Notes under the pieces: model-generated | What the model saw: the letters and a program-made list of their open reading frames with translations, nothing else | Told to the model about the DNA's origin: nothing | The model's database searches: none | In this document: positions 1 through 64,000 of the stretch, piece by piece | How positions within the stretch are numbered: position 1 is the stretch's first letter | Layout of the letters: each line of letters starts with the position of its first letter | Position numbers and translations under genes: made by a program | Assembly (NCBI GenBank): GCA_963716195.1 | Contig: OY970293.1 | Location: 1,014,119 to 1,078,118, forward strand | Direction of reading: 5' to 3' | Length of the DNA: 64,000 nucleotides | DNA from: an uncultured Solirubrobacterales bacterium | Lineage (GTDB): Bacteria > Actinomycetota > Thermoleophilia > Solirubrobacterales > JBBDJG01

Positions 1-546
1 GTCCCGCACATCGTCTGGCTGATTCTGTGGGGCATCGCCGTCTTCTTCGCGCTGATCGCAAACTGGTTCGCAACGCTGTTCCGGGGCAGCTCACCACCCG
101 GTCTGCATGGGTTCCTGGCCTCCTACGCGCGTTACCAGGTACACGTCTTCGCCTACCTTCAGCTCACGGCAAATCCGTTCCCGGGCTTCACCGGCCGCCC
201 CGGCACCTACCCGGTCGACATCGAGATAGATCCCCCGGGGCGCCAGAGCCGTCCGGTGACGGGCTTTCGACTGATACTCGGCGTGCCGGCCTTTCTGGTG
301 TCGAGCGCCCTTGGTGGGGCCGGCTGGGTGGCCGCCGTGCTGACCTGGTTCTACGCGCTCGTGCGCGGCGAGGCGCCGAGAGGCCTCAGGAACCTGAACG
401 CCTTTCAGCTTCGCTACTACGCGCAGACGATCGGATACGCCTACCTGTTGACCGACAAGTATCCGTACAGCGGCCCGTCGGCCGGCTGGCAGATGACGCT
501 CGTCCCTGAGCCGGCGCCTCAGCCGCAGCCGCAGCCGGAATCCTGA
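1..546 (+). CDS. DUF4389-like integral membrane protein, 5' end outside window
   Basis: Frame 1 is open from base 1 to TGA 544-546. The translation (VPHIVWLILWGIAVFFALIANWFATLFRG ... LRYYAQTIGYAYLLTDKYPYSG) shows the same motif pattern as the 1795-2403 product. Track ORF 256..546 is only its distal part. Confidence 0.7.
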   Translation, partial: VPHIVWLILWGIAVFFALIANWFATLFRGSSPPGLHGFLASYARYQVHVFAYLQLTANPFPGFTGRPGTYPVDIEIDPPGRQSRPVTGFRLILGVPAFLVSSALGGAGWVAAVLTWFYALVRGEAPRGLRNLNAFQLRYYAQTIGYAYLLTDKYPYSGPSAGWQMTLVPEPAPQPQPQPES

Positions 547-629
547 TCTCGCGCCTGAAGTGGATCGCGCTGGCCGTCCTGCTGGCGGGGGGCTGGTTCG
601 TCGCGGCCAGGGCGCTGTGGCCGACACAA

Positions 630-1760
630 GTGCCGGACGATCTCCATCTCCCGGATCTGGATGCGGCCGGTTACTTCACCGCATCCGAGCTGGAGAAGGC
701 GCGCGACTACGAGCGCTTCCTGCGCATCACGGGCTTGCTGTCGCTGGCCGCGCTCGTCGTCGTGCTGGTCGTGTACGCGCAGAGGGGCGAGCGCTTCACG
801 CGCGAGTCCGCAGCCGGGCGGATCGGCACCGGGATGCTGCTGGCGATGCTCGGCTTCGCGATCGTGTGGCTGGCGCAGCTGCCGTTCGGACTGGCGACGC
901 TCTGGTGGGAGCGCAAGCACGACGTCGCAAAGCTTGGCTACCTCGAGTACGCGGTCAACAGCTGGCTCTCCCTCGGCAGCGTCTTCCTCTTCATCTCCCT
1001 GGCGATCCTGATCGTGATGGGGTTCGCAGGACCGCTGCGCGACCGCTGGTGGATCGCGGGGGCGCCGGTGTTCGTCGCGCTCGCGCTGCTGTCCGCCTGG
1101 CTCTCGCCCTACCTGATCCCGGACCTGCACCGGCCCCGCGACGCATCCCTGACGGCGGAGATGAAGCGGCTCGCCCGGTCGCAGGGCGAGGAGGAGATCC
1201 CGGTCCGGGTCCAGGACGTGAAGAAGTTCACGACGGAGCCGAACGCCGCGGCGGTCGGACTCGGCTCGACCCGTCGAGTCGTGCTGTGGGACACGCTGCT
1301 CGAGAAGCCTTTCACGGGCCGCGAGGTGCGCGTGGTGCTCGCTCACGAGCTTGGGCACCAGTGGCGTGACCACATCTGGAAGCTGCTCGGCTGGTACGCG
1401 CTGTTCGCTGTCCCGGGCACCTTCCTGATCGCCGTCGCCACCCGCCGCCGGGGCGGCATGTACGAGCCGCGCGCGGTGCCGCTCGCGTTACTGGTCCTCG
1501 TCGTGCTCCAGATCGCGGCGACCCCGGCCCAGAACGCCGTCACCCGGCACTACGAGGCCGAGGCCGACTGGGTCGCGCTCCAGGCCACTCGCGACCCGAG
1601 CGGCGCCGTCGACACGTTCGCCGAGCTTGCCAAGACCACCCTTTCCGACCCGGACCCGCCGGCATGGACGCAATTCCTCGAGAGCACGCACCCGACGATC
1701 ATGCAACGGATCGAGATGGCCGTGGAGTGGGGAGACCGCCACGGCCGAGGCGAGCGTTAG
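630..1760 (+). CDS. M48 family zinc metallopeptidase (Ste24/HtpX-like), multi-pass membrane protein
   Basis: HExxH motif in VVLAHELGHQWRDH plus several hydrophobic helices. The first canonical start is GTG 630, but the frame is open from 510 and encodes a plausible extra N-terminal helix (LKWIALAVLLAGGWFVAARALW) with no ATG/GTG/TTG. Confidence 0.8.
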   Translation: MPDDLHLPDLDAAGYFTASELEKARDYERFLRITGLLSLAALVVVLVVYAQRGERFTRESAAGRIGTGMLLAMLGFAIVWLAQLPFGLATLWWERKHDVAKLGYLEYAVNSWLSLGSVFLFISLAILIVMGFAGPLRDRWWIAGAPVFVALALLSAWLSPYLIPDLHRPRDASLTAEMKRLARSQGEEEIPVRVQDVKKFTTEPNAAAVGLGSTRRVVLWDTLLEKPFTGREVRVVLAHELGHQWRDHIWKLLGWYALFAVPGTFLIAVATRRRGGMYEPRAVPLALLVLVVLQIAATPAQNAVTRHYEAEADWVALQATRDPSGAVDTFAELAKTTLSDPDPPAWTQFLESTHPTIMQRIEMAVEWGDRHGRGER

Positions 1761-1794
1761 GCTGCGACCGAACCGCTCCGAGATTGGAGGAGAG

Positions 1795-2403
1795 ATGGAA
1801 GCAGCACCGCCGCAAGCACCGCCTCCGTCCGCCGCCGGCTACCCGGCTCGCTTCGACATCGAATATCCGCAGAGCCTGTCGCGCTGGAAGATCTTCGTCA
1901 AATGGCTCCTGGCGATCCCGCACTTCATCATCATCTACCTGCTGCAGGCGGTGAACTCCATCCTGGTCTTCATCGCTTTCTTCGCGATCCTGTTCACCAA
2001 GAGGTGGCCGCGGGGCCTGTTCGATTTCTCGGTCCAGATCCAGCGCTGGACGTTCAACGTCTATGCCTACGCGGTGACTCTCCAGCGCGACGAGTACCCG
2101 CCGTTCACGGGGGAGACCGGTCAGTACCCGGTGACGCTCGAGGTGGAGTACGACGACAACCTGTCGCGCTGGCAGATCTTCCTGAAGTGGCTGTTCGCGC
2201 TGCCGCACCTGATCATCGTCACGTTCCTCGCGCTCGCCGCGATCATCGTGGTCTTCATCGCCTTCTTCGCGATCCTGTTCACGGGCAGGTACCCGCGCGG
2301 GATGTTCGACTTCGTGACCGGCACCCTCCGCTGGTACACGCGCGTGAACGCATACGCCTTCTGGCTGATGACGGACCGGTACCCGCCCTTCTCCCTGGAC
2401 TAG
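1795..2403 (+). CDS. DUF4389-like membrane protein with two tandem repeats
   Basis: ATG 1795 is preceded by GGAGGAG. The repeats are (YPQSLSRWKIFVKWLLAIPHFIIIYLL...FAILFTKRWPRGLFDF) and (YDDNLSRWQIFLKWLFALPHLIIVTFL...FAILFTGRYPRGMFDF). Track ORF 1627..2403 has an implausible Arg-rich N-extension overlapping the M48 gene. Confidence 0.8.
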   Translation: MEAAPPQAPPPSAAGYPARFDIEYPQSLSRWKIFVKWLLAIPHFIIIYLLQAVNSILVFIAFFAILFTKRWPRGLFDFSVQIQRWTFNVYAYAVTLQRDEYPPFTGETGQYPVTLEVEYDDNLSRWQIFLKWLFALPHLIIVTFLALAAIIVVFIAFFAILFTGRYPRGMFDFVTGTLRWYTRVNAYAFWLMTDRYPPFSLD

Positions 2404-2502
2404 GAAAGGCCGTCATTTCCTTAGGCGGAAATGACGGGAGCTCCGAGGGTCCGGAAAGGCCGTGATTTGCTTAGACGCAAATCACGGGAGCCCCGAGGGT
2501 CC
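2403..2502 (+). repeat. Two tandem 50-nt units of an intergenic hairpin repeat (REP-like)
   Basis: Unit 1 (2403-2452) is GGAAAGGCCGTCATTTCCTTAGGCGGAAATGACGGGAGCTCCGAGGGTCC. Unit 2 (2453-2502) is GGAAAGGCCGTGATTTGCTTAGACGCAAATCACGGGAGCCCCGAGGGTCC. Each has an 11-bp stem and 6-nt loop (2410-2437, 2460-2487), and the stem differences are compensatory. Confidence 0.85.
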
Positions 2503-2535
2503 GGGAATGCGTTCGCTATTCTCGGCGGCCAGCCA

Positions 2536-3729
2536 ATGAACGTCTTCAACAAGGACTATCTGATGACGGCGGGTCCCACCCCGCTGCCGCCGAGCGTGTC
2601 GCAGGTGATGGCCGAGCCCATCTTGTATCACCGCGCGCCGGTCTTCATCGAGATCTACGAGCGCGTGCTGGAGCGCCTCAAGATGGTGTTCCAGACCGAG
2701 AACGACGTGCTGGTGTTCGCGTCCTCCGGTACCGGCGGGATGGAGTCGGCGGTCGCGAACCTGATCGCGCCCGGCGACAAGGCGCTGGTGGCCTCCTGCG
2801 GCAAGTTCGGCCAGCGCTGGGCGGAGCTGTGCGAGGTCTACGGCGCCGACCTCTATCACCACGACGGTGAATGGGGCGCGCGGATCGAGCCCGAAGAGCT
2901 CGAGCGCGCCTTCCAGGGCGCCGGCGACGACGTGCGTGCGGTCTTCACCACGCAGTCCGAGACCTCGACCGGCGTCCTGAACGACGTCGCGGCACTCACG
3001 GAGGTCGCGCACCGGCACGGCGCGCTCATGTGCGTCGATGCCGTGTCGGGCCTCGGGGTGGTTGATCTGCCGACCGACGCCTGGGGCGTCGACGTGGTCG
3101 CGTCGGGATCCCAGAAGGCGCTCATGTGCCCGCCCGGCCTCGGGTTCGCCGCGGTGTCGGAGAACGCACTCGCCGCGGCGAGTGTCGCCCGCAAGCACGG
3201 CGCGCGCACCTATTACTTCGACTGGGAGAAGACCGTCAAGGGCCAGCGAAAGTCACCGGCTGACAGCCCGTTCACGCCGCCGGTGACGCTCTTCCGCGCC
3301 CTCGACGTCGCGCTGGAGCTGATCGAGCGCGAGACGCTGGCTGGCGTCTTCGAGCGCCACGCCGTGCTCGGCCGCGCCGCCCGGCAGGCGGTCAAGGCGC
3401 TGGGCCTCGAATTGTTCGGTCCCGAAGACGAGAACGCGAACGTCGTGACCGCCGTCAAGGTTCCCGACGGCGTGGACGGTACAGCCGTTCCGAAGCTGAT
3501 GCGCGACCGCTACCGGGTCACCGTCGCAGGCGGCCAGGGTCATCTGAAGGGCAAGATCGTGCGGGTCGCGCACTGCGGCTACTACGGGGCGTTCGACATC
3601 CTGAGCACGACCGCCGCGCTCGAGATGGCGTTGAGCGAGCTCGGCGCCGAGGTCAACCTCGGCGCCGGCGTCGCAGCAGCGCAGCAGGTCTTCCTCGAGG
3701 CCGGTGTGCCCGTGGCGCAGCCGGTCTAG
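2536..3729 (+). CDS. Class V pyridoxal-phosphate aminotransferase (serine-glyoxylate / phosphoserine aminotransferase type)
   Basis: MNVFNKDYLMTAGPTPLPPSV start at ATG 2536 and the PLP-lysine region SGSQKALMCPPGLGF. It lies directly upstream of serA. The upstream part of track ORF 2431..3729 lies in the repeat element. Confidence 0.85.
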   Translation: MNVFNKDYLMTAGPTPLPPSVSQVMAEPILYHRAPVFIEIYERVLERLKMVFQTENDVLVFASSGTGGMESAVANLIAPGDKALVASCGKFGQRWAELCEVYGADLYHHDGEWGARIEPEELERAFQGAGDDVRAVFTTQSETSTGVLNDVAALTEVAHRHGALMCVDAVSGLGVVDLPTDAWGVDVVASGSQKALMCPPGLGFAAVSENALAAASVARKHGARTYYFDWEKTVKGQRKSPADSPFTPPVTLFRALDVALELIERETLAGVFERHAVLGRAARQAVKALGLELFGPEDENANVVTAVKVPDGVDGTAVPKLMRDRYRVTVAGGQGHLKGKIVRVAHCGYYGAFDILSTTAALEMALSELGAEVNLGAGVAAAQQVFLEAGVPVAQPV

Positions 3730-3737
3730 GGCTAGGC

Positions 3738-5372
3738 GTGACAGCCGGCAACCACTACAAGGTCCTGGTCAAGGAGAAGATCGCCGACACCGGCGTCTCG
3801 CTGCTGCGCGAGCACTTCGACGTCGATGTCCTGGTCGAGATGCCCGACGACGAGCTGCGCGAGGCGATCGCCGGCTACGAGGGGATCGTGATCCGCTCCG
3901 CGACGAAGATGACCGCCGAACTGATCGAGCGCGCCGAACGTCTCAAGGTGATCGGACGCGCGGGGATCGGGGTCGACAACGTGGACGTGCCCGCCGCGAC
4001 GAAGCACGGAATCATCGTCGCGAACGCGCCGGAGTCGAACACAGTCGCCGCCGCCGAGCAAACGATTGCGCTGATGCTGGCTCAGGCCCGCAACGTTCCG
4101 CAGGCGCACGCCTCACTCAAGGCGGGCAAGTGGGAGCGGAGCAAGTTCGGCGGGGTGGAGGTGTTCGAGAAGACGCTAGGCATCCTCGGCTTCGGGCGCA
4201 TCGGCCAGCTGGTGGCGCAACGGGCGCGCGGGTTCGGCATGAACGTGGTCGCGTTCGATCCCTATGTATCGGCGGAGAGGTTCCGGGAGCTGGGCGTCGA
4301 GCACGCGGCGGACGTGAGCGACGTCTATGCCCAGGCCGACATCATCACCATCCACCTGCCGAAGACGCCGGAGACGACGAACTTCCTGAACGCCGGGGCG
4401 TTCGCCGAGATGAAGGACGGCGTCCGGATCGTGAATTGCGCGCGGGGCGAGCTGCTCGACCTGGACGCCCTGAAGGGCGCGATCGAGTCGGGCAAGGTCG
4501 CCGGCGCGGGACTGGACGTGTTCCCCGCCGAGCCGATGACCGAACATCCGATCTTCGCGCTCGAGAACGTGGTGGTGACTCCCCATCTCGGCGCATCTAC
4601 GACCGAGGCGCAGGACCGCGCGGGCGTGATCACGGCCGAGCAGGTCGTGGCTGCTCTGACCGGAGGCCTCGTCACGAACGCGGTCAACATCCCGACCATT
4701 CGCGGCGAGGACCTCGCCGTGCTCGAGCCGTACATGCCGCTGGCCACCCAGCTCGGCCGGCTGGCGATGTCGCTCGCAGCCCGCACCTCCGTCGACCGCA
4801 TCGAGATCTCGTTCCTCGGCCGGCTTGCCGAGTTCGACACGCGCCTCGTCACGCTGTCCGTCCTGAACGGCGCCCTGGCCGGCCGCATCGAGGAGAACGT
4901 GAACCTGGTGAACGCCTCGACCATCGCCGAGGACAGGGGGATCGGCGTCGTCGAGACGAAGGAGCACGAGCTGCGCGACTACGCGAACCTCCTGTCCGTC
5001 GCGGTCGTCGCCGACGGTGAGCGCGTCGAGGTCGCCGGCACGACGTTCGGCCCGCGCCACGTGCCCCACCTCGTCGGGGCATACGGGCAGAGCTTCAACA
5101 TCGAGCTTGCCCAGCACATGTTGATCTTCCGCTACTCCGACGTGCCCGGCATGATCGGCAAGATCGGCACCGTGCTCGGCGAGCACGGCATCAACATCGC
5201 CTCCACGGCCGTCGGTCGCGAGCCCGACCACGAGCCGGGCCGTCCGGCAGGCGGAGGAAGCGGCCGGCTGGCAGTCATGGTCGTCACCACCGACTCGCCC
5301 GTGCCCGAGGAGACGCTCGCTGCGATCGTGTCGCTCGAGGGCTTCCAGGACGGGCACGCCGTAACCCTGTGA
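3738..5372 (+). CDS. serA: D-3-phosphoglycerate dehydrogenase, long form with C-terminal regulatory domains
   Basis: 544 aa with the NAD-binding motif GILGFGRIGQLVA, a 2-hydroxyacid dehydrogenase catalytic region and an ACT-like C-terminus (MLIFRYSDVPGMIGKIGTVLGEHGINI). Confidence 0.9.
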   Translation: MTAGNHYKVLVKEKIADTGVSLLREHFDVDVLVEMPDDELREAIAGYEGIVIRSATKMTAELIERAERLKVIGRAGIGVDNVDVPAATKHGIIVANAPESNTVAAAEQTIALMLAQARNVPQAHASLKAGKWERSKFGGVEVFEKTLGILGFGRIGQLVAQRARGFGMNVVAFDPYVSAERFRELGVEHAADVSDVYAQADIITIHLPKTPETTNFLNAGAFAEMKDGVRIVNCARGELLDLDALKGAIESGKVAGAGLDVFPAEPMTEHPIFALENVVVTPHLGASTTEAQDRAGVITAEQVVAALTGGLVTNAVNIPTIRGEDLAVLEPYMPLATQLGRLAMSLAARTSVDRIEISFLGRLAEFDTRLVTLSVLNGALAGRIEENVNLVNASTIAEDRGIGVVETKEHELRDYANLLSVAVVADGERVEVAGTTFGPRHVPHLVGAYGQSFNIELAQHMLIFRYSDVPGMIGKIGTVLGEHGINIASTAVGREPDHEPGRPAGGGSGRLAVMVVTTDSPVPEETLAAIVSLEGFQDGHAVTL

Positions 5373-5437
5373 TGGTGGGAGGCGGCCATTAGGCCGACTC
5401 ACGAGATGTTTGGTGTCCGGCGCAGCCGGCTCGATAT

Positions 5438-5758
5438 TTGATGGCGCGGGTGGCGGCGATCGCGCCCGATCTGTTCTTCGCCTCCAAGATCGAAGCGACG
5501 CTGACCGCGGCGGGGCACGAGGTGACCGTCGTCTCGAGCCCGGATGACCTGGCTGACGCCGACGTCGTGATCGTCGACCTCGACAACGCCGGACCTGACC
5601 GCGTTGGGCCGCTGGAAGTTCCTGCGCTCGGCTTCTACTCCCACGTCGATGTCGAAACCCGGGAGAAAGCTGAGGCCGCGGGGTACGACCTCGTCGTGCC
5701 GCGCTCACGCATGGCACGCGAGATGCAAGTGCTGGTGGATCGGCTCGTCGCCGGTTAG
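5438..5758 (+). CDS. Hypothetical small protein with alternating beta/alpha pattern (receiver/flavodoxin-like fold guess)
   Basis: 106-aa ORF in an otherwise unoccupied interval with codon usage like its neighbours. No recognised motif. Confidence 0.5.
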   Translation: MMARVAAIAPDLFFASKIEATLTAAGHEVTVVSSPDDLADADVVIVDLDNAGPDRVGPLEVPALGFYSHVDVETREKAEAAGYDLVVPRSRMAREMQVLVDRLVAG

Positions 5759-5767
5759 GGTTGCGCC

Positions 5768-6793
5768 GTGAAGGCGCTGATGCTCGTCAAGGCTGGGCCG
5801 CCCGAGCAGGCGCTCGAGGTGCGCGACGTTCCCGACCCGACGCCGGGCAACGGAGAGGTGTTGATCGACGTTCGGGCCGCGGGGCTGAACTTCGCCGACG
5901 TGATGGCCCGGGCCGGCCTCTATCCCGACGCCCCGAAGACTCCCTGCGTGATGGGCTACGAGGTGGCGGGAGTGGTCAACAGCGCGGGGAACGGCGTCGA
6001 GCGCTTCGAACCGGGGCAGCGGGTGGTCGCTGCGACTCTCTTCAACGGCTTCGCGGAGCGCGCGGTTGCGATGGCCACCGACGTGCTCCCGCTGCCGGAG
6101 GGGATGAGCTTCGAGGAGGGCGCGGCCCTGCCTGTCGCCTATGGGACTGCTTACGCAGCGGTCGGCCTGCTGGCGGCCGTGCGCCCAGGCGAAACCGTGC
6201 TCGTCCACGCGGCGGCCGGCAGCGTCGGCATTGCCGCGACCCAGTTGCTGCGCGACCGAGGGGCCGAGGTGATCGGCACCGCCTCGGCGTCCAAGCACGA
6301 CGCGATCCGCGCGCAGGGCGTCTCGCACGCGATCGACTATCGCACCCAGGACTTCAGGCAGGAGGTGCAGCGGATCACCGGCGGCCAAGGCGTCGACGTC
6401 GTGCTCGACGCACTCGGCGAGTTCAGGAGCAGCTACGCATCGCTGCGCCCGGGCGGGCGGCTCGTCATGTACGGGGCCTCGAAGCTGCTCACGGGCGATC
6501 GGCGCAATCTCGTCAGGACGATCCGGACCGTCGCCACGCTGCCTCGCTTCAACTCGCTCAAGCTCATGAACCAGAACAGGTCCGTCATGGGGCTCAACCT
6601 GCTCAAGTTGTGGCAGGCACGTGGTTCGCTCGAGGAGCTGATCGAGCCGCTCACCGACCTGGTCCAACGTGGTGTCGCGAAGCCCGTGGTGGCGAAGGTC
6701 TTCCCGTTCTCTCAAGCCGCCGCCGCCCACCGCTTCATCCAGGAGCGCCAGAACATCGGCAAAGTCGTTTTCGTACCGGACTCCGTCCTGTAG
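5768..6793 (+). CDS. Zinc-type (MDR) alcohol dehydrogenase / quinone oxidoreductase family protein
   Basis: GEVLIDVRAAGLNFADV and the nucleotide-binding stretch GETVLVHAAAGSVGIAATQL, with a C-terminal GKVVF-type ending typical of the quinone oxidoreductase/VAT-1 subgroup. Confidence 0.85.
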   Translation: MKALMLVKAGPPEQALEVRDVPDPTPGNGEVLIDVRAAGLNFADVMARAGLYPDAPKTPCVMGYEVAGVVNSAGNGVERFEPGQRVVAATLFNGFAERAVAMATDVLPLPEGMSFEEGAALPVAYGTAYAAVGLLAAVRPGETVLVHAAAGSVGIAATQLLRDRGAEVIGTASASKHDAIRAQGVSHAIDYRTQDFRQEVQRITGGQGVDVVLDALGEFRSSYASLRPGGRLVMYGASKLLTGDRRNLVRTIRTVATLPRFNSLKLMNQNRSVMGLNLLKLWQARGSLEELIEPLTDLVQRGVAKPVVAKVFPFSQAAAAHRFIQERQNIGKVVFVPDSVL

Positions 6794-6803
6794 GATCTGG
6801 GTC

Positions 6804-6935
6804 GTGAACGTGAGGACCTCAGCACCGGCTCTTCTCACTCGCGGCCGTGCGCTTGCCCTCGCGCCCTCGGAGCTCCCGGAATTTGCGCCTAAGCAAATTC
6901 CTGCTCTTCTTCTCCTCCCCCTGCGGGGGGAATAG
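6804..6935 (+). promoter_or_regulatory. Candidate leucine-rich leader ORF / attenuator region upstream of leuA
   Basis: The frame ends ...IPALLLLPLRGE-stop with codons CTT CTT CTC CTC CCC CTG at 6906-6923 and TAG 6933-6935. A C5/G5 hairpin (6917-6929) overlaps the Leu run, and a perfect 16-nt palindrome GCGGGCCGCGGCCCGC follows at 6943-6958. The only in-frame starts are GTG 6804/6810. Confidence 0.3.
6864..6909 (-). repeat. Third locus of the hairpin repeat family, inverted orientation
   Basis: The reverse complement reads CAGGAATTTGCTTAGGCGCAAATTCCGGGAGCTCCGAGGG. It has the same TTAGGC loop and GGGAGCTCCGAGGG flank as 2403-2502, with a different but still complementary stem (6878-6901). Confidence 0.7.
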
Positions 6936-7003
6936 GCACTTCGCGGGCCGCGGCCCGCACAGCGCAACAGGGATAAGTAAGACTCAGGAGAAGGAGACAG
7001 ACG

Positions 7004-8614
7004 ATGACCGAATCACGCCCAGCGGGGGGCCAGAGCCCGAACGGAAAGCAGCCGGACCGCGTATTCATCTTCGACACGACGCTGCGCGACGGCGAGCAGT
7101 CGCCCGGCATCTCGCTCAACGTGCAGGAGAAGCTCGAGATCGCCCACCAGCTCGCGCGCCTCGGCGTCGATGTGATCGAGGCCGGTTTCCCGATCACCTC
7201 GCCCGGCGACTTCAAGGCGGTGACGGCGATCGCGAAGGCGGTCGAGGGCCCCGTGATCTGCGGGCTGGCGCGCACGGCGTCGCAGGACATCGACACCGCC
7301 TGGAACGCGATCAAGCACTCGGAGCGCCCGCGTATCCACACCTTCATCTCGACCTCGGACATTCACATCCGCCATCAGCTGCAGACCACGCGCGACGACG
7401 TCAAAGGCCAGGCACGGGCGGCGGTCGCGCATGCGAAGCAGTACTGCGACGACGTCGAGTTCTCGCCGATGGACGCCACGCGCGCCGACGTCGAGTTCAC
7501 GGCGGAGGTGTGCCAGATCGCCGTCGAGGAGGGAGCGACCACCATCAACGTTCCCGACACGGTCGGCTACACGATGCCGCACGAGTACGCCTCGCTGTTC
7601 GCCGATCTGCTTCGCCTCGTGCCGCAGTTGAAGGACGTCGTGCTCTCGGTTCACTGCCACGACGACCTCGGTCTCGCCGTCGCCAACTCGTTCGCGGGGC
7701 TGACGGCCGGTTGCCGGCAGGTGGAGTGCGCCGTGAACGGCATCGGCGAGCGCGCCGGCAACGCATCTCTCGAGGAGATCGTGATGCTGCTCAGGACGCG
7801 CTCCTCCTCGGTCAACCTGGACACCAAGCTCAACACGGGTGAGCTGGCCCGCACCAGCCGCCTCGTTTCGCGGCTGACCGGCTATCCGGTGCAGCCCAAC
7901 AAGGCGATCGTCGGCCGCAACGCGTTCGCCCACGAGTCCGGCATCCACCAGGACGGCGTCCTCAAAGAGCGCACCACGTACGAGATCATGGATGCCCGCA
8001 CGGTGGGTCTGGAGACGAACTCCATCGTGCTCGGAAAGCACTCGGGCCGGCATGCGCTGCGCCAGGCGCTCGAGGAGCTCGGCTACAAGATCTCCGGCCA
8101 GGCGCTCAACACGGCCTTCAAGCGGTTCAAGGAAATCGCTGACAAGAAGAAGCACGTGACGGCGATGGACCTCGAGGCGCTCGTCACGGACGAGATTCGC
8201 GAGCAAGCGGAGGCCTACAACCTCGCGGCGTTCGAGCTGCACGACTCCTCCAGCGAGGCGCCGCGGGCGCGGGTGACCGTGACCACGCCGGAAGGCACCT
8301 CGGTGAGCGGAGAGGGAAGCGGCGACGGGGCGGTGGACGCGCTCTTGAAGGCGATCAACACGGCGATCGGCAAGCCGGCCGTGCTGAAGGAGTACCACGT
8401 CAGCGCGGCAACGGCGGACACCGACGCAATCGCCGAGGTGTCCACCCTGGTAGAGCTCGACGGCAGACTCGTGTCCGGCCAGAGCATCTCCACCGATACG
8501 CTCGAAGCGACGGCGCGTGCCTACCTGCGGGCCGTGTCGAACGCGATCGCCGGGGGGACCGGGTCGGCCACTGAGCCATCGCTCGCGACGCCGCTCCCGA
8601 GTGAGCGCGGCTAG
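7004..8614 (+). CDS. leuA: 2-isopropylmalate synthase
   Basis: FIFDTTLRDGEQSPG, HCHDDLGLAVANS and a C-terminal LeuA dimerisation/regulatory domain. RBS GGAGAAGGAG lies upstream of ATG 7004. Confidence 0.95.
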   Translation: MTESRPAGGQSPNGKQPDRVFIFDTTLRDGEQSPGISLNVQEKLEIAHQLARLGVDVIEAGFPITSPGDFKAVTAIAKAVEGPVICGLARTASQDIDTAWNAIKHSERPRIHTFISTSDIHIRHQLQTTRDDVKGQARAAVAHAKQYCDDVEFSPMDATRADVEFTAEVCQIAVEEGATTINVPDTVGYTMPHEYASLFADLLRLVPQLKDVVLSVHCHDDLGLAVANSFAGLTAGCRQVECAVNGIGERAGNASLEEIVMLLRTRSSSVNLDTKLNTGELARTSRLVSRLTGYPVQPNKAIVGRNAFAHESGIHQDGVLKERTTYEIMDARTVGLETNSIVLGKHSGRHALRQALEELGYKISGQALNTAFKRFKEIADKKKHVTAMDLEALVTDEIREQAEAYNLAAFELHDSSSEAPRARVTVTTPEGTSVSGEGSGDGAVDALLKAINTAIGKPAVLKEYHVSAATADTDAIAEVSTLVELDGRLVSGQSISTDTLEATARAYLRAVSNAIAGGTGSATEPSLATPLPSERG

Positions 8615-9587
8615 CGACCAGGACTTCACCTTCGTAGACGGCGAGCGCCTCGTGCGCTTCGGTGCGACCGCGCTGGCCGACGCTCCGGCGCTGCTGCCGG
8701 CGCGGGGGTTCGACGGCTACGCGCTGATGACGACGGAGCGTGCGCTCGCGTCGGCGCCTGCGCTTGGTGATGGAGCGGCGATCGTCCTGCACGTGCCGCC
8801 CGGTCCGGTGCCCGAGGCCGCGGCCGCAGTGCGCGGCGAGGTGGGAGGGAGGCCGCTGGCGGCGCTCGGCGGTGGGCGCGTGATCGACGCAGCGAAGGCG
8901 ATCGCGGGCACGGACGGCATCAGCTGCGCGGCCATCCCAACGACCCTGTCGGGCGCCGAGATGACGCCGTTCCACCGCATGCCGGCCGGAGTCGACGAGT
9001 GGAAGCTCGTGCGCCCGTCGCTCGTGCTCGCGGACCCGTCGCTGATGGCGTCGCAGCCGTTGCCGAGCCTCGCGGCCAGCACGATGAATGCCCTCGCGCA
9101 CGCGGTCGAGGCGCTGTACGCGCCGATGGCGAACGCCTTCACGGAGGTGATCGCGGTGCGGGCCGCGGAACTGCTGGTCGAGGGCCTTGCTCCGGAGAGC
9201 CCTGATCGGCCGCAGCTGGCGCTCGGTGCGCTGATGGCCGGCTACGCCGTCGGCATCACCGGCTTCGCCGTCCATCACGCCGTGTGCCAGACGATCGTGC
9301 GCATGCTCGGCACCCCACACGCCGAGACCAACGCCGTGATGCTGCCGCACTTCGTGCGGATGATGGAAGAACGCGTCCCGGCCGTCATGTCCGAGGTCGA
9401 GTCGGCCGAGGGCATCGCTGCGCTTTCAGCCCGCTGCGGCGTCACCCGCCTCGGCGAGCTCGGCGTGCGCGAGGAGCAGCTCGACGAGGTCGTGGCCGCG
9501 GCGCTGGGGCACCCGGCAATCGGCAACACGCCGCCGGCGGCACCGACCGCCGAAGAGCTGCGGGCAGTGCTTCGGGCCGCGCTCTAG
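8601..9587 (+). CDS. Iron-containing alcohol dehydrogenase family protein (maleylacetate reductase-like)
   Basis: GGGRVIDAAKAIA motif and a His-rich metal site region (NALAHAVEALY, FAVHHAVCQTI). Start chosen at GTG 8601, overlapping the end of leuA. Track ORF begins at 8517 inside leuA. Confidence 0.7.
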   Translation: MSAASDQDFTFVDGERLVRFGATALADAPALLPARGFDGYALMTTERALASAPALGDGAAIVLHVPPGPVPEAAAAVRGEVGGRPLAALGGGRVIDAAKAIAGTDGISCAAIPTTLSGAEMTPFHRMPAGVDEWKLVRPSLVLADPSLMASQPLPSLAASTMNALAHAVEALYAPMANAFTEVIAVRAAELLVEGLAPESPDRPQLALGALMAGYAVGITGFAVHHAVCQTIVRMLGTPHAETNAVMLPHFVRMMEERVPAVMSEVESAEGIAALSARCGVTRLGELGVREEQLDEVVAAALGHPAIGNTPPAAPTAEELRAVLRAAL

Positions 9588-9893
9588 CGAAGCAGTCGAT
9601 GGAACTCAAGTGAGACGAGACACTGACACTGGTACGGGCGGTTTGTGGGTCTAGAGAGGTTTGCCGGCTCCCCGTAACACGCCCAATCATCGGCTGAACA
9701 CTTGAATGACCTGTAGGTCAGTCAACTCATCAGCCGACAAAGGGTGCCTCACAGATCGGTCATAGGGTGCCGTTCGCGTATGCAAGTGACGACGTTCCGC
9801 ACACCTCCCGTCACACACCTTTCGATGCCCGTCCCTTCGCGCGTGGAAGCGCACTCCACAGCATACGTTTGTATGTGATAGCGTACGCCAGAG

Positions 9894-10478
9894 ATGACGC
9901 CTGTCGCAACGGACAACGGCGCGGTCGCTACCCGCATCAAGGCGCTCCGAGAGGCCATGGACCTGTCCCTCCGCGACCTCGCCGAGCGCAGCGGGGTCTC
10001 GGCGCCGATGCTGTCGCAGGTCGAGCGAGGCGAGACGAGCCCGACGCTTGCAGTGGCGGGCAGGATCGCCTCCGGGCTGGAGCTGTCGCTGTCGCAGCTG
10101 CTGCGGCTGGACGAGGGTGACGGCGTGACCGTCGTGCGCGCCGGCGAGCGGCTGGGCGGGGGACGCCACCGCGGGCATCGCTACGAGGTGCTGACGCCGG
10201 GGCTGCCGGGACAGCGCGCCGAGGTGTCCGAGCACGTGCTCGCGCCCGGCGCGTCCACGGGAGGCCCGGACGATCCGCCGATCCACGAACCGGGCAGCCG
10301 CGAGACGGCCGTTGTCCAGCGGGGGACGCTGCGGCTCGTCTGCGACGGCGTGTCATACGAGCTCGCGAAAGGCGACACGGTGACCTTCGACTCCGATCTC
10401 CCGCATCATTTCGAGAACCCCGGGCGTGCAGAGACGCGGTTCATCTCGGTCGTAGCCGCCGGACTCAGAAGGAGCTAG
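9894..10478 (+). CDS. XRE-family helix-turn-helix transcriptional regulator with C-terminal cupin domain
   Basis: HTH region LRDLAERSGVSAPMLSQVERGETSPTLAVAGRIASGLELSLSQLL and a cupin-like C-terminus (GDTVTFDSDLPHHFENPG). Confidence 0.85.
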   Translation: MTPVATDNGAVATRIKALREAMDLSLRDLAERSGVSAPMLSQVERGETSPTLAVAGRIASGLELSLSQLLRLDEGDGVTVVRAGERLGGGRHRGHRYEVLTPGLPGQRAEVSEHVLAPGASTGGPDDPPIHEPGSRETAVVQRGTLRLVCDGVSYELAKGDTVTFDSDLPHHFENPGRAETRFISVVAAGLRRS

Positions 10479-10494
10479 AAGTGGCCCTCCCCGC

Positions 10495-10640
10495 GACGTC
10501 ACACCTGAAACGGCGGCCCCAGATCGCCGCCAGGCGGCGTCTTCGGTCGAGGCCATGCCACTAGCATGGCTCTCTCCCTGCATCCTTGCCTGGCTGTGCC
10601 TGGGTCGCGCCGTTTCAGGCCCGACGTCACGAGGAGGACC
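10495..10640 (+). promoter_or_regulatory. Structured leader upstream of leuC (long-range stem enclosing two hairpins, abutting the SD)
   Basis: GACGTCACACCTGAAACGGCG (10495-10515) pairs with CGCCGTTTCAGGCCCGACGTC (10608-10628), giving 12 + 6 bp. An inner hairpin GCCATGC-cacta-GCATGGC sits near 10552-10570. GAGGAGG (10630-10636) follows directly, then ATG 10649. Confidence 0.3.
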
Positions 10641-10648
10641 ACTAAGAC

Positions 10649-12067
10649 ATGCCCAAGACCATGCTCGACAAGATCTGGGAGGCGCACGAGGTGCGCCCGC
10701 CGGAGCGAGAAGGCGGTGCGTCGCTTCTATACATCGACCTGCATCTCGTGCACGAGGTCACCTCCCCGCAGGCGTTCGAGGCCCTGCGCCTCGCGGGCCG
10801 CAAGGTGCGCCGGCCGGAGCGCACGCTCGCGACCGTCGACCACAACGTCCCAACCGATCCCAGCGAGCGCACTGCGCTCGATGCGATCCGCGACAAGCTG
10901 TCGCGCAACCAGGTCGAAGCGCTGGAGCGCAACTGCGCCGAGTTCGGTATTCCCCTGTACGGGATGGGGAGCAGGAGGCAGGGGATCGTTCACGTGATCG
11001 GCCCCGAGCTCGGCCTCAGCCAGCCGGGGATCACGATCTCGTGCGGCGACTCGCACACCTCGACTCATGGAGCACTGGGCGCGCTCGCGATGCCGATCGG
11101 CACGTCCGAGGTCGAGCACGTGCTCGCGACGCAGTGCCTGCTGCAGCGCAAGCCGAAGACGATGCGCATCACCTACAAGGGCGAGCCGGGGTTCGGCGTC
11201 ACCCCGAAGGACATGATCCTCGGCACCATCGGGCAGATCAGCGCCGCCGGCGCCATCGGACACGCGATCGAGTACGCGGGACCACCGGTCGAGGCGCTCT
11301 CGATCGAGGGACGGATGACGATCTGCAACATGTCGATCGAGGCCGGCGCCCGCGCGGGCATGATTGCGCCCGACGAGACGACGTTCGAATACATCGAGGG
11401 ACGGCCGGGGGCGCCGTCGGACTTCGCGGCCGCGGTCGAGCGCTGGCGCGAGCTGCGCAGCGATCGGGACGCGAGCTTCGACACCGAGATCGCCGTAGAC
11501 ACGAGCGCTCTCAGCCCGCAGGTGACGTGGGGTACCAACCCCGGTCAGGTCGTACCGGTCACCGGGCAGGTCCCCGACCCGGACGAGCTGGAGGGACCGG
11601 CCGACCGCGAGGCGGCCGAGCGGGCACTGGCCTACATGGCGCTGGATGCGGGCACCAGAGTCGAGGACATCGCGCTCGACCGGGTGTTCATCGGCTCGTG
11701 CACGAACGCGCGCATCGAGGACCTGCGCGCCGCTGCTTCGATGATCGAGGGCCGCAAGGTCGCCGGCAGCGTGCGTGCGATGGTCGTGCCGGGATCGCAG
11801 CAGGTCAAGACCCAGGCCGAGCAAGAGGGCCTCGACGAGATCTTCCGCGGCGCCGGGTTCGAGTGGCGCGAAGCCGGATGCTCGATGTGCCTCGGCATGA
11901 ACCCCGACATCCTGGAGCCGGGGGAGCGCTGCGCGTCAACGTCGAACCGCAACTTCGAGGGGCGGCAGGGACGCGGCGGGCGCACCCACCTGGTCAGCCC
12001 GCAGATGGCGGCGGCGGCGGCGATAGAAGGGCACTTCGTCGACGTCAGGGAATGGGGGCGGCGATGA
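10649..12067 (+). CDS. leuC: 3-isopropylmalate dehydratase large subunit
   Basis: Aconitase-family motifs ([47 protein letters not shown]). Confidence 0.95.
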
Positions 12068-12113
12068 GGCGGCGCTCGCCGGGCGCTGGCTGGCAGCAGG
12101 AGGAGGCGCGCTG

Positions 12114-12671
12114 ATGGAGCCGGTGCGACAGGTATCGGGACGCGTACAGGTGCTGGACCGTGCCGACGTGGACACCGACCAAATCATCCCGAAGCAGTTC
12201 CTGAAGCGGATCGAGCGGTCGGGCTTCGGCGAGTTCCTCTTCTACGACTGGCGCAACGAGGGGCTCGAGCTCGACGACTCGTGTCCGATCCTCGTGACGG
12301 GCCGCAACTTCGGCTGCGGGTCCTCGCGGGAGCACGCCGTGTGGGCGCTCGAGGACTTCGGCTTTCGCGCGATCGTCGCGCCCAGCTTCGCGGACATCTT
12401 CCACGCCAACTGCTCGAAGATCGGCGTGCTGACCGTCGCGCTGCCCGAGGACGACGTGCGCGCGCTGATGCAGGCCGGCGAGGCGACGGTTGATCTGGAG
12501 CGCCAGGTCGTGTCCTTCGACGGACGCGACGTTGCATTCGACGTAAATCCGGAGATTCGCGACCGTCTCCTCAAGGGCCAGGACGAGGTGGCTCTCACGC
12601 TCGAACATCTGGCCGAGATCGAGGAGTTCGAGAGCGACCACAGGCTTGGCCCTGGCACGACGGCTGTATAG
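12114..12671 (+). CDS. leuD: 3-isopropylmalate dehydratase small subunit
   Basis: DVDTDQIIPKQFLK and GRNFGCGSSREHAVWAL motifs. It follows leuC. Confidence 0.9.
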   Translation: MEPVRQVSGRVQVLDRADVDTDQIIPKQFLKRIERSGFGEFLFYDWRNEGLELDDSCPILVTGRNFGCGSSREHAVWALEDFGFRAIVAPSFADIFHANCSKIGVLTVALPEDDVRALMQAGEATVDLERQVVSFDGRDVAFDVNPEIRDRLLKGQDEVALTLEHLAEIEEFESDHRLGPGTTAV

Positions 12672-12716
12672 TCGCGCCATGGTGCGACCTCGCGCCTGAT
12701 CCATACATCCACTGCC

Positions 12717-13217
12717 ATGGGCGATCCAACCAGACCGACGCAGCCGCTTGGTGCGGCCGGCCAGCAGCCACCACGAGAGCGCATCGTCGAGCGCGAGGTC
12801 CCGGTCGAGCCCGATCCCGTCGTCGAGGAGCTGCGGCGGGTCAGGTTCTGGGCCATCTTCGGTTCGGTGGTTGGGTCGGTGGCGGCGATCCTTGCGGCGG
12901 TGGCGCTGATCGTGGCGCTCAACAACAACAACAACGATGGCGGCGGGCAGGACGCCAGCGCGCAATCCGTGAGCGGTCTCCGCAGCGACGTCAGCAGCCT
13001 GCGCAACGACGTTTCTGATCTGAAGTCCTCGGTCCAGGACAACTCCGACCAGCTGGACTCGTTGTCGAACCGCGTCAAGCAGCTCGAGCAGGCAAGCGAC
13101 AGCTCGAGCCAGGTCCAGCAGGACATCAAGACCCTCCAGCAGGACGTCACCGATCTCAGCGACCGCGTCGATCAGATCGAGAGAGCACAGGAAGAAGCCG
13201 CGTCGGGCGGTCCGTGA
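12717..13217 (+). CDS. Hypothetical membrane-anchored coiled-coil protein
   Basis: One TM helix (FWAIFGSVVGSVAAILAAVALIVAL), then N5 encoded by (AAC)5 at 12921-12935, then a Ser/Asp/Gln/Leu-rich heptad-like region. It overlaps the leuB start by 4 nt. Confidence 0.6.
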   Translation: MGDPTRPTQPLGAAGQQPPRERIVEREVPVEPDPVVEELRRVRFWAIFGSVVGSVAAILAAVALIVALNNNNNDGGGQDASAQSVSGLRSDVSSLRNDVSDLKSSVQDNSDQLDSLSNRVKQLEQASDSSSQVQQDIKTLQQDVTDLSDRVDQIERAQEEAASGGP

Positions 13218-14380
13218 CGCCCGACCGCTCGTTCCGGATAGTTGCGCTGCCCGGCGACGGGATCGGGCCCGAGGTGACGGAGGCTGCGCTCGAGCTGCTG
13301 CGCGCCCTCGAAGCCAGGGCAGGAGCCCGCTTCGAGGTCGAGACGCTTCCAGTCGGCGGGACCTCGATCGACGAGCACGGCGTGCCGCTGCTGCCGGAGG
13401 TGCTGGAGCGCTGCGCCGAGTCTGACGCAGTGCTGCTCGGGGCCGTTGGCGGTCCGCGCTGGGACACGACCGATCCGGACGCACCACGTCCCGAGCAGGG
13501 ACTGCTCGGCCTGCGCAAGGGCCTCGAGCTGTTCGCGAACCTGCGGCCGGTGCGGATCAGCCAGGCTCTCACGAACGCGAGCCCGCTGCGGGAGGAGCTC
13601 GTACGCGATGCGGACCTCGTGATCGTGCGCGAGCTGACCGGCGGCATCTACTTCGGCGATCGCGGTCGCCGGAACGGCGTCGCGCACGACACCTGCGTGT
13701 ACTCGGTCCCGGAGATCGAGCGCATCTCGCGCCTTGCGTTCAGCCTGGCGGAGTCGCCCTCGCGACCGGGACGGGTGACGTCCGTGGACAAGGCCAACAT
13801 CCTGGAGACCTCGCGCCTGTGGCGCGAGACGGTGGAGCGCCTGTCGGGGGACTACGGGGGCGTAGAGCTCGAGCACATGCTGGTCGACAACGCCGCGATG
13901 CAGCTCGTCTCGCGTCCATCGCAATTCGACGTCCTGCTGACGGAGAACATGTTCGGCGACATCCTCTCCGACGAGGCCGCGATGATCGCGGGGTCGATCG
14001 GGCTGCTGGCCTCCGCCAGCCTCGGCGAGGAGGGCAAGCCCGGGCTGTTCGAGCCGGTGCATGGCTCGGCTCCGGACATTGCGGGCGAGGGGATCGCCAA
14101 CCCCCTCGCGATGTTTGGCTCGGTGGCGCTGATGTTGCGTCACTCGCTCGCGCAGGAGGAAGCGGCGGCGGCGGTAGAATCAGCAATTGACAGTGTCCTG
14201 GAGCGGGGATTGCGAACGCCGGATCTCGCGTCCGGGCATTCGTACAAAGGTCCCGACGAATCAGGTCCGGGACCATCAGACATACCGGAGGAGATCGAGG
14301 TCGGCACGCAGGAGATGACGCGGGCGGTTCTGGAGGAGCTCGCTTCGCCCGGAGCCGGCCAAGAGCGACTTTCAAAATGA
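13214..14380 (+). CDS. leuB: 3-isopropylmalate dehydrogenase
   Basis: IVALPGDGIGPEV, LLGAVGGPRWD, NLRP, DIVRELTGGIYFG and MFGDILSDEAAMIAGSIGLL motifs. Confidence 0.95.
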   Translation: MTPDRSFRIVALPGDGIGPEVTEAALELLRALEARAGARFEVETLPVGGTSIDEHGVPLLPEVLERCAESDAVLLGAVGGPRWDTTDPDAPRPEQGLLGLRKGLELFANLRPVRISQALTNASPLREELVRDADLVIVRELTGGIYFGDRGRRNGVAHDTCVYSVPEIERISRLAFSLAESPSRPGRVTSVDKANILETSRLWRETVERLSGDYGGVELEHMLVDNAAMQLVSRPSQFDVLLTENMFGDILSDEAAMIAGSIGLLASASLGEEGKPGLFEPVHGSAPDIAGEGIANPLAMFGSVALMLRHSLAQEEAAAAVESAIDSVLERGLRTPDLASGHSYKGPDESGPGPSDIPEEIEVGTQEMTRAVLEELASPGAGQERLSK

Positions 14381-14540
14381 AGCTGCACACCCGGATACGC
14401 CCCAGTACCCGCGCTGGATCGCCACCCGCGGACTCGCCGGGAGGCACTGCTACCGGCTTCGTCCGCGTGCGGCGCCCAGCTTGGTCCTGGACCGTCCCGG
14501 ACGCGCAGTCATTCCGAAAGGCGCTCTAAGGAGGAAGCCC

Positions 14541-15506
14541 TTGCCAATCGAGAAGGCCGAAACGATATGGATGAACGGCGAGTTCGTGCGGTGGGAGGAC
14601 GCCAACGTACACGTGCTCACCCACGGCCTTCACTACGGCTCCGGCGTGTTCGAGGGGATCAGGGCGTATGAGACCGATCGTGGCCCCGCGGTCTTTCGCT
14701 TCCGCGAGCACCTCGAGCGGCTGCAGCGATCGGCCCATCTCTATTACATGGATCTGCCGTACACGATCGAGGCCCTGCGCGAGGCCACGCATGAGCTCAT
14801 CAGGACCAACAAGCTTCGAAGCTGCTACATCCGTCCGATCGCCTACCGCGGCTACGGCGAGATGGGGCTCATGCCCCTCAAATGCGATGTGGACATCGCG
14901 ATCGCGGTCTGGTCCTGGGCGCTATACCTCGGCGAACAGGTGATCGAGGACGGCGTCCGCTGCAAGGTCTCCTCGTGGCGCCGCATGTCGCCCGACGGCT
15001 TCGTCCCGCAGGCGAAGGCATGCGGCCAGTACCTGAACTCGATCCTCGCCAAGGTCGAGAGCGCGAAGGCGGGCTATGACGAGGCGATCCTGCTGGACGA
15101 CCACGGGAACGTCTGCGAGGGCTCCGGCGAGAACGTATTTCTGGTGCGAGATGGAGTGATCTCCACACCACCGCCAACCGCGTCGATCCTGGACGGGATC
15201 ACCAGGCGGTCCGTGATCCAGATCGCTGCGGACCTGGGTTTCAAGGTGGTCGAGCGTGACATCGCGCGGGGTGAGCTCTATCAAGCTGATGAGCTGTTCT
15301 TCACAGGCACCGCCACGGAAATCGCCCCGATTCGCGAAGTCGACGATCACAGGCTCGGACCGACCGGTGAGATCACGCGTGCGATCCATGCTCGCTTCAA
15401 AGACGCGATCCACGGCCGGCGGCAGGAATACCTGGAATGGCTCGACTTCGTCGACGTCGGGGAGCCGGAGGTGGAAGAGCGAATTACGGGCACGGCGGGC
15501 CGCTAG
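14541..15506 (+). CDS. ilvE: Branched-chain amino-acid aminotransferase
   Basis: IWMNGEFVRWEDANVHVLTHGLHYGSGVFEGIRAY is a typical class IV aminotransferase N-terminus. TTG 14541 lies 6 nt after AAGGAGGA. Track ORF starts at 14481. Confidence 0.9.
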   Translation: MPIEKAETIWMNGEFVRWEDANVHVLTHGLHYGSGVFEGIRAYETDRGPAVFRFREHLERLQRSAHLYYMDLPYTIEALREATHELIRTNKLRSCYIRPIAYRGYGEMGLMPLKCDVDIAIAVWSWALYLGEQVIEDGVRCKVSSWRRMSPDGFVPQAKACGQYLNSILAKVESAKAGYDEAILLDDHGNVCEGSGENVFLVRDGVISTPPPTASILDGITRRSVIQIAADLGFKVVERDIARGELYQADELFFTGTATEIAPIREVDDHRLGPTGEITRAIHARFKDAIHGRRQEYLEWLDFVDVGEPEVEERITGTAGR

Positions 15507-15575
15507 AGCTCGCCGTCTCGCGCGGCGTCCATTTGCGTCGCTTTCGTTCCCCTTCCTCCACCGAAAAGGAACCTG

Positions 15576-17186
15576 ATGACCGGCAAACAGATCTACCTCT
15601 ACGACACGACCCTTCGCGATGGCATGCAGGGCGAGGGGATCTCGCTCTCGGCCGCGGAGAAGCTGCGCGTCGCGCGCCGCCTGGACGAGCTCGGGATCCA
15701 CTTCATAGAGGCCGGCTTCCCGAGCTCGAACCCGAAGGAGGCGGAGCTGTTCGACCTGCTCGCTCAGGAGAGCTTCGCGACCGCGACCATCTGCGCCTTC
15801 GGGATGACTCGCCGGCGCGAGCTGAGCGCGCAGGAGGACCCGGCTCTGAAGCTGCTCGGAGACTGCTTCGCCCCCGCCTGCACGCTTGTCGGCAAGACGT
15901 GGAAACTGCACCTCGAGAAGGTGATCCACGCGGATCCCGAGGAGAACCTGCGCATCATCTCCGAGTCCGTCTCGTATCTGACGGCGCTGGGCAAGCGGGT
16001 CGTCTACGACGCGGAGCACTTCTTCGACGGCTACCGCGACGATCGCGACTACGCCCTGCGCTGCCTGGATGCGGCGTTGGCGGCGGGCGCGGAGAACGTC
16101 ACGCTCTGCGACACGAACGGCTCCAGCCTGCCCTCGCAGGTGGGGAAGGCGACCGCCGACGTGGTGGGCGCGCTGGGATCCGAGCGGGTCGGCATCCACA
16201 CCCACAACGACGCCGAGTGCGGGGTCGCCAACTCGATCGCGGCCGTGGAGCAGGGCGCATCGCTCGTCCAGGGCACGATGAACGGCGTGGGCGAACGCTG
16301 CGGGAACGCGAACCTCGTCTCGATCCTGCCCTCGCTTCAGCTCAAGCTCGGATATAGCTGCGTGCCGGACGACAAGCTGGCGACGCTCGCCGAGGTCGCC
16401 CACTTCGTGGACGAGGTATGCAACCTGAGTCCGGATCCCAACCAGCCGTACGTCGGGCGCAACGCGTTTGCGCACGGGGGCGGGATGCACGTCGCGGGCG
16501 TGCGCGCGGACGCGCGTACCTTCGAGCACATCGATCCATCCATGGTCGGCAACCGGCGCGAGCTGCTGGTTTCCGAGCTGTCGGGCAAGGGCACCGTGAT
16601 CGCGCGTGCAGAGGACTCGGGGCTCACGCTCGATGCCGATGCGAGCCGGCGCGTGATCGACCGCGTCAAGCAGCTCGAACACCGCGGCTACCAGTTCGAG
16701 GCGGCCGACGCTTCCTTCGAGCTCCTGCTGCGCAAGGAGGCCGGCTCCTACGAGTCGCTGTTCCGGCTGGAGAGCTTCCGCGTGATCATGGACAAGCGCG
16801 AAGACGGTCGGGTGCAGACGGAGGCCACGGTCAAGATCTGGGCCGGCGGTGAGCGCTACGTCCGCACAGCGGAGGGGAACGGACCGGTGAACGCGCTCGA
16901 CAAGGCCCTGCGGATGGCGATCGCGGACCTCTATCCGCGCCTGCGCGAGATCGACCTCGTCAACTACAAGGTGCGGATCATCGACGAGCACAAGGGCACC
17001 GGTGCGGTGACGCGTGTCCTGATCGACGCGTCAGACGGCCACGACAGCTGGGGCACGATCGGGGTCTCGGAGAACATCATCGAGGCCAGCTGGGAAGCGC
17101 TCGTGGACTCGCTCGAGTACGCGATGCAGCCGCGTCCGGCGTCGAAGCCAGCGTCCGGCACCACCGAGCTGCCGCTCACGAAGTGA
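15576..17186 (+). CDS. cimA: Citramalate synthase / LeuA-paralog (CimA-type)
   Basis: IYLYDTTLRDGMQGEGISLS, IHFIEAGFPSSNPKE, HTHNDAECGVANS and a LeuA-type C-terminal domain. It is the second member of the family in the window. Confidence 0.8.
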   Translation: MTGKQIYLYDTTLRDGMQGEGISLSAAEKLRVARRLDELGIHFIEAGFPSSNPKEAELFDLLAQESFATATICAFGMTRRRELSAQEDPALKLLGDCFAPACTLVGKTWKLHLEKVIHADPEENLRIISESVSYLTALGKRVVYDAEHFFDGYRDDRDYALRCLDAALAAGAENVTLCDTNGSSLPSQVGKATADVVGALGSERVGIHTHNDAECGVANSIAAVEQGASLVQGTMNGVGERCGNANLVSILPSLQLKLGYSCVPDDKLATLAEVAHFVDEVCNLSPDPNQPYVGRNAFAHGGGMHVAGVRADARTFEHIDPSMVGNRRELLVSELSGKGTVIARAEDSGLTLDADASRRVIDRVKQLEHRGYQFEAADASFELLLRKEAGSYESLFRLESFRVIMDKREDGRVQTEATVKIWAGGERYVRTAEGNGPVNALDKALRMAIADLYPRLREIDLVNYKVRIIDEHKGTGAVTRVLIDASDGHDSWGTIGVSENIIEASWEALVDSLEYAMQPRPASKPASGTTELPLTK

Positions 17187-18310
17187 ACACCGCTACGCGG
17201 CGGGTCCCTCTCGCACGGCCAGACATCGGCGCGCGCGAGGAGGAGCTCGTGCTCGAGGTGATGCGCAGCGGGCGGCTGTCGCTCGGGCCGATGCTGGAGC
17301 GCTTCGAACGCGACTTCGCGGGCTGGATCGGAGCGTCAGGCGCCGCTGGCGTGTCGAGCGGGACGGCGGCGCTGCACCTCGGGGTGCGGGCTCTCGGCTG
17401 GGAGGCCGGCTACGAGGTCGTGACGAGCCCGTTCAGCTTCATCGCGTCGGCCAACTGCCTCCTGTACGAGGGGGTCACTCCGGTCTTCTGCGACGTCGAT
17501 CCGGTCACGCTCAACATCGACCCCGCGGCCGCGGCCGCGGGGTGTGGCGAGCGCACGGCGGGGCTCGTGCCCGTGGACATCTTCGGCTATCCGGCGGATC
17601 TACCGGCCCTGCAGGACATCGCTCGCGCACGCGGCGTCGGGGTGCTCGAGGACGCCTGCGAGGCCGCCGGCGCCGTCGATCGCGAGGGCATCAAGGTCGG
17701 CGCGCGTGACCACCCTGCCACCTTCGCCTTCTACGCAAACAAGCAGCTGGTCACAGGAGAGGGTGGAATGCTCACCTGCGGCGACGGCGAGTTGCTTGCC
17801 CGCGTTCGCAGCGAACGTAACCAGGGCCGCGGTGAGGACATGGGCGAGATCGTCCACGACCGTCTCGGCTTCAACTACAGGCTCACCGACGTGGCGGCAG
17901 CGATCGGCGTCGCACAGGTCGAGCGCGCGGACGACATCCTCGCCACGCGCGCCCGGGTCGCGGCGCTCTACGGCGCCCAGCTGGCGGACGTCGACGGCCT
18001 CGAGCTCCTGTGTGACGACCGCGCTCCCGAGCGCCGGAGCTGGTTCGTGTACGTCGTCCAGCTGCCGGACGGCATCGACCGTGCCCGGGTGATGGCGGAC
18101 CTGGCGTCGCAGGGAATCGAGAGCAAGGCCTACCTGCCCTGCATCCATCTCCAGCCGCTGTATCGCGAGCGGTTCGGCTATCGCGAAGGTGAATTCCCGG
18201 TCGCCGAGCGCGCCGCGCGGCGATCCCTCGGACTTCCCTTCTACACCCGGATGACCGAGGACGAGGTCGAGCTCGTGTGCGCGGCTCTGCGGACCGCGCT
18301 CGGACGCTGA
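17183..18310 (+). CDS. DegT/DnrJ/EryC1/StrS family sugar aminotransferase
   Basis: The N-terminal LARPDIGAREEELVLEVMRSGRLSLGP pattern, the AFYANKQLVTGEGGML PLP-lysine region, and size and layout typical of the family. Confidence 0.85.
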   Translation: MNTATRRVPLARPDIGAREEELVLEVMRSGRLSLGPMLERFERDFAGWIGASGAAGVSSGTAALHLGVRALGWEAGYEVVTSPFSFIASANCLLYEGVTPVFCDVDPVTLNIDPAAAAAGCGERTAGLVPVDIFGYPADLPALQDIARARGVGVLEDACEAAGAVDREGIKVGARDHPATFAFYANKQLVTGEGGMLTCGDGELLARVRSERNQGRGEDMGEIVHDRLGFNYRLTDVAAAIGVAQVERADDILATRARVAALYGAQLADVDGLELLCDDRAPERRSWFVYVVQLPDGIDRARVMADLASQGIESKAYLPCIHLQPLYRERFGYREGEFPVAERAARRSLGLPFYTRMTEDEVELVCAALRTALGR

Positions 18311-18325
18311 GTCCTAACTGGAGTC

Positions 18326-21300
18326 TTATAGCCCGTCGAAGAAGGCGAGCAGCGAGCGCGGCTGTCCGCCTGCAGTCGTGAACTGGCCACCGGCCGCCAG
18401 CGTCGAGCCATCGCTCGCCACGTCGTAGACGACCTTGTCGGGGCCGGGGTTCCACCCGTCCGGGGAGCCGTCGGTCCTGTTGGTCTGCGCGAGCCGCAGG
18501 CGGTTGATGCCCTTCACCTGGTCGAACGCGCCCGCGATCGTGACCATGGACGTCGAGGCATGGACGTCGTAGACGGTGCCGGACGCGGGGCCACCGACGG
18601 ACGTGACCGAGGGGTCCCAGCCCGTGGCGACGTCGGTGAGGTAGAGGTGGACCTCGGCCGCCCGGCTTCGCGTCAGGCCGCCGATCAAGCCGAATTGCCC
18701 GCCAACGTAGATGGTGGACGACGAAGTCAGGTCCAGCGCGCGCACCGCGCCGTCGGGCGCCGGGTCCCAGGCGGTGGCCACGCCGAGCGTGCGGTCGAGC
18801 TCGACGAGGTTGCGGTTCGCCAGTCCGACGATCAGACCGGTACCGCCGGCATAGATCCGCGTCGGCCCGACCTCCACGGTGAAGACGGTGCCCGCTGTCA
18901 CCTCCGGGTTCCAGGAGGTGCGGAGGCCCGCACCGGTCAGCGCGAGCTCGGCAATCGGGCCGCTCGGCTGGGAGTTCAGCGATGTGAAGGCGCCGCCGGC
19001 GAAGATCGAGTTGGCGCCGAGCCCCAGTGAGTGAACGGTCCCGTCCGCGTTGGGATTCCAGGCGGTGAGGGTCCCGCCGCCGCCCGTGCCAATCGCCGCC
19101 AGCCGGCCGCGCGCCTGCCCGTTGACGGTCGTGAAGCTGCCCGCGATGTAAAGCGTCTGCCCGTTCGCGGACAGGGCCATCGCGCGCACTGTGTCGTCGG
19201 TGGCGCCGTTGCCGTCGTTGGTGGTCGGGTTCCAGCTGTTGTCCACCGTCTTGTCGCTCTTGATGTGTGCGATGTTGCCGTGCGTCGCTCCGCCGACCGT
19301 GGTGAAGTTGCCGCCCACGTACCAACCGCCGTTTCCGTCGGGCAGCACCGAGCGCACCTCCGTGCCGGTCACGTTCGGCCAGCCACCTTCGGGCGTGCCC
19401 GACACCACCTGCTCGTCCACGAGCCACCTGTGGGTCGCCGGCGTCGGGTCGGGGGTGCCCTTGGAGTCGAACGTGCGAATGCTGAGGATGTGCTCCCCGT
19501 AGGACAGGCTCGTGAGGTCGAGCGGGCTCTGACAATTGGGCAGCACGGCACCGTCGAGCACGCATTCGAAGGTGCTGCGCGACTCTGAGCTCGAGAAGGT
19601 GAAATGCGCGTCCCGGTCGGTGGTCGGGTCGGCCGGCTTCGGATCATTGATCGTCGTCTGCGGTGGTGGGTCTGCGAAGAAGGCCAGGTGCCTGCGCGGG
19701 GTCTCGCCCGAGTAGGTGAACTCTCCGGCGACGGCAAGCGTGCCCGCATGGAAGGCGGTCTCGTAGACGATCGGCGTGGAGCCCGGGTAAGTGAGCGCGG
19801 GATTCCAGTCCGTCGGGGTGCCGTCAGCGCGGCTCGTCTCGGCGACGCGGCTGCGGCTGATCTCGCCCTTGAGGAAGTTGAACGTGCCCCCGATCACCGC
19901 CGTGTGCGGGAACACCATGATGTCCTCGAGGTAGCCGATAGTCGAGTTGTCGGGGTTGCCCGCGACTCGAGCCGATGGATTCCAGCCGGTGGCCGCGCCC
20001 GTTCCCACGCTGAACTCGGCGGCCTTCTTGCGCTGCACGCCGCCCTGGACGTTCACGAAGTTGCCGCCCGCAAAGATCGTCGAGGAATCGAGCTCCACGC
20101 CCCTGACGTTGTGGTCCGGCCCCGGGTTCCATGAAGTGGCAGCGCCCGTATTGCGGCTCAGCTCCACCAGCGGTCGCGTCACCCCACCGACCTGAAGCGT
20201 CCTGAAGCCACCCACGTACACGCTCGATGAGCTGAGTGCGAGCGAGTAGACGAGCGGAGGCGTCGCTCCCGGCGGGTCGAGCTGAGGCGTCCACGCGGTC
20301 GGCGCTCCCGTGCCGGCGAGCGGAATCTCGGCGACGTAGTTGCGGGTCTGTCCATTGATGCGCGTGAACAGACCCCCCGCGTACACGCTGTTGGAGCCGA
20401 GCGCGAGCGCCAGGACCCCCGCGGGCGTTCCGGAGCCGTCGGTAGCGTTCGGATTCCAGGCAGTCGGCCCGCCGTTGGCGGCGTTGACGTTGAGTGCAGC
20501 AAGGCCGTTACGCGTCGAGCCGTTGACCGTCGTGAAGCTCCCTCCTATGTAGAGCGTGTTGCGGTCGGACGACAGGGCCAGAGCGTTGACCGTGCCGTTG
20601 GTGGCAGGGCTCCACGTGTCCACGGTCTTGTCGTACTTGATGTGCGCGACGTTGGCATGTGCCGCGCCGCCCACATGGCTGAAGTTGCCCCCGACGTACC
20701 AGCCACCCACGCCGTCGGAGATGACGGCCCCCACGACCGACCCCGCCGTGATGTCGGGCCAGCTCGTGTCGGGGGCGTCCTGGAACGTCGGCAGCGCCTG
20801 GGTGCTCCAGTCGAATTGCGCAGGGGTGGGATCGACGTTGCCGGCACGGTCGGTCGCCCTCACGAGCATGGTGTGATCCCCGTTCGGGAGCCCGTCCCAC
20901 GTCTTGGTGTAGGTGACCGGACTGCCGGCCGGCAGGCTGTCGGCGTCTGCGTGAGTCCCGCATGGCGCGTAGGCACCGCCGTCGAGCGAGCACTCGAGGA
21001 GGCGGGCGAGCTCGCCTGCCCTGTACCTGACAGTGACCTCCGTTGCGAAGACCGGGCTCGCCGGGCCCGAGAAGATCGTGGTGTCGGGGTTCGTATTGTC
21101 GACCTGCCATGCGTAGCTCACGGGTGTCGGGTCCGGCACCGCGCCGTCCATCGCGCGCACCGTGAAGGTGTGCTTGGCGTCCAAGAGCCCGGAATAGCTC
21201 TTACTGCCGCTGTTGCAGGCCGTGAAGGCGCCGGTGTCGAGCTTGCACTCGAAGCCGGTCGCGCCCGGCGAGCCGGTGAACGTGAACGTGGCGGTGGCGC

Positions 21301-23209
21301 GGTCTGAGAGCTTCAGCGGCTGGTTCGCGTTGGCAGTCAAGGTGGTCTCCGGCTCCCCGGAGACGATCGTCCACGCATAAGAGGCGGGAGACTGGTCGCG
21401 GTTGTTCCACGGGTCCACTGCCCGCGCCTCGATGGTGTGGTCGCCGGTGCCGAGGTTGAACGTGTCCGTGCTCTGGCAGCTCTGGAAGCCACCCCCATCG
21501 AGGGCGCACTCGAAGTCGCTGCCCGGCTCGGTAGCGGTGAACGTGAACGTCGGCGAGGTGTCGCCGCTCTGCGACCCGGGCTTGACCGTGATGCCGGTAT
21601 CCACGGGCAGGACAGGCGGATCCGTGTCGGCGGGGCAGCTCGACTCCGAGCACTGCCTGTCGGCGGCCAGCCTGCTCGACAGGTCGGCGATAGGAGGATC
21701 GTTGCGAGGGTCGCCATCCCTGAGCAGATTCGTCAGCTGGTAGGGATCGGTCGTGAGGTCGTAGTACTCGCGCGCGACCGCCGTGTCGTCGTCCTGGGCA
21801 GGGATCGTCTGGCCGCCGTCGACGTAATCGGCGGTGGGGGTCGGCGGATCGGGGCCTTCAACCCCATCCGGGTCCGAGTAGCGCTCGGTGTACTGGAAGG
21901 TAGGAGTCCGGATCGCCGCGAACTGGCCGGCGTTCGTGTTCGCTGTGGCGCCGAAGTGCTCGAGCAGGAGCCGGTTGCGCCTGAGCGCGGGGTTGGAGCG
22001 GATGTCGAACACAGAGGTTCCGTCCGCGTGGGGAGGATCCGTGTCCGCCAGATGCGTGGCGTCGAGGACGCTCGGCGCCAAGTCGATGTTCGCCACCAGC
22101 CGCGAGTCGGTCGTCCCGGTCGCGACGCCCCCGTCCGGATAGCGCATGAAGAGCGGCACCTTCGCGGCCTCGTCGTACGGCGCCGCCTTACCGCCCTGCC
22201 CGTGCTCGCCCCACATGTAGCCGTTGTCGGAAATGAAGACCGCGAGCGTATTGTCCGCTTCGCCGTGTGCGACGAGGTTCTGCATCACGGACTCGACCAT
22301 GTCGTCGGCGGACATCAGCATGCGAAGCTGAGCTGCGCGGATGTCCTGGACCTCGGCGTCTCCCGTCGAGGCGGGCTGCTCGCTGAAGGGCTTGTCGAGC
22401 GGGTCCTGCTCGAAGTAGGAGGGAGGGGGGGTGAACGCCGGCACGGGCGCGTTCGCGTACTGCGGAGCGGGAGTGAACGGGCTGTGCGGCGTGGTCGGGG
22501 CCAGGTACAGGAACCAGGGCCGGGCGTCGTCGTCCTCCGCCTCGGCGAGGAACCCGTCGACCCGCTGCGAGATGTACGTGGTCTCGTATTCCGGGATCGT
22601 CTTCACCGTGCCCTGTTCGTTGGCGGTGAATCGCGAATGCGCTCCGATGCTCCACACCGAGTAACGGTCGAAGTACGGCGGCGGGTCGGCTCCCGTGATG
22701 TCCCAGATGTTGAAGTACTTGCCGAACAGGCCGGTGAAGTAGCCGTTCCATCCTGGTCCCGACGCTTGCTTGAGGTGGTACTGCAGCGTGCTCAGCTGGC
22801 CGGGCGACGTGCCGTCGGTGCCCCAGCCGTCCGGCGGCGCGTGGGTGACGTCGGTGTTCGTCTCGACTCCACTGCGGTGGGCGTACCGGCCCGAGAAGAT
22901 CGAGGCGCGGGACGGGCAGCAGAGCGGGGTGGTGACGAACCCGTTGGTGAACTCGGTTCCGCCCGTGATGCCTGGGGCGCCGTCCCGGAACCACTTCAGC
23001 GTCTTCGGCATCACGGCCGTGCCGGCGAGGTTCTCGTCGTCGGTGACGATGAAGAGGACGTTCGGCTTGCTGCCGGCGGGGCCGACGTGGCTGGCCGGCG
23101 CCGCAGGGGCAAGCGCCAGGCTCGCACCCGCAACCACCAGAAGGGCCGCCACAAACGCGACGGCCGTTGCTATACCGCGCTGTCGGGGAGCGCCTTTGTT
23201 CAGGTTCAG
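18326..23209 (-). CDS. Very large secreted or membrane-anchored multidomain protein: Cys-type sulfatase + Ig-like modules + two beta-propellers
   Basis: Signal/anchor AVAFVAALLVVAGASLALAPAAPA, then a sulfatase with LCCPSRASIFSGRY (C-x-P-x-R) and DNGYMWGEHG. There are four Ig-like modules with the F-E-C-x-L-D-G...C pattern. Two regions of about 360 aa carry the reiterated GG-F-t-v-n-G-x-x-R-x-x-L-A motif (delta-60/DUF5122-like propeller blades). Start is uncertain: CTG 23209 lies 8 nt after GGAGGTG, and the only ATG (23368) would overlap argH antisense. Confidence 0.8.
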   Translation of the reverse strand: MNLNKGAPRQRGIATAVAFVAALLVVAGASLALAPAAPASHVGPAGSKPNVLFIVTDDENLAGTAVMPKTLKWFRDGAPGITGGTEFTNGFVTTPLCCPSRASIFSGRYAHRSGVETNTDVTHAPPDGWGTDGTSPGQLSTLQYHLKQASGPGWNGYFTGLFGKYFNIWDITGADPPPYFDRYSVWSIGAHSRFTANEQGTVKTIPEYETTYISQRVDGFLAEAEDDDARPWFLYLAPTTPHSPFTPAPQYANAPVPAFTPPPSYFEQDPLDKPFSEQPASTGDAEVQDIRAAQLRMLMSADDMVESVMQNLVAHGEADNTLAVFISDNGYMWGEHGQGGKAAPYDEAAKVPLFMRYPDGGVATGTTDSRLVANIDLAPSVLDATHLADTDPPHADGTSVFDIRSNPALRRNRLLLEHFGATANTNAGQFAAIRTPTFQYTERYSDPDGVEGPDPPTPTADYVDGGQTIPAQDDDTAVAREYYDLTTDPYQLTNLLRDGDPRNDPPIADLSSRLAADRQCSESSCPADTDPPVLPVDTGITVKPGSQSGDTSPTFTFTATEPGSDFECALDGGGFQSCQSTDTFNLGTGDHTIEARAVDPWNNRDQSPASYAWTIVSGEPETTLTANANQPLKLSDRATATFTFTGSPGATGFECKLDTGAFTACNSGSKSYSGLLDAKHTFTVRAMDGAVPDPTPVSYAWQVDNTNPDTTIFSGPASPVFATEVTVRYRAGELARLLECSLDGGAYAPCGTHADADSLPAGSPVTYTKTWDGLPNGDHTMLVRATDRAGNVDPTPAQFDWSTQALPTFQDAPDTSWPDITAGSVVGAVISDGVGGWYVGGNFSHVGGAAHANVAHIKYDKTVDTWSPATNGTVNALALSSDRNTLYIGGSFTTVNGSTRNGLAALNVNAANGGPTAWNPNATDGSGTPAGVLALALGSNSVYAGGLFTRINGQTRNYVAEIPLAGTGAPTAWTPQLDPPGATPPLVYSLALSSSSVYVGGFRTLQVGGVTRPLVELSRNTGAATSWNPGPDHNVRGVELDSSTIFAGGNFVNVQGGVQRKKAAEFSVGTGAATGWNPSARVAGNPDNSTIGYLEDIMVFPHTAVIGGTFNFLKGEISRSRVAETSRADGTPTDWNPALTYPGSTPIVYETAFHAGTLAVAGEFTYSGETPRRHLAFFADPPPQTTINDPKPADPTTDRDAHFTFSSSESRSTFECVLDGAVLPNCQSPLDLTSLSYGEHILSIRTFDSKGTPDPTPATHRWLVDEQVVSGTPEGGWPNVTGTEVRSVLPDGNGGWYVGGNFTTVGGATHGNIAHIKSDKTVDNSWNPTTNDGNGATDDTVRAMALSANGQTLYIAGSFTTVNGQARGRLAAIGTGGGGTLTAWNPNADGTVHSLGLGANSIFAGGAFTSLNSQPSGPIAELALTGAGLRTSWNPEVTAGTVFTVEVGPTRIYAGGTGLIVGLANRNLVELDRTLGVATAWDPAPDGAVRALDLTSSSTIYVGGQFGLIGGLTRSRAAEVHLYLTDVATGWDPSVTSVGGPASGTVYDVHASTSMVTIAGAFDQVKGINRLRLAQTNRTDGSPDGWNPGPDKVVYDVASDGSTLAAGGQFTTAGGQPRSLLAFFDGL

Positions 23210-23279
23210 CCGACCGCCACCTCCCAGCCAGAGGCTAACCGATCCCGAGAGCTCCTCGCCCGACCTTAAACTCTGGAAC

Positions 23280-24668
23280 GTGTCACGGTTCCGCGGTCCA
23301 CCTGATCCGGGGTTCGAGAAGCTGAACGCCTCGATCGGCTTCGACGTGCGGCTGTGGCCGCAGGACATCGCCCAGTCGCGGGCGCACGTGGCGATGCTGG
23401 CGGGCGCCGGGATCCTGACCGAGGAGGAGGCGCGGGAGCTGACCTCCGGCCTCGACCGGGTGGCCGTCGAGCTGGCCGAGGGCACCTTCGCGTTCGATCC
23501 GGGCGACGAGGACGTGCACATGGCGATCGAGCGCCGCTTGACCGAGCTGGTCGGTCCGGTCGGCGGCAAGCTGCACACGGGCCGCTCCCGCAACGACCAG
23601 GTGGCCACCGACGTGGCCCTCTTCGTGCGCGAGCACGCCGAGCGCGCACGGTCGCTCGTCACGGACCTGATGACTGTCCTCGTCGAGGCCGCGGAGCGCC
23701 ACGCCGACTGGCCGATGCCGGGTTACACGCACCTCCAGCGCGCTCAGCCGGTCTACCTCTCCCACCACCTGCTCGCCTACTTCTGGATGCTCCGGCGCGA
23801 CCGTGTGCGGTTCGAGCACTGCGCGGTGGCGGCGGGCGATCTTCCCCTCGGCGCCGGCGCCCTGGCCGGGGTCAACTGGGACACGAACCGCGCGGCTGTC
23901 GCCGAGGAGCTCGGCTTCGAGTCTGTCGCCGACAACTCGCTCGATGCCGTGTCGAACCGCGACTTCGTGCTCGACTACCTGTCGGCGGCGGCTATCTGCA
24001 CGATGCACTTGTCCCGACTCGGCGCCGAGATCGTTCTGTGGTCGAGCGAGGAGTTCGGCTTCCTCGAGCTGAGCGACGCGTGGAGTTCGGGGTCGAGCAT
24101 CATGCCGCAGAAGAAGAACCCGGACGCAGCCGAGCTCCTGCGCGCGAAGGCGCCGCGCGTGGCCGGGCGGCTGCTGTCGCTGCTCGGGGTCATGCACGGG
24201 CTTCCGCTCGCCTACAACAAGGACATGCAGGAGGACAAGGAGCCGCTCTTCGATGCTGTCGATACGGTGGAGCTGTGCCTGCAGGCGGCGGCCGGCATGA
24301 TCACGACGGCGAGCTTCCGGCGCGAGCGTCTCGCCGCCGCAGCGTCGGACGAGATGCTCGCCGCCACCGACGTCGCCGACCTGCTCGTCCGGAGAGGGGT
24401 TCCGTTCCGCGAAGCGCACGCGATCGTCGGGGCGCTGGTCCGGCACGCGCTCGAGGCGGGCAAGGAACTGTCCGAGCTGGAGCCGAGCGACCTCGCGCGG
24501 TTTTCCGACGGGCTCGACGACGAGTATTACGAGGTGTTGCGCGGACGCTCGTGGCTGGAATCGAAGGTCTCCGAGGGCGGCACCTCGTCGGAGCGGATTC
24601 AGGAGCAGCTCGAACGGGCGCGCTCGGTCCTCGCCGCCGAGAAGGAGTCGGTGGATGCCAAAGCGTGA
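23280..24668 (+). CDS. argH: Argininosuccinate lyase
   Basis: Fumarate-lyase family signature GSSIMPQKKNPD plus FDVRLWPQDIAQSRAHVAMLA. The first canonical start is GTG 23280, although the conserved K-L-W of the family N-terminus is encoded just upstream (23268-23276). Confidence 0.9.
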   Translation: MSRFRGPPDPGFEKLNASIGFDVRLWPQDIAQSRAHVAMLAGAGILTEEEARELTSGLDRVAVELAEGTFAFDPGDEDVHMAIERRLTELVGPVGGKLHTGRSRNDQVATDVALFVREHAERARSLVTDLMTVLVEAAERHADWPMPGYTHLQRAQPVYLSHHLLAYFWMLRRDRVRFEHCAVAAGDLPLGAGALAGVNWDTNRAAVAEELGFESVADNSLDAVSNRDFVLDYLSAAAICTMHLSRLGAEIVLWSSEEFGFLELSDAWSSGSSIMPQKKNPDAAELLRAKAPRVAGRLLSLLGVMHGLPLAYNKDMQEDKEPLFDAVDTVELCLQAAAGMITTASFRRERLAAAASDEMLAATDVADLLVRRGVPFREAHAIVGALVRHALEAGKELSELEPSDLARFSDGLDDEYYEVLRGRSWLESKVSEGGTSSERIQEQLERARSVLAAEKESVDAKA

Positions 24669-24915
24669 GCCGCGGATGGTCCCGCTCGGCTATGGCAAGT
24701 ACGCGCGCGCCGACCGGATCTACGCCGTGGTGCCGCTCGATCCCGGTGAGCGCGGAGACGGGCGGCGGACCTTCGTGCACGTCGACGGGCTGGACCAGCC
24801 GCTCGTCGCCTCGCGCTCGGAGCGGGCGATCCTCACCGACGTCGAGGCGGCACTGACAGAGGCGGCCGGCATCCCGCGGCGGCGCCGGGGGAAGGGGCAG
24901 GAGGGGCTCTTCTAG
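24655..24915 (+). CDS. DUF370 / RemA-like small protein
   Basis: 86 aa. MVPLGYGKYARADRIYAVVPLD...RRTFVHVDG...LVASRSERAIL resembles the RemA/DUF370 pattern. Its start overlaps the argH stop. Confidence 0.6.
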   Translation: MPKREPRMVPLGYGKYARADRIYAVVPLDPGERGDGRRTFVHVDGLDQPLVASRSERAILTDVEAALTEAAGIPRRRRGKGQEGLF

Positions 24916-25505
24916 TGGCGGTGGCCCTCGGGCCGCTGGCGGCCGGCTTCTTCGACCGGTCCGTGCACGACGTGGCGCGGGACCTGATCGGTTGCACTGT
25001 CTCCCACGCCGGGACGTCGGGTGTGATCGTGGAGACCGAGAGCTATCACGCGGACGAGCCCGCGTGTCACGCGTTCAACGGGCGCACGGCTCGTAACGCC
25101 GCGCTCTTCGGGCCGCCCGGCTACGCGTACGTGTACTTCTCGTACGGCATGCACAACCTGCTCAACTTCGTCACCGACCGCGAGGGTGAAGCATCGGCAG
25201 TCCTGATTCGCGCGCTGGAACCGGAGGAAGGCGTCGACCTCATGAAAGAGCGGCGCGGCGTCGGCCGGCTCGAACAGCTCTGCTCGGGGCCGGGCAAGCT
25301 CACCGAGGCGCTGGCGATCGGACTCGAGCTGAACGGAACGTCGCTCGAGAGTGGGCCGATCCGGGTGTATCCGCGCCCGGATCCCTGGCGCGATCCGGAG
25401 ATCGTGAGTAGTGCAAGGGTCGGAATCAGCAAGGCGACGGACCTGCCGTGGCGCTTCACCGCGGCCGGCAATCCGAACGTCTCCCGCCCGCGACCGCGTT
25501 CCTGA
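24915..25505 (+). CDS. mpg: DNA-3-methyladenine glycosylase (AAG/Mpg family)
   Basis: VARDLIGC, GVIVETESYHADEPACHAFNGRTARNAALFGPPGYAYVYFSYGMHNLLNFV. Confidence 0.9.
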   Translation: MAVALGPLAAGFFDRSVHDVARDLIGCTVSHAGTSGVIVETESYHADEPACHAFNGRTARNAALFGPPGYAYVYFSYGMHNLLNFVTDREGEASAVLIRALEPEEGVDLMKERRGVGRLEQLCSGPGKLTEALAIGLELNGTSLESGPIRVYPRPDPWRDPEIVSSARVGISKATDLPWRFTAAGNPNVSRPRPRS

Positions 25506-25514
25506 CCTGCCGCG

Positions 25515-27917
25515 CTAGGGTGGCGCGCCGGCGCCACCGCCACCGGCGCCGGCCGGCCCACCCTGTCCGGTCGGGCCGCCACCCTGGCCGCCGTCGGGCG
25601 GCGGTGTGGGGGCCGGCTCGGTTGGCTGCGGCTCGGGCGGCGGAGCGGGCTCGCCGCCTGCGTCCGGCGCGGGCGCCTGCCGCTCCGGCTCGCGCTGCTT
25701 GCGGCGGTTGTCCTTGTTGCCGTTGCGATCCGTCTTTGGCTGCGCCTCGCCACCGTTGGTCGGTCCCTGCGAGGGCGCCGCTCCCGGCGCCGGGATCAGC
25801 AGCTCCTGCTCCTCGTCGGGCTTGCGCCGCCCGTCGCGGATGCTCTTCACCCGCAGCATGAAGTCCTTCCAGATCTCCGCCGGATAGGTGCCACCGGCCA
25901 CGGGCTTGCCGCGGTACTCGGTCTCCATCGGCTTGCCGCCGGTCGGGTAGCCGACCCACACGGCGACAGTGAGGGTGCTCGTGTAGCCCACGAACAGGGC
26001 GTCGACGTAGTTCTCCGTCGTTCCGGTCTTCCCGGCAGCGAACTCTCCCGGGATCGCAGCTGCCTTTCCAGTCCCGCCCGAGATCACCGTCTGGAGGATC
26101 TGGGTCGCCTGCTGCGCCACTCCGTCGGGGATCACTCGCTTCGTCTTCGTGTGGTTCTCGTCGTCGATGCTTGCACCCCTCACGTCCGTGTATGCGACCG
26201 GACCGTCGTCGTAGGCGGCGAGGGTGCCGCTCACGCGGCTGCCGCTGTGCGCGAGCGTGAGGTAGGCGTCCGCGAGCTCGAGCGGGGTCACGCCGGTTCG
26301 CAGCCCGCCCAGGATCATCGCCGGGTTCGTCGACAGCTTGGTCCGGATTCCCATCTGCCTCGCGGTGCGCGCGACGTTCTTCGTCCCCACGTACTTACAG
26401 CCAAGCTCCGCGTAGACCGAGTTGTCGGATGTCGTCGTCGCGGTCGCAAGCGACGCGGTTCCGAGGTAGCGGTCCTCGTAGTTGCTGACCTCGAACGGTC
26501 CGGAGGGACAGTCGAGCGTCTTCTTGGTGGACGTAAACGTGCGGCCCGGCGAGATTCCCTTCTCGAGCGCGGCGACCAGCGTGAAGGGCTTGAAGGCCGA
26601 TCCTGGTTGGCGGTGACCCTGGGTGGCCAGGTTGAACGGCGTCTTCTCGAAGTCGTTGCCACCGACCATCGCGCGCACGCCGCCGGTCTTGTTGTCCAGC
26701 GCGACGAGCGCCACGCTCGGGCCGACTCCCGCGAGCCGCGCGACCGCCTGCTCGGCTGCCTGCTGGTAGCCGAGGTCGAGGGTGGTACGGATCTTCAGTC
26801 CGCCGCCGAACGTCGCGCCGGTGCCGTAGCGGTCGACCAGCTGCTGCTCGACCCATGCGGTGTAGTAGGGCACCTTGCTGATCTTCCGCGGCGTCCTTAT
26901 CTGTGACTCCGCCGGCAGGGCGCGCTTGCTCAGCTCCGCATACTCCCGTTCGTCGATGTAGCCCTGCTCGCGCATCTGCGACAGGACGAGGTTGCGCCGC
27001 TTTAGCGCGGTGGCCGGGTCGTGAATCGGGCTGTACGCCGACGGTGAGGCGACAAGCCCGGCGAGCAGCGCGGACTCGGCCGGGTCGAGGACGGATGCGC
27101 AGTGCGGCTCGCAGCCCGGGTGAAAGGACCCGAAGTAAACGCGCGCAGCGGACTCGATGCCGTACGCGCCCTCACCGAAGTAGACGGTGTTCAGGTACTG
27201 GGTGAGGATCTTGTCCTTGGGCCACTTGCGCTCGAGCTGGTAGGCGAGCGCCGCTTCCTTCAGCTTCTGGAACACGGAGCGGTTGGTCTGGGCGACGAGG
27301 GCGTTCTTGACGAACTGCTGAGTGATGGTCGAGCCGCCCTGCACCGCGCGCTGGCGCCGCACGTCTGCCCACAGGGCGCGGGCGATGCCCTGATAGTCGA
27401 GTCCCTTGTGCCGGTAGAAGCGCCGGTCCTCGATCGAGACCACGGCGTGCTTGATGCTCGGCGAAATCCACCTGCTGCCGACGAGGATGCGGTTCTCGTT
27501 GCCGGTCAGTACCGCGATGCGGTGCTTGTCGGGATCCTTGCCCGAGTAGGTGTGGTCGTAGAGGACGGAGTTGTGGGAGGCCTTGAACTCCTTGGTCGCC
27601 TCGAGTGAAGGAAGGTCCGAGGCGACGGCCATGAGCATCCCGAACACGGTGGAGATGAGCGCCAGCACGCCGAGGCCCAGCAGGACGAAGAACAGCCGCA
27701 GCTTGTTGACGCGGGGGCGAGGCCGGCGGGTAGAACGGCGCGTCCTGCCCGCGCCGTTTGGGCCGGGGCCGGCAGAGGTGCGGTGGCCGTCGGAGGAGCT
27801 TGCAACCCCGTTGCCGTCCGCCTCCTTGGACTTCTCCGACTTCTCCACCACCTGCAGGTGGCGGCGCCCGCCCGCCGAGCGGCGGAAGCGCTCTCGTCTG
27901 GGTTCGTCGTCCGGCAT
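25515..27917 (-). CDS. Class A penicillin-binding protein (glycosyltransferase + transpeptidase) with Pro/Gly-rich C-terminal tail
   Basis: GT51 motifs (SIEDRRFYRHKGLDYQGIARA, GGSTITQQFVKN), TPase motifs (SAFKPF, KTGTT), an N-terminal TM (LFFVLLGLGVLALISTVFGMLMAV) and a low-complexity C-terminus. Confidence 0.9.
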   Translation of the reverse strand: MPDDEPRRERFRRSAGGRRHLQVVEKSEKSKEADGNGVASSSDGHRTSAGPGPNGAGRTRRSTRRPRPRVNKLRLFFVLLGLGVLALISTVFGMLMAVASDLPSLEATKEFKASHNSVLYDHTYSGKDPDKHRIAVLTGNENRILVGSRWISPSIKHAVVSIEDRRFYRHKGLDYQGIARALWADVRRQRAVQGGSTITQQFVKNALVAQTNRSVFQKLKEAALAYQLERKWPKDKILTQYLNTVYFGEGAYGIESAARVYFGSFHPGCEPHCASVLDPAESALLAGLVASPSAYSPIHDPATALKRRNLVLSQMREQGYIDEREYAELSKRALPAESQIRTPRKISKVPYYTAWVEQQLVDRYGTGATFGGGLKIRTTLDLGYQQAAEQAVARLAGVGPSVALVALDNKTGGVRAMVGGNDFEKTPFNLATQGHRQPGSAFKPFTLVAALEKGISPGRTFTSTKKTLDCPSGPFEVSNYEDRYLGTASLATATTTSDNSVYAELGCKYVGTKNVARTARQMGIRTKLSTNPAMILGGLRTGVTPLELADAYLTLAHSGSRVSGTLAAYDDGPVAYTDVRGASIDDENHTKTKRVIPDGVAQQATQILQTVISGGTGKAAAIPGEFAAGKTGTTENYVDALFVGYTSTLTVAVWVGYPTGGKPMETEYRGKPVAGGTYPAEIWKDFMLRVKSIRDGRRKPDEEQELLIPAPGAAPSQGPTNGGEAQPKTDRNGNKDNRRKQREPERQAPAPDAGGEPAPPPEPQPTEPAPTPPPDGGQGGGPTGQGGPAGAGGGGAGAPP

Positions 27918-27947
27918 TCGAAGCAGCGGACGTTAGCATTGCCCCGG

Positions 27948-29144
27948 ATGGCGAAAGACGCTGGTCAAAGCGCTGGTTTTCTGGCGAGAAACGCCGTCGA
28001 TTCCCTTCCAGAGGGCGAACTGGAGCGAAAGCTGGAGCGCGCGGCGGCGGCCGGCAAGCCGCTGCGAGTGAAGTTCGGCATCGACCCGACCGCGCCCGAC
28101 ATCCACCTCGGGCACGTCGTCGTTCTCCAGAAACTGCGCGAGTTTCAGGACGCCGGGCACCTGGTCGTCCTGATCATCGGCGACTACACCGCGCGGGTCG
28201 GGGATCCCTCGGGCCAGTCGCAGCTACGACCCATGCTTGACCCCGACGAGATCGACCGCAATGCCGAGACGTTCAAGGAGCAGGCGTTCAAGGTGATCGA
28301 CCGCCGGCGCACGGAGGTCCGTCACAACGGCGAGTGGTTGAACATGACGATGGAGGACCTGCTGCGGCTCGTGCGGCAGGTGACGATCGCGCGCGTGCTC
28401 GAACGCGACGACTTCCAGAACCGCATCGAGGCGGGGCGCCCCGTCTCCCTCCTGGAGCTGCTGTACCCGGTCCTCCAGGGTTACGACTCGGTGGCGGTTG
28501 AGTCCGACATAGAGCTCGGCGGGACCGACCAGAAGTTCAACCTCCTGTTCGCCCGGGACATCCAGCAGGCCTACGGTCAGGAGCCGCAGGCGATCATGAC
28601 GATGCCGATCCTGCCCGGCACAGACGGTGATCGCCGCATGAGCAAGTCATACGGCAACTACATAGGAGTGACGGAGCCGCCGGAGGAGATCTTCGGCAAG
28701 GTGATGAGCGTGCCGGATTCGGCCATGGACACCTATTACGAGCTGCTGCTGGGCCAGGAGCGCGATCCAGCAGTGGCGCCGGTGGCGGCAAAGCGCGCCC
28801 TCGCGCGGGCGCTGGTCGCCCGTTTTCATGGTGAGCCGGCGGCGGAGGAGGCCGAGGCCCATTTCGACCGTTTGCACCGGGAGCACAAGCCGCCGGAGGA
28901 GGTCGCGGAGGTGACGCTGTCCGCCGACCTGGTCGGCAACGGCACCGTGCACTTGCCGGCCCTGGTGGCGGAGCACTTCGGCAAGTCACGCAGCGAGGCC
29001 CGGCGCCTGCTCGAGCAGGGGGGCATCAAGCTGGATGGCGAGCCGCTCGGGCCCGATGCAATGGACATCGACGTGGAGCGCCTCCAGGGGGCGGTCCTCC
29101 AGGTCGGCAAGCGCGATTTCCGGCGCATCCTGGCCGAGCCGTAG
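27948..29144 (+). CDS. tyrS: Tyrosine--tRNA ligase
   Basis: HIGH-type motif PDIHLGHVV, KMSKS motif RRMSKSYGN, and a C-terminal S4-like domain (RSEARRLLEQGGIKLDGE). ATG 27948. Track ORF begins earlier at 27783, inside the divergent PBP gene. Confidence 0.9.
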   Translation: MAKDAGQSAGFLARNAVDSLPEGELERKLERAAAAGKPLRVKFGIDPTAPDIHLGHVVVLQKLREFQDAGHLVVLIIGDYTARVGDPSGQSQLRPMLDPDEIDRNAETFKEQAFKVIDRRRTEVRHNGEWLNMTMEDLLRLVRQVTIARVLERDDFQNRIEAGRPVSLLELLYPVLQGYDSVAVESDIELGGTDQKFNLLFARDIQQAYGQEPQAIMTMPILPGTDGDRRMSKSYGNYIGVTEPPEEIFGKVMSVPDSAMDTYYELLLGQERDPAVAPVAAKRALARALVARFHGEPAAEEAEAHFDRLHREHKPPEEVAEVTLSADLVGNGTVHLPALVAEHFGKSRSEARRLLEQGGIKLDGEPLGPDAMDIDVERLQGAVLQVGKRDFRRILAEP

Positions 29145-29214
29145 GCGCTATATTGACCACTGGCCCTGACCGTCCCTTGGCCGTTTTCCAAGTGGGAAAA
29201 AGGCCGCCAGGGTG

Positions 29215-29243
29215 TTCAGAAAGCCTAAAACGGGTGCTACACT
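29215..29243 (+). promoter_or_regulatory. Candidate sigma-70-type promoter (TTCAGA-17 nt-TACACT)
   Basis: Hexamers lie at 29215-29220 and 29238-29243 with a 17-nt spacer. It is the only reasonable TANNNT -10 seen between tyrS and the 16S processing stem. No experimental support. Confidence 0.25.
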
Positions 29244-29336
29244 ACCTCGTTGCCCCTATAGGCACTGTTGGGAGAGATACGGCACAGACGGAGAGTCCGA
29301 CTGAGACAAGTCCCTGTAAAAAGGGCAAGTTTTGGG

Positions 29337-29361
29337 GCCTCTCCGGCGAGAGGCTTTTTTT
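29337..29361 (+). terminator. Canonical intrinsic terminator hairpin with a 7-T run, between tyrS and the 16S leader
   Basis: GCCTCTC-cggc-GAGAGGC (29337-29354) followed by TTTTTTT (29355-29361). Confidence 0.65.
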
Positions 29362-29400
29362 CTGCCAACGGGGTCTCGAGGGGCGAGCCGAGAGGCTCCG

Positions 29401-29427
29401 GTCTTTGAAAACTAAACAGCATGTGCG
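29401..29427 (+). promoter_or_regulatory. 16S precursor processing stem, 5' strand, containing a boxA-like antitermination motif
   Basis: GTCTTTGAAAACTAAACAGCATGTGCG pairs with 31332-31357 (CCGCATGCTGTTTAGTTTTGAGAGAC) across the whole 16S. TCTTTGAAAAC resembles the bacterial rrn boxA (E. coli TGCTCTTTAACAA), and a second copy CCTTGAAAACTG lies in the spacer. Confidence 0.55.
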
Positions 29428-29651
29428 CTCCGGGGATGTCCGCCCATGGTGGACGATGTATTCCCGGATCGCGTCCAGGTTCGATCCGCTCCTGGAGCCT
29501 GCTCGCGTCAAGCGAGCTGGAGCTGGGAGCGGCAATCAAACCCGTCACGTTTCCGTGCCCGGTGTACGGGCGCGGACCCAAGCGTGACACTCTTCGCATT
29601 GACAGAGGAACCGGGCGGCGCTTCGGTGCCGGCCGGATGACTCGCAAGTCT

Positions 29652-31204
<1,553 letters not shown>

Positions 31205-31396
31205 GGGAGAATCATGGGCCCCTCGTCGAGCACGCTCGCCGAGCGGATTTACCTAGGGTTCCGGGTTTTCGTTGCATTGGGCAACGGATGCCTTCCCGAA
31301 ACGTCGACCGAGTCTGGAATGGGCTTCGAGCCCGCATGCTGTTTAGTTTTGAGAGACCGGGCCGGCGCCGCGCGCGTCGGTTTGCCTCTCTCCGGA

Positions 31397-31435
31397 CCTT
31401 GAAAACTGCACAGTTGGCCAAGACAAAACGAGCAA
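31397..31435 (+). promoter_or_regulatory. 23S precursor processing stem, 5' strand, with a spacer boxA-like motif
   Basis: CCTTGAAAACTGCACAGTTGGCCAAGACAAAACGAGCAA pairs with 35528-35565 (TTGCTCTTGTCCTGTGCCAACTGTGCAGTTTTGAGGGT). No tRNA lies in the 16S-23S spacer (31202-31441). Confidence 0.55.
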
Positions 31436-31977
31436 TTTCACCGTCAAGATATGAAGGGCATACGGTGGATGCCTTGGCACCAGGAGCCGAAGAAGGACGT
31501 GGACGGCTGCGATAAGCCACGGTGAGGCGCTGAACAGCCTTTGACCCGTGGATGTCCGAATGGGGAAACCCGGCGCTGGTAATGCGGCGTCATCCCGTGC
31601 TGAATACATAGGCACGGGAAGGCAAGCGGGGGAAGTGACACATCTCAGTACCCCGAGGAAAGGAAATCAACCGAGACTCCCTGAGTAGTGGCGAGCGAAA
31701 AGGGAATAGCCCAAACCCGGCAGGTGTAAGCGGGCACGCGTTGCCTGCTGGGGGTTGTAGGGCGTCTGTTCCGGGCTGTGCCTGGCCCGGCGGGAGTTAC
31801 AAAGTCATGCGCTAGCCGAAGCACGTGGAACCGTGCACCACAGAGGGCAATCGTCCCGTAGGCGAAAGTGTGTGACCTCCCGCAGATGTCCCTGAGTAGG
31901 ACCGTGCCCGTGAAACGCGGTCTGAACCTGGGGGGACCACCCTCCAAGGCTAAGTACTCCCTGGTGACCGATAGCGG

Positions 31978-32011
<34 letters not shown>

Positions 32012-32567
32012 GGAAGGGGAGTGAAATAGTACCTGAAACCGTGTGCCTACAAGCGGTCGGAGCACTTCGGTGTGACGGCGTGCTTTTTGCAGAACGAGCC
32101 GGCGAGTTACTCGTCTGTGGCGAGGTTAAGCGATGAGCGGAGCCGTAGCGAAAGCGAGTCCGAACAGGGCGAATCAGTCGCAGGCGGTAGACCCGAAACC
32201 GAGCGAGCTACCCATGGGCAGGTTGAAGCGGGGGTAAGACCCCGTGGAGGACCGAACCGACCTAGGTTAAAAACTGGGCGGATGACCTGTGGGTCGGAGT
32301 GAAAGGCTAATCAAGCTCGGAGATATCTGGTTCTCTCCGAAATATATTTAGGTATAGCCTCCGGTTATTGCGTAATGGCCGTAGAGCACTGCTTGGACTA
32401 GGGGCCCTACCAGGTTACCGAATTCAGGCAAACTCCGAAGACCATTATGTGAATCCGGGGAGTCAGTCCGTGGGGGATAAGCTTCACGGTCGAGAGGGGA
32501 ACAACCCAGACCACCAGCTAAGGTCCCTAAGTGCTAGCTAAGTGGGAAACGATGTCTGAATGCTCAG

Positions 32568-32616
<49 letters not shown>

Positions 32617-33207
32617 CAGCTCACTGGTCAAGTGTTCGGGCGCGGACAATGTAACGGGGCTCAAGCTAGCCACCGAAGCTGTGGGTTCGGCGATCCTTCG
32701 GGATCGTCGAGCGGTAGGAGAGCGTTCTGTTGCCAGCGAAGCGGCGGCGTAAGCCAGCCGTGGAGGCAGCAGAAGTGAGAATGCCGGCATAAGTAACGAA
32801 AGAGGGGTGAGAATCCTCTCCGCCGATTGTCCAAGGTTTCCTGAGTAAAGCTCGTCTGCTCAGGGTCAGTCGGGACCTAAGGCGAGGCCGAAAGGCGTAG
32901 CCGATGGCCAACGGGTTGATATTCCCGTACCACGTCACATCCGTTTGACCGATTGGGGTGACGAGGAAGGGTAGGGGAACCCAGGCGATGGTCGTCCTGG
33001 GGTAAGCGCGTAGCTAGCGGCCGTAGGAAAATCCGCGGTCGTGTTGATGCGAGGCGCGATGCCAGCTGGCCGAAAGGCCGGCGAGTCCCCGAACCCATGC
33101 CTCCGAGAAAAACCTCTAGGGAGGATGTGCGTGCCCGTACCAAAACCGACACAGGTGGACAGGCAGAGAATGCCAAGGCGATCGAGATAACCTTCGTTAA
33201 GGAACTC

Positions 33208-33244
<37 letters not shown>

Positions 33245-33432
33245 CCGGTAGGGTGAAGCCACTTGCTGGCGGAGCCCGAGGGGGCCGCAGTGAAAAGGCC
33301 CAAGCGACTGTTTACCAAAAACACAGGCCTCTGCTAAGTCGTAAGACGACGTATAGGGGCTGACGCCTGCCCGGTGCCGGAAGGTTACGCGGAGGTGTTA
33401 GCCGCCCTTCGGGGTGGCGAAGCACCGAAGCT

Positions 33433-34292
<860 letters not shown>

Positions 34293-34551
34293 CGACTTGG
34301 GCGCTGTCTCAACGAGGGGCTCGGTGAAATTGTAGTCTCGGTGAAGATGCCGAGTACGCGCGGCAAGACGGAAAGACCCCGTGAACCTTTACTACAGCCT
34401 GATATTGGAGTCTGGGGCATCTCGCTCAGGATAGGTGGGAGGCTTTGAAGCAGTGGCTTCGGCTGCTGTGGAGCCAACCTTGAGATACCACCCTTGATGT
34501 TCTGGGCTTCTAACACCTCACCGTGAAGCCGGGAGGTGAACAGTGTCAGGT

Positions 34552-34583
<32 letters not shown>

Positions 34584-34676
34584 ATGTAACGGAGGCGCCC
34601 AAAGGTTCCCTCAGCACGGTTGGAAATCGTGCGTAGAGCGTAAAGGTATAAGGGAGCTTGACTGCGAGACTGACAG

Positions 34677-34712
<36 letters not shown>

Positions 34713-34733
34713 CGGTTGCAAGTGGAAGCGCCG

Positions 34734-34776
<43 letters not shown>

Positions 34777-34815
34777 GGGCCCAAGAGTCCACATCGACGG
34801 CCCGGTTTGGCACCT

Positions 34816-35121
34816 CAACCATGGGGTGAGCCAGTCGAAATACTGGCTTTAGCATCGGCTAATAACGGTGGAGCCCACCTGCCTGTGCGTTTAGAACGAC
34901 GCGAAAAGGATGGGTAATACCGTGGGAAGTCTGTCGGAAGGGAAGACCATTAGAAGCGTCCCTCCGCAAGTGACCCCGTAACGACTGAGGCACTCGGTGC
35001 CGAGGTGGCGATCCTGCTCCAAAAGGGGCAAATCCTGGACGCCACAATACGCCGACCCCTCGCCTTTGGTCAGGCAGGGTGAAGTTATAGTCTGCGCCAC
35101 CGGTAACGGTGGAATTACGTG
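34816..35121 (+). mobile_element. ORF-less group I intron at 23S position equivalent to E. coli U2500|C2501
   Basis: The 5' exon ends in U (34815) and the intron ends in G (35121). P1 pairs CACCU (34811-34815) with GGGUG (34824-34828), with a U.G wobble at the splice site. An R-like element ACGACTGAGGCACTCGGTGCC lies at 34981-35001, an S-like AAGTTATAGTC at 35082-35092, and a GNRA-capped hairpin CCACCG-GTAA-CGGTGG at 35097-35112. Confidence 0.85.
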
Positions 35122-35237
<116 letters not shown>

Positions 35238-35621
35238 TGCCGTGCGCGTTGGAGAGTTGAGGGGAGTCGTCCCTAGTACGAGAGGACCGGGATGAACGGA
35301 CCGCTGGTGTATCTGTTGTCCTGCCAAGGGCACTGCAGGTTAGCTACGTCCGGACGGGATAACCGCTGAAGGCATCTAAGCGGGAAGCCCACCTCGAGAT
35401 GAGCTCTCCCATCCCCTTGAGGGAGTAAGACCCCTGGTAGACCACCAGGTTGATAGGCCGGATGTGTAAGCGCAGCAATGTGCTCAGCAGACCGGTACTA
35501 ATGGGTCGAGGGCTTGACGGATATTTTTTGCTCTTGTCCTGTGCCAACTGTGCAGTTTTGAGGGTTCGGGAGAGGCCGCCGGTGCGTCGGAAGCGGTTCG
35601 CCGGGCCGACGTGACAACAGT

Positions 35622-35738
35622 TTCCGGTGGCTATCGCGAGGGGGAAACACCTCTTCCCATTCCGAACAGAGCAGTTAAGCCCCTCAGCGCCGATGGTACT
35701 TGGCCCGCAAGGGCCCGGGAGAGTAGGTCGCCGCCGGT
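35622..35738 (+). rRNA. rrf: 5S ribosomal RNA
   Basis: Helix I pairs CCGGTGGC (35624-35631) with GCCGCCGG (35730-35737). Conserved CCCATTCCGAACAGAGCAGTTAAGC and GGGAGAGTAGGTCGCCGCCGG. Ends are +/- 2 nt. Confidence 0.93.
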
Positions 35739-35750
35739 TTTTGATTCAAA

Positions 35751-35778
35751 GGCTGCCCTGCGGGGCGGCCTTTTCTTT
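35751..35778 (+). terminator. rrn operon intrinsic terminator
   Basis: GGCTGCCC-tgcg-GGGCGGCC hairpin (35751-35770) followed by TTTTCTTT. Confidence 0.7.
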
Positions 35779-35836
35779 GGTCGGGCTGCGGTCGATTGCC
35801 TCGGCGTCCCGACGTGGATACGATCGAACGTCTTCG

Positions 35837-36241
35837 ATGGCCTCACCCGCCGAATCCGTGGCCAGGCGAGCGCGTGTCATGTCAGCGATACGCGCCGGCG
35901 TGGGAGTGCTCGCGGTCGTCGCTCCTGAGCGGGCGGCGACCCTGTTCGGATACCCAAAGCGTCACGTCAACATCACGACTGGCGTGTTCGGCGGTCTCTT
36001 CGGCGTGCGAGAGCTCGGTCTGGCTGCGATCGCCCTTGACTCTCGTGGGGATGCCGCGCGCCTGCGTCGAGCGGCCCTGATCAACGCCGCCTGTGACTTC
36101 GGGGATGCGTTCGTAGCAATGCGGGCACTCGTGCGACGCGATGGCATCGACCGCGCCGCCGTGATGACGGTCGTGCCGGCCCTCGCCGGCACCGCGGGAT
36201 GGGTCGCCGTCGCGCGCAGCGCCGGTAACAGCGCGCGCTGA
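35837..36241 (+). CDS. Hypothetical membrane protein
   Basis: The ORF begins at ATG 35837 (MASPAESVARRARVMSAIRAGVGVLAVVAPE...). The upstream part of track ORF 35627..36241 runs through the 5S gene and terminator and is rejected. Hydrophobic segments are present. No recognised motif. Confidence 0.45.
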   Translation: MASPAESVARRARVMSAIRAGVGVLAVVAPERAATLFGYPKRHVNITTGVFGGLFGVRELGLAAIALDSRGDAARLRRAALINAACDFGDAFVAMRALVRRDGIDRAAVMTVVPALAGTAGWVAVARSAGNSAR

Positions 36242-36435
36242 TGCCCACTCGCACCCGCCGGTTTCGCCGCACTCGGAAGCAGCCGCCGACGCTCACGCTG
36301 CTTGCCCGCGGCGACACGATTCCCAACTACCACTGGCCGACCGACACCTACGAGAACGTCGAGCCCACCATCGTCGCCCGGGCGGTCGAAACAGGTCGCG
36401 AGCTCCTGCGCGCGATCGACGCCGAAGCGGCCTAG
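36241..36435 (+). pseudogene. Possible C-terminal remnant of an M28-type aminopeptidase
   Basis: The 64-aa ORF ends ...TLTLLARGDTIPNYHWPTDTYENVEPTIVARAVETGRELLRAI. This resembles the conserved C-terminal YH-x-x-x-D-T...v-d block of M28 peptidases, but the catalytic domain is absent. ATG overlaps the upstream stop (TGATG). Confidence 0.35.
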
Positions 36436-36456
36436 GGCCTATGCCGGAATAGGTCC

Positions 36457-36834
36457 TTAGCGGCCGGCCCAGGTGCAGGGCTGCTGCGAGGCGGGAATAG
36501 AGCCGCCGCGCCTGAGGCGGTGGTCCGGACGACTCGGGCGCCTGGGAAACGCGGTCTCGGCCGGCCCGTCGACCTGCGGGCACGGCGGGGTGACCAACTG
36601 CCCGTCGACACGGGCGCATGGCACGTTCGACATGCCGATGTGAGCCCTGGTCTCCGCAGCCACTGGAGTGCAGCGCGGGGGAGCGGGCTGGCGGGCGGGA
36701 GTAGCGGCTTGCGGCTCCTGCCGGGACTCACTCTCCGGCTCGTCCCCGATCAGGTCGTAGGCGCCGAGCGTCGCGAACTCGATCGCCACCCGGAGGCGGT
36801 CGGCCAGATCCTGTTCGATGCGTCGCCAGAACAT
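36457..36834 (-). CDS. Hypothetical protein (Cys-containing, Pro-rich)
   Basis: 125-aa ORF with third-position G/C near 88% by my count, which is consistent with real coding in this genome. The overlapping + strand ORF 36520..36846 puts its third positions on this ORF's first positions. No motif recognised. Confidence 0.4.
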   Translation of the reverse strand: MFWRRIEQDLADRLRVAIEFATLGAYDLIGDEPESESRQEPQAATPARQPAPPRCTPVAAETRAHIGMSNVPCARVDGQLVTPPCPQVDGPAETAFPRRPSRPDHRLRRGGSIPASQQPCTWAGR

Positions 36835-36927
36835 AGGTTCGCCTAGGCTAGGAATGACGACGGACGGAATGAGCGATCTGCAACCAGGGTTGCACCAAAG
36901 GGCCGGAATCCGCTCTCCAATGGGAAA

Positions 36928-37746
36928 TCACGGGCCGAGCCCGTTCTTCTCGAGGAACGACTGGATCGCGCGCGACAGCTGCGCTCCGCGCCACGCGAGC
37001 GGGGAGGAGCCGGGCTCCTCGCTGACCAGCTCCGAGTGCGGGATGTGCTCCGCATACTCCAGGGCCACCGCATAGGGGTGCTCGGGGTCGGCGTCGTCGC
37101 GGCTCGCGACGATCAGGGTCGGTGCCTCGATCCGCTCGAGTTCTCGAATGTCCCGGAAGGGCAGCGAGCGCGAGACGACGCGCAGCGCATCGGCGACCGC
37201 CTCGGGATGGCGGTGGCGCTCGATCCGCTGCCGGACCGCGCGCTCGACGATGCCTTTGAAACGGGAGTCGACCGGGGGGTCGCCATACGCGCGCATGAAG
37301 CCGTCGACTCCGTCACGCTCCAAACCGTCCGCAAGCGCGTCCCAATCCTTCTTGTGCGCGGTCAGGTCCTGGTCCTCGCCGCGGTATGCGGGCGTGATCT
37401 GGATCAACGCGGACACTCGCTCGGGATCCTCCAGCGCGAGCAGCGCGGTCGTCGCCGCGCCCATCGAGACGCCGCCCATCACGGCGCGCTCCAGGCCGAG
37501 CGCGTCCAGCACCGCCCGCAGGTCGCCCACAAGATCCGGATATTCATACGCGCCGGGGTCCGGCGCCGGTGACGAGTCCCCGTGACCGCGGGCGTCGTAG
37601 GTGATCACGCGGTAGCCGGCCTTTGGAAGCAGCCGCGAGCCGTGCAGCGCGTAGCGCCGCGTCGCCGTCAGGCCGTGAAGCAGCACGAGCGGGGTGCCGC
37701 GGCCTCCCGTGTCCTCGACGGCGAGCGTGACGCCGTCGGATTGCAC
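36928..37746 (-). CDS. Alpha/beta-fold hydrolase
   Basis: LVLLHGLTATRRY, the nucleophile elbow GVSMGAA and a C-terminal His region (IPHSELV). Confidence 0.85.
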   Translation of the reverse strand: MQSDGVTLAVEDTGGRGTPLVLLHGLTATRRYALHGSRLLPKAGYRVITYDARGHGDSSPAPDPGAYEYPDLVGDLRAVLDALGLERAVMGGVSMGAATTALLALEDPERVSALIQITPAYRGEDQDLTAHKKDWDALADGLERDGVDGFMRAYGDPPVDSRFKGIVERAVRQRIERHRHPEAVADALRVVSRSLPFRDIRELERIEAPTLIVASRDDADPEHPYAVALEYAEHIPHSELVSEEPGSSPLAWRGAQLSRAIQSFLEKNGLGP

Positions 37747-37772
37747 CTCCCGGATGGTCGGCTCGGTCGCCG

Positions 37773-38873
37773 CTACAACGTGCTCCAGATCTCCATCTTC
37801 GTCCGCACGCGCGCGATCGTCTCGTTGGTGAACTCGGTGGTCGTGGAATGCCCGCCGATGTCGGGCGTCGCGACTCCGGACCCCGTCGCCTCCATCACCG
37901 CCTCGTAGATCGCCCGGGCAGCCTGCTCTGCGCGCTCCAGGTGGTGGCGCTCGGAGACGAAGCGCAGTAGCGCTCCCGCGGCGAGGATCATCGCCATCGG
38001 GTTCGCGATGTCCTTCCCCTCCAGAGCGGGCGCGGTGCCGTGCGGCGCCTCCGTCATCGCCACGCGCGTTCCGAAGTCCTCGTCGAACGACAGCAGCACG
38101 GACTCTGCGCCGGCGATCGACCCGAACAGGCCAAGCACCAGCTCGGAGAGCGAGTCACCGTCGCGGTTGAGTGCAGGTATGACGAGCGGCGAGTCCGCCG
38201 CGCCGCCGATCAGGCCGGCGTAGGTGGCGTCGATCAGCTGCGGGTTGTAGGGGACGTCGGAGTGGCGCCCGGCGGCGGCGTCCATCTCCTCCTTCAGCAT
38301 CCCCTCGTAACGCGGGCTCACGGTCCACTTCGGGCCGCCGTAGACGCGCGCGTGCAGCCGCTGCGCGCTCCGGAACGCGTACTCGGCGACGACGCGGCAG
38401 GTCGAGCGCTCGATGCGTTCGGTGCGCAGCGCCACCTCGTCGCCGTCCTCGGCGCGCCGCTCCTCCTGCGCGCCGTACGCGTCGCCGACCGCCATCCGCA
38501 CGACGGAAATCGGGTAGTGCGCGCCGGCGACCGGCGGCACCCCGGGAATCCGGCGGCCCGTGCGCACGATCACCTTGGCGCCGATCCGCTCGCGCAGCAA
38601 CGTGTTCGGGCTGCCGACGTCGTCTGCGCCCTCGGGGGTGATCGTCGCGGCCTTGATGCCAAAGCCCGCCTCGACCATGGCTTCCGCGGCCGCCAGCACC
38701 ACCTCGTTCCCGGTGCGGCGCCGGTTCTCCAGCGACAGGTCGTAGTGCTCGAGCTCGAGCTCCACGCCGCAGACGGCGGGGTCGAGCAGCCGCAGAGCCT
38801 GCTCGAGCAGCTCCTGGCCGGTCTGGTCGCCCTCGAGCACGATGATGCGGGGGCGGTCCGCCATCGCGCGCAA
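37773..38873 (-). CDS. Isocitrate/isopropylmalate dehydrogenase family protein (beta-decarboxylating dehydrogenase)
   Basis: RIIVLEGDQTGQELLEQAL N-terminus, and the GSIAGAES and NPMAMILAAGALL patterns typical of the family. Substrate cannot be assigned by eye. Confidence 0.75.
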   Translation of the reverse strand: MRAMADRPRIIVLEGDQTGQELLEQALRLLDPAVCGVELELEHYDLSLENRRRTGNEVVLAAAEAMVEAGFGIKAATITPEGADDVGSPNTLLRERIGAKVIVRTGRRIPGVPPVAGAHYPISVVRMAVGDAYGAQEERRAEDGDEVALRTERIERSTCRVVAEYAFRSAQRLHARVYGGPKWTVSPRYEGMLKEEMDAAAGRHSDVPYNPQLIDATYAGLIGGAADSPLVIPALNRDGDSLSELVLGLFGSIAGAESVLLSFDEDFGTRVAMTEAPHGTAPALEGKDIANPMAMILAAGALLRFVSERHHLERAEQAARAIYEAVMEATGSGVATPDIGGHSTTTEFTNETIARVRTKMEIWSTL

Positions 38874-39042
38874 TCTAGTGGATAGACAGGAGAGTCACGT
38901 GGACGCCGACCCTGCCGTCCGATCCACTCGCAAACCTGACCCCGAGCCGGTGACCAGGTTCGGACGCACAGACAGCGAACGGTGTCCAGGAGGACCGGCG
39001 GCGGCTGTTACGCTTCTGCGGGCTCAGCTCGCCTCAAGCGCC

Positions 39043-40341
39043 ATGGACAAGTTCGTCATAGAGGGCGGGTTCCCGCTGTCCGGCACGGTCGTGCCGGCCG
39101 GGAACAAGAACGCGGCGCTGCCGATAGTTGCGGCATGCCTCCTCACCGAAGAAGAGCTCGTGATCGGCAACGTGCCGCGCATCCGCGACGTCGATTACAT
39201 GCTCGCATTGCTCGAGGACCTCGGCGTGAGCGTGATGTGGCGCGACGACCACGAGCTCGCGCTGCGCGCCGACGCGCTGCACAGCGGTGACGTCGACTCC
39301 GAGCTCGGATGCAAGATCCGCGCTTCGTTCCTGCTCGCGGGACCGCTCGTCGCGCGCCTGGGCGAGGCGCACATGCCTCCGCCGGGCGGCGACGTGATCG
39401 GACGCCGGCGGCTCGATCCTCACCTCGACGCGCTGAAGGCGCTCGGCGCCCTCGTCGAGGGCAACCGTGGCTACCGCATGTGGGCGCCCGACGGTCTGCG
39501 GGCAGCGACCATCTTCATGGACGAGGCAAGCGTGATGGCGACCGAGAACGTACTGATGGCAGCCGCTCTCACGCCGGGCGTGACGACGATCGCGAATGCC
39601 GCCTCCGAGCCGCACGTGCAGGATCTCGCAAAGCTGCTCGTCGCGATGGGTGCGCCGATCGAGGGCATCGGCTCGAACGTGCTGGTCGTGCACGGCCAGG
39701 AACGGCTCGGGGGAGCGCGCTACAACATCTGCCCGGACCACATCGAGATCGCGAGCTTCATGGCGCTGGCCGCTGTCACCGGCGGTCACATGCGTATCAA
39801 GGACACCGTTCCCGGTGACCTGCTGATGATCCGCGCCGTCTTCGAGCGGCTCGGCCTCACCTCCGAGATCGATGGCGCCGACCTGATCGTTCCCCCGGAA
39901 CAGCGCCTGCGCGTACGCGACGACGCCGGGGACGCGATCCCGAAGATCGACGACGGTCCATGGCCGGCTTTCCCCGCAGATCTCACCAGCATCGCGCTTG
40001 CCGTCGCCACGCAGGCGGAGGGGACGGTGCTGATTTTCGAGAAGATGTTCGAGAACCGTCTCTTCTTCGTCGATAAGCTGACATCAATGGGCGCTCGGAT
40101 CGTGCTATGTGACCCCCACAGGGCAATCGTCAGCGGTCCGAGCCGTCTTCATGGTGAGCGCATGGATAGCCCTGACATCCGGGCGGGCATGGCGATGCTC
40201 ATCGCGAGCCTGTGCGCCGAGGGCGTGTCGGAGATCGGCAACGTCGGTCAGATCGACCGCGGATACGAGCGCATCGACGAACGGCTGCGCGACCTTGGGG
40301 CGCGGATCGAGCGCACCTCGGGCGACCGGGTTACCAGCTAG
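39043..40341 (+). CDS. murA: UDP-N-acetylglucosamine 1-carboxyvinyltransferase
   Basis: MDKFVIEGGFPLSGTVVPAGNKNAALPI N-terminus and EPSP-synthase fold repeats. ATG 39043. Track ORF starts at 38842. Confidence 0.9.
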   Translation: MDKFVIEGGFPLSGTVVPAGNKNAALPIVAACLLTEEELVIGNVPRIRDVDYMLALLEDLGVSVMWRDDHELALRADALHSGDVDSELGCKIRASFLLAGPLVARLGEAHMPPPGGDVIGRRRLDPHLDALKALGALVEGNRGYRMWAPDGLRAATIFMDEASVMATENVLMAAALTPGVTTIANAASEPHVQDLAKLLVAMGAPIEGIGSNVLVVHGQERLGGARYNICPDHIEIASFMALAAVTGGHMRIKDTVPGDLLMIRAVFERLGLTSEIDGADLIVPPEQRLRVRDDAGDAIPKIDDGPWPAFPADLTSIALAVATQAEGTVLIFEKMFENRLFFVDKLTSMGARIVLCDPHRAIVSGPSRLHGERMDSPDIRAGMAMLIASLCAEGVSEIGNVGQIDRGYERIDERLRDLGARIERTSGDRVTS

Positions 40342-40377
40342 GTCCAGCAGACGCGGCCGGGCACAGAGGGGGGAGCG

Positions 40378-41382
40378 ATGCCGAGCCTGATCCCGCCGGG
40401 GACGCGAGACATCCTGCCCGACGAGATGCGAGAGCTGCGACAGCTCTCCAACGCCTTGCTCGCGACATTCGACCGGTTTGGCTACGGCGAGGTCTGGACG
40501 CCGACGATGGAGTACGAGGACGTTCTCGTGCAGGGCGACGAGCGCGCCGCCGGCATCAGCTACCGGCTGTTCGACGAGCACGGAAGGGTGCTCGCCCTGC
40601 GGACCGACATGACGATCCCGATCGCGCGCCTGGTGGCGACGCGCTACCCGCACGCCGAGCCGCCGCTTCGCTTCTCCTACCTGTCGCACGCCTACCGCGC
40701 GGTCCGTCCGCAACGTGGGCAGCAGCGCGAGTTCCTGCAGGCGGGGGTGGAGCTGATCGGCGCGGAGGCGCCCGCGGGCACGATCGAGGTGATCGAGGTC
40801 CTGTGCGCCGCGCTGGACGCTGCCGGCCTGGCACGTGCGCGCATTGGGCTCGGCGACGCGGGCCTGTTCCGCAGCCTGCTCGCAGGACTGGGCGTGGACC
40901 AGGAAGCGGGCGACCGCATTCTCGGCGCGCTCGAGCGCCACGACTTCGTGGAGCTGGAGGCGCTCGTGGGAGAGCTCCCGGTTCCCTCCGACAAGCAGGA
41001 CGCGCTCGTGCTGCTTCCTCAACTCCGTGGCGGGCCGGAGGTGATCGGCGCCGCCGTCGACGTCGGCGGAGGCGAGGTCGAGCACGCCACGTCGCGGCTC
41101 GCCGACGTCGCGGCGGGCGTCGAGGAGCGCGGGCTCGCAGATCGGGTGCTGCTCGACCTCGGACTTGTGCGCGACCTCGGCTACTACACCGGCGCGATCT
41201 TCGAGGTGTACGACCCGGCCCTCGGCCACATCCTCGGCGGCGGCGGACGCTACGACGACCTGCTGGGACGGTACGGCCGGTCGCTGCCCGCGTGCGGCTT
41301 CGCCCTGTACGTCGAGCGCGTGCACGTCGCCCAGGCGGAGGAAGAGCGGCGGGCGCGCGAAGCGGCAGGAGAGCGCACGTGA
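40378..41382 (+). CDS. hisZ: ATP phosphoribosyltransferase regulatory subunit (HisRS paralog)
   Basis: LPPGTRDILPDEMRELRQL, class II aaRS-like core without an anticodon-binding domain. It lies immediately upstream of and overlaps a short-form hisG. Confidence 0.85.
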   Translation: MPSLIPPGTRDILPDEMRELRQLSNALLATFDRFGYGEVWTPTMEYEDVLVQGDERAAGISYRLFDEHGRVLALRTDMTIPIARLVATRYPHAEPPLRFSYLSHAYRAVRPQRGQQREFLQAGVELIGAEAPAGTIEVIEVLCAALDAAGLARARIGLGDAGLFRSLLAGLGVDQEAGDRILGALERHDFVELEALVGELPVPSDKQDALVLLPQLRGGPEVIGAAVDVGGGEVEHATSRLADVAAGVEERGLADRVLLDLGLVRDLGYYTGAIFEVYDPALGHILGGGGRYDDLLGRYGRSLPACGFALYVERVHVAQAEEERRAREAAGERT

Positions 41383-42014
41383 ACGAGCCGCTCAAGCTGG
41401 CCGTGCCGCAGGGAGCGCTCTTCCCGGACACCCTCGATCTGCTGGACAGGATCGGCATCGACAGCTCCCCGCTGCGCGCGAACTCACGCTCGCTGCTCTT
41501 TCCCGGCGCCGAGGTGACGCTCGTGACGCTGCGCCCGAGCGACGTGCCGACGTACGTCGAGGCGGGCGCGGCGGACCTGGGCATCACGGGCAAGGACGTG
41601 CTGCTCGAGCAGCATGAGCGGGTCGTGTACGAGCTCGCCGACCTCGGCTACGGCTTCTGCCGCATGATCGTCGCCACCAAGGCGGGCGACCACTTTGCCG
41701 ATGAGCTCGAGCGCAGGCTCGGCGCGATCAGGATCGCGACCAAGTACCCGCGCCTCGCCGCGCGCTACTTCGAGGAGAGCGGCCGCCAGGCCGAGGTGAT
41801 CGAGGTGAAGGGATCCGTCGAGCTCGCGCCGCTTGCCGGTCTCGCCGATGCGATCGTCGACCTGACGGCCAGCGGGCGCACGCTGCGCGAGAACGACCTC
41901 GAGATCCGCGAGGTGATCGCCGACTGCACCGCGCGACTCGTTGCCAACCGTGTCGCGCACAAGCTGCGCCAGTCCGAGATCGACGGGCTGCTGGAGCGCA
42001 TCGATGATCGCTGA
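41379..42014 (+). CDS. hisG: ATP phosphoribosyltransferase, short form
   Basis: LKLAVPQGALFPDTLDLL, DVPTYVEAGAADLGITGKDVL, DLTASGRTLRENDL. GTG 41379 overlaps the hisZ stop. It is the last 211 codons of track ORF 40212..42014. Confidence 0.9.
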   Translation: MNEPLKLAVPQGALFPDTLDLLDRIGIDSSPLRANSRSLLFPGAEVTLVTLRPSDVPTYVEAGAADLGITGKDVLLEQHERVVYELADLGYGFCRMIVATKAGDHFADELERRLGAIRIATKYPRLAARYFEESGRQAEVIEVKGSVELAPLAGLADAIVDLTASGRTLRENDLEIREVIADCTARLVANRVAHKLRQSEIDGLLERIDDR

Positions 42015-43302
42015 GCGCTACGCCCTGGCCTCGGCCGGGGAGGCGGCCACGCTTGCGAGCAGCCTGCGCGCGCTGGCGTCCCCGCCGCCGGAGCTGGGGC
42101 AGGAGGTGAGGGACATCCTGGCCGCCGTCTTCCGCGGCGGCGACGCGACGGTGGTGGAGCTCACGCGCCGGTTCGACTCCGAGCGGGCCCCGGACGATAT
42201 GCGCGTGTCAGGGCAGGAGATTGCCCGTGCGCTCGACTCGCTCGACCGCCAGGTGCGCTCCGGCCTCGAGACCGCGATCGCGAACGTGCGCGCCGTGAGC
42301 GAGGCGGACCAGCCACGCAGCGCAAGCGCTGACCTCCCGCAAGGCCAGCGCGTCGACCTGCGTGACCTGCCGGTGCGGCGCGCGGGGGCCTACGTGCCCG
42401 GCGGCCGGGCGGCGTATCCCTCCAGCGCGGTGATGTGCTGCGTTCCGGCCCGCGTGGCCGGGGTGGAGGAGATCGCGGTGACGACTCCGCCCGGTCCCGA
42501 CGGCCACGCCAACCCCGTGGTGCTTGCCGCCTGCGCTCTGTGCGAGGTGGACGAGGTCTATCTCGCCGGCGGGGCCCAGGCAATCGGCGCGCTTGCCTTC
42601 GGGACCGAGACGGTCGCTCACGTCGACGTGATCGTGGGTCCCGGGAACCACTACGTCCAGGAAGCGAAGCGGCAGGTGTCGGGGCTCGTCGGCATCGACG
42701 GCGTCGCCGGGCCAAGTGAGCTCACGGTGATCGCGGACGCCGGCGCACCGTCGCGATTGATCGCGCTCGACCTGGCGGCGCAGTCGGAGCACGGACCGGA
42801 CACGCTGCTCGTGCTGATCTCACCGGACGATTCCCAGCTGGACGCGGTCGCGCGTGAGCTGGCCGAGCTCACCGACACGCACGAGACCGTCTCCGATGCG
42901 CCCGTTGCACTCGTCGGCGTGCCGTCGCTCGAAGCCGCCGTCGCGCTCGCGAACGAGATCGCTCCCGAGCACCTCGAGCTGGCCTGCGCGGACGCCGAGC
43001 GGCTGGCCGCCGGCGTGCACGCCGCCGGCTGCGTGTTCATCGGACCGGGCGGCGGTGCTGCCTTCGGCGACTACGTTGCGGGCTCCAATCACGTCTTGCC
43101 GACCGGTGGGGCAGCGCGGTTCGCGGGACCGCTCGGCCCGGCTCGGTTTCGCCGTACACAGGCGCTGGTATCTTTGCCCGCGGCCGCCGCCCGCGCGCTT
43201 GCCGGGGCCGCGAGCAGCGTGGCCTACGCCGAGGGATTCCCGTTGCACGCCGAATCGACCCTCGCGCGGGCCGACCAGGACGGCCGCGAAGACGAGCGCT
43301 AG
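42004..43302 (+). CDS. hisD: Histidinol dehydrogenase
   Basis: YVPGGRAAYPSSAVM, IVGPGNHYVQEAKR, AGPSE, QSEHGPD, GDYVAGSNHVLPTGGAARF. Confidence 0.92.
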   Translation: MIAERYALASAGEAATLASSLRALASPPPELGQEVRDILAAVFRGGDATVVELTRRFDSERAPDDMRVSGQEIARALDSLDRQVRSGLETAIANVRAVSEADQPRSASADLPQGQRVDLRDLPVRRAGAYVPGGRAAYPSSAVMCCVPARVAGVEEIAVTTPPGPDGHANPVVLAACALCEVDEVYLAGGAQAIGALAFGTETVAHVDVIVGPGNHYVQEAKRQVSGLVGIDGVAGPSELTVIADAGAPSRLIALDLAAQSEHGPDTLLVLISPDDSQLDAVARELAELTDTHETVSDAPVALVGVPSLEAAVALANEIAPEHLELACADAERLAAGVHAAGCVFIGPGGGAAFGDYVAGSNHVLPTGGAARFAGPLGPARFRRTQALVSLPAAAARALAGAASSVAYAEGFPLHAESTLARADQDGREDER

Positions 43303-43317
43303 CGAGGCCTTTCGAAG

Positions 43318-43920
43318 ATGGCTACTACGACACCACCACGAGCCGCCAGCGTCGATCGCGCGACGAAGGAGACGGAGATCAAGCTCAAGCTCGCGCTCGA
43401 CGGATCCGGCAGCGCCGATCTCGCCACCGGGGTCGGCTTCCTCGACCACATGCTCGAGCTGTTCGCACGGCACGGGCGTTTCGATCTCGATCTGCGCGCG
43501 ACCGGTGACCTCGCGACGGGCGCGCACCACACGACGGAGGACGTCGGCATCGTGCTGGGGAAGGCGCTCGACGAGGCGCTCGGCGACCGCTCGCGCATCA
43601 CGCGCTACGGCGATGCGACGGTGCCGATGGACGAGTCGCTCGCCGTCTGCGCGATCGACATCAGCGGCCGGCCGTTCTGCGCATTCCAGGCGGAGCTGCC
43701 GGCGACCTCGATCGCGGGCTTCGACACCGAGCTTGCCGAAGAGTTCTTCCGCGCGGTTGCGAACAACGCGAAGCTGACCCTGCACCTGTACGTGGTCGAG
43801 GGCACCAACGCGCACCACATGATCGAAGCCGCGTTCAAGGCTTTTGCGCGAGCGCTGAGACAGGCGGTCACCGTTGATCCGACAGCTCAGGGCGTGCCTT
43901 CCACGAAGGGTGTGCTGTGA
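43318..43920 (+). CDS. hisB: Imidazoleglycerol-phosphate dehydratase
   Basis: [54 protein letters not shown]. Confidence 0.92.
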
Positions 43921-44562
43921 CCGCCGGCTCCCCGTTGATCGCCGTCGTCGACTACGGCATGGGCAACCTCCGCTCGGTCGAGAAGGCGCTCGAGCGCACC
44001 GGCGCGCGCGCGGCGATCACACGTGACCACGGGCTCATCGGCGAGGCCGACGGGCTCGTACTGCCGGGCGTCGGCGCCTTCCCGAAGGCGATGCGCGAAC
44101 CTCCGCGACCTCGGGCTCGCCGACCTCGTGCGCGCTCGCGCCGGCGACGGTGTGCCCATGCTCGGCATCTGCCTCGGGATGCAGCTCCTCTTCGAGTCCT
44201 CCAGCGAGATCGACGGCAGTGCCGGCCTCGGCCTCCTCACGGGTAAGGTCGAGCGCCTGCCTGCACCCGGCCTGAAGGTGCCGCTGATCGGATGGTGCCC
44301 GGTGACGTGGACCAAGCGCACCGCGCTGATCCAGGACCTGCCCGACGAGTGCCCCTTCTACTTCGTGCACTCGTTCGCGCCCGTCGACGCGGCTGAGGAG
44401 GACGTCCTCGGGCGCGCTGAGTACGGGCTGCCGTTCACTTGCGCGGTCGAGCGCGGCAACGTGTTCGGCGCACAGTTCCACCCCGAGAAGTCGAGCGCGG
44501 CCGGCCTGCGGCTGCTCGGCAACTTCACCGGGATCTGCGCCGCCGTCGGCGCGCTTTCGTAG
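43917..44562 (+). pseudogene. hisH: Imidazole glycerol phosphate synthase glutaminase subunit, reading frame broken by an apparent 1-nt insertion near 44097-44103
   Basis: The N-terminal 60 codons ([19 protein letters not shown]...[14 protein letters not shown]) are in the 43917 frame. The rest ([11 protein letters not shown]...[16 protein letters not shown]...FGAQFHPEKS) is in the 44023 frame. The junction is at ATGCGCGAACCTCCGC. This is either a genuine frameshift or a sequence error. Confidence 0.7.
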
Positions 44563-45299
44563 TGGCGGTTCTCTACCCGGCGGTCGACATCGTCGGAGGC
44601 CGAGCGGTACGGCTGGAGCAGGGGGACTTCGCGCGCCAAACCGACTACGGCGACCCGCTCGACGCGGCGCGCCGGTGGGTCGACCAGGGAGCACGCCGCC
44701 TGCACGTCGTGGACCTCGATGGCGCGCGCGAGGGCAGGCCGGTCAACCACGGTCAGCTGACCAGGATCGCCAGCGAGCTGGGATCCTCGCTCGAGCTGCT
44801 CCAGTACGGAGGCGGCTTGCGCGACGCCGACTCGGTCCGCGCGGCGCAAGCAGCCGGCGCAGGCCGGGTCGTGCTCGGAACCGCTGCCTTCCGGAACCCG
44901 TCGCTGCTGGACGAGGTCTTGAGCGACGATCCCGAGTGCGTCGCGGTCGGCGTAGACGTGCGCGATGGACAGGTGGTCGTGCACGGCTGGCAGGAGCGCA
45001 GCCAGATGGACCCGGTGGACGCGATAGGCGGCCTCGTGCAGCGAGGAGTGCGCACCATCGTGCACACCGACGTCAACCGGGACGGCACGCTCGGAGGGAT
45101 CGACGCGGAGGGAGTGCGCACTTTCTCCGCCGCGGTTGGCGAGGCACGGTTCATCTGCTCCGGCGGAATCGGCACGCTGGCGGATCTCACCACGCTCGCC
45201 GGCCTGCAGCTCACTAACCTCGAGGGCGTGATCGTCGGGAAAGCGCTCTTCGAGCGGCGCTTCACGGTTGAAGACGCCGTCGCCGCTCTGTCAGGCTGA
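44562..45299 (+). CDS. hisA: ProFAR isomerase (HisA; possibly PriA-type)
   Basis: [41 protein letters not shown] 44562 overlaps the hisH stop. Confidence 0.9.
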
Positions 45300-46084
45300 T
45301 GCTGCTCAAGCGCGTCATCCCCTGCCTCGACGTGGACAAGGGGCGGGTCGTGAAGGGAACGAACTTCGTCGGCCTGCGCGATGCCGGCGACCCGGTCGAG
45401 CTCGCCTCGCGCTACGACGAGGAGGGTGCCGACGAACTCGTCTTCCTCGACATCACCGCGTCGCACGAGGCGCGCGAGACAATCGTCGACCTGGCGCGGC
45501 GCACCGCCGACAACGTCTTCATCCCGTTCACCATCGGCGGCGGCATCCGTTCAGCAGAGGACGCGCAGGCGGTGCTCGACGCCGGCGCCGACAAGGTGTC
45601 GGTGAACTCGGCGGCTGTCGCGTGGCCGGGGCTCATCACCGAGCTGGCGGAGACGTTCGGGTCGCAGTGCGTGGTGCTGGCGATCGACGCGAAGTGGCGC
45701 GAACGCGTGACCCAGGGTCCGGACACCGGTCACTCGCTGTACGAGGTGTACGTGAACGGGGGGCGGCTGGGAACCGGCCGCGATGCCGTCACGTGGGCGC
45801 GCGAGGGCGTCGAACGCGGAGCGGGGGAGATCCTGCTCACGAGCATGGACCGCGACGGCACCGAGGACGGCTACGAGCTCGAGCTCACCGAAGACGTCGC
45901 GCATGCCGTGGACGTCCCGGTGATCGCCTCAGGAGGTGCCGGCACGCTCGACCACCTCACCGAGGCGATCAAGGAGGGAGGAGCTGACGCCGTGCTGTGC
46001 GCGTCGATCTTCCACTACGGCCGCTACAAGGTGCGCGAAGCGAAGAAGCACCTGCACGCGGACGGCATCCCGGTGCGGATCTAA
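45299..46084 (+). CDS. hisF: Imidazole glycerol phosphate synthase cyclase subunit
   Basis: [55 protein letters not shown]. Confidence 0.95.
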
Positions 46085-46101
46085 GCCTTGAGAGGTCGAT
46101 C

Positions 46102-46140
46102 GTCCTGCTTCGGTGTCGCACCACGACACTAAGTCAGGAC
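46102..46140. terminator. Nested hairpin between convergent hisF and the propeller gene (putative bidirectional terminator)
   Basis: Outer stem GTCCTG/CAGGAC (46102-46107 / 46135-46140) encloses GGTGTCG-cacca-CGACACT. There is no T-run. Confidence 0.45.
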
Positions 46141-46163
46141 GGCTGAGAGTCGCGACGCCTACG

Positions 46164-47468
46164 TCAATTCGAACCGTCTCCGCCGCGCCGCCCCTTCGGC
46201 TCGAGCTTCGTGATGCTCGAATGGCCGGTGAGGTAGATGCGCTCGCCGTCCGAGACGACCGGGTTGTAGGCGCCGCGAGGGAAGCTGAACAGGCGCTTCC
46301 CGGTCCCGGCGCCGACGCCGTAGGTGGAGTCCGAGTCGAGGTCGGCGAAGTAGACGATGCGGCCGATCACGGTCGGACCGCCGGAGATGCGCCCGCCGCC
46401 GCGGGCGGTCCAGCGTGTCGAGCCGGTGCGGGCGTCGAGCGCGTACAGGTTGCCGTCGTAGGAGCCGATGTAGACGGTCGCGCCGGTTCCCTCCACGTTC
46501 GCCACCGCCGGGGAGGAGTAGACGTAGCCGCCCGTCGACTTGGACCATGCGAGCTCGCCGCTGCGGGCGCTGAACGAGTACACCTTGCCGTCGGTGTTGC
46601 CGGCGTATACGCGCCCGAAGTCGACCGCCGGCGTTGAGTAGAAGTTGCCCGCGGCCAGCCCGAAAGTTCCGCCGGACGTTCCCGATGACCAGCGGCCGCG
46701 GCCGGTGCGCGCCCAGACGGCGTGCATGCGTCCGGAGTAGTCACCGACGTAGAGCGTGCCGCCCGACAGCGCGGGCGATGCCTTCACCGCGCCGCCCGCC
46801 TTGTACGTCCACTTGACTGCGCCGGTGCGCGCCCACAGCGCGTACACCGTCCCGCTCTCCGAGCCGATGAAGACGACGCTGCCGTCCACGACGGGCGAGG
46901 ACTCGGTGCGGCTCGGCAACGACTTCTGCCACAGCACCCTGCCGTTGCGCGCGCGCAGGCAGACGATCTTCCCCGTCAGCGACGTGACGAAGATGCGGCC
47001 GTCTGCGAACGCGGGAGAGGAGGCAGACAGCACACCGATGCGCTTCTTCCACTTGACCTTCCCGGTGTCTGCGTCGATCGCGTACGTGCCGCCGTTGTTG
47101 CGAATGAAGTACAGCGTGCCGTCGACCACGATCGGCGGGAACTCCATCAGCACCTTGCCTCCGAAGATCTTCCTGTGCCGGTACGGCGGGCTCACGCGGG
47201 CGGCGAGGAAGCCGCGATGCGCGGCGTCGCGATGGTAGAAGGGCCAGTCGGTGCGGTTGTCCTGGACCGGCTTCGGCGGCGGCTTGGGTTGGAACTCGAC
47301 ATCCTCGCCGCGGTGAACGTCGTCGTTGCGGTTGCTGAGGATCACGATCGCGACGGCGACGCCGGCGGCGAGCGCAATCAGCGCGCCGATGATGATCGGC
47401 AGGCGACGGCGGCGGTGCGTCTCCGAGATGAACGGCGGCTGCCGCGAGGGAGGAGGCTCGCTGGGCAC
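46164..47468 (-). CDS. PQQ-like (outer-membrane-protein-assembly/BamB-like) beta-propeller repeat protein with N-terminal anchor
   Basis: TM LPIIIGALIALAAGVAVAIVILS, then repeated blades (GTLYFIRNNGGTYAIDADTGKVKWK, GRIFVTSLTGKIVCLRARNGRVLWQ, GTVYALWARTGAVKWT ...). Start is set at GTG 47468, the first start downstream of the neighbouring stop. Track ORF extends to 48041 across the next gene. Confidence 0.75.
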   Translation of the reverse strand: MPSEPPPSRQPPFISETHRRRRLPIIIGALIALAAGVAVAIVILSNRNDDVHRGEDVEFQPKPPPKPVQDNRTDWPFYHRDAAHRGFLAARVSPPYRHRKIFGGKVLMEFPPIVVDGTLYFIRNNGGTYAIDADTGKVKWKKRIGVLSASSPAFADGRIFVTSLTGKIVCLRARNGRVLWQKSLPSRTESSPVVDGSVVFIGSESGTVYALWARTGAVKWTYKAGGAVKASPALSGGTLYVGDYSGRMHAVWARTGRGRWSSGTSGGTFGLAAGNFYSTPAVDFGRVYAGNTDGKVYSFSARSGELAWSKSTGGYVYSSPAVANVEGTGATVYIGSYDGNLYALDARTGSTRWTARGGGRISGGPTVIGRIVYFADLDSDSTYGVGAGTGKRLFSFPRGAYNPVVSDGERIYLTGHSSITKLEPKGRRGGDGSN

Positions 47469-47518
47469 CGGGTCAGGGTAGCCACGGGTCCTGCTGTATC
47501 CGCCGGTTGGCGGACGGG

Positions 47519-47911
47519 CTAGTCCAGATCGATACGCACGGTGGCCGGCGTGCTGTGCATTGCCCGCACCACGGCGCCGTTGAACTTCAGGCCCGGTCTG
47601 CCGCGGCCCATCGTCCGCAGGCGCTCGCGCCAGTCGTCGTCTGGGAGCGCGTGCGCGCTGCCCGCGCGCCAGCGGCCTTTGATCCGCACCCGCACGCGGG
47701 GATTCGCCTGGATGTTGCGCACATAGGCCGCTCGCAGGCCGTGCTCGGCGACGACCCAGACCGTGCCCTCTTCGACGCGGCCGCCCACCGGTGTGCGCCG
47801 CGCCTGGCCGCTCTTGCGCCCAGTCGTCTCCAACAGCAGGACACCTGGTGGCGGAACGCCGATCGCAATGCCCGCCTTGACGAACGGGTTGATCGCGTAC
47901 TTGGCCGCCAT
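47519..47911 (-). CDS. Deazaflavin(F420)-dependent nitroreductase-like / PNPOx-fold small oxidoreductase (DDN family)
   Basis: 130 aa from ATG 47911. INPFVKAGIAIG...VLLLETTGRKSGQARRTPVGG...VWVVAEHGLRAAYVRNIQANPRVRVRIKG is the typical family pattern. Confidence 0.75.
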   Translation of the reverse strand: MAAKYAINPFVKAGIAIGVPPPGVLLLETTGRKSGQARRTPVGGRVEEGTVWVVAEHGLRAAYVRNIQANPRVRVRIKGRWRAGSAHALPDDDWRERLRTMGRGRPGLKFNGAVVRAMHSTPATVRIDLD

Positions 47912-47986
47912 TGTCGCGATGCGCCGCTTGTCCACGCTGGGAGCGTAACTGACGTTTTCGATGGTGGTAGCTGGGACAATCGCTCG

Positions 47987-49258
47987 GTGGCCGACGCCGG
48001 AGACACGGGCTCGCGCCGGCGACGATCGCGCCTCCTGACATTCATCGCAATCGCTGTGGTCCTCGGTGCTGGAGCGATCGCCGTTGCAGCGCTGTCGTCG
48101 GGTGACGACGTCCAGGAGGACACTGTCGGGACGGCACCCGGCAATACGACGACCGAGCCGACAGGGGCGACCGCCAGCGGGAGCGCGAGCGCCGAGGAGG
48201 CCCGGCGCCGCGTTCGCCTGAAGCGCATCGGCACGTTCGACGACCCCGTGTTCGTCACCGCACCTCCCGGCGACCAGCGCCACGTGTTCGTCGTCGAGCA
48301 AACGGGGCGAATCTCCGTGCTGCAGGGCGGGCGGCGCACCGGCCGTCCGTACCTCGACATCAGGGGGCTGGTCACCAGCGGTGGTGAGCAGGGACTCCTG
48401 TCGATGGCGTTCGCTCCCGACTACGCGCGCAGCGGCCGCTTCTACGTCTACTACACCGACAACGACGAGAAAGAGGTGGTCGCGGAGTTCAGGCGCTCGA
48501 GCGCCACGCGCGCCGACCGGTCGACTCGCAGGCAGGTGATGCGGATGGACGATCCGTTCCCGAACCACAACGGCGGGCTGCTTCTGTTCGGCCCCGACGA
48601 CCTGCTCTACATCGGGACAGGCGACGGCGGCAGCGGTGGCGACCCGTTCAACAACGCGCAGAACCTGAACTCACTGCTCGGCAAGATCCTGCGTATCGAT
48701 CCGCGGCAGTCGGGCTCGAGCCCTTACAGGGTGCCCGGCTCGAACCCCTTCGTCGGCCGCAACGGGCGTGACGAGATCTACGCTTATGGCCTGCGCAACC
48801 CGTGGCGGTTCTCGTTCGACCGCCGCACCGGCGACCTCTACATCGGTGATGTCGGCCAGGACTCGCGCGAGGAGATCGATTTCGCCCGCCGCGGCGGCGC
48901 CAAGGGACGCAACTACGGCTGGAGCTGCTTCGAGGGCAAGCGCCGCTACGACGATTCCCGCAACTGTCCGGGCGCCTCGCCGCCGGTTCTGGACTACGAC
49001 CGCTCGGACGGTGAATGCTCGGTGACGGGCGGGTTCGTCGTGCGCGACCCAGGGCTGACGGCACTGCGCGGACGCTACGTATACGGCGACTACTGCCGGG
49101 GTCAGATCAGGAGCCTGCGGATATCGGGCGCTCGCGCCACTGACGACGGCTCCCTGGGGCTGAGCGTGCCCGAGCTGAGCTCCTTCGGGCAGGACGCACG
49201 CGGGCGCGTCTACGCGACGTCTCTGAACGGGCCGGTGTACCGGCTCACATCCCGCTGA
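47987..49258 (+). CDS. PQQ-dependent sugar (glucose/sorbosone) dehydrogenase family beta-propeller, membrane-anchored
   Basis: RRRRSRLLTFIAIAVVLGAGAIAVAAL anchor. Also GEQGLLSMAFAPDY, HNGGLLLFGPDDLLYIGTGDGGSGGDP, LLGKILRIDP, YAYGLRNPWRFSFD and GDVGQDSREEI. GTG 47987 was chosen because upstream codons overlap the DDN gene. Confidence 0.8.
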   Translation: MADAGDTGSRRRRSRLLTFIAIAVVLGAGAIAVAALSSGDDVQEDTVGTAPGNTTTEPTGATASGSASAEEARRRVRLKRIGTFDDPVFVTAPPGDQRHVFVVEQTGRISVLQGGRRTGRPYLDIRGLVTSGGEQGLLSMAFAPDYARSGRFYVYYTDNDEKEVVAEFRRSSATRADRSTRRQVMRMDDPFPNHNGGLLLFGPDDLLYIGTGDGGSGGDPFNNAQNLNSLLGKILRIDPRQSGSSPYRVPGSNPFVGRNGRDEIYAYGLRNPWRFSFDRRTGDLYIGDVGQDSREEIDFARRGGAKGRNYGWSCFEGKRRYDDSRNCPGASPPVLDYDRSDGECSVTGGFVVRDPGLTALRGRYVYGDYCRGQIRSLRISGARATDDGSLGLSVPELSSFGQDARGRVYATSLNGPVYRLTSR

Positions 49259-49298
49259 GCTCCCGTCATTTCCGTCTAAGGAAATGACGGCCTGTTCC
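49252..49298 (-). repeat. Fourth copy of the hairpin repeat family, inverted, wedged between two convergent stop codons
   Basis: The reverse complement reads GGAACAGGCCGTCATTTCCTTAGACGGAAATGACGGGAGCTCAGCGG, with the stem at 49263-49290. It overlaps TGA 49256-49258 of the + gene and abuts the stop (49298-49300) of the - gene. Confidence 0.8.
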
Positions 49299-49759
49299 TA
49301 GACGGGGCAGGCCGCCAGCGCCTCCAGGTACTCCTCCTGGTTCCGCGCCTCGCCGGGGTGCGTGACGATCTTGCGGGCGATCTTGCCGTCCTTGTCGATC
49401 ACGAACGTGGCACGCGTGGCGATCCCCGCCTCGTCGATGTATGCGTCGTACTGCTTTGCGATCGCGCCCTTCGGGTGGAAGTCGGACACCAGATGCGCTT
49501 TCAGGTTCTCGTCGCGCTTGAAGGCGTTCATCACGAACGGGCTGTCAACCGAGATCCCGACCACCTCGGCTCCGGCGGCGTCGTACTTCTCTGCCTCCCC
49601 GGTGATGTCCACCAGCTCCTTCGTGCAGGTTCGGCTGAACGCAAGGGGGAAGAACACGAGCAGGACGTTGCGGCCGCGCAATGACGACAGCTTGAACTCT
49701 TCGAAGTTCTCGTCGCGGGTGGTGAAATCGGGCGCCTCGTCTCCGACCTCTAGTGCCAT
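49298..49759 (-). CDS. Peroxiredoxin (AhpC/TSA family, Bcp/AhpE-like)
   Basis: GDEAPDFT...VLLVFFPLAFSRTCTKEL carries the peroxidatic Cys motif. 153 aa. Confidence 0.9.
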   Translation of the reverse strand: MALEVGDEAPDFTTRDENFEEFKLSSLRGRNVLLVFFPLAFSRTCTKELVDITGEAEKYDAAGAEVVGISVDSPFVMNAFKRDENLKAHLVSDFHPKGAIAKQYDAYIDEAGIATRATFVIDKDGKIARKIVTHPGEARNQEEYLEALAACPV

Positions 49760-49857
49760 GGTGCTCCCTCCGGGCTCGATTTGCAGGGACTTCCACTGGG
49801 CTTTCGAGCGCCAACCTAACAGGGGCCAAGTGACAGCGCTCTTAGAATCGATGCTCC

Positions 49858-52533
49858 ATGACCCAGCAGATCGCGGTCGAGACCCTGATCCTGTCCCACG
49901 CGAACACCGATTTCGATGCGTTCGCCGGGATGCTCGCCGCCCAACTGCTGTATCCGGGAGCGCGTATCTGCCTGCAGGGCGGGGTGAATCGGAACGTGCG
50001 CGAGTTCTACAACCTCCACGCGGAGCAGATCCCGAGCATCGAGCCCTCGGCAGTGGACGTCGAGTCGGTCAAGCGGCTCGTGCTGATCGAGGTCTCCGAC
50101 CCGGCCCGCCTGGGCGAGCTCGAGCCGCTCGCGACCCGCGACGGGGTCGAGCTGGTCGTCTTCGATCACCACGGCCAGACAGCGTTCGAGGGCGCCACGT
50201 CGTTCCTCGCAGAGGACGGCAGCGTCGTGACGGCCATGCTGAGGCTTCTGCTCGAGCGCGGGTCAAAGCTCACGCCGATGCACGCAACCGCCTTCGCGCT
50301 CGGCATTCACGAGGACACCGGATCGCTCACGTACTCGTCCACCACGCATCGCGACGTCGAGGCGCTGGCCGCATGCATGCGCGGAGGGTCGAACCAGGAG
50401 CTGCTCGCGCGCTACCTGCGCGGTCCGCTCCAGGCCGAGCAGCGCGACGTCCTGCGCCGGCTCGAGGAGTCGCGCGAGCAGCGCGACGTGGACGGGCTGC
50501 GCGTGATCGCCGCAGCGGCCGAGGCGCCCGCGTACACGGAAGACGTTTCCACGCTCGCGCCCCGCATCGGCGACATCGCGGACTGGGATGTGCTCGTGAT
50601 GGCGGTGTCGATGGAGGGAAGAGTGCTGGTGGTCGGGCGCAGCCGCACAGAGGCGGTCGCGATCGACGACGCGCTAGCGCCGCTCGGCGGCGGCGGCCAC
50701 GCGCAGGCGGCATCGGCGATCGTGCGCGAGAAGGACCCGCAGGCGGTGCTGGAGCGGGCACTCGCGGAGGTGGCGCGTGTCGCAAAGCCGCCGCTGCGCG
50801 CCGGAGACGTCATGTCGCGGCCCGTCCACACCGTCTCCAGCGGCGACGACATCTCGAGCGTGCTGATCGAGTGCCAGCGGCTCGGCCTGAGCGGGATCCA
50901 GGTGTCCGACGACGGTGACTTGACCGGGATCGTTGCGCGAGAGGACCTCGATCGTGCGGTGCGTCATGGTCTCAGTCACGCGCCGGTGAAGGCGGTCATG
51001 AGCGCCGGGGTGCCGGTCGTGGGCAAGGAGGCGACGATCGGCCAGCTGCGCGACCTGCTCGCCGGTGGCAGCGCCGAGCGCCTGGTCGTCGTGCCCACCG
51101 GTCCCTACCGCAAGGAAGAACAGGTGCCGTCGGCGAGCGCCGAGGGCGTGGTCACGGGCGGGGACGTCCTGCGCGCGCTGCGCGAGCCGGTCTCCCTCGA
51201 GCGGCCGGCGCCGCATCCCGAGGCCACGGTCGCTGTGCGCGCGGTGCTCGACAAGGTTGAGCGCCTGCAGCGCATCCTTCCGGCCGTGCAAGCGGTCGCA
51301 TCCTCCTACGACGGCGTGTACCTCGTCGGCGGCGCGGTGCGGGACGTCCTGCTCGGCGAGCAGAGCTTCGATCTCGACCTGATGGTCGAGGGTGACGCGA
51401 TCGCGTTCGCGAACGAGCTGGCCGCCGAGCTCGGTGTGCGGAGCCACCCGCACGAGAAGTTCCAGACCGCGGTGGTCAAGGGGACGGCCGACGGCGACGA
51501 GATGCGCGTGGACGTCGCGACTGCGCGGACCGAGTTCTACGGCTCGCCGGGCGCTCTCCCCGAGGTCGAGCGCTCGACTCTGCGTCACGACCTGGCCCGC
51601 AGGGACTTCACGATCAACGCGATGGCCACGTCGCTCAAGGCCGAGGACCTGGGATCGACCTACGACTTCGTCGGCGGCTTTCGCGACCTGCGCCAGAAGA
51701 CCGTCCGCGTGCTGCACAACCTCAGCTTTGTCGAGGACCCGACGCGGCTCCTGCGGGCGATCCGGTACGAGGCCCGGCTCGGATTCCGCATGGACGGGCA
51801 CACGACCTCTCTGGCCCGCGGGTCGATCGAGGCGCGCCTGGTCGGCGACCTCGCCTCGGCGCGCCTGCGCGACGAGCTGCTCGACATCCTTGCCGAGGAA
51901 CGCGTCGGCGCGGCGCTGGCTCGCATGGCGGAGCTCGGCATCGATCGCGCGCTGCATCCACGCCTCGACGCCGGACCCGAGACTGTCGCGCTCGTCGAGC
52001 GCACGCGCCAGCGCGCCGCCGGCCCGCCGTATGCGGGGCTCGTACGGTCCGAGCTCGTAAAGCTTGCGATGCTGTGCCGCAACATGGCGGCGGACGAGAT
52101 CTACAGCTGGCTCTCCAAACTCCGCATGCGACGCGCGGACCAGGACGTGATCGCGGCGACGGTAACTGTCGCTCCGCTGATCGTCGAGAGGCTGGAGGAC
52201 GACGTGGCGCCGGCGCCGTCCGAGCTGCGCGAGCTGCTCGACGGACAGCCGCCCGAGGCGTTGCTCGCGGCCGAGCTCATGGCGCCTGACGGGTCGCCGG
52301 TCGGCGACCGGCTGCGCGCATACCTCGAGGGCGTGCGCGGCGTGCGGCTCGAGATCACGGGCGACGACCTCAGGCGTGAGGGCGTGCCGGAGTCGCCTGA
52401 CCTCGGCCGCGCCCTAGAGCAGACGCTTGCGCTCAAGCTGGACGGCTTCGTCTCGGGACGCGACGAGGAGCTGGCGGAGGCGCTGCGGCTCGCGGGGCAC
52501 GGATCGGTTCAGAACGAACAGCAAGGGGGATGA
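49858..52533 (+). CDS. Fusion protein: DHH-family phosphoesterase-like domain + CBS pair + poly(A) polymerase/CCA-adding nucleotidyltransferase domain
   Basis: The N-terminus has LSHANTDFDAFAGMLAA and VVFDHH (DHH-like). A CBS-like pair lies around VMSRPVHTVSS...GIVAREDLDRA...VMSAGVPVV. The NTase head motif is YLVGGAVRDVLLG...DLDLMVEG, followed by RDFTINAMA. Confidence 0.8.
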   Translation: MTQQIAVETLILSHANTDFDAFAGMLAAQLLYPGARICLQGGVNRNVREFYNLHAEQIPSIEPSAVDVESVKRLVLIEVSDPARLGELEPLATRDGVELVVFDHHGQTAFEGATSFLAEDGSVVTAMLRLLLERGSKLTPMHATAFALGIHEDTGSLTYSSTTHRDVEALAACMRGGSNQELLARYLRGPLQAEQRDVLRRLEESREQRDVDGLRVIAAAAEAPAYTEDVSTLAPRIGDIADWDVLVMAVSMEGRVLVVGRSRTEAVAIDDALAPLGGGGHAQAASAIVREKDPQAVLERALAEVARVAKPPLRAGDVMSRPVHTVSSGDDISSVLIECQRLGLSGIQVSDDGDLTGIVAREDLDRAVRHGLSHAPVKAVMSAGVPVVGKEATIGQLRDLLAGGSAERLVVVPTGPYRKEEQVPSASAEGVVTGGDVLRALREPVSLERPAPHPEATVAVRAVLDKVERLQRILPAVQAVASSYDGVYLVGGAVRDVLLGEQSFDLDLMVEGDAIAFANELAAELGVRSHPHEKFQTAVVKGTADGDEMRVDVATARTEFYGSPGALPEVERSTLRHDLARRDFTINAMATSLKAEDLGSTYDFVGGFRDLRQKTVRVLHNLSFVEDPTRLLRAIRYEARLGFRMDGHTTSLARGSIEARLVGDLASARLRDELLDILAEERVGAALARMAELGIDRALHPRLDAGPETVALVERTRQRAAGPPYAGLVRSELVKLAMLCRNMAADEIYSWLSKLRMRRADQDVIAATVTVAPLIVERLEDDVAPAPSELRELLDGQPPEALLAAELMAPDGSPVGDRLRAYLEGVRGVRLEITGDDLRREGVPESPDLGRALEQTLALKLDGFVSGRDEELAEALRLAGHGSVQNEQQGG

Positions 52534-53582
52534 GGGTGGAACAGAACGGAAAAGAGAACGTGCTCGTCACCGGCGGGTCCGGGTTCGTCGGTGGCTGGTG
52601 CATCGTCGAGCTGTTGAAACGCGGCTACAACGTGCGCACGACCGTGCGCAGCCGCTCGCGCGAGAACGAGGTGCGCACGATGGTGGGAGCCGAGGTGGAC
52701 GCTGGCGACCGCCTGTCCTTCTTCGAAGCCGACCTGGGCGCCGACGCGGGATGGGACGAGGCGGTCCAAGGCTGCGACTACGTCCTGCACGTCGCCTCGC
52801 CGTTTCCGCCCGAGGCTCCCGACGATCCGGACGAGCTGATCCGGCCGGCCACCGATGGCACCCTGCGGGTGCTGCGCGCGGGCAACAGTGCCGGCGTGCG
52901 GCGCTTCGTGGTGACCTCGTCATCCGCGTCGGCAGCGGGCCCGAGCGACCCGCCCCCGAATCCCGTCACCGAGGAGCACTGGACGGACATCGTGAACCTG
53001 CCCGCCCGCGCCTACGTCCAGTCCAAGGTGCTCGCCGAGCGGGCAGCCTGGGACCACATGCGTGCGGCCGGGGCGGAGAGCAAGCTCGCGACGGTGCTGC
53101 CCAGCGCCATCCTCGGACCCGTGCTGAGCCCCGACCTCTCCTACTCGGTCCAGGCGGTCGAGCGGCTGATGAAGCGACAGATGCCCGGCATACCGCGGAT
53201 CGGCTTCTCGTGGGTCGACGTGCGCGACGTCGCCGACCTGCACGTCCGGGCGATGACGGCTCCCGAAGCCGGGGGCGAGCGGTTCCTCGGCGCGGGACCA
53301 TTCCTCTGGCTCGCGGACGTCGCGCAGGTGCTGCGTGACCGGCTCGGGGCCGAGGCCGCCCGGGTGCCGACACGCAAGGTGCCGAGCTTCGTCGTGCGTG
53401 CCGCGGCGCGGTTCGACCCCAGTCTGCGGCAGATAGTGGGACAGCTCGGAAAGCAGACGATCTTCTCCTCCGAGAAGGCGAAGACGAAGCTCGGCTGGAC
53501 GCCGCGCCCGGCGGAGGAGACGATCGAGGACTGCGCCCGCAGCCTGCTGCGCCAGGGAGTGGTCGAGCCACAGCCCGCCTGA
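52530..53582 (+). CDS. NAD(P)-dependent epimerase/dehydratase family SDR (aldehyde/cinnamoyl-CoA reductase-like)
   Basis: VLVTGGSGFVGGW Rossmann motif, the YVQSK catalytic Y-x-x-x-K and about 350 aa. Confidence 0.85.
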   Translation: MRVEQNGKENVLVTGGSGFVGGWCIVELLKRGYNVRTTVRSRSRENEVRTMVGAEVDAGDRLSFFEADLGADAGWDEAVQGCDYVLHVASPFPPEAPDDPDELIRPATDGTLRVLRAGNSAGVRRFVVTSSSASAAGPSDPPPNPVTEEHWTDIVNLPARAYVQSKVLAERAAWDHMRAAGAESKLATVLPSAILGPVLSPDLSYSVQAVERLMKRQMPGIPRIGFSWVDVRDVADLHVRAMTAPEAGGERFLGAGPFLWLADVAQVLRDRLGAEAARVPTRKVPSFVVRAAARFDPSLRQIVGQLGKQTIFSSEKAKTKLGWTPRPAEETIEDCARSLLRQGVVEPQPA

Positions 53583-53605
53583 TCAGGGGCGAATAGGATC
53601 CAGGG

Positions 53606-54631
53606 GTGCCAGAGCGCTGGAACGCCCTCCAGTGGCAGGGGCAGCCCGGTCACTACGAGGTCTACTACCTGACGTTCACCGATCCCGGGACCGGAGTCGG
53701 GTTCTGGATCCGTTACACGATGGTCGCGCCGCTGCCCCAGACAGGGGAGCAGGCAACGTGCTCACTGTGGTTCCTGGCCATGGACCCGGCGGACCCGGGG
53801 CGCAACGTCGGCGAGAAGGTCAGCTACCCGGCCTCAGACCTGTCCGCGGACGCGGAGCCGTTCGCGCTACGCGTCCATGACGCGCTGCTGACCGATCGCG
53901 GCATGACCGGGTCATTCGAGAGTGGCGGCCGGCGGCTGGCCTGGAACCTCGAATGGTCGCCACGCCTGCCGGCCTACGGGCACGTGCATCCCGTACTGAG
54001 GGCGGCAAAGATCGCCAAGACGATCCTGTTCCTGCCACATCCCGACGTGGAGATCAGAGGCACGGTCGATATCGGCGACCGCCGGATCGAGGTCGCCGGT
54101 GCGCGCGGGGGCCAGGCGCATCTGTGGGGGTCAAAGCACGCGAATCGCTGGGCGTGGACGCACTGCAACGACTTCACGTCCGCGAACGGAGAGCCGCGGC
54201 GCGAAGCGTTCGTGGACGGAGTGAGCGTGTTCGTGCCCCGGTTCGGACGCGAGATCGGTCCGAACACGCCGGTGGTCGGCCGCGTCGACGGTGACGACGT
54301 GATGTCGATCTCGCCGCTCGCGGTAGCGCGAAACGAGTCGACGTTCGACCTCACGAGCTGGCGGTTCGAGGCTCGCACGGCACGGCGAAAGCTGGCCGGC
54401 GCGGTGTCGGCGCGCAAGGAGGACCTGGTCGGCGTCACCTACCACGATCCCGACGGCCAGCTCGCCTACTGCTACAACACGGAGGTGGCCGACATGCGCT
54501 TGGAGCTGTTCGAGCGCGCGGGTCCGTGGACCACATGGACCAAGCGTGACGAGCTGAAGTCCGACGGACACGCCCACTTCGAGTACGCGCAGCGTGAGCC
54601 GGTCGAGGGCGTGGAGCTGAAGATCCGGTGA
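53606..54631 (+). CDS. Hypothetical protein (possible tocopherol-cyclase/CrtC-like beta-barrel; uncertain)
   Basis: 341-aa ORF with good coding appearance. The N-terminal GHYEVYYLTFTDPGTGVGFWIRYT is reminiscent of that superfamily, but I cannot confirm it. Confidence 0.5.
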   Translation: MPERWNALQWQGQPGHYEVYYLTFTDPGTGVGFWIRYTMVAPLPQTGEQATCSLWFLAMDPADPGRNVGEKVSYPASDLSADAEPFALRVHDALLTDRGMTGSFESGGRRLAWNLEWSPRLPAYGHVHPVLRAAKIAKTILFLPHPDVEIRGTVDIGDRRIEVAGARGGQAHLWGSKHANRWAWTHCNDFTSANGEPRREAFVDGVSVFVPRFGREIGPNTPVVGRVDGDDVMSISPLAVARNESTFDLTSWRFEARTARRKLAGAVSARKEDLVGVTYHDPDGQLAYCYNTEVADMRLELFERAGPWTTWTKRDELKSDGHAHFEYAQREPVEGVELKIR

Positions 54632-55458
54632 CGATCACCAACGAGGAACTCGCCGACAGCGACATCCGTCTCCCCGAGCTCGGCGCGCTGTTCGAGTGGC
54701 GGCAGGGCGAAGGTCCCGTCTGGATCGAGGCCGCTCTGCCGGGTGCGAGGGCGGCGTTCAGCACGAGGCTCGGAGGGAACAGCTTCGGCGCCTACTCGTC
54801 GCTCAACCTCGGCATCCTGACCGAGGACGATGCGGACCTGGTGGCGCGCAACCGAGAGTCGCTCGCGCGCGCGCTCGGGCGCGATCCCGAGGGAATCGCG
54901 ATGGGATTCCAGGTCCATGGGGCCGACGTCCAGATCCACCGCGAGCCGCCCGCGTCGCCCGGGTACGCGCGCCGTGTCGAGCTCCCCAAGGTGGACGCCC
55001 AGGCGACCGACAGCGCAGACGTCACCCCGCTCGTGCTCGCGGCCGACTGCGTGCCGCTGGCGCTGGCTGCTCCTGGTGCGGCCGCCTCCGTTCATTGCGG
55101 CTGGCGCGGGGTCTCGGGCGGGATCGTGGGGCGCGCGGTCGAGACGGTCGCGCAGCTTGCCGGTACCGATCCGTCGCAGGTGGGCGCCGCGCTCGGTCCC
55201 GCGATCGGGGCGTGCTGCTATGAGGTTGGCGACACCGTGCGCGAAGCGTTCGCCGGCCGCGGGCACGAGGCGCCGACCGGCGTCACGTTCGACCTCCCGG
55301 GCGCGATCCGGATCGAGCTGGAGTGGGCGGGGGTCGATCCCGGCGCGATCGCGGACTGCCGCCTCTGTGCGAGCTGCCATCCGCAGCTCTTCTTCTCGCA
55401 CCGCCGGGACGGCGGCGTGACCGGCCGCCAGGCCGGCCTCGTGTGGCGCAGCAGTTAG
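54628..55458 (+). CDS. pgeF: YfiH/PgeF (DUF152) family purine-nucleoside/peptidoglycan-editing enzyme
   Basis: ADCVPLAL...VHCGWRGVSGGIV, ...CCYEVG..., ...C...SCHPQLFFSHRRDG. It has the conserved position upstream of yggS-sepF. Confidence 0.85.
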   Translation: MTITNEELADSDIRLPELGALFEWRQGEGPVWIEAALPGARAAFSTRLGGNSFGAYSSLNLGILTEDDADLVARNRESLARALGRDPEGIAMGFQVHGADVQIHREPPASPGYARRVELPKVDAQATDSADVTPLVLAADCVPLALAAPGAAASVHCGWRGVSGGIVGRAVETVAQLAGTDPSQVGAALGPAIGACCYEVGDTVREAFAGRGHEAPTGVTFDLPGAIRIELEWAGVDPGAIADCRLCASCHPQLFFSHRRDGGVTGRQAGLVWRSS

Positions 55459-55646
55459 AGGCCTGATGTGGGTTCTCCGCACGCGCGGATGACGCGCGGA
55501 TACCTTCGCTGGGTCGCGCCCGTCGGGACTTGCCCATGCCCACCGGCATGGGCTTCGCCCGCCGACCACGCCAAGCTCGGTCCCGCGCGCCCCCGCACGC
55601 ACGGCCAACCCACATCAAACCTCTAGCTTCCATCGACCCCGAGCGT

Positions 55647-56309
55647 GTGCGCGCGAACCTCGCGACCGCGCGAGAACGGATCGCGGCGGCCAGAAGGGGG
55701 GCCGGCCTCGGCCCTGGGCAGGTAGATGTGCTCGCTGCCACCAAGTACGTACCGCTCGAGCAGTTCGCGGGCCTGGTCGAGGCCGGGATCGAGCTGGTGG
55801 GTGAGAACATCGCCCAGGATCTGGTCGCGAAGCACGACCGCTACTCGGACCAGGTCACCTTCGACTTCATCGGCCACCTGCAGAGCCGCAAGACGAAGGA
55901 CGTGTTGCCGCGGGTGCGGCTGATCCACTCCGTGGCGAGCGAATCCGTCCTGCGCCAGCTGGAGCGCCACGCTGAAGCAGAGGCCCAGGTCCTGGTCGAG
56001 GTGAACGTCGCCGGGGAGGAGTCCAAGCAGGGACTCGATCCGGATGCCGTCGAGCCCTTCGTCGAAGCGGCCGCCTCCTACCCGAAGGTGAGGTTCGCGG
56101 GCCTCATGACCATGCCGCCGCTGGCCGCGGACCCAGAGCTGGTGCGCCCGTACTTCGCCGCCGTGCGCGAGCTCGGCGAGCGCCTGCGCGGAAGCTGGGC
56201 GCCGGAGCACCCCTTCTCGGTCCTGTCGATGGGCACGAGCCAGGACTACGAGGTGGCCGTCGAGGAAGGGGCGACGGTAGTGCGGCTCGGCAGCGTTCTT
56301 TATGCTTGA
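55647..56309 (+). CDS. yggS: YggS/YlmE family pyridoxal-phosphate homeostasis protein
   Basis: VLAATKYVP (PLP lysine), GENIAQDL, HFIGHLQSRK, LSMGTSQDYEVAVEEGATVVRLGSVLY. GTG 55647 is preferred. Track start ATG 55530 lies inside a hairpin (GCCCATGCC-cacc-GGCATGGGC) and adds an Arg/Pro-rich extension. Confidence 0.85.
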   Translation: MRANLATARERIAAARRGAGLGPGQVDVLAATKYVPLEQFAGLVEAGIELVGENIAQDLVAKHDRYSDQVTFDFIGHLQSRKTKDVLPRVRLIHSVASESVLRQLERHAEAEAQVLVEVNVAGEESKQGLDPDAVEPFVEAAASYPKVRFAGLMTMPPLAADPELVRPYFAAVRELGERLRGSWAPEHPFSVLSMGTSQDYEVAVEEGATVVRLGSVLYA

Positions 56310-56448
56310 GCGCGAGAATCGGCCTTTATGGAGGGCTTTCTCGCCGAGTTGAAGGATTTGTTGCACCCCACGCGAAACTGGTGACGTTGGAGGCCGCTTT
56401 GGCGGCCTCAGAGGACTTGTTAGGGGTCGGCGCAGCCGATAGGTATTT

Positions 56449-56982
56449 ATGGCACTGAGAGACACCTGGCATCGCGCGCTCGTCTACTTCGGCCTTGCCG
56501 AAGACGACCGCTACGTGGACGAGGAGGAGCCGTTCGACGACGGCGAGCCCGAGGCCGAGCTCGAGGAGCGCTACCGCGATCGGTCGCAGGTGCGCCGGGT
56601 CAACCAGCGCCGCCGCGACGAGATCGACGAGATCTTCGCCGACGAAACGCCGTCGCGCCGCACGCGCGTGCTGCGCTCCGTCGGCAACGGGCGCGGCTCG
56701 GACCAGGTGCGGGTGCATCTCGTCGTCCCGAAGAACTTCAACGACGCCCAGCAGATCGCGGACAAGTTCAAGGACTCGATCCCGGTGATCCTCAATCTCC
56801 AGGGCGCGGACACCGATCTCTCCAAGCGCCTGATCGACTTCGCCAGCGGGCTTACGTACGCGCTCGACGGCGGCATGCAGCGCATCGCCGAGAAGGTCTT
56901 CCTGCTCACGCCGCGCAACGTCGAGGTGTCCGCCGAAGAGCGGGCCCGCCTGCTGGAAAAGGGCTTCTTCAACCAGAGCTAG
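56449..56982 (+). CDS. sepF: Cell division protein SepF
   Basis: WHRALVYFGL N-terminus, an acidic linker and a conserved C-domain (VVPKNFNDAQQIADKFKDSIPVILNL...LIDFASGLTYALDGGMQRIAEKVFLLTP). Confidence 0.9.
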   Translation: MALRDTWHRALVYFGLAEDDRYVDEEEPFDDGEPEAELEERYRDRSQVRRVNQRRRDEIDEIFADETPSRRTRVLRSVGNGRGSDQVRVHLVVPKNFNDAQQIADKFKDSIPVILNLQGADTDLSKRLIDFASGLTYALDGGMQRIAEKVFLLTPRNVEVSAEERARLLEKGFFNQS

Positions 56983-57022
56983 TGGTCTGTCTCGGAACGT
57001 CCGCAGGGGTCCTGGGCGCGGC

Positions 57023-57835
57023 GTGATACTCGGTCTGATCGGCGCGGGCAACATGGCTTCGGCGCTGGCGGAGGGCTGGGCATTGTCGGAGTCCGGGCCG
57101 GACCAGTTGATGTTCAGCGACGTCGACCAATCCCGGGCGAGCGCGCTTGCGGATAAGGTGGGCGGCCAGCGCGCCGGGTCGAACCGGGAGCTCGCCGAGA
57201 GCGCCGACGTCGTCGTGCTGGCCGTCAAGCCCGATGCGCTCGAATCCGTTGCCAAGGACATCCGCGTCACCGTCAGCGAGCGCAAGCTGCCATTGGCATC
57301 GATCCTCGCCGCCACCAGCATCGGCACCCTCGAGGAGGCGTTCGGTCCCGGGACGGCGATCCTGCGCCTCATGCCCAACGTCGCCGCGGGGGCGCGCGTG
57401 GGGACGTTCTGTTACGCACCCAGCGGCTCGCTCGACCCGCAGACCGAGCGCAGCCTGCTCGACCTGTTCGGGCTGCTGGGGGACCTCGTGCCGGTGCAGG
57501 AGCCATTGATGAACGCGGCCACCGCGATCTCCGGCTGCGGGCCCGCATTCTTCGCGGTCGTGGTGGAGGCGCTCGTGGACGCCGGAATCCGCCAGGGCCT
57601 AGGCGAGCGCCAGGCCTCGGAGCTCGCGATCAGCACGATGGCCGGCACCGCCGAATTGCTGCGACGGCGCGAGGGTGACGCCGTCGGCCTGCGGCACTCC
57701 GTCACCTCGCCGGGAGGCGTGACCGCCGCCGGTCTCGCTGCGCTCGAAGACCGCGGCCTGCGGGCGGCCTTCGACGCGGCCGTGGAGGCGGTCGTGAGGC
57801 GCGAGAAGGAAATGGCGTCTGGAGGAAGCAAGTGA
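57023..57835 (+). CDS. proC: Pyrroline-5-carboxylate reductase
   Basis: LIGAGNMASAL, VVLAVKPD, RLMPN, SGCGPAFF, VTSPGGVTAAGL. Confidence 0.9.
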   Translation: MILGLIGAGNMASALAEGWALSESGPDQLMFSDVDQSRASALADKVGGQRAGSNRELAESADVVVLAVKPDALESVAKDIRVTVSERKLPLASILAATSIGTLEEAFGPGTAILRLMPNVAAGARVGTFCYAPSGSLDPQTERSLLDLFGLLGDLVPVQEPLMNAATAISGCGPAFFAVVVEALVDAGIRQGLGERQASELAISTMAGTAELLRRREGDAVGLRHSVTSPGGVTAAGLAALEDRGLRAAFDAAVEAVVRREKEMASGGSK

Positions 57836-58140
57836 TCGGCCTGTTCGCCGCCCTCACCCGCGACGACATCGCCGACTACGTGTCGGCTCTCTTCCTCGTG
57901 TACATCATCCTGATCTTCATCCGCATCTTGCTGAGCTGGATCCCGCGGATGCCCTACAACCGCATCCTGAACGCCTTCGTCACATTCGTTCACGACGTCA
58001 CCGACCCGTACCTGCGCCTGTTCAGGCGCGTCCTTCCGCCCGTGGGCGGAGGCGGGTTCGCGCTCGACCTGAGCCCCATCGTCGGGCTCATCGTCCTCTA
58101 CATAGCGCAGGCCCTGATCGTCGGACTGATCCGAGGCTGA
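57832..58140 (+). CDS. YggT/YlmG family membrane protein
   Basis: LVYIILIFIRILLSWIP and LDLSPIVGLIVL are typical of YggT. It has the conserved position after sepF/proC. Confidence 0.85.
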   Translation: MIGLFAALTRDDIADYVSALFLVYIILIFIRILLSWIPRMPYNRILNAFVTFVHDVTDPYLRLFRRVLPPVGGGGFALDLSPIVGLIVLYIAQALIVGLIRG

Positions 58141-58157
58141 TCCGGGCCTCACCCTCG

Positions 58158-58634
58158 ATGGCGAGCACCAACCGCAGCGGCGCGTGGGCGCGAGCGCTGA
58201 CGCTTGCCGCCTGCGTCGTCGCGCTCGATCAGATCACCAAGCAGCTCGTCGATTCCAACATCGTTCCGGGCGACTCCGTCGAGATCGCGTTCGGGATCGA
58301 GATCACGAACGTGCGTAACAGCGGAGTGGCCTTCGGCCTACTCGCGGGCGGCGCCGGACTGGTGGTCGCGTTCACGCTCAGCACCCTCGCCCTCGTGGTC
58401 GTCTACTTCCTGATGCACGCCGACAGGCCGGGACTGTGGATCGCTGTCGGCCTGCTCTGCGGAGGGGCGCTCGGCAACCTCGCCGACCGCCTGCGCGACG
58501 GCAGCGTGATCGACTTCGTGAACCTGCCCCTGTGGCCCGCGTTCAACCTCGCCGACGTGGCGATCGTGATCGGTGTCGGGCTGCTCGCCGGTCTTCTGAT
58601 CGCGGCCGAGGGCTCGGGTGAAGCAGCGCGTTGA
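58158..58634 (+). CDS. lspA: Lipoprotein signal peptidase (signal peptidase II)
   Basis: ALDQITKQLV, NSGVAFGL, GGALGNLADRL, VIDFV, FNLADVAI. Confidence 0.9.
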   Translation: MASTNRSGAWARALTLAACVVALDQITKQLVDSNIVPGDSVEIAFGIEITNVRNSGVAFGLLAGGAGLVVAFTLSTLALVVVYFLMHADRPGLWIAVGLLCGGALGNLADRLRDGSVIDFVNLPLWPAFNLADVAIVIGVGLLAGLLIAAEGSGEAAR

Positions 58635-59511
58635 GCACCTGGTCCCGGAGTCGGGAGCCGGCGCCCGGCTGGACGCGTGGCTCGCGGACGTGCTCGAAGG
58701 CGGCTCCCGCGCGCTGGCCCAGCGCCTGATCGACGCCGGCGCGGTCGAGGTCGACGGCCGCCCGCGACCCAAGTCGTTCCGCCTGCGCGGGGGCGAGCGC
58801 GTGCGCACCATGCTCGAGCCTGAGCAGCGGGAGAGCGAGGCAACCGCGCCGCCGCAGCCGCGCATCGTTCACGAGGACGGCAGCCTGCTCGTGGTCGACA
58901 AGCCCGCCGGGCTGGTCGTGCACCCGGCGCCGGGCCACGGATCGGTAACCCTGATCGAGCTGCTGGAGCGAAGGAGCGGGCCGGAGCTCGATCCGCGTGT
59001 CGTGCACAGGCTCGACCGGGACACGTCCGGTCTGATGGTGGTAGCTAAGGGCGAGCCCGCACAGCTGTCGCTCCAGCACTCGCTGCGGCGGCGAGAGATC
59101 GAGCGTGAGTACCTCGCGCTCGTGAAGGGCCGCCTCGGCTCGCGCTCAGGAACCATCGAGGCGCCCCTCGGCCGCGATCCGCGCCGGCGGACACGCATGT
59201 CCACCCGCACCGAGAAGCCGAGGGAGGCTCGCACCCACTTCACGGTCGATCGCTTTATCGACGGCTACACCCTCGTGCGCGCTCGGCTCGAGACCGGGCG
59301 CACCCATCAGATCAGGGCACACTTCGCCGCGATCGGCCACGCTGTCTGTGGCGATCCCGAATACGGCGGGCGCGGCCTGCTGGGGCTCGAGCGGCAGTTC
59401 CTGCACAGCGCGCGCCTGGCGCTGCCACACCCGGAGACCGGGGAGAGGCTGGAGTGGTCGTCACCGCTTCCAGACGACCTCGAGGCCGCACTGGCTAAAC
59501 TCCTCCACTGA
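58618..59511 (+). CDS. rluD: RluA-family 23S rRNA pseudouridine synthase (RluD-like) with N-terminal S4 domain
   Basis: LLVVDKPAGLVVHP, HRLDRDTSGLMVVAK, GRTHQIRAHFA. Confidence 0.9.
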   Translation: MKQRVEHLVPESGAGARLDAWLADVLEGGSRALAQRLIDAGAVEVDGRPRPKSFRLRGGERVRTMLEPEQRESEATAPPQPRIVHEDGSLLVVDKPAGLVVHPAPGHGSVTLIELLERRSGPELDPRVVHRLDRDTSGLMVVAKGEPAQLSLQHSLRRREIEREYLALVKGRLGSRSGTIEAPLGRDPRRRTRMSTRTEKPREARTHFTVDRFIDGYTLVRARLETGRTHQIRAHFAAIGHAVCGDPEYGGRGLLGLERQFLHSARLALPHPETGERLEWSSPLPDDLEAALAKLLH

Positions 59512-59542
59512 GCGTCCCGCTGGTGCGGGACGCGGTTTCTGT
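59512..59542 (+). terminator. Intrinsic terminator after rluD
   Basis: GCGTCCCGC-tggt-GCGGGACGC (59512-59533) followed by GGTTTCTGT. Confidence 0.65.
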
Positions 59543-59664
59543 AGTCCAAGCCCCGGCCAGTGCGGTTGTGGCCCTGCCCGGATTGCGAGCCTCAGCGGCT
59601 CGGCGCTCCGGGTCCACGACGGCGGGACCGGGATTCCAGGTCCAAACCACAAAGGGAGCACGCG

Positions 59665-60651
59665 ATGGCTCAAGTCGGCATACGAGAGCTGCTCGAAGCC
59701 GGTGTCCACTTCGGTCACCAGACGCGCCGCTGGCATCCGAAGATGCGGCGCTACATCTTCGGGGAGCGCGACGGCATCTACATCATCGATCTCGAGCGCA
59801 CAGAGGTGCTGCTCGAACGGGCGCGCCAGTTCGCGCACGACGTCGCCGCCCGCGGCGGGGTCATCCTGTTCGTCGGCACGAAGAAGCAGGCGAAGGACGC
59901 GATCAAGGACTACGCAGAGGCGGCCGGCATGCCGTTCGTCAACGAGCGCTGGCTGGGCGGCCTGCTGACGAACTTCCAGACCATCAGCAAGCGCATCGAG
60001 CGCCTGCACGACCTCCAGCGACAGGTTGAGGAGGGGCAGCTCGACCTCCTGCCGACGAAGGAACGGATGTCGATGGAGGCGGAGCTGCGCAAGCTGCAGA
60101 CGAACCTGAGCGGCGTCAAGGACATGTCGCGCCTGCCGGACGCGGTGTTCGTGATCGACCTGAAGGTCGAGGAGATCGGCGTCCGTGAGGCCCGCCGGCT
60201 CGCCATCCCGACGATCGGGCTGGTTGACACGAATTGCGACCCTCAGCTCGTCGACTACGTCATCCCAGGCAACGACGACGCCATGCGCTCCTGCGAGGCG
60301 ATCATCCGCGCGATCGGGGAGACCGCGCGTGAGGCGCGCCAGGGTTTCCTGAAGGAGGAGCAGATACGTCTCGAGGCCGAGGAGAAGGCACGCAAGGAGG
60401 CCGAGGAGAAGGCGCGACGCGAGGCCGAGGAAGCCGCTGCGCGCGAAGCCGAGGAGCAGGCCAAGCGCGAGGCGCAGGAGCGAGCAAAGGCCGAGGCGCA
60501 GGCCGCGCAGGCACGCGCCGAAGCACAGGCGCAAGCACAGGCACCGCCGGCCCAGGCTCCGGCCGCTGAGGCCCCCGCGGCGAAGGAGGCGCCGGCGGCA
60601 CCCGCAGAGCAGGCTCCGGCCGAGGCGCCGGCCGAGGAGGCAAAGCAATGA
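59665..60651 (+). CDS. rpsB: 30S ribosomal protein S2 with a long Ala/Glu/Lys-rich C-terminal extension
   Basis: [43 protein letters not shown] 59665 is preceded by AAGGGAG. The C-terminal tail of about 95 aa is low complexity ([18 protein letters not shown]...APAAEAPAA). Confidence 0.95.
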
Positions 60652-61244
60652 GCATCTCCGCATCGGACGTGAAGGCGCTGCGCGACCGCACCGGCGCGGG
60701 GATGATGGAGTGCAAGAAGGCGTTGGAGGAGGCCGCAGGCGATACGGACAAGGCCGTCGACCTACTGCGGGTGAAGGGCCAGGCGAAGGCCGCCAAGCGC
60801 GGCGAGCGCCAGGCCACCGAGGGCGCCATCTCCCACTACGTCCACTCCAACCACAAGATCGGCGTGATCGTCGAGGTCGACTGCGAGACCGACTTCGTCG
60901 CCCGCAACGACGAGTTCAGGCAGTTCGCTCGCGACGTCGCGCTCCACGTCGCCGCCGCCGCCCCGCGGTGGGTGTCCGAGGACGAGGTGCCGGACGACGC
61001 GAAAGCCGCCGAGCTTGCGATCTTCGAGCAGCAGGCCTCGGACAAGCCCGAGAACGTCCGCGCGAAGGTCGCCGAGGGCAAACTGCGCAAGTGGCTGGAG
61101 GAGGTCGTGCTCCTGAACCAGCCGCATGTCAACGCCGACAGGTACGGCGGGCAGACGATCGAGCAGATCAGGGCCGACGTCTCGGCCAAGACCGGCGAGA
61201 ACGTCGTGATCCGCCGGTTCGCCCGCTTCGCGGTCGGCGAGTAG
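60648..61244 (+). CDS. tsf: Elongation factor Ts (short form)
   Basis: [42 protein letters not shown]. Confidence 0.92.
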
Positions 61245-61314
61245 CAGAGAACCTATCCCGATAGAGGTCGCGCCCGTGAATACGTCCTGGATGACTTCAC
61301 ATTGCTTCGTCCTC

Positions 61315-61343
61315 GGGCCCCGATACTGCCGGTATCGGGGCTC
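61315..61343 (+). terminator. GC-rich hairpin downstream of tsf (terminator-like, no T-run)
   Basis: GCCCCGATAC-tgccg-GTATCGGGGC, a 10-bp perfect stem at 61317-61341. Confidence 0.45.
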
Positions 61344-61428
61344 CCTGCGTCCTTGCACCGCTCGTCCCCAGACCGTCCCACGGACACGTCCCCTACCGGC
61401 ATAGGTTCTAGGCGATAGTTTTTCAGCC

Positions 61429-62175
61429 GTGCCTGGTGAAGAACTGGTTGAGGGGGACGGTAAGCCGGCGTTTCGCCGAGTGCTGCTGAAGCTCTCCGGC
61501 GAGGCTCTGCTCGGAACCCAGCAGTTCGGGACCGATCCCGAGCGCATCCATTCCATCGCCCGCACCGTCAGGCGCGTGCGCGAGCGCGGGGTGGAGGTCG
61601 CGATCGTGGTCGGGGGCGGCAACATCTACCGTGGCCTCGAGGGAACGGCGCGCGGCATGGACCGGGCGACCGCCGACTACATGGGCATGCTTGCCACGGT
61701 GCTCAACGCGCTCGCGCTCCAGGACGCGCTCGAGCACGAGGGCGTCGACACGCGCGTGCAGTCGGCGATCGCGGTCTCGGAAGTCTGCGAGCCTTACATC
61801 CGCCGCAGGGCGATGAGGCACATCGAGAAAGGGCGAGTGGTGATCTTCGCCGGTGGCACCGGCAACCCGTTCTTCACCACCGACACGGCCGCCGGACTGC
61901 GCGCGCTCGAGATCCATGCGGAGGCGATCCTGATGGCAAAGAACAACGTGGAGGGCGTGTACGACATGGACCCGCTGCTGCACGACGATGCGACCTTCCT
62001 GCCGGAGATCACGCACGGGGAGGCGATTGAGCGCGGGCTCAAGGTGATGGACTCGACCGCGCTCTCGTTGTGCAAGGACAACGGGCTCCCGATCTACGTC
62101 TTCAACATGTCGGACGAGAGCAACATCGACCGCATCGTGCGAGGCGAGCGCGTGGGCACGCTGGTGGCGACATGA
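61429..62175 (+). CDS. pyrH: UMP kinase
   Basis: [51 protein letters not shown]. Confidence 0.92.
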
Positions 62176-62729
62176 TCGACGACCTGCTGAAGGACGCCGA
62201 GGATCGCATGAGCAAGTCGATCGACGCCACACGCAACGAGCTGGCCACCGTTCGCACGGGGCGCGCCTCGCCGCACCTGCTCGACCGTGTGACCGTCGAC
62301 TACTACGGGACCAGCACTCCGCTGAAGCAGCTGGCCAACGTCGCAGCGACGGAGGCACGGCTGCTGACCGTGACGCCGTACGACAAGTCCGCGATCAAGC
62401 AGATGGAGAAGGCGATCATGGAGTCCGACCTGGGGCTGACGCCGTCGAACGACGGCAACCTGATCCGGCTCCAGATCCCGGAGCTGACCGAGGAGCGCCG
62501 CAAGGAGCTCGTCAAGGTCGTGCACGGCATCGCCGAGGAGGGTCGGGTCGCCATCCGCAACATCCGGCGCGACTGCATGCACGATCTGCGGGAGCTGAAG
62601 TCCGAGGGCGAGGTCGGCAAGGACGAGGAGCATCGCGCAGAGGGAGAGCTGCAGAAGCTGACCGACAAGAAGATCGGCGACATCGAAGAGCTCCTCAAGG
62701 GCAAGGAAGAAGAGATCCTGACGCAATGA
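62172..62729 (+). CDS. frr: Ribosome recycling factor
   Basis: [18 protein letters not shown]...[15 protein letters not shown]...[14 protein letters not shown]...IRNIRRD. ATG 62172 overlaps the pyrH stop. Confidence 0.95.
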
Positions 62730-63433
62730 CAAACCGTCAGTCCGCAAGCGGACTGACAGGTTCGGGGCGGGATGGGCCCGAGCACGTCGCCATCATCATG
62801 GACGGGAACGCGCGCTGGGCCGCCGAAAACCATCTGCCCGTCCTCGAGGGTCATCGCCAGGGCGCGAAGGCCCTGAAGCAGACGGTGCGAGATGCGCGCG
62901 AGCTCGGAGTTCGCGAGCTGACCGCGTACGCCTTCTCGACGGAGAACTGGACGCGACCGGACTGGGAGGTGGCGGGCCTGATGGAGATGTTCGCCGAGCT
63001 GATCGATTCCGAGATCCCGGAGCTGCATGAAGAGGAGACGCGCGTCCGCTTCATCGGGCGCCGGAACCGGATCTCCGAGCGCCTGCGCGAGCGGATCGAG
63101 TGGGCGGAGGGACTCACCGGCGCGCACCGCGAGCGCACGCTCTTCATCGCCTTCGACTACGGCGGCCGCGCCGAGATCCTCGACGCGGCGGCTCGCTACG
63201 AAGGTGGCGGCGAGGACGCCTTCCGCGCTCTCCTGTACGCGCCCGACATGGTGGAGCCCGAGCTGGTCATCCGCACTAGCGGCGAGCAGCGCCTGTCGAA
63301 CTTCCTGCTTTGGCAATCCGCGTACTCCGAGCTGTACTTCTCCGACAAGCTGTGGCCGGACTTCGATCGCGAAGAGCTGGAGAGGGCACTGGCCGAATAC
63401 GCCTCCAGACAACGACGCTTCGGAGCTCGGTAG
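62726..63433 (+). CDS. uppS: Isoprenyl (undecaprenyl) diphosphate synthase, cis-prenyltransferase family
   Basis: HVAIIMDGNARWA, TAYAFSTENW, IRTSGEQRLSNFLLWQSAYSELYF. Confidence 0.92.
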   Translation: MTNRQSASGLTGSGRDGPEHVAIIMDGNARWAAENHLPVLEGHRQGAKALKQTVRDARELGVRELTAYAFSTENWTRPDWEVAGLMEMFAELIDSEIPELHEEETRVRFIGRRNRISERLRERIEWAEGLTGAHRERTLFIAFDYGGRAEILDAAARYEGGGEDAFRALLYAPDMVEPELVIRTSGEQRLSNFLLWQSAYSELYFSDKLWPDFDREELERALAEYASRQRRFGAR

Positions 63434-63452
63434 TGGTTGTGATCGGCACGTA

Positions 63453-64000
63453 GTGGCCGGTCGGGGGACACGCGCGCGGCGTCCGCGCCGGCCGCCGCCG
63501 CGGCGGCGCGCGCGCAGGCCCAGCACCACCGGGGCGCGCGTCGCGGTCGGTCTTCCCCTGGCCGCCCTCGCGACGTTCGTCATCTGGACCAGCGAGGACC
63601 TCGTTGCGGTGACGGTGATCGTCTTCGGGGTCATCGCCATGTCGGAGCTCTACCGGATGCTCGCCCCCGTCCGTCCGGTCTCCCTGGCCGGCTTCGCCGG
63701 CATGGTCGGGCTGGTTGCCGCGGCGCGCTTCGGCGATCAGTTCCAGATGATCCTGGTGCTGGTCGCCTCGGTCCTGCTCACCTTTCTGTTCGTGCTGGCG
63801 CAGCCCAACCGGCGTCATCCGGCGCTCGGTATCGCCGGGACGATGTTCGGAATCGTCTGGATCGGGCTCGCCTTCTCGCACGGAGTCCTGCTGCGCGGGA
63901 TCGAGCACGGGGACGCGCTCGTGTTCGACGTCGTGCTCGCCACCGTGGTGCACGACACGGGTGCGTACTTCGGCGGCCGGTTGTGGGGCACCCGTCCGCT
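63453..64000 (+). CDS. cdsA: Phosphatidate cytidylyltransferase, 3' end outside window
   Basis: Not in the ORF track because it has no stop. My translation from GTG 63453 gives VAGRGTRARR...VAVGLPLAALATFVIWT...VIAMSELYRML...VHDTGAYFGGRLWGTRP. It has the multi-TM pattern and the D-x-x-A-Y-x-x-G motif, and the expected position after uppS. Confidence 0.8.
   Translation, partial: MAGRGTRARRPRRPPPRRRARRPSTTGARVAVGLPLAALATFVIWTSEDLVAVTVIVFGVIAMSELYRMLAPVRPVSLAGFAGMVGLVAAARFGDQFQMILVLVASVLLTFLFVLAQPNRRHPALGIAGTMFGIVWIGLAFSHGVLLRGIEHGDALVFDVVLATVVHDTGAYFGGRLWGTRP

Follow-up and report, generated by a model that had tools for sequence, protein, structure and literature searches.

A lineage-specific hairpin repeat of Solirubrobacterales with REP-like behaviour at gene 3' ends

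Hairpins next to bacterial stop codons are produced by several kinds of sequence. Ordinary intrinsic terminators are not known to have a conserved loop or flank sequence across genes, and in Neisseria and Haemophilus paired uptake sequences form terminator hairpins. MIRU, said to have been described by Supply and colleagues in 1997, is reportedly an actinobacterial intercistronic repeat of ~50 bp that forms direct tandem arrays, is oriented with the flanking genes and touches their stop or start codons; its arrays are said to be typically longer and variable in number, and it is reportedly not hairpin-based and has no covarying stem. REPs are palindromic units of 20-40 bp that recur at many extragenic sites and bear at one end an unpaired tetranucleotide tag, GTAG/GTGG or CGTC, with 0-2 nt between it and the stem (Di Nocera 2013; Quentin 2018), and the published REP super-families are the GTAG- and CGTC-tagged ones (Di Nocera et al. 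2013, PMC3733652). They lie mainly between convergent and co-directional genes, near 3' ends: convergent copies are found less than 20 bp from both 3' ends, co-directional ones adjoin the 3' end of the upstream gene, and the termini often supply the stop codon (PMC3733652). Published search rules for REPs allow loops of 2-5 nt (PMC6006769). REPIN/RAYT systems have inverted REP doublets as their mobile unit and a single-copy Y1 (HUH) transposase gene that is flanked by the repeats. There, as at the ends of IS200/IS605 elements, it is the structure of the hairpin that is read, together with a short conserved stretch beside it (PMC3116915, PMC6006769).

Here we analyse a hairpin repeat in a 64-kb stretch of DNA (the window, 64,000 nt in full) from an uncultured Solirubrobacterales bacterium. 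An initial annotation had reported four copies at three loci, and all were found where it had placed them:

2404-2452, + strand: copy w1, with the 5' flank GAAAGG (2404-2409), the 5' arm CCGTCATTTCC (2410-2420), the loop TTAGGC (2421-2426), the 3' arm (2427-2437) and the tail GAGCTCCGAGGGTCC (2438-2452).
2453-2503, + strand: copy w2, head-to-tail with w1, with the 5' flank GGAAAGG, the 5' arm CCGTGATTTGC (2460-2470), the loop TTAGAC (2471-2476), the 3' arm (2477-2487) and the tail GAGCCCCGAGGGTCCG.
6864-6903, - strand: copy w3, with the tail GAGCTCCGAGGG (the reverse complement of 6864-6875), the 3' arm (6876-6886), the loop (6887-6892) and the 5' arm CAGGAATTTGC (6893-6903).
49251-49297, - strand: copy w4, with the 5' flank GAACAGG (49291-49297), the 5' arm CCGTCATTTCC (49280-49290), the loop TTAGAC (49274-49279), the 3' arm (49263-49273) and a shortened tail, GAGCTCAGCGGG (49251-49262).

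The A-rich 5' flanks of the window copies read GAAAGG, GGAAAGG, GAACAGG or GAAGAAGAG, and the copies end in the tail GGGAGCTCCGAGGG or a close variant. As had been noted, stop codons are near. Directly 5' of w1 stands the TAG (2401-2403) of a DUF4389 gene, and an aminotransferase gene starts at 2536, 33 nt 3' of w2. Copy w4 forms the spacer between the peroxiredoxin stop (49298-49300, - strand) and the convergent GSDH gene, the TGA of which (49256-49258) sits within the shortened tail. Copy w3 is intergenic, 70 nt from the upstream stop, and antisense to both of its + strand neighbours, a Zn-ADH gene (Zn-dependent dehydrogenase, 5768-6793) and a leuA-like gene (7004-8614). The loci occupy both strands, with no obvious replication-strand bias (n = 3). 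The stem differences were likewise confirmed to be compensated: w2 differs from w1 by two base-pair swaps, both fully compensated, w1 and w4 have an identical stem at unrelated loci of one genome, and w3 forms 10 of 11 pairs, keeping a single A.G mismatch.

The pattern TTAGRCNNAAAT has exactly four matches in the window; with one mismatch allowed there are five, against 0.56 expected, and none of 100 shuffles reaches five. A covariance model built from 104 copies (see below) finds the same number in the window, at 69.5, 56.2, 63.3 and 58.6 bits for w1 to w4 (a range of 56-70 bits, E <= 2e-13), the next independent match scoring 14 bits. The 14-nt tail alone, with 3 mismatches allowed, is not above chance in the window and becomes significant only in combination with the hairpin. 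RNA folds of the hairpin regions range from -16 to -23 kcal/mol (-22.9 kcal/mol for w1). The copies also give rise to spurious open reading frame extensions (e.g., from an ATG at 2431 in w1), and called stops can shift.

Two scans, neither of which fixed the 5' arm, uncovered many copies beyond the window, as the description of a repeat family had implied. The first, run on a single genome from each species, used a pattern in which the loop, the tail and some of the 3' arm were fixed; 9 of the 10 resulting loci are true, all of them in MAGs of uncultured Solirubrobacterales/Actinomycetota and all with a perfectly complementary 5' arm (9/9), while the tenth, in Paenibacillus, has no hairpin and was set aside as a chance match. 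The second scan, of metagenome contigs, fixed only the loop and the tail and left both arms free, so that the hairpin, which the pattern did not demand, was fairly tested. Its 98 stretches, mostly from soil, are in their large majority perfect or near-perfect 11-bp hairpins; the others are half copies directly behind a full copy and about 18 unpaired chance matches. These stem-free scans brought to light more than 100 additional distinct copies from soil metagenomes and Solirubrobacterales MAGs, and 105 unique full copies with 34 different 5'-arm sequences, almost all of which pair perfectly, were retained after de-duplication. The unit measures 45-50 nt and consists of the flank GAAYARKK, an 11-bp hairpin, CCG-[G/T]-N-W-TT-Y-S-C, a 6-nt loop, TTAGNC, and the tail GGGAGCTCYG(AGGG), with the paired arms and the loop together taking up 28 nt. 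Conservation of the loop and tail is partly imposed by the search patterns. A few copies that only the covariance model recovered, without reliance on the patterns, bring the number of loops to three, with TTAGCC, and contribute new stems; TTAG-C and GGGAGCTCYG are unchanged in them, and the sequence beyond varies, so that the core constant parts are the loop (with a free fifth base) and the first 10 nt of the tail.

At the Rfam gathering score only rRNAs were matched in the window, and the permissive threshold of E <= 10 gave no family match; over positions 2350-2560 the best Rfam matches reach 10-15 bits, with E > 0.7. A blastn search of a plasmid collection gave no match to the repeat, and all 10 pattern matches in IMG/VR viral contigs were dismissed as chance, none being confirmed by the covariance model. 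In the literature on repeats of Solirubrobacter/Thermoleophilia and on RAYT in Actinobacteria we found nothing relevant. We conclude that the hairpin repeat is a real, lineage-specific family of Solirubrobacterales (Thermoleophilia, Actinomycetota), apparently undescribed so far.

As in REPs, the unit is small and palindromic and carries at one end a conserved tag that is left unpaired, and several families can share a genome. Unlike in REPs, the tag is GGGAGCTCYG (GAGCTCCC on the other strand) and not GTAG or CGTC: in the position matrix, the hairpin is bordered by the A-rich GAAYARKK and, at the opposite end, by GAGCTC, and CGTC is confined to the stem of a single subfamily. The stem pairs perfectly and has no bulge, the loop is 6 nt long and conserved in sequence, and the units are single or in direct tandem and not inverted dimers. 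The phylum also differs, Actinomycetota being absent from the text of the REP survey (PMC3733652). The initial statement that the repeat belongs to no named family thus stands as far as Rfam is concerned, even at E <= 10, and needs qualifying in that the behaviour is that of REP elements (PMC3733652).

Across the 105 unique copies, hardly any variation affects the three basal CCG/CGG pairs, the two T-A pairs in the centre or the C-G closing pair, and 5 of the 11 pairs vary with compensation: position 4 is G-C or U-A, position 5 takes all four Watson-Crick pairs, position 6 is U-A or A-U, position 9 is U-A or C-G, and position 10 is G-C or C-G. In an alignment of 104 sequences, to which only copies with at least 9 of 11 pairs were admitted, 98.8% of the cells are paired and double changes occur at 6 of the 11 pairs. 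Cells changed on both sides number 203, compared with 67 +/- 10 after shuffling, although cells over-count evolutionary events because the sequences are related by descent. The covariation score of 0.447, against 0.113 for shuffled alignments and 0.02-0.12 when the partner column is slid, places covariation far above both controls in this larger set, in line with the initial reading of the four window copies. Single-sequence folds also contain a helix outside the stem, formed by the two flanks; it was rejected, as it is not conserved across subfamilies.

The compensated changes around a conserved loop had been taken as a sign of selection on a folded nucleic acid. The covariation and the conserved loop support a fold that is kept; however, much of the covariation lies between copy-descent subfamilies of a dispersed element that is polymorphic for gain and loss, and the constraint may therefore act on propagation and not on host function. 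Perfect complementarity could even arise without selection, via hairpin-templated (template-switch) repair, an intrastrand process that would keep the arms identical and render the covariation uninformative on function. Such repair would account for stems that are perfect and not merely pairable, G-U pairs being nearly absent (7 of 1144 cells), and the copies are young enough to be polymorphic between relatives; yet it leaves unexplained the fixed loop and tail beside changing stems, the placement of the copies and their subfamily structure, and we regard it as quite improbable. As an account of how stems change, it is compatible with a REP-type explanation.

The variety of stems also bears on the idea that the repeat is a double-stranded site for a dimeric protein (operator, nucleoid or partition site), in which the arms would be the half-sites and GGAGCTCC a second palindrome. 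The arms are indeed perfectly inverted and the tail holds this 8-bp palindrome, but the 34 arm sequences coexist, several of them within one genome (in the window and in the MAG that gave loci L003 and L006), and would be unreadable by one protein. Together with the asymmetry of the invariant loop, tail and A-rich flank, and with a gene-end location in which a single one of 45 classified arrays occupies a divergent spacer, this makes a double-stranded site very unlikely.

Copy listings, read by eye and not tabulated, link particular flanks to particular stems: AACAATT goes with the stems CCGGTTTTCGC, CCGGATTTTGC and CCGGTTTTTGC, AATAAGG and AATAGG with CCGGAATTCGC, and GAAAGG and GAACAGG with CCGTCATTTSC. 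This linkage appears to be a signature of copy descent from different master copies. A single genome can hold more than one subfamily: the window has three stem types, and the MAG from which L003 and L006 come has two. De-duplication left 91 arrays, of which 72 consist of one unit, 16 of two and 3 of three, and multi-unit arrays are always head-to-tail; one adjacent inverted pair (L006) lies between two convergent genes. The 45-nt units are identical in some arrays (L069, L080), and stems are mixed in others (w1/w2, L086, L029). In 15 partial copies, the 3' arm and tail are kept and the matching 5' arm is absent. Thirteen of these are second or third units of arrays, one leads an array and one resembles a chance match. 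Half copies beginning at the loop had raised the idea of a nick in the loop, which was rejected because the breakpoints of the 15 partial copies vary. The repeat resembles MIRU in being ~50 bp long, actinobacterial, intercistronic, arranged in direct tandem, oriented with the neighbouring genes and in contact with stop codons; it differs in having a hairpin with a covarying stem, and the two share no sequence similarity. What we observe is a dispersed, copy-descended family with subfamilies, the members of which stand singly or head-to-tail.

The placement of the copies was assessed with coding frames called from the GC3-GC2 contrast. A co-oriented gene lies upstream in 54 of 80 informative arrays, and in 41 of these 54 its stop codon starts 3-15 nt 5' of the stem, with peaks at -5 (TAAnn before the stem) and -10 (TAGAACAATT before the stem); in two cases the upstream gene ends at the loop's own TAG. 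Thirty-six arrays face a convergent gene downstream, the stop of which is mostly 1-12 nt past the tail. Where both sides could be classified (n = 45), 19 arrays are convergent, 18 co-directional sense, 7 co-directional antisense and 1 divergent. The stops beside sense copies are TAA in 14 cases, TAG in 16 and TGA in 7, compared with 33, 128 and 150, respectively, for background stops at the same loci; TAA is thus enriched 3.5-fold next to the copies (p = 5e-6), indicating that the A-rich flank of the element often supplies the stop. The upstream genes are housekeeping genes. Ten sampled upstream proteins (L27, deformylase, PntB, a B12-binding mutase subunit, lipoamide dehydrogenase, a LuxR regulator, DAHP synthase, glyoxalase, CorA and a PD-(D/E)XK nuclease) are mutually unrelated, and their Pfam matches reach the C-termini, which are natural ends. 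A role of the tail as the Shine-Dalgarno sequence of the downstream gene was rejected, since among 26 co-directional cases a start codon follows within 12 nt in only ~6, and in convergent ones there is no such gene at all. Copies are found almost only at gene 3' ends, and promoter (divergent) spacers are avoided. This placement matches that of REPs point for point, stop-donating termini included (PMC3733652); although the repeat lies outside the named REP families, its genomic behaviour is REP-like.

The stop-adjacent palindrome with its variable stem is also reminiscent of integron attC sites, imperfectly palindromic recombination sites that directly follow the stop codons of cassettes and are read as folded single strands. 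Inspection revealed none of the R''/R' core sites (RYYYAAC...GTTRRRY) of the R''-L''...L'-R' architecture, the 28-nt structure is much shorter, and the flanking genes are housekeeping genes in conserved synteny and not cassettes. Along with CRISPR and type III antitoxin arrays, attC was rejected on architecture.

Comparison of orthologous sites revealed that 2 of the 3 window loci are empty in relatives with 94-97% identical flanking proteins. At the peroxiredoxin/GSDH junction, the window reads GTC TAG, then GAACAGG-hairpin-GGGAGC, then TCA. The corresponding sequence of L109, with a 97% identical peroxiredoxin, is GTCTAACGTG: the two stops overlap by 4 nt and the site is empty. An identical 4-nt overlap follows from the gene coordinates of a contig at 91% identity, and the site is also empty in L115/L116 (76%) and in L117 (70%), a Solirubrobacterales MAG with the same synteny. 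L110 (90%) carries at this site a complete element of another subfamily, GAAAG-CCGGAATTTGC-TTAGGC-..., and in L111 (82%) a spacer of ~450 nt bears a decayed remnant at either end. At the DUF4389/aminotransferase junction, the TAG is followed in the window by 100 nt (w1 + w2) and then GGAATGCGTTCGCTATTCTCGG; in five contigs with a 94% identical protein (L118-L122), the TAG is followed directly by CGCGGGGCCGTTGCTATCCTCGG, and there is no copy. At both junctions the insert starts right past the third base of the stop codon, and at neither was a target-site duplication seen. The empty sites contain no remnant, and the covariance model gave no match there. Close relatives thus differ by a discrete indel of ~45 nt for each unit. 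L109 and L121 derive from one sample and plausibly represent a single close relative in which both loci are missing. Recent gain in the lineage of the window is the simpler reading of the empty sites, while the GSDH end CGC-TGA, common to all three filled peroxiredoxin sites, hints at common ancestry and later loss instead of repeated insertion. As for w3, L022 has the same upstream sequence followed by two copies with different stems and, from this shared flank alone, is read as the orthologous site.

Small size, dispersal and presence/absence polymorphism would also be expected of a cut-and-paste MITE derived from a DDE-transposase insertion sequence, with the 11-bp arms as its terminal inverted repeats. 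This origin is, however, scarcely credible given that neither filled/empty comparison displays a target-site duplication, that the arms lie 6 nt apart with the conserved flank and tail outside them, and that the arms vary around a constant loop, the opposite of the usual terminal-repeat pattern. REPIN/RAYT elements and IS200/IS605 ends, too, are hairpin-centred non-autonomous units with no target duplication and with gain/loss polymorphism. The repeat differs from REPIN/RAYT in that the unit is no inverted doublet, and neither a strand bias nor a tetranucleotide target is evident here.

The same sites weigh on a reading in which the repeat is a 3'-end RNA module selected by the host, one that terminates transcription or binds a protein defining or stabilising 3' ends, and in which its spread is a by-product. 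Several observations fit such a module: the predominance of sense over antisense copies, 18:7, where the neighbouring genes are co-directional, and the tight apposition to stop codons; the fixed loop and first 10 nt of the tail beside five variable stem pairs; the frequent difference in stem between neighbouring array units, as in the mixed arrays above; the terminator-like character of w3, which on the + strand reads as a hairpin followed by a T-rich tail and is called terminator-like by a terminator scan; and the presence in several lineages of copies, differing in stem, at the peroxiredoxin site and at the w3 site. Against it stands foremost the clean absence of the two window loci in close relatives, the genes of which manage without the element. 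Moreover, no function is common to the upstream genes, 7 of the 25 co-directional copies are antisense, and the ~25 conserved non-pairing nucleotides demand a copying mechanism anyway. The repeat shares with intrinsic terminators a stable, GC-clamped hairpin right after stops, often between convergent genes, and a T-rich antisense tail; it departs from them in its conserved loop and flank and in lacking a U-tract in the predominant orientation, where the hairpin is followed by the tail GGGAGCUC; the ratio of 18 sense to 7 antisense copies also speaks against canonical termination as its chief role. On the antisense strand, the A-rich flank becomes a moderately T-rich tail. On balance, we consider a host-selected module possible but doubtful.

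Taken together, our results are best explained if the repeats are lineage-specific miniature elements of REP type, which are non-autonomous, copied in trans and transcribed as a 3'-end hairpin, a reading to which we assign a probability of about 0.55. About 25 conserved non-pairing nucleotides at more than 100 unrelated gene ends cannot arise convergently, and a copying process is needed. The data further require that the arms be kept complementary, by constraint or by correction, that the loop and tail be constant and that no target duplication be made. The likeliest agent would be a trans-acting enzyme that recognises the extruded single-stranded hairpin via the invariant loop and tail, for which the HUH/Y1 transposases that read REPs and IS ends (RAYT and IS200/IS605 TnpA) offer a model by analogy. 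The stem would then need only to pair and would drift by compensated changes, with arrays growing later by slippage or unequal exchange. Once inserted, the element would be transcribed within the 3' UTR, where in the sense orientation the hairpin, at -18 to -23 kcal/mol and with no U-tract behind it, would block 3'-exonucleases and not serve as a canonical terminator; in antisense orientation, the hairpin with its T-rich tail would act as an intrinsic-type terminator. The 18:7 sense excess may thus have arisen because the terminating orientation is selected against inside operons.

No transposase was found among the 25 best-populated of 66 Pfam families matched by the 46 proteins of the window, those 25 being housekeeping families. 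Two genes flanked by inverted copies were considered as transposase candidates and rejected: the L039/L106 open reading frame (83-106 aa) has no Pfam match, and the translation of the L077 gene, as judged by eye, resembles a membrane protein of 369 aa.

A further reading, which we regard as unlikely, is that the UUAGNC loop and the GGGAGCUCYG tail are recognised by a dedicated Thermoleophilia protein that works on transcripts, either nascent or mature; related to it is the notion that transposition targets the first nucleotides after stops. If a dedicated protein were involved, the repeat would represent a sequence-specific, factor-dependent form of bacterial 3'-end formation or protection, a module spread to hundreds of gene ends and comparable in function to the stem-loop of histone mRNAs with its binding protein.

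Finally, the placement at stop codons and the presence or absence between relatives are observed directly, and the element so behaves like small mobile REP repeats and not like a gene-specific regulator. REP-type miniature repeats are thereby extended to a poorly studied, mostly uncultured actinobacterial order, in which a tag and a conserved loop unlike those of the two published super-families imply a different recognising enzyme. With unusually clean natural covariation (34 stems, five variable pairs), orthologous sites both with and without a copy, and stop codons donated by the elements, the family offers a convenient system for following how such repeats spread and whether they serve their hosts as 3'-end hairpins.

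Most genes of the window (about 40 of 46), together with the rRNA operon, lie on the + strand, which is therefore probably the leading strand; copies of the REP-like hairpin element occur on both strands. The rRNA operon also holds an insertion, with the following features:

31442-35521, 23S rRNA gene, 4080 nt against a model of 2925 positions
about 33466-34178, insertion in the 23S rRNA gene, sub-threshold Group I intron match
33592-34146, + strand, ORF of 184 aa inside the 23S rRNA gene, LAGLIDADG_1 match

The insertion looks like a group I intron with a homing endonuclease in a bacterial 23S gene. The LAGLIDADG_1 match has an E-value of 3.6e-18, and the intron match scores 26 bits (E = 3.5e-4), below the gathering score of 50. 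The gene exceeds the model by ~1.1 kb, of which the intron match at 33466-34178 explains only ~0.7 kb.

A second type of hairpin adjoins w3, the element copy between the Zn-ADH and leuA-like genes:

6917-6930, GC-only hairpin CCCCC-TGC-GGGGGG, upstream of the leuA-like gene

This hairpin is also kept beside the element copies in L022 (about 225-245), a locus sharing the sequence upstream of w3, and may represent a separate terminator or leader element.

Elsewhere, two element copies in inverted orientation flank a small ORF on both sides:

L039 308-628, same as L106 2653-2904, - strand, ORF of 83-106 aa

A Pfam search with this ORF returned no match, and its product seems unlikely to be a transposase. 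At the peroxiredoxin/GSDH junction orthologous to that of the window in a relative with 82% identity (L111 3484-3932), the spacer measures ~450 nt and carries decayed pieces of the hairpin element at both ends (TAAAGGTCGTGACTAGGC ... CAACGACGGGAGATCAGCGGG), looking as if other sequence had been inserted into the element.

The tandem copies w1 and w2 follow an arrangement of genes that is kept in relatives:

256-546, DUF4389 gene
630-1760, M48 peptidase gene
1795-2403, DUF4389 gene

The spacer that follows the stop codon of the second DUF4389 gene appears to receive insertions repeatedly. In a relative with 87% identity (L123 1561-1797), a cold-shock-domain gene begins immediately after this stop codon, at the exact site occupied by w1 and w2 in the window. 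On the downstream side, an ATG at 2431, within the 3' arm of w1, opens a frame that reads through both copies (2431-2535) and continues in frame into the aminotransferase gene, yielding a spurious ORF of 432 aa; orthologues of the aminotransferase begin at the ATG equivalent to position 2536. Hairpin repeats such as w1 and w2 can mislead the calling of starts and stops.

Follow-up and report, generated by a model that had tools for sequence, protein, structure and literature searches.

Group I introns inserted after position 2500 of the large-subunit rRNA are already known from organelles and archaea. The organellar ones, of which GISSD holds 22, are classed as IB4 (PMC3873408), with examples in the mitochondrial rnl of Nephroselmis and Prasinoderma and in the Floydiella chloroplast rrl.6 (PMC3873408, PMC2997540). 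The correspondence between breakpoints and reading frames implies that the ORF of cis-spliced organellar introns at this site lies between P9.1 and the 3' end (PMC3873408). In archaea, two LSU/2500 introns of ~800 nt have been assigned to subgroup IA3 (IA3.2 and IA3.3; Nawrocki, Jones & Eddy 2018, PMC6125680). The bacterial 23S introns listed in 2007 sit at L1917, L1931, L1951 and L2593, and L2500 is not in that list (PMC1995217). A 2024 survey of the CPR reported many group I introns round the peptidyl-transferase centre of the 23S rRNA, some of them at sites new for bacteria (PMC11270868). In the literature we found nothing relevant on L2500 or on 23S introns of Thermoleophilia or Actinobacteria. 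A further point of reference is the P7.1/P7.2 extension, which has been described for the IA-type introns of Twort and of the cyanobacterial L2593 site (PMC1995217).

The locus described here is a further site-2500 group I intron. It lies on the + strand of a 64,000-nt stretch of DNA (64 kb; the whole stretch is called the window), at 34816-35121, directly after the equivalent of U2500. We regard it as very probable that these 306 nt are a group I intron that follows the standard splicing route and represents the ORF-less state of a LAGLIDADG_2 homing family. As for the host, the LeuA protein encoded in the window has a best match, among metagenome proteins, that is 93% identical, and its named matches at 75-80% are Solirubrobacterales, Thermoleophilaceae and Actinomycetota MAGs. 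Together with the G+C content of 68%, these homologues point to a Thermoleophilia-like actinobacterium, not a member of the CPR.

The window contains a single rRNA operon, on the + strand, with the 16S gene at 29652-31201, the 23S gene at 31442-35521 and the 5S gene at 35623-35739 (Rfam gathering thresholds). The 23S gene measures 4080 nt, compared with a model length of 2925. In a global alignment with the E. coli 23S gene, a 306-nt insert falls at 34816-35121, exactly after E. coli position 2500, bearing out an earlier note on this DNA, which had placed 306 nt between the equivalents of U2500 and C2501. The same alignment puts a 770-nt insert at 33476-34245, after position 1931. A side observation concerns domain I of the 23S gene, where ~80 nt are extra relative to E. 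coli (31724-31807, near E. coli 283-287); they consist of a 53-nt insertion next to one of 27 nt, G+C-rich and with the look of helix extensions.

The exon sequences flanking the 306-nt insert are TTTGGCACCT up to 34815 and CGATGTCGGCTC from 35122. As the first base of the intron and the first base of the 3' exon are both C, the boundaries are formally movable by one base. We chose 34815|34816 and 35121|35122 because only then does the 5' exon end in U and the intron in G; in relatives whose introns start with T, the ambiguity is gone. The insert has a G+C content of 57%, the remaining 23S gene 57.5% and the whole window 68%. Site 2500 lies in the central loop of domain V, the peptidyl-transferase centre. 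Since it is only 3 nt before A2503, 306 nt kept in the rRNA would be hard to square with a working ribosome.

The fold was modelled as 82 base pairs, from P1 to P9, and scored on an alignment of 29 sequences (A1); all coordinates below refer to the + strand. P1 joins the 5' exon CACCU and the intron bases CA (34811-34817) to UGGGGUG (34822-34828), with ACCA in the loop, and its seven pairs are invariant throughout the alignment. In the sequence, the wobble U34815.G34824 marks the 5' splice site 34815|34816. RNAalifold returns six of these seven pairs, the missing one being C34811-G34828. P2 is a hairpin of GCCAGU and ACUGGC (34830-34835 / 34842-34847) with a GAAA-containing loop, and all six of its pairs show changes on both sides. 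The 5' strand of P3, UCGGC (34855-34859), has its partner GCCGA far downstream at 35051-35055; the two strands covary, with the variants CCAGC/GCUGG, UUGGC/GCCAA and CCGGC/GCCGG. P4 (34865-34870 / 34918-34923) and P5 (34873-34879 / 34908-34915) agree with the corresponding RF00028 elements and show compensatory changes, at U64-A114 and within P5, and the distal P5 hairpin within the P4-P5 region (34865-34923) is variable. P6 (34924-34931 / 34972-34977) is nearly invariant, with one compensatory change from U-A to C-G, and it is followed by P6a (34935-34943 / 34959-34966) and its loop L6a (34944-34958).

The catalytic half of the molecule is equally recognizable. The 5' strand of P7, an A, a bulged C and GACU (34981-34986), is invariant in the 29 sequences and aligns to the GACUA element of RF00028. 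Its 3' strand, AGUCU (35089-35093), is likewise invariant and together with J8/7 (UGAAGUUAU) occupies 35080-35093, where the RF00028 consensus UgAAGAUAUAGUCu is matched. Within P7, G34983-C35092 is the putative guanosine-binding pair. P8 is a hairpin of CCCU(C)GCCU and AGGCAGGG (35057-35079) with 99% of cells paired and both-side changes in 5/7 pairs. P9.0 (GCG/CGU, 35094-35096 / 35118-35120) has compensatory changes in two of three pairs, and P9 (35097-35112), a hairpin closed by a GUAA loop, in five of six. The intron ends with the guanosine G35121, at the 3' splice site 35121|35122. Loops L2 and L9 are of the GNRA type in 29/29 sequences.

Much of this had been read off by the earlier note, and most of it stands. 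It had named the U at the end of the 5' exon, the pairing of CACCU (34811-34815) with GGGUG (34824-34828) that gives the U.G wobble, and a P7 formed by GACU and AGUC (34983-34986 / 35089-35092), all of which are confirmed by their invariance in the 29 homologues. It had also named G35121 as the terminal G, which now adjoins a covarying P9.0, and a GTAA-capped P9 hairpin at 35097-35112, which covaries and keeps a GNRA loop throughout. One element was misassigned: the hairpin that had been called P8, in the R-like element, is P7.1 (34988-35002), and the real P8 is the one at 35057-35079.

P7.1 (GGCAC-UCG-GUGCC) lies between P7 and the 3' strand of P3 and covaries, with relatives showing GGCC/GGCC with UUCG loops, GUGGC/GCCAC and GAUCG.../...CGAUC. 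It is followed by P7.2 (35005-35045), an extended hairpin of GUGGCG/CGCCAC, UCC/GGA and a distal UGCUCC-AAAA-GGGGCA, in which all eight basal pairs show both-side changes and which RNAalifold finds independently. Because covariation identifies the distal GCCGA as the 3' strand of P3, there are two hairpins between P7 and P3'. A proximal GCCGA at 34999-35003 was considered as P3', which would give a canonical intron with no P7.1/P7.2, and was rejected: homologues with CCAGC have the complement only distally.

Statistically, the model stands well apart from controls in which the 3' partners were slid by 1-3 columns. In the model 88.8% of cells are paired, as against 36-41% in the slid controls, and cells with both-side changes number 213 as against 34-47. 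Compensatory changes on both sides occur in 47/82 pairs, and the observed covariation score was reached by none of 500 shuffles. The helices that covary are P2, P3, P4, P5, P7.2, P8, P9.0 and P9, whereas P1 and P7 do not vary at all and P6 hardly does, which is expected of elements that serve catalysis or are bound to a fixed exon. RNAalifold, which was not given the model and cannot draw the P7 pseudoknot, recovers P1, P2, P3, P4, P5, P6, P7.2, P8, P9.0 and P9. The window copy itself has standard pairs at 80 of the 82 positions, the two exceptions being unpaired in most relatives as well, so that every pair conserved in the family is standard here. The conserved core, with the P4-P6 domain, the pseudoknotted P3-P7-P8 and J8/7, is present.

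Two details count against a splicing-competent copy. P10, between ACAUC of the P1 loop and GAUGU of the 3' exon, has at least 5 bp in 46/79 relatives, compared with 15% of shuffled loops; in the window it amounts to CAU/AUG, 3 bp, which is at chance level. In addition, the 3' side of the P7.2 internal loop (35026-35034), which reads AAAUCUAUGG in most relatives and may be a tetraloop receptor, reads AAAUCCUGG in the window.

Covariance models gave a more ambiguous answer. At Rfam gathering thresholds the whole window yields three rRNAs only and no group I match, and a search of the exon-flanked 551 nt (34700-35250) at E up to 10 gave no group I match either. When 34806-35131 (326 nt) is searched alone, RF00028 aligns over its full length (model 1-253) with 29.9 bits and an E value of 5.5e-6, short of the gathering score of 50, which is an operational threshold and not a defining property. 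The alignment puts P1, P2, P4, P5, the GACU element, J8/7-P7' (GUGAAGUUAUAGUCU) and P9 at their expected places and requires a long insertion between P7 and P3'. Taken alone, the match is suggestive, and the low score and the empty larger searches were counted against the group I reading. The earlier note had proposed a search with RF00028 and had held that the lack of a covariance-model match, together with RNA data in which the 306 nt stay in mature 23S, would speak against an intron. A full-length match was found, although beneath the gathering score, and the larger searches came close to that lack for a technical reason: the ~60-nt P7.1/P7.2 insertion is penalized, and the relative L209, which does not have it, scores 97 bits. 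Similarly, RF00028 gave no significant matches in the archaeal search (PMC6125680).

Homologues gave a clearer answer. The first scan of genome contigs, with the pattern TTGGCACCTN{4,14}GGGTG, was too loose and returned at least 120 loci, mostly random. The only real case among the matches listed is a 358-nt site-2500 insert in a Candidatus Uhrbacteria genome (L031), plainly homologous to the window intron through the common elements AAUACCGUGGGAAGUC, GACCCCGUAACGACUGA, ACGCCGAC and GAAGAUAUAGUCU. In metagenomes, a pattern made only of the 3' exon and the preceding G (GCGATGTCGGCNCNTCNCATCCTGGGGCTG) matched at least 120 stretches, of which at least 85 hold complete site-2500 inserts bounded by the 5' exon. 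An exon-anchored pattern gave no site-2500 insert in viral contigs. Among the metagenome matches listed, 58 inserts measure 258-430 nt and 28 are longer, mostly 790-885 nt. Among them, the closest to the window intron are L210 (79% identity) and L163 (78%), and the most distant is at ~43%. Host loci among these matches range from 35 to 65% G+C, and their flanking exons are 68-99% identical to those of the window, the top values coming from alignments of only ~85-130 nt. We also built an nhmmer profile from 28 relatives, leaving out the window row and trimming the exons; its sole match in the 64-kb window lies at 34820-35121 (envelope 34816-35121), with 225 bits and an E value of 2e-68. On the strength of this match the insert belongs to a large family that is always found at site 2500. 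The comparative search suggested by the earlier note thus brought up homologues with and without an ORF in metagenomes, plus one CPR genome.

The presence or absence of the endonuclease gene divides this family. Long relatives of ~800 nt encode a protein of ~190-200 residues with two LAGLIDADG-type motifs (LLGDG ... FMDDG), assigned to LAGLIDADG_2 (PF03161, E 7.7e-36) and distantly similar to I-SceI. The gene (~570 nt) occupies loop L6a, with its ATG in the 3' strand of P5; its first residues, MGNTVGSL, are encoded by P5', P4' and P6, and the stop is often the UAA of J6/7. Since the ORF overlaps the core, the same bases serve RNA structure and protein. In L181, L128, L177, L199 and L200 (~800-825 nt), both ends of the LAGLIDADG_2 frame run into the ribozyme core. 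Other copies are decaying, with frameshifts or internal stops in L124, L137, L151, L186, L195 and L237, and recognizable N-terminal remnants persist in the short introns L139, L222 and L231. Near-identical ribozymes occur both without the gene (L129, L210) and with it (L186, L195). This pattern of presence, decay and absence is the one expected from the cycle of gain, decay and loss of homing introns.

The window copy has no such gene. ORFs overlapping the insert are without a Pfam match, and tblastn with the relatives' endonucleases against the 64 kb gave nothing beyond ~13-27 residues that overlap the ribozyme at 34852-34945. The earlier note had likewise seen no coding capacity here. No site-2500-type endonuclease was found elsewhere in the 64-kb window, and with no endonuclease gene the window copy cannot home by itself. 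What it does have is an in-frame stub of 23 codons (34910-34981, + strand) that shares the start codon, the first residues and the stop codon with the gene of the relatives. A precise in-frame deletion was considered as the source of this stub and rejected, because only 10/34 short introns are in frame, no more than expected by chance. For the window copy we infer loss as the direction of change. The idea that it is a relic of homing, also voiced in the earlier note, gains support from close relatives that carry intact or decaying LAGLIDADG genes.

With the fold and the relatives in hand, the locus can be compared with the described systems. The predicted P7.1/P7.2 extension of the window intron is an architecture like that of subgroup IA. 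By the same feature the intron would fit an IA3-like type, the archaeal IA3 introns being compared here by description. With the archaeal LSU/2500 introns the family shares the insertion site and a prokaryotic host, and their length of ~800 nt resembles that of the ORF-bearing relatives; the window copy differs in its bacterial host, its lack of an ORF and its 306 nt. The organellar introns share the site, often have a partner at site 1931 of the same gene and often encode LAGLIDADG proteins. They are of type IB4 with the ORF near the 3' end, however, whereas the window type has P7.1/P7.2 and its relatives carry the ORF in L6a. Accordingly, the window intron does not have the IB4 build of the organellar introns, which lacks P7.1/P7.2 and places any ORF close to P9.1 and the 3' end. 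The L2593 introns have P7.1/P7.2 and a short P2, as here, and differ in insertion site (PMC1995217). The bacterial 23S introns of Thermotoga, Simkania, Coxiella and thermophilic Synechococcus resemble the site-2500 family in their position in domains IV/V and their association with LAGLIDADG proteins (PMC1995217). Similarly, in the CPR, ORF-bearing and ORF-less introns are intermixed near the peptidyl-transferase centre and several per gene are possible (PMC11270868), but the window host, with 68% G+C and Actinomycetota-like proteins, does not look like a member of this group.

Both architectures, with and without P7.1/P7.2, exist at site 2500. The low-G+C relative L209 (3198-3578) has P3' directly after P7 (...AACGACUACACGCCGGACA...) and is canonical, while the window type reads ...AACGACUGA[P7.1-P7.2]ACAAUACGCCGAC..., and in sequence it looks like a canonical core with an insertion of ~60 nt. 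The similar core flanks of the two suggest that one lineage may have gained or lost the extension. In a regex screen that gave no value for ~30 introns, the spacing from P7 to P3' is 40-111 nt in 47 of 80 distinct introns; in the window it is 64 nt. Among the introns listed, a short P7-to-P7' distance occurs only in L209 (53 nt) and L158 (35 nt), of which only L209 is confirmed as canonical.

The site-2500 intron is not the only one in its gene. The 770-nt insert at 33476-34245 (+ strand), the first intron in the 23S gene, matches RF00028 with 22.3 bits (E 0.0024), and with so low a score it too was missed at Rfam thresholds. It contains an ORF of 184 residues (33592-34146, + strand) assigned to LAGLIDADG_1 (PF00961, E 3.6e-18), a family different from the LAGLIDADG_2 of the site-2500 relatives. 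Among the matches listed that have enough upstream sequence, a site-1931 insert accompanies the site-2500 intron in six of 13 evaluable relatives (L133, L138, L144, L161, L236 and L238; 276-677 nt), and a span of >570 nt indicates further inserts between 1932 and 2500 in several relatives. The same pair of sites, 1931 and 2500, is occupied in the mitochondrial rnl of Nephroselmis and Prasinoderma (PMC3873408), and three introns share one 23S gene in Synechococcus sp. C9 (PMC1995217). The remark in the earlier note that two introns in one bacterial rRNA gene are rare, with Coxiella as the example, is out of date, several per gene being on record in cyanobacteria (PMC1995217) and in the CPR (PMC11270868). 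Taking the relatives, the mitochondrial pairs and the literature together, multi-intron 23S genes are less rare than had been held.

On the preferred reading, the intron in the precursor rRNA would fold into P1-P9 with the P7.1/P7.2 extension, and an external guanosine bound at P7 would attack the phosphodiester after the U of the P1 wobble. The freed 3'-OH of U34815 would then attack after the terminal G35121, held near P7 by P9.0. The exons ...UUUGGCACCU and CGAUGUCGGCUC... would be joined at the junction UUUGGCACCU-CGAUGUCGGC, restoring the catalytic centre. Judged from the conservation of the intron and the position of the insert, splicing activity is most likely. A copy that is group I by descent could nevertheless have lost self-splicing, and be either retained or removed only with the help of a host or intron-encoded protein such as a maturase from the LAGLIDADG gene at site 1931. 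The weak P10, the deviating P7.2 loop and the missing ORF of its own would agree with such a loss. A LAGLIDADG maturase activity has been reported for the Thermotoga 23S intron (PMC3984707), and for Simkania, a study cited in PMC11270868 reports in its title a group I intron of the 23S rRNA that is not spliced, which counts against splicing. We consider this very unlikely all the same, because all helices conserved in the family are intact and the substitutions found only in this copy, such as those in P2 and P9, are compensatory, and because the G-binding P7, J8/7, P9.0 and terminal G are all canonical. Moreover, the protein at site 1931 belongs to LAGLIDADG_1 and that of the site-2500 relatives to LAGLIDADG_2.

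More distant readings would remove the insert from group I chemistry altogether, or from this genome. That the insert is an intervening sequence or an expansion segment, such as an IVS cut out by RNase III to leave a fragmented 23S rRNA, is extremely improbable given the covarying pseudoknotted P3/P7 core, the U.G wobble and the terminal G, which do not make a simple extended hairpin. Such sequences are known in many bacterial 23S genes (PMC11270868, PMC2801512) and would agree with an RF00028 score below threshold, but PMC2801512 names helices 25 and 45 as their sites, and this insert is in the central loop of domain V. Only slightly less improbable is an assembly artefact that joined an intron-bearing rRNA fragment of another organism into the contig. 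Metagenome rRNA operons are prone to chimeric assembly, and exact-sequence look-ups of three window proteins gave no match in the protein collection, which, with a best LeuA match of 93%, means that a metagenome-assembled genome may be the source. Against this, the insert and the rest of the 23S gene have the same G+C content, the gene matches the bacterial model over its whole length, and the flanking exons of the relatives with the closest introns are ~90% identical over ~300-350 nt. Even in a misplaced operon, the insert would remain a 23S intron.

Beyond the single, very probably spliced intron, we regard as evenly balanced the broader proposal that it represents a large and largely undescribed prokaryotic lineage at site 2500. 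Such a lineage would have a canonical core with a P7.1/P7.2 insertion of ~40-110 nt and a LAGLIDADG_2 gene reaching from the 3' strand of P5 to a stop in J6/7. Non-CPR soil bacteria, for instance Thermoleophilia, would commonly carry it. It would have gained and lost its endonuclease repeatedly and be structurally distinct from organellar IB4. Site-2500 introns are abundant in metagenomes, judging by the number of stretches matched. As the Rfam model misses the P7.1/P7.2 architecture, rRNA annotation pipelines probably overlook these introns or give oversized or split 23S genes. The finding leaves the known working of group I introns unchanged and is fairly ordinary for an intron family common in environmental bacteria; its interest is modest and lies in the host lineage, the apparent abundance of an architecture invisible to Rfam and the overlap between ORF and ribozyme core. 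Few non-CPR bacteria with rRNA group I introns are on record, and a high-G+C actinobacterial host now joins them, here with two in one gene. The family also offers a natural series for the study of the homing cycle, from copies with the ORF through decaying ones to copies that lack it, and a case of an endonuclease reading frame overlapping a ribozyme core.

The surroundings of the operon add a minor observation. ARAGORN found no tRNA genes in the 240-nt spacer between the 16S and 23S genes (31202-31441) or elsewhere in the 64 kb. An ORF of 891 residues at 49858-52533 matches the NCBIfam model of the A-adding tRNA nucleotidyltransferase (E 1e-143, well below the cut-off), and the host may divide CC-adding and A-adding activities between two enzymes.
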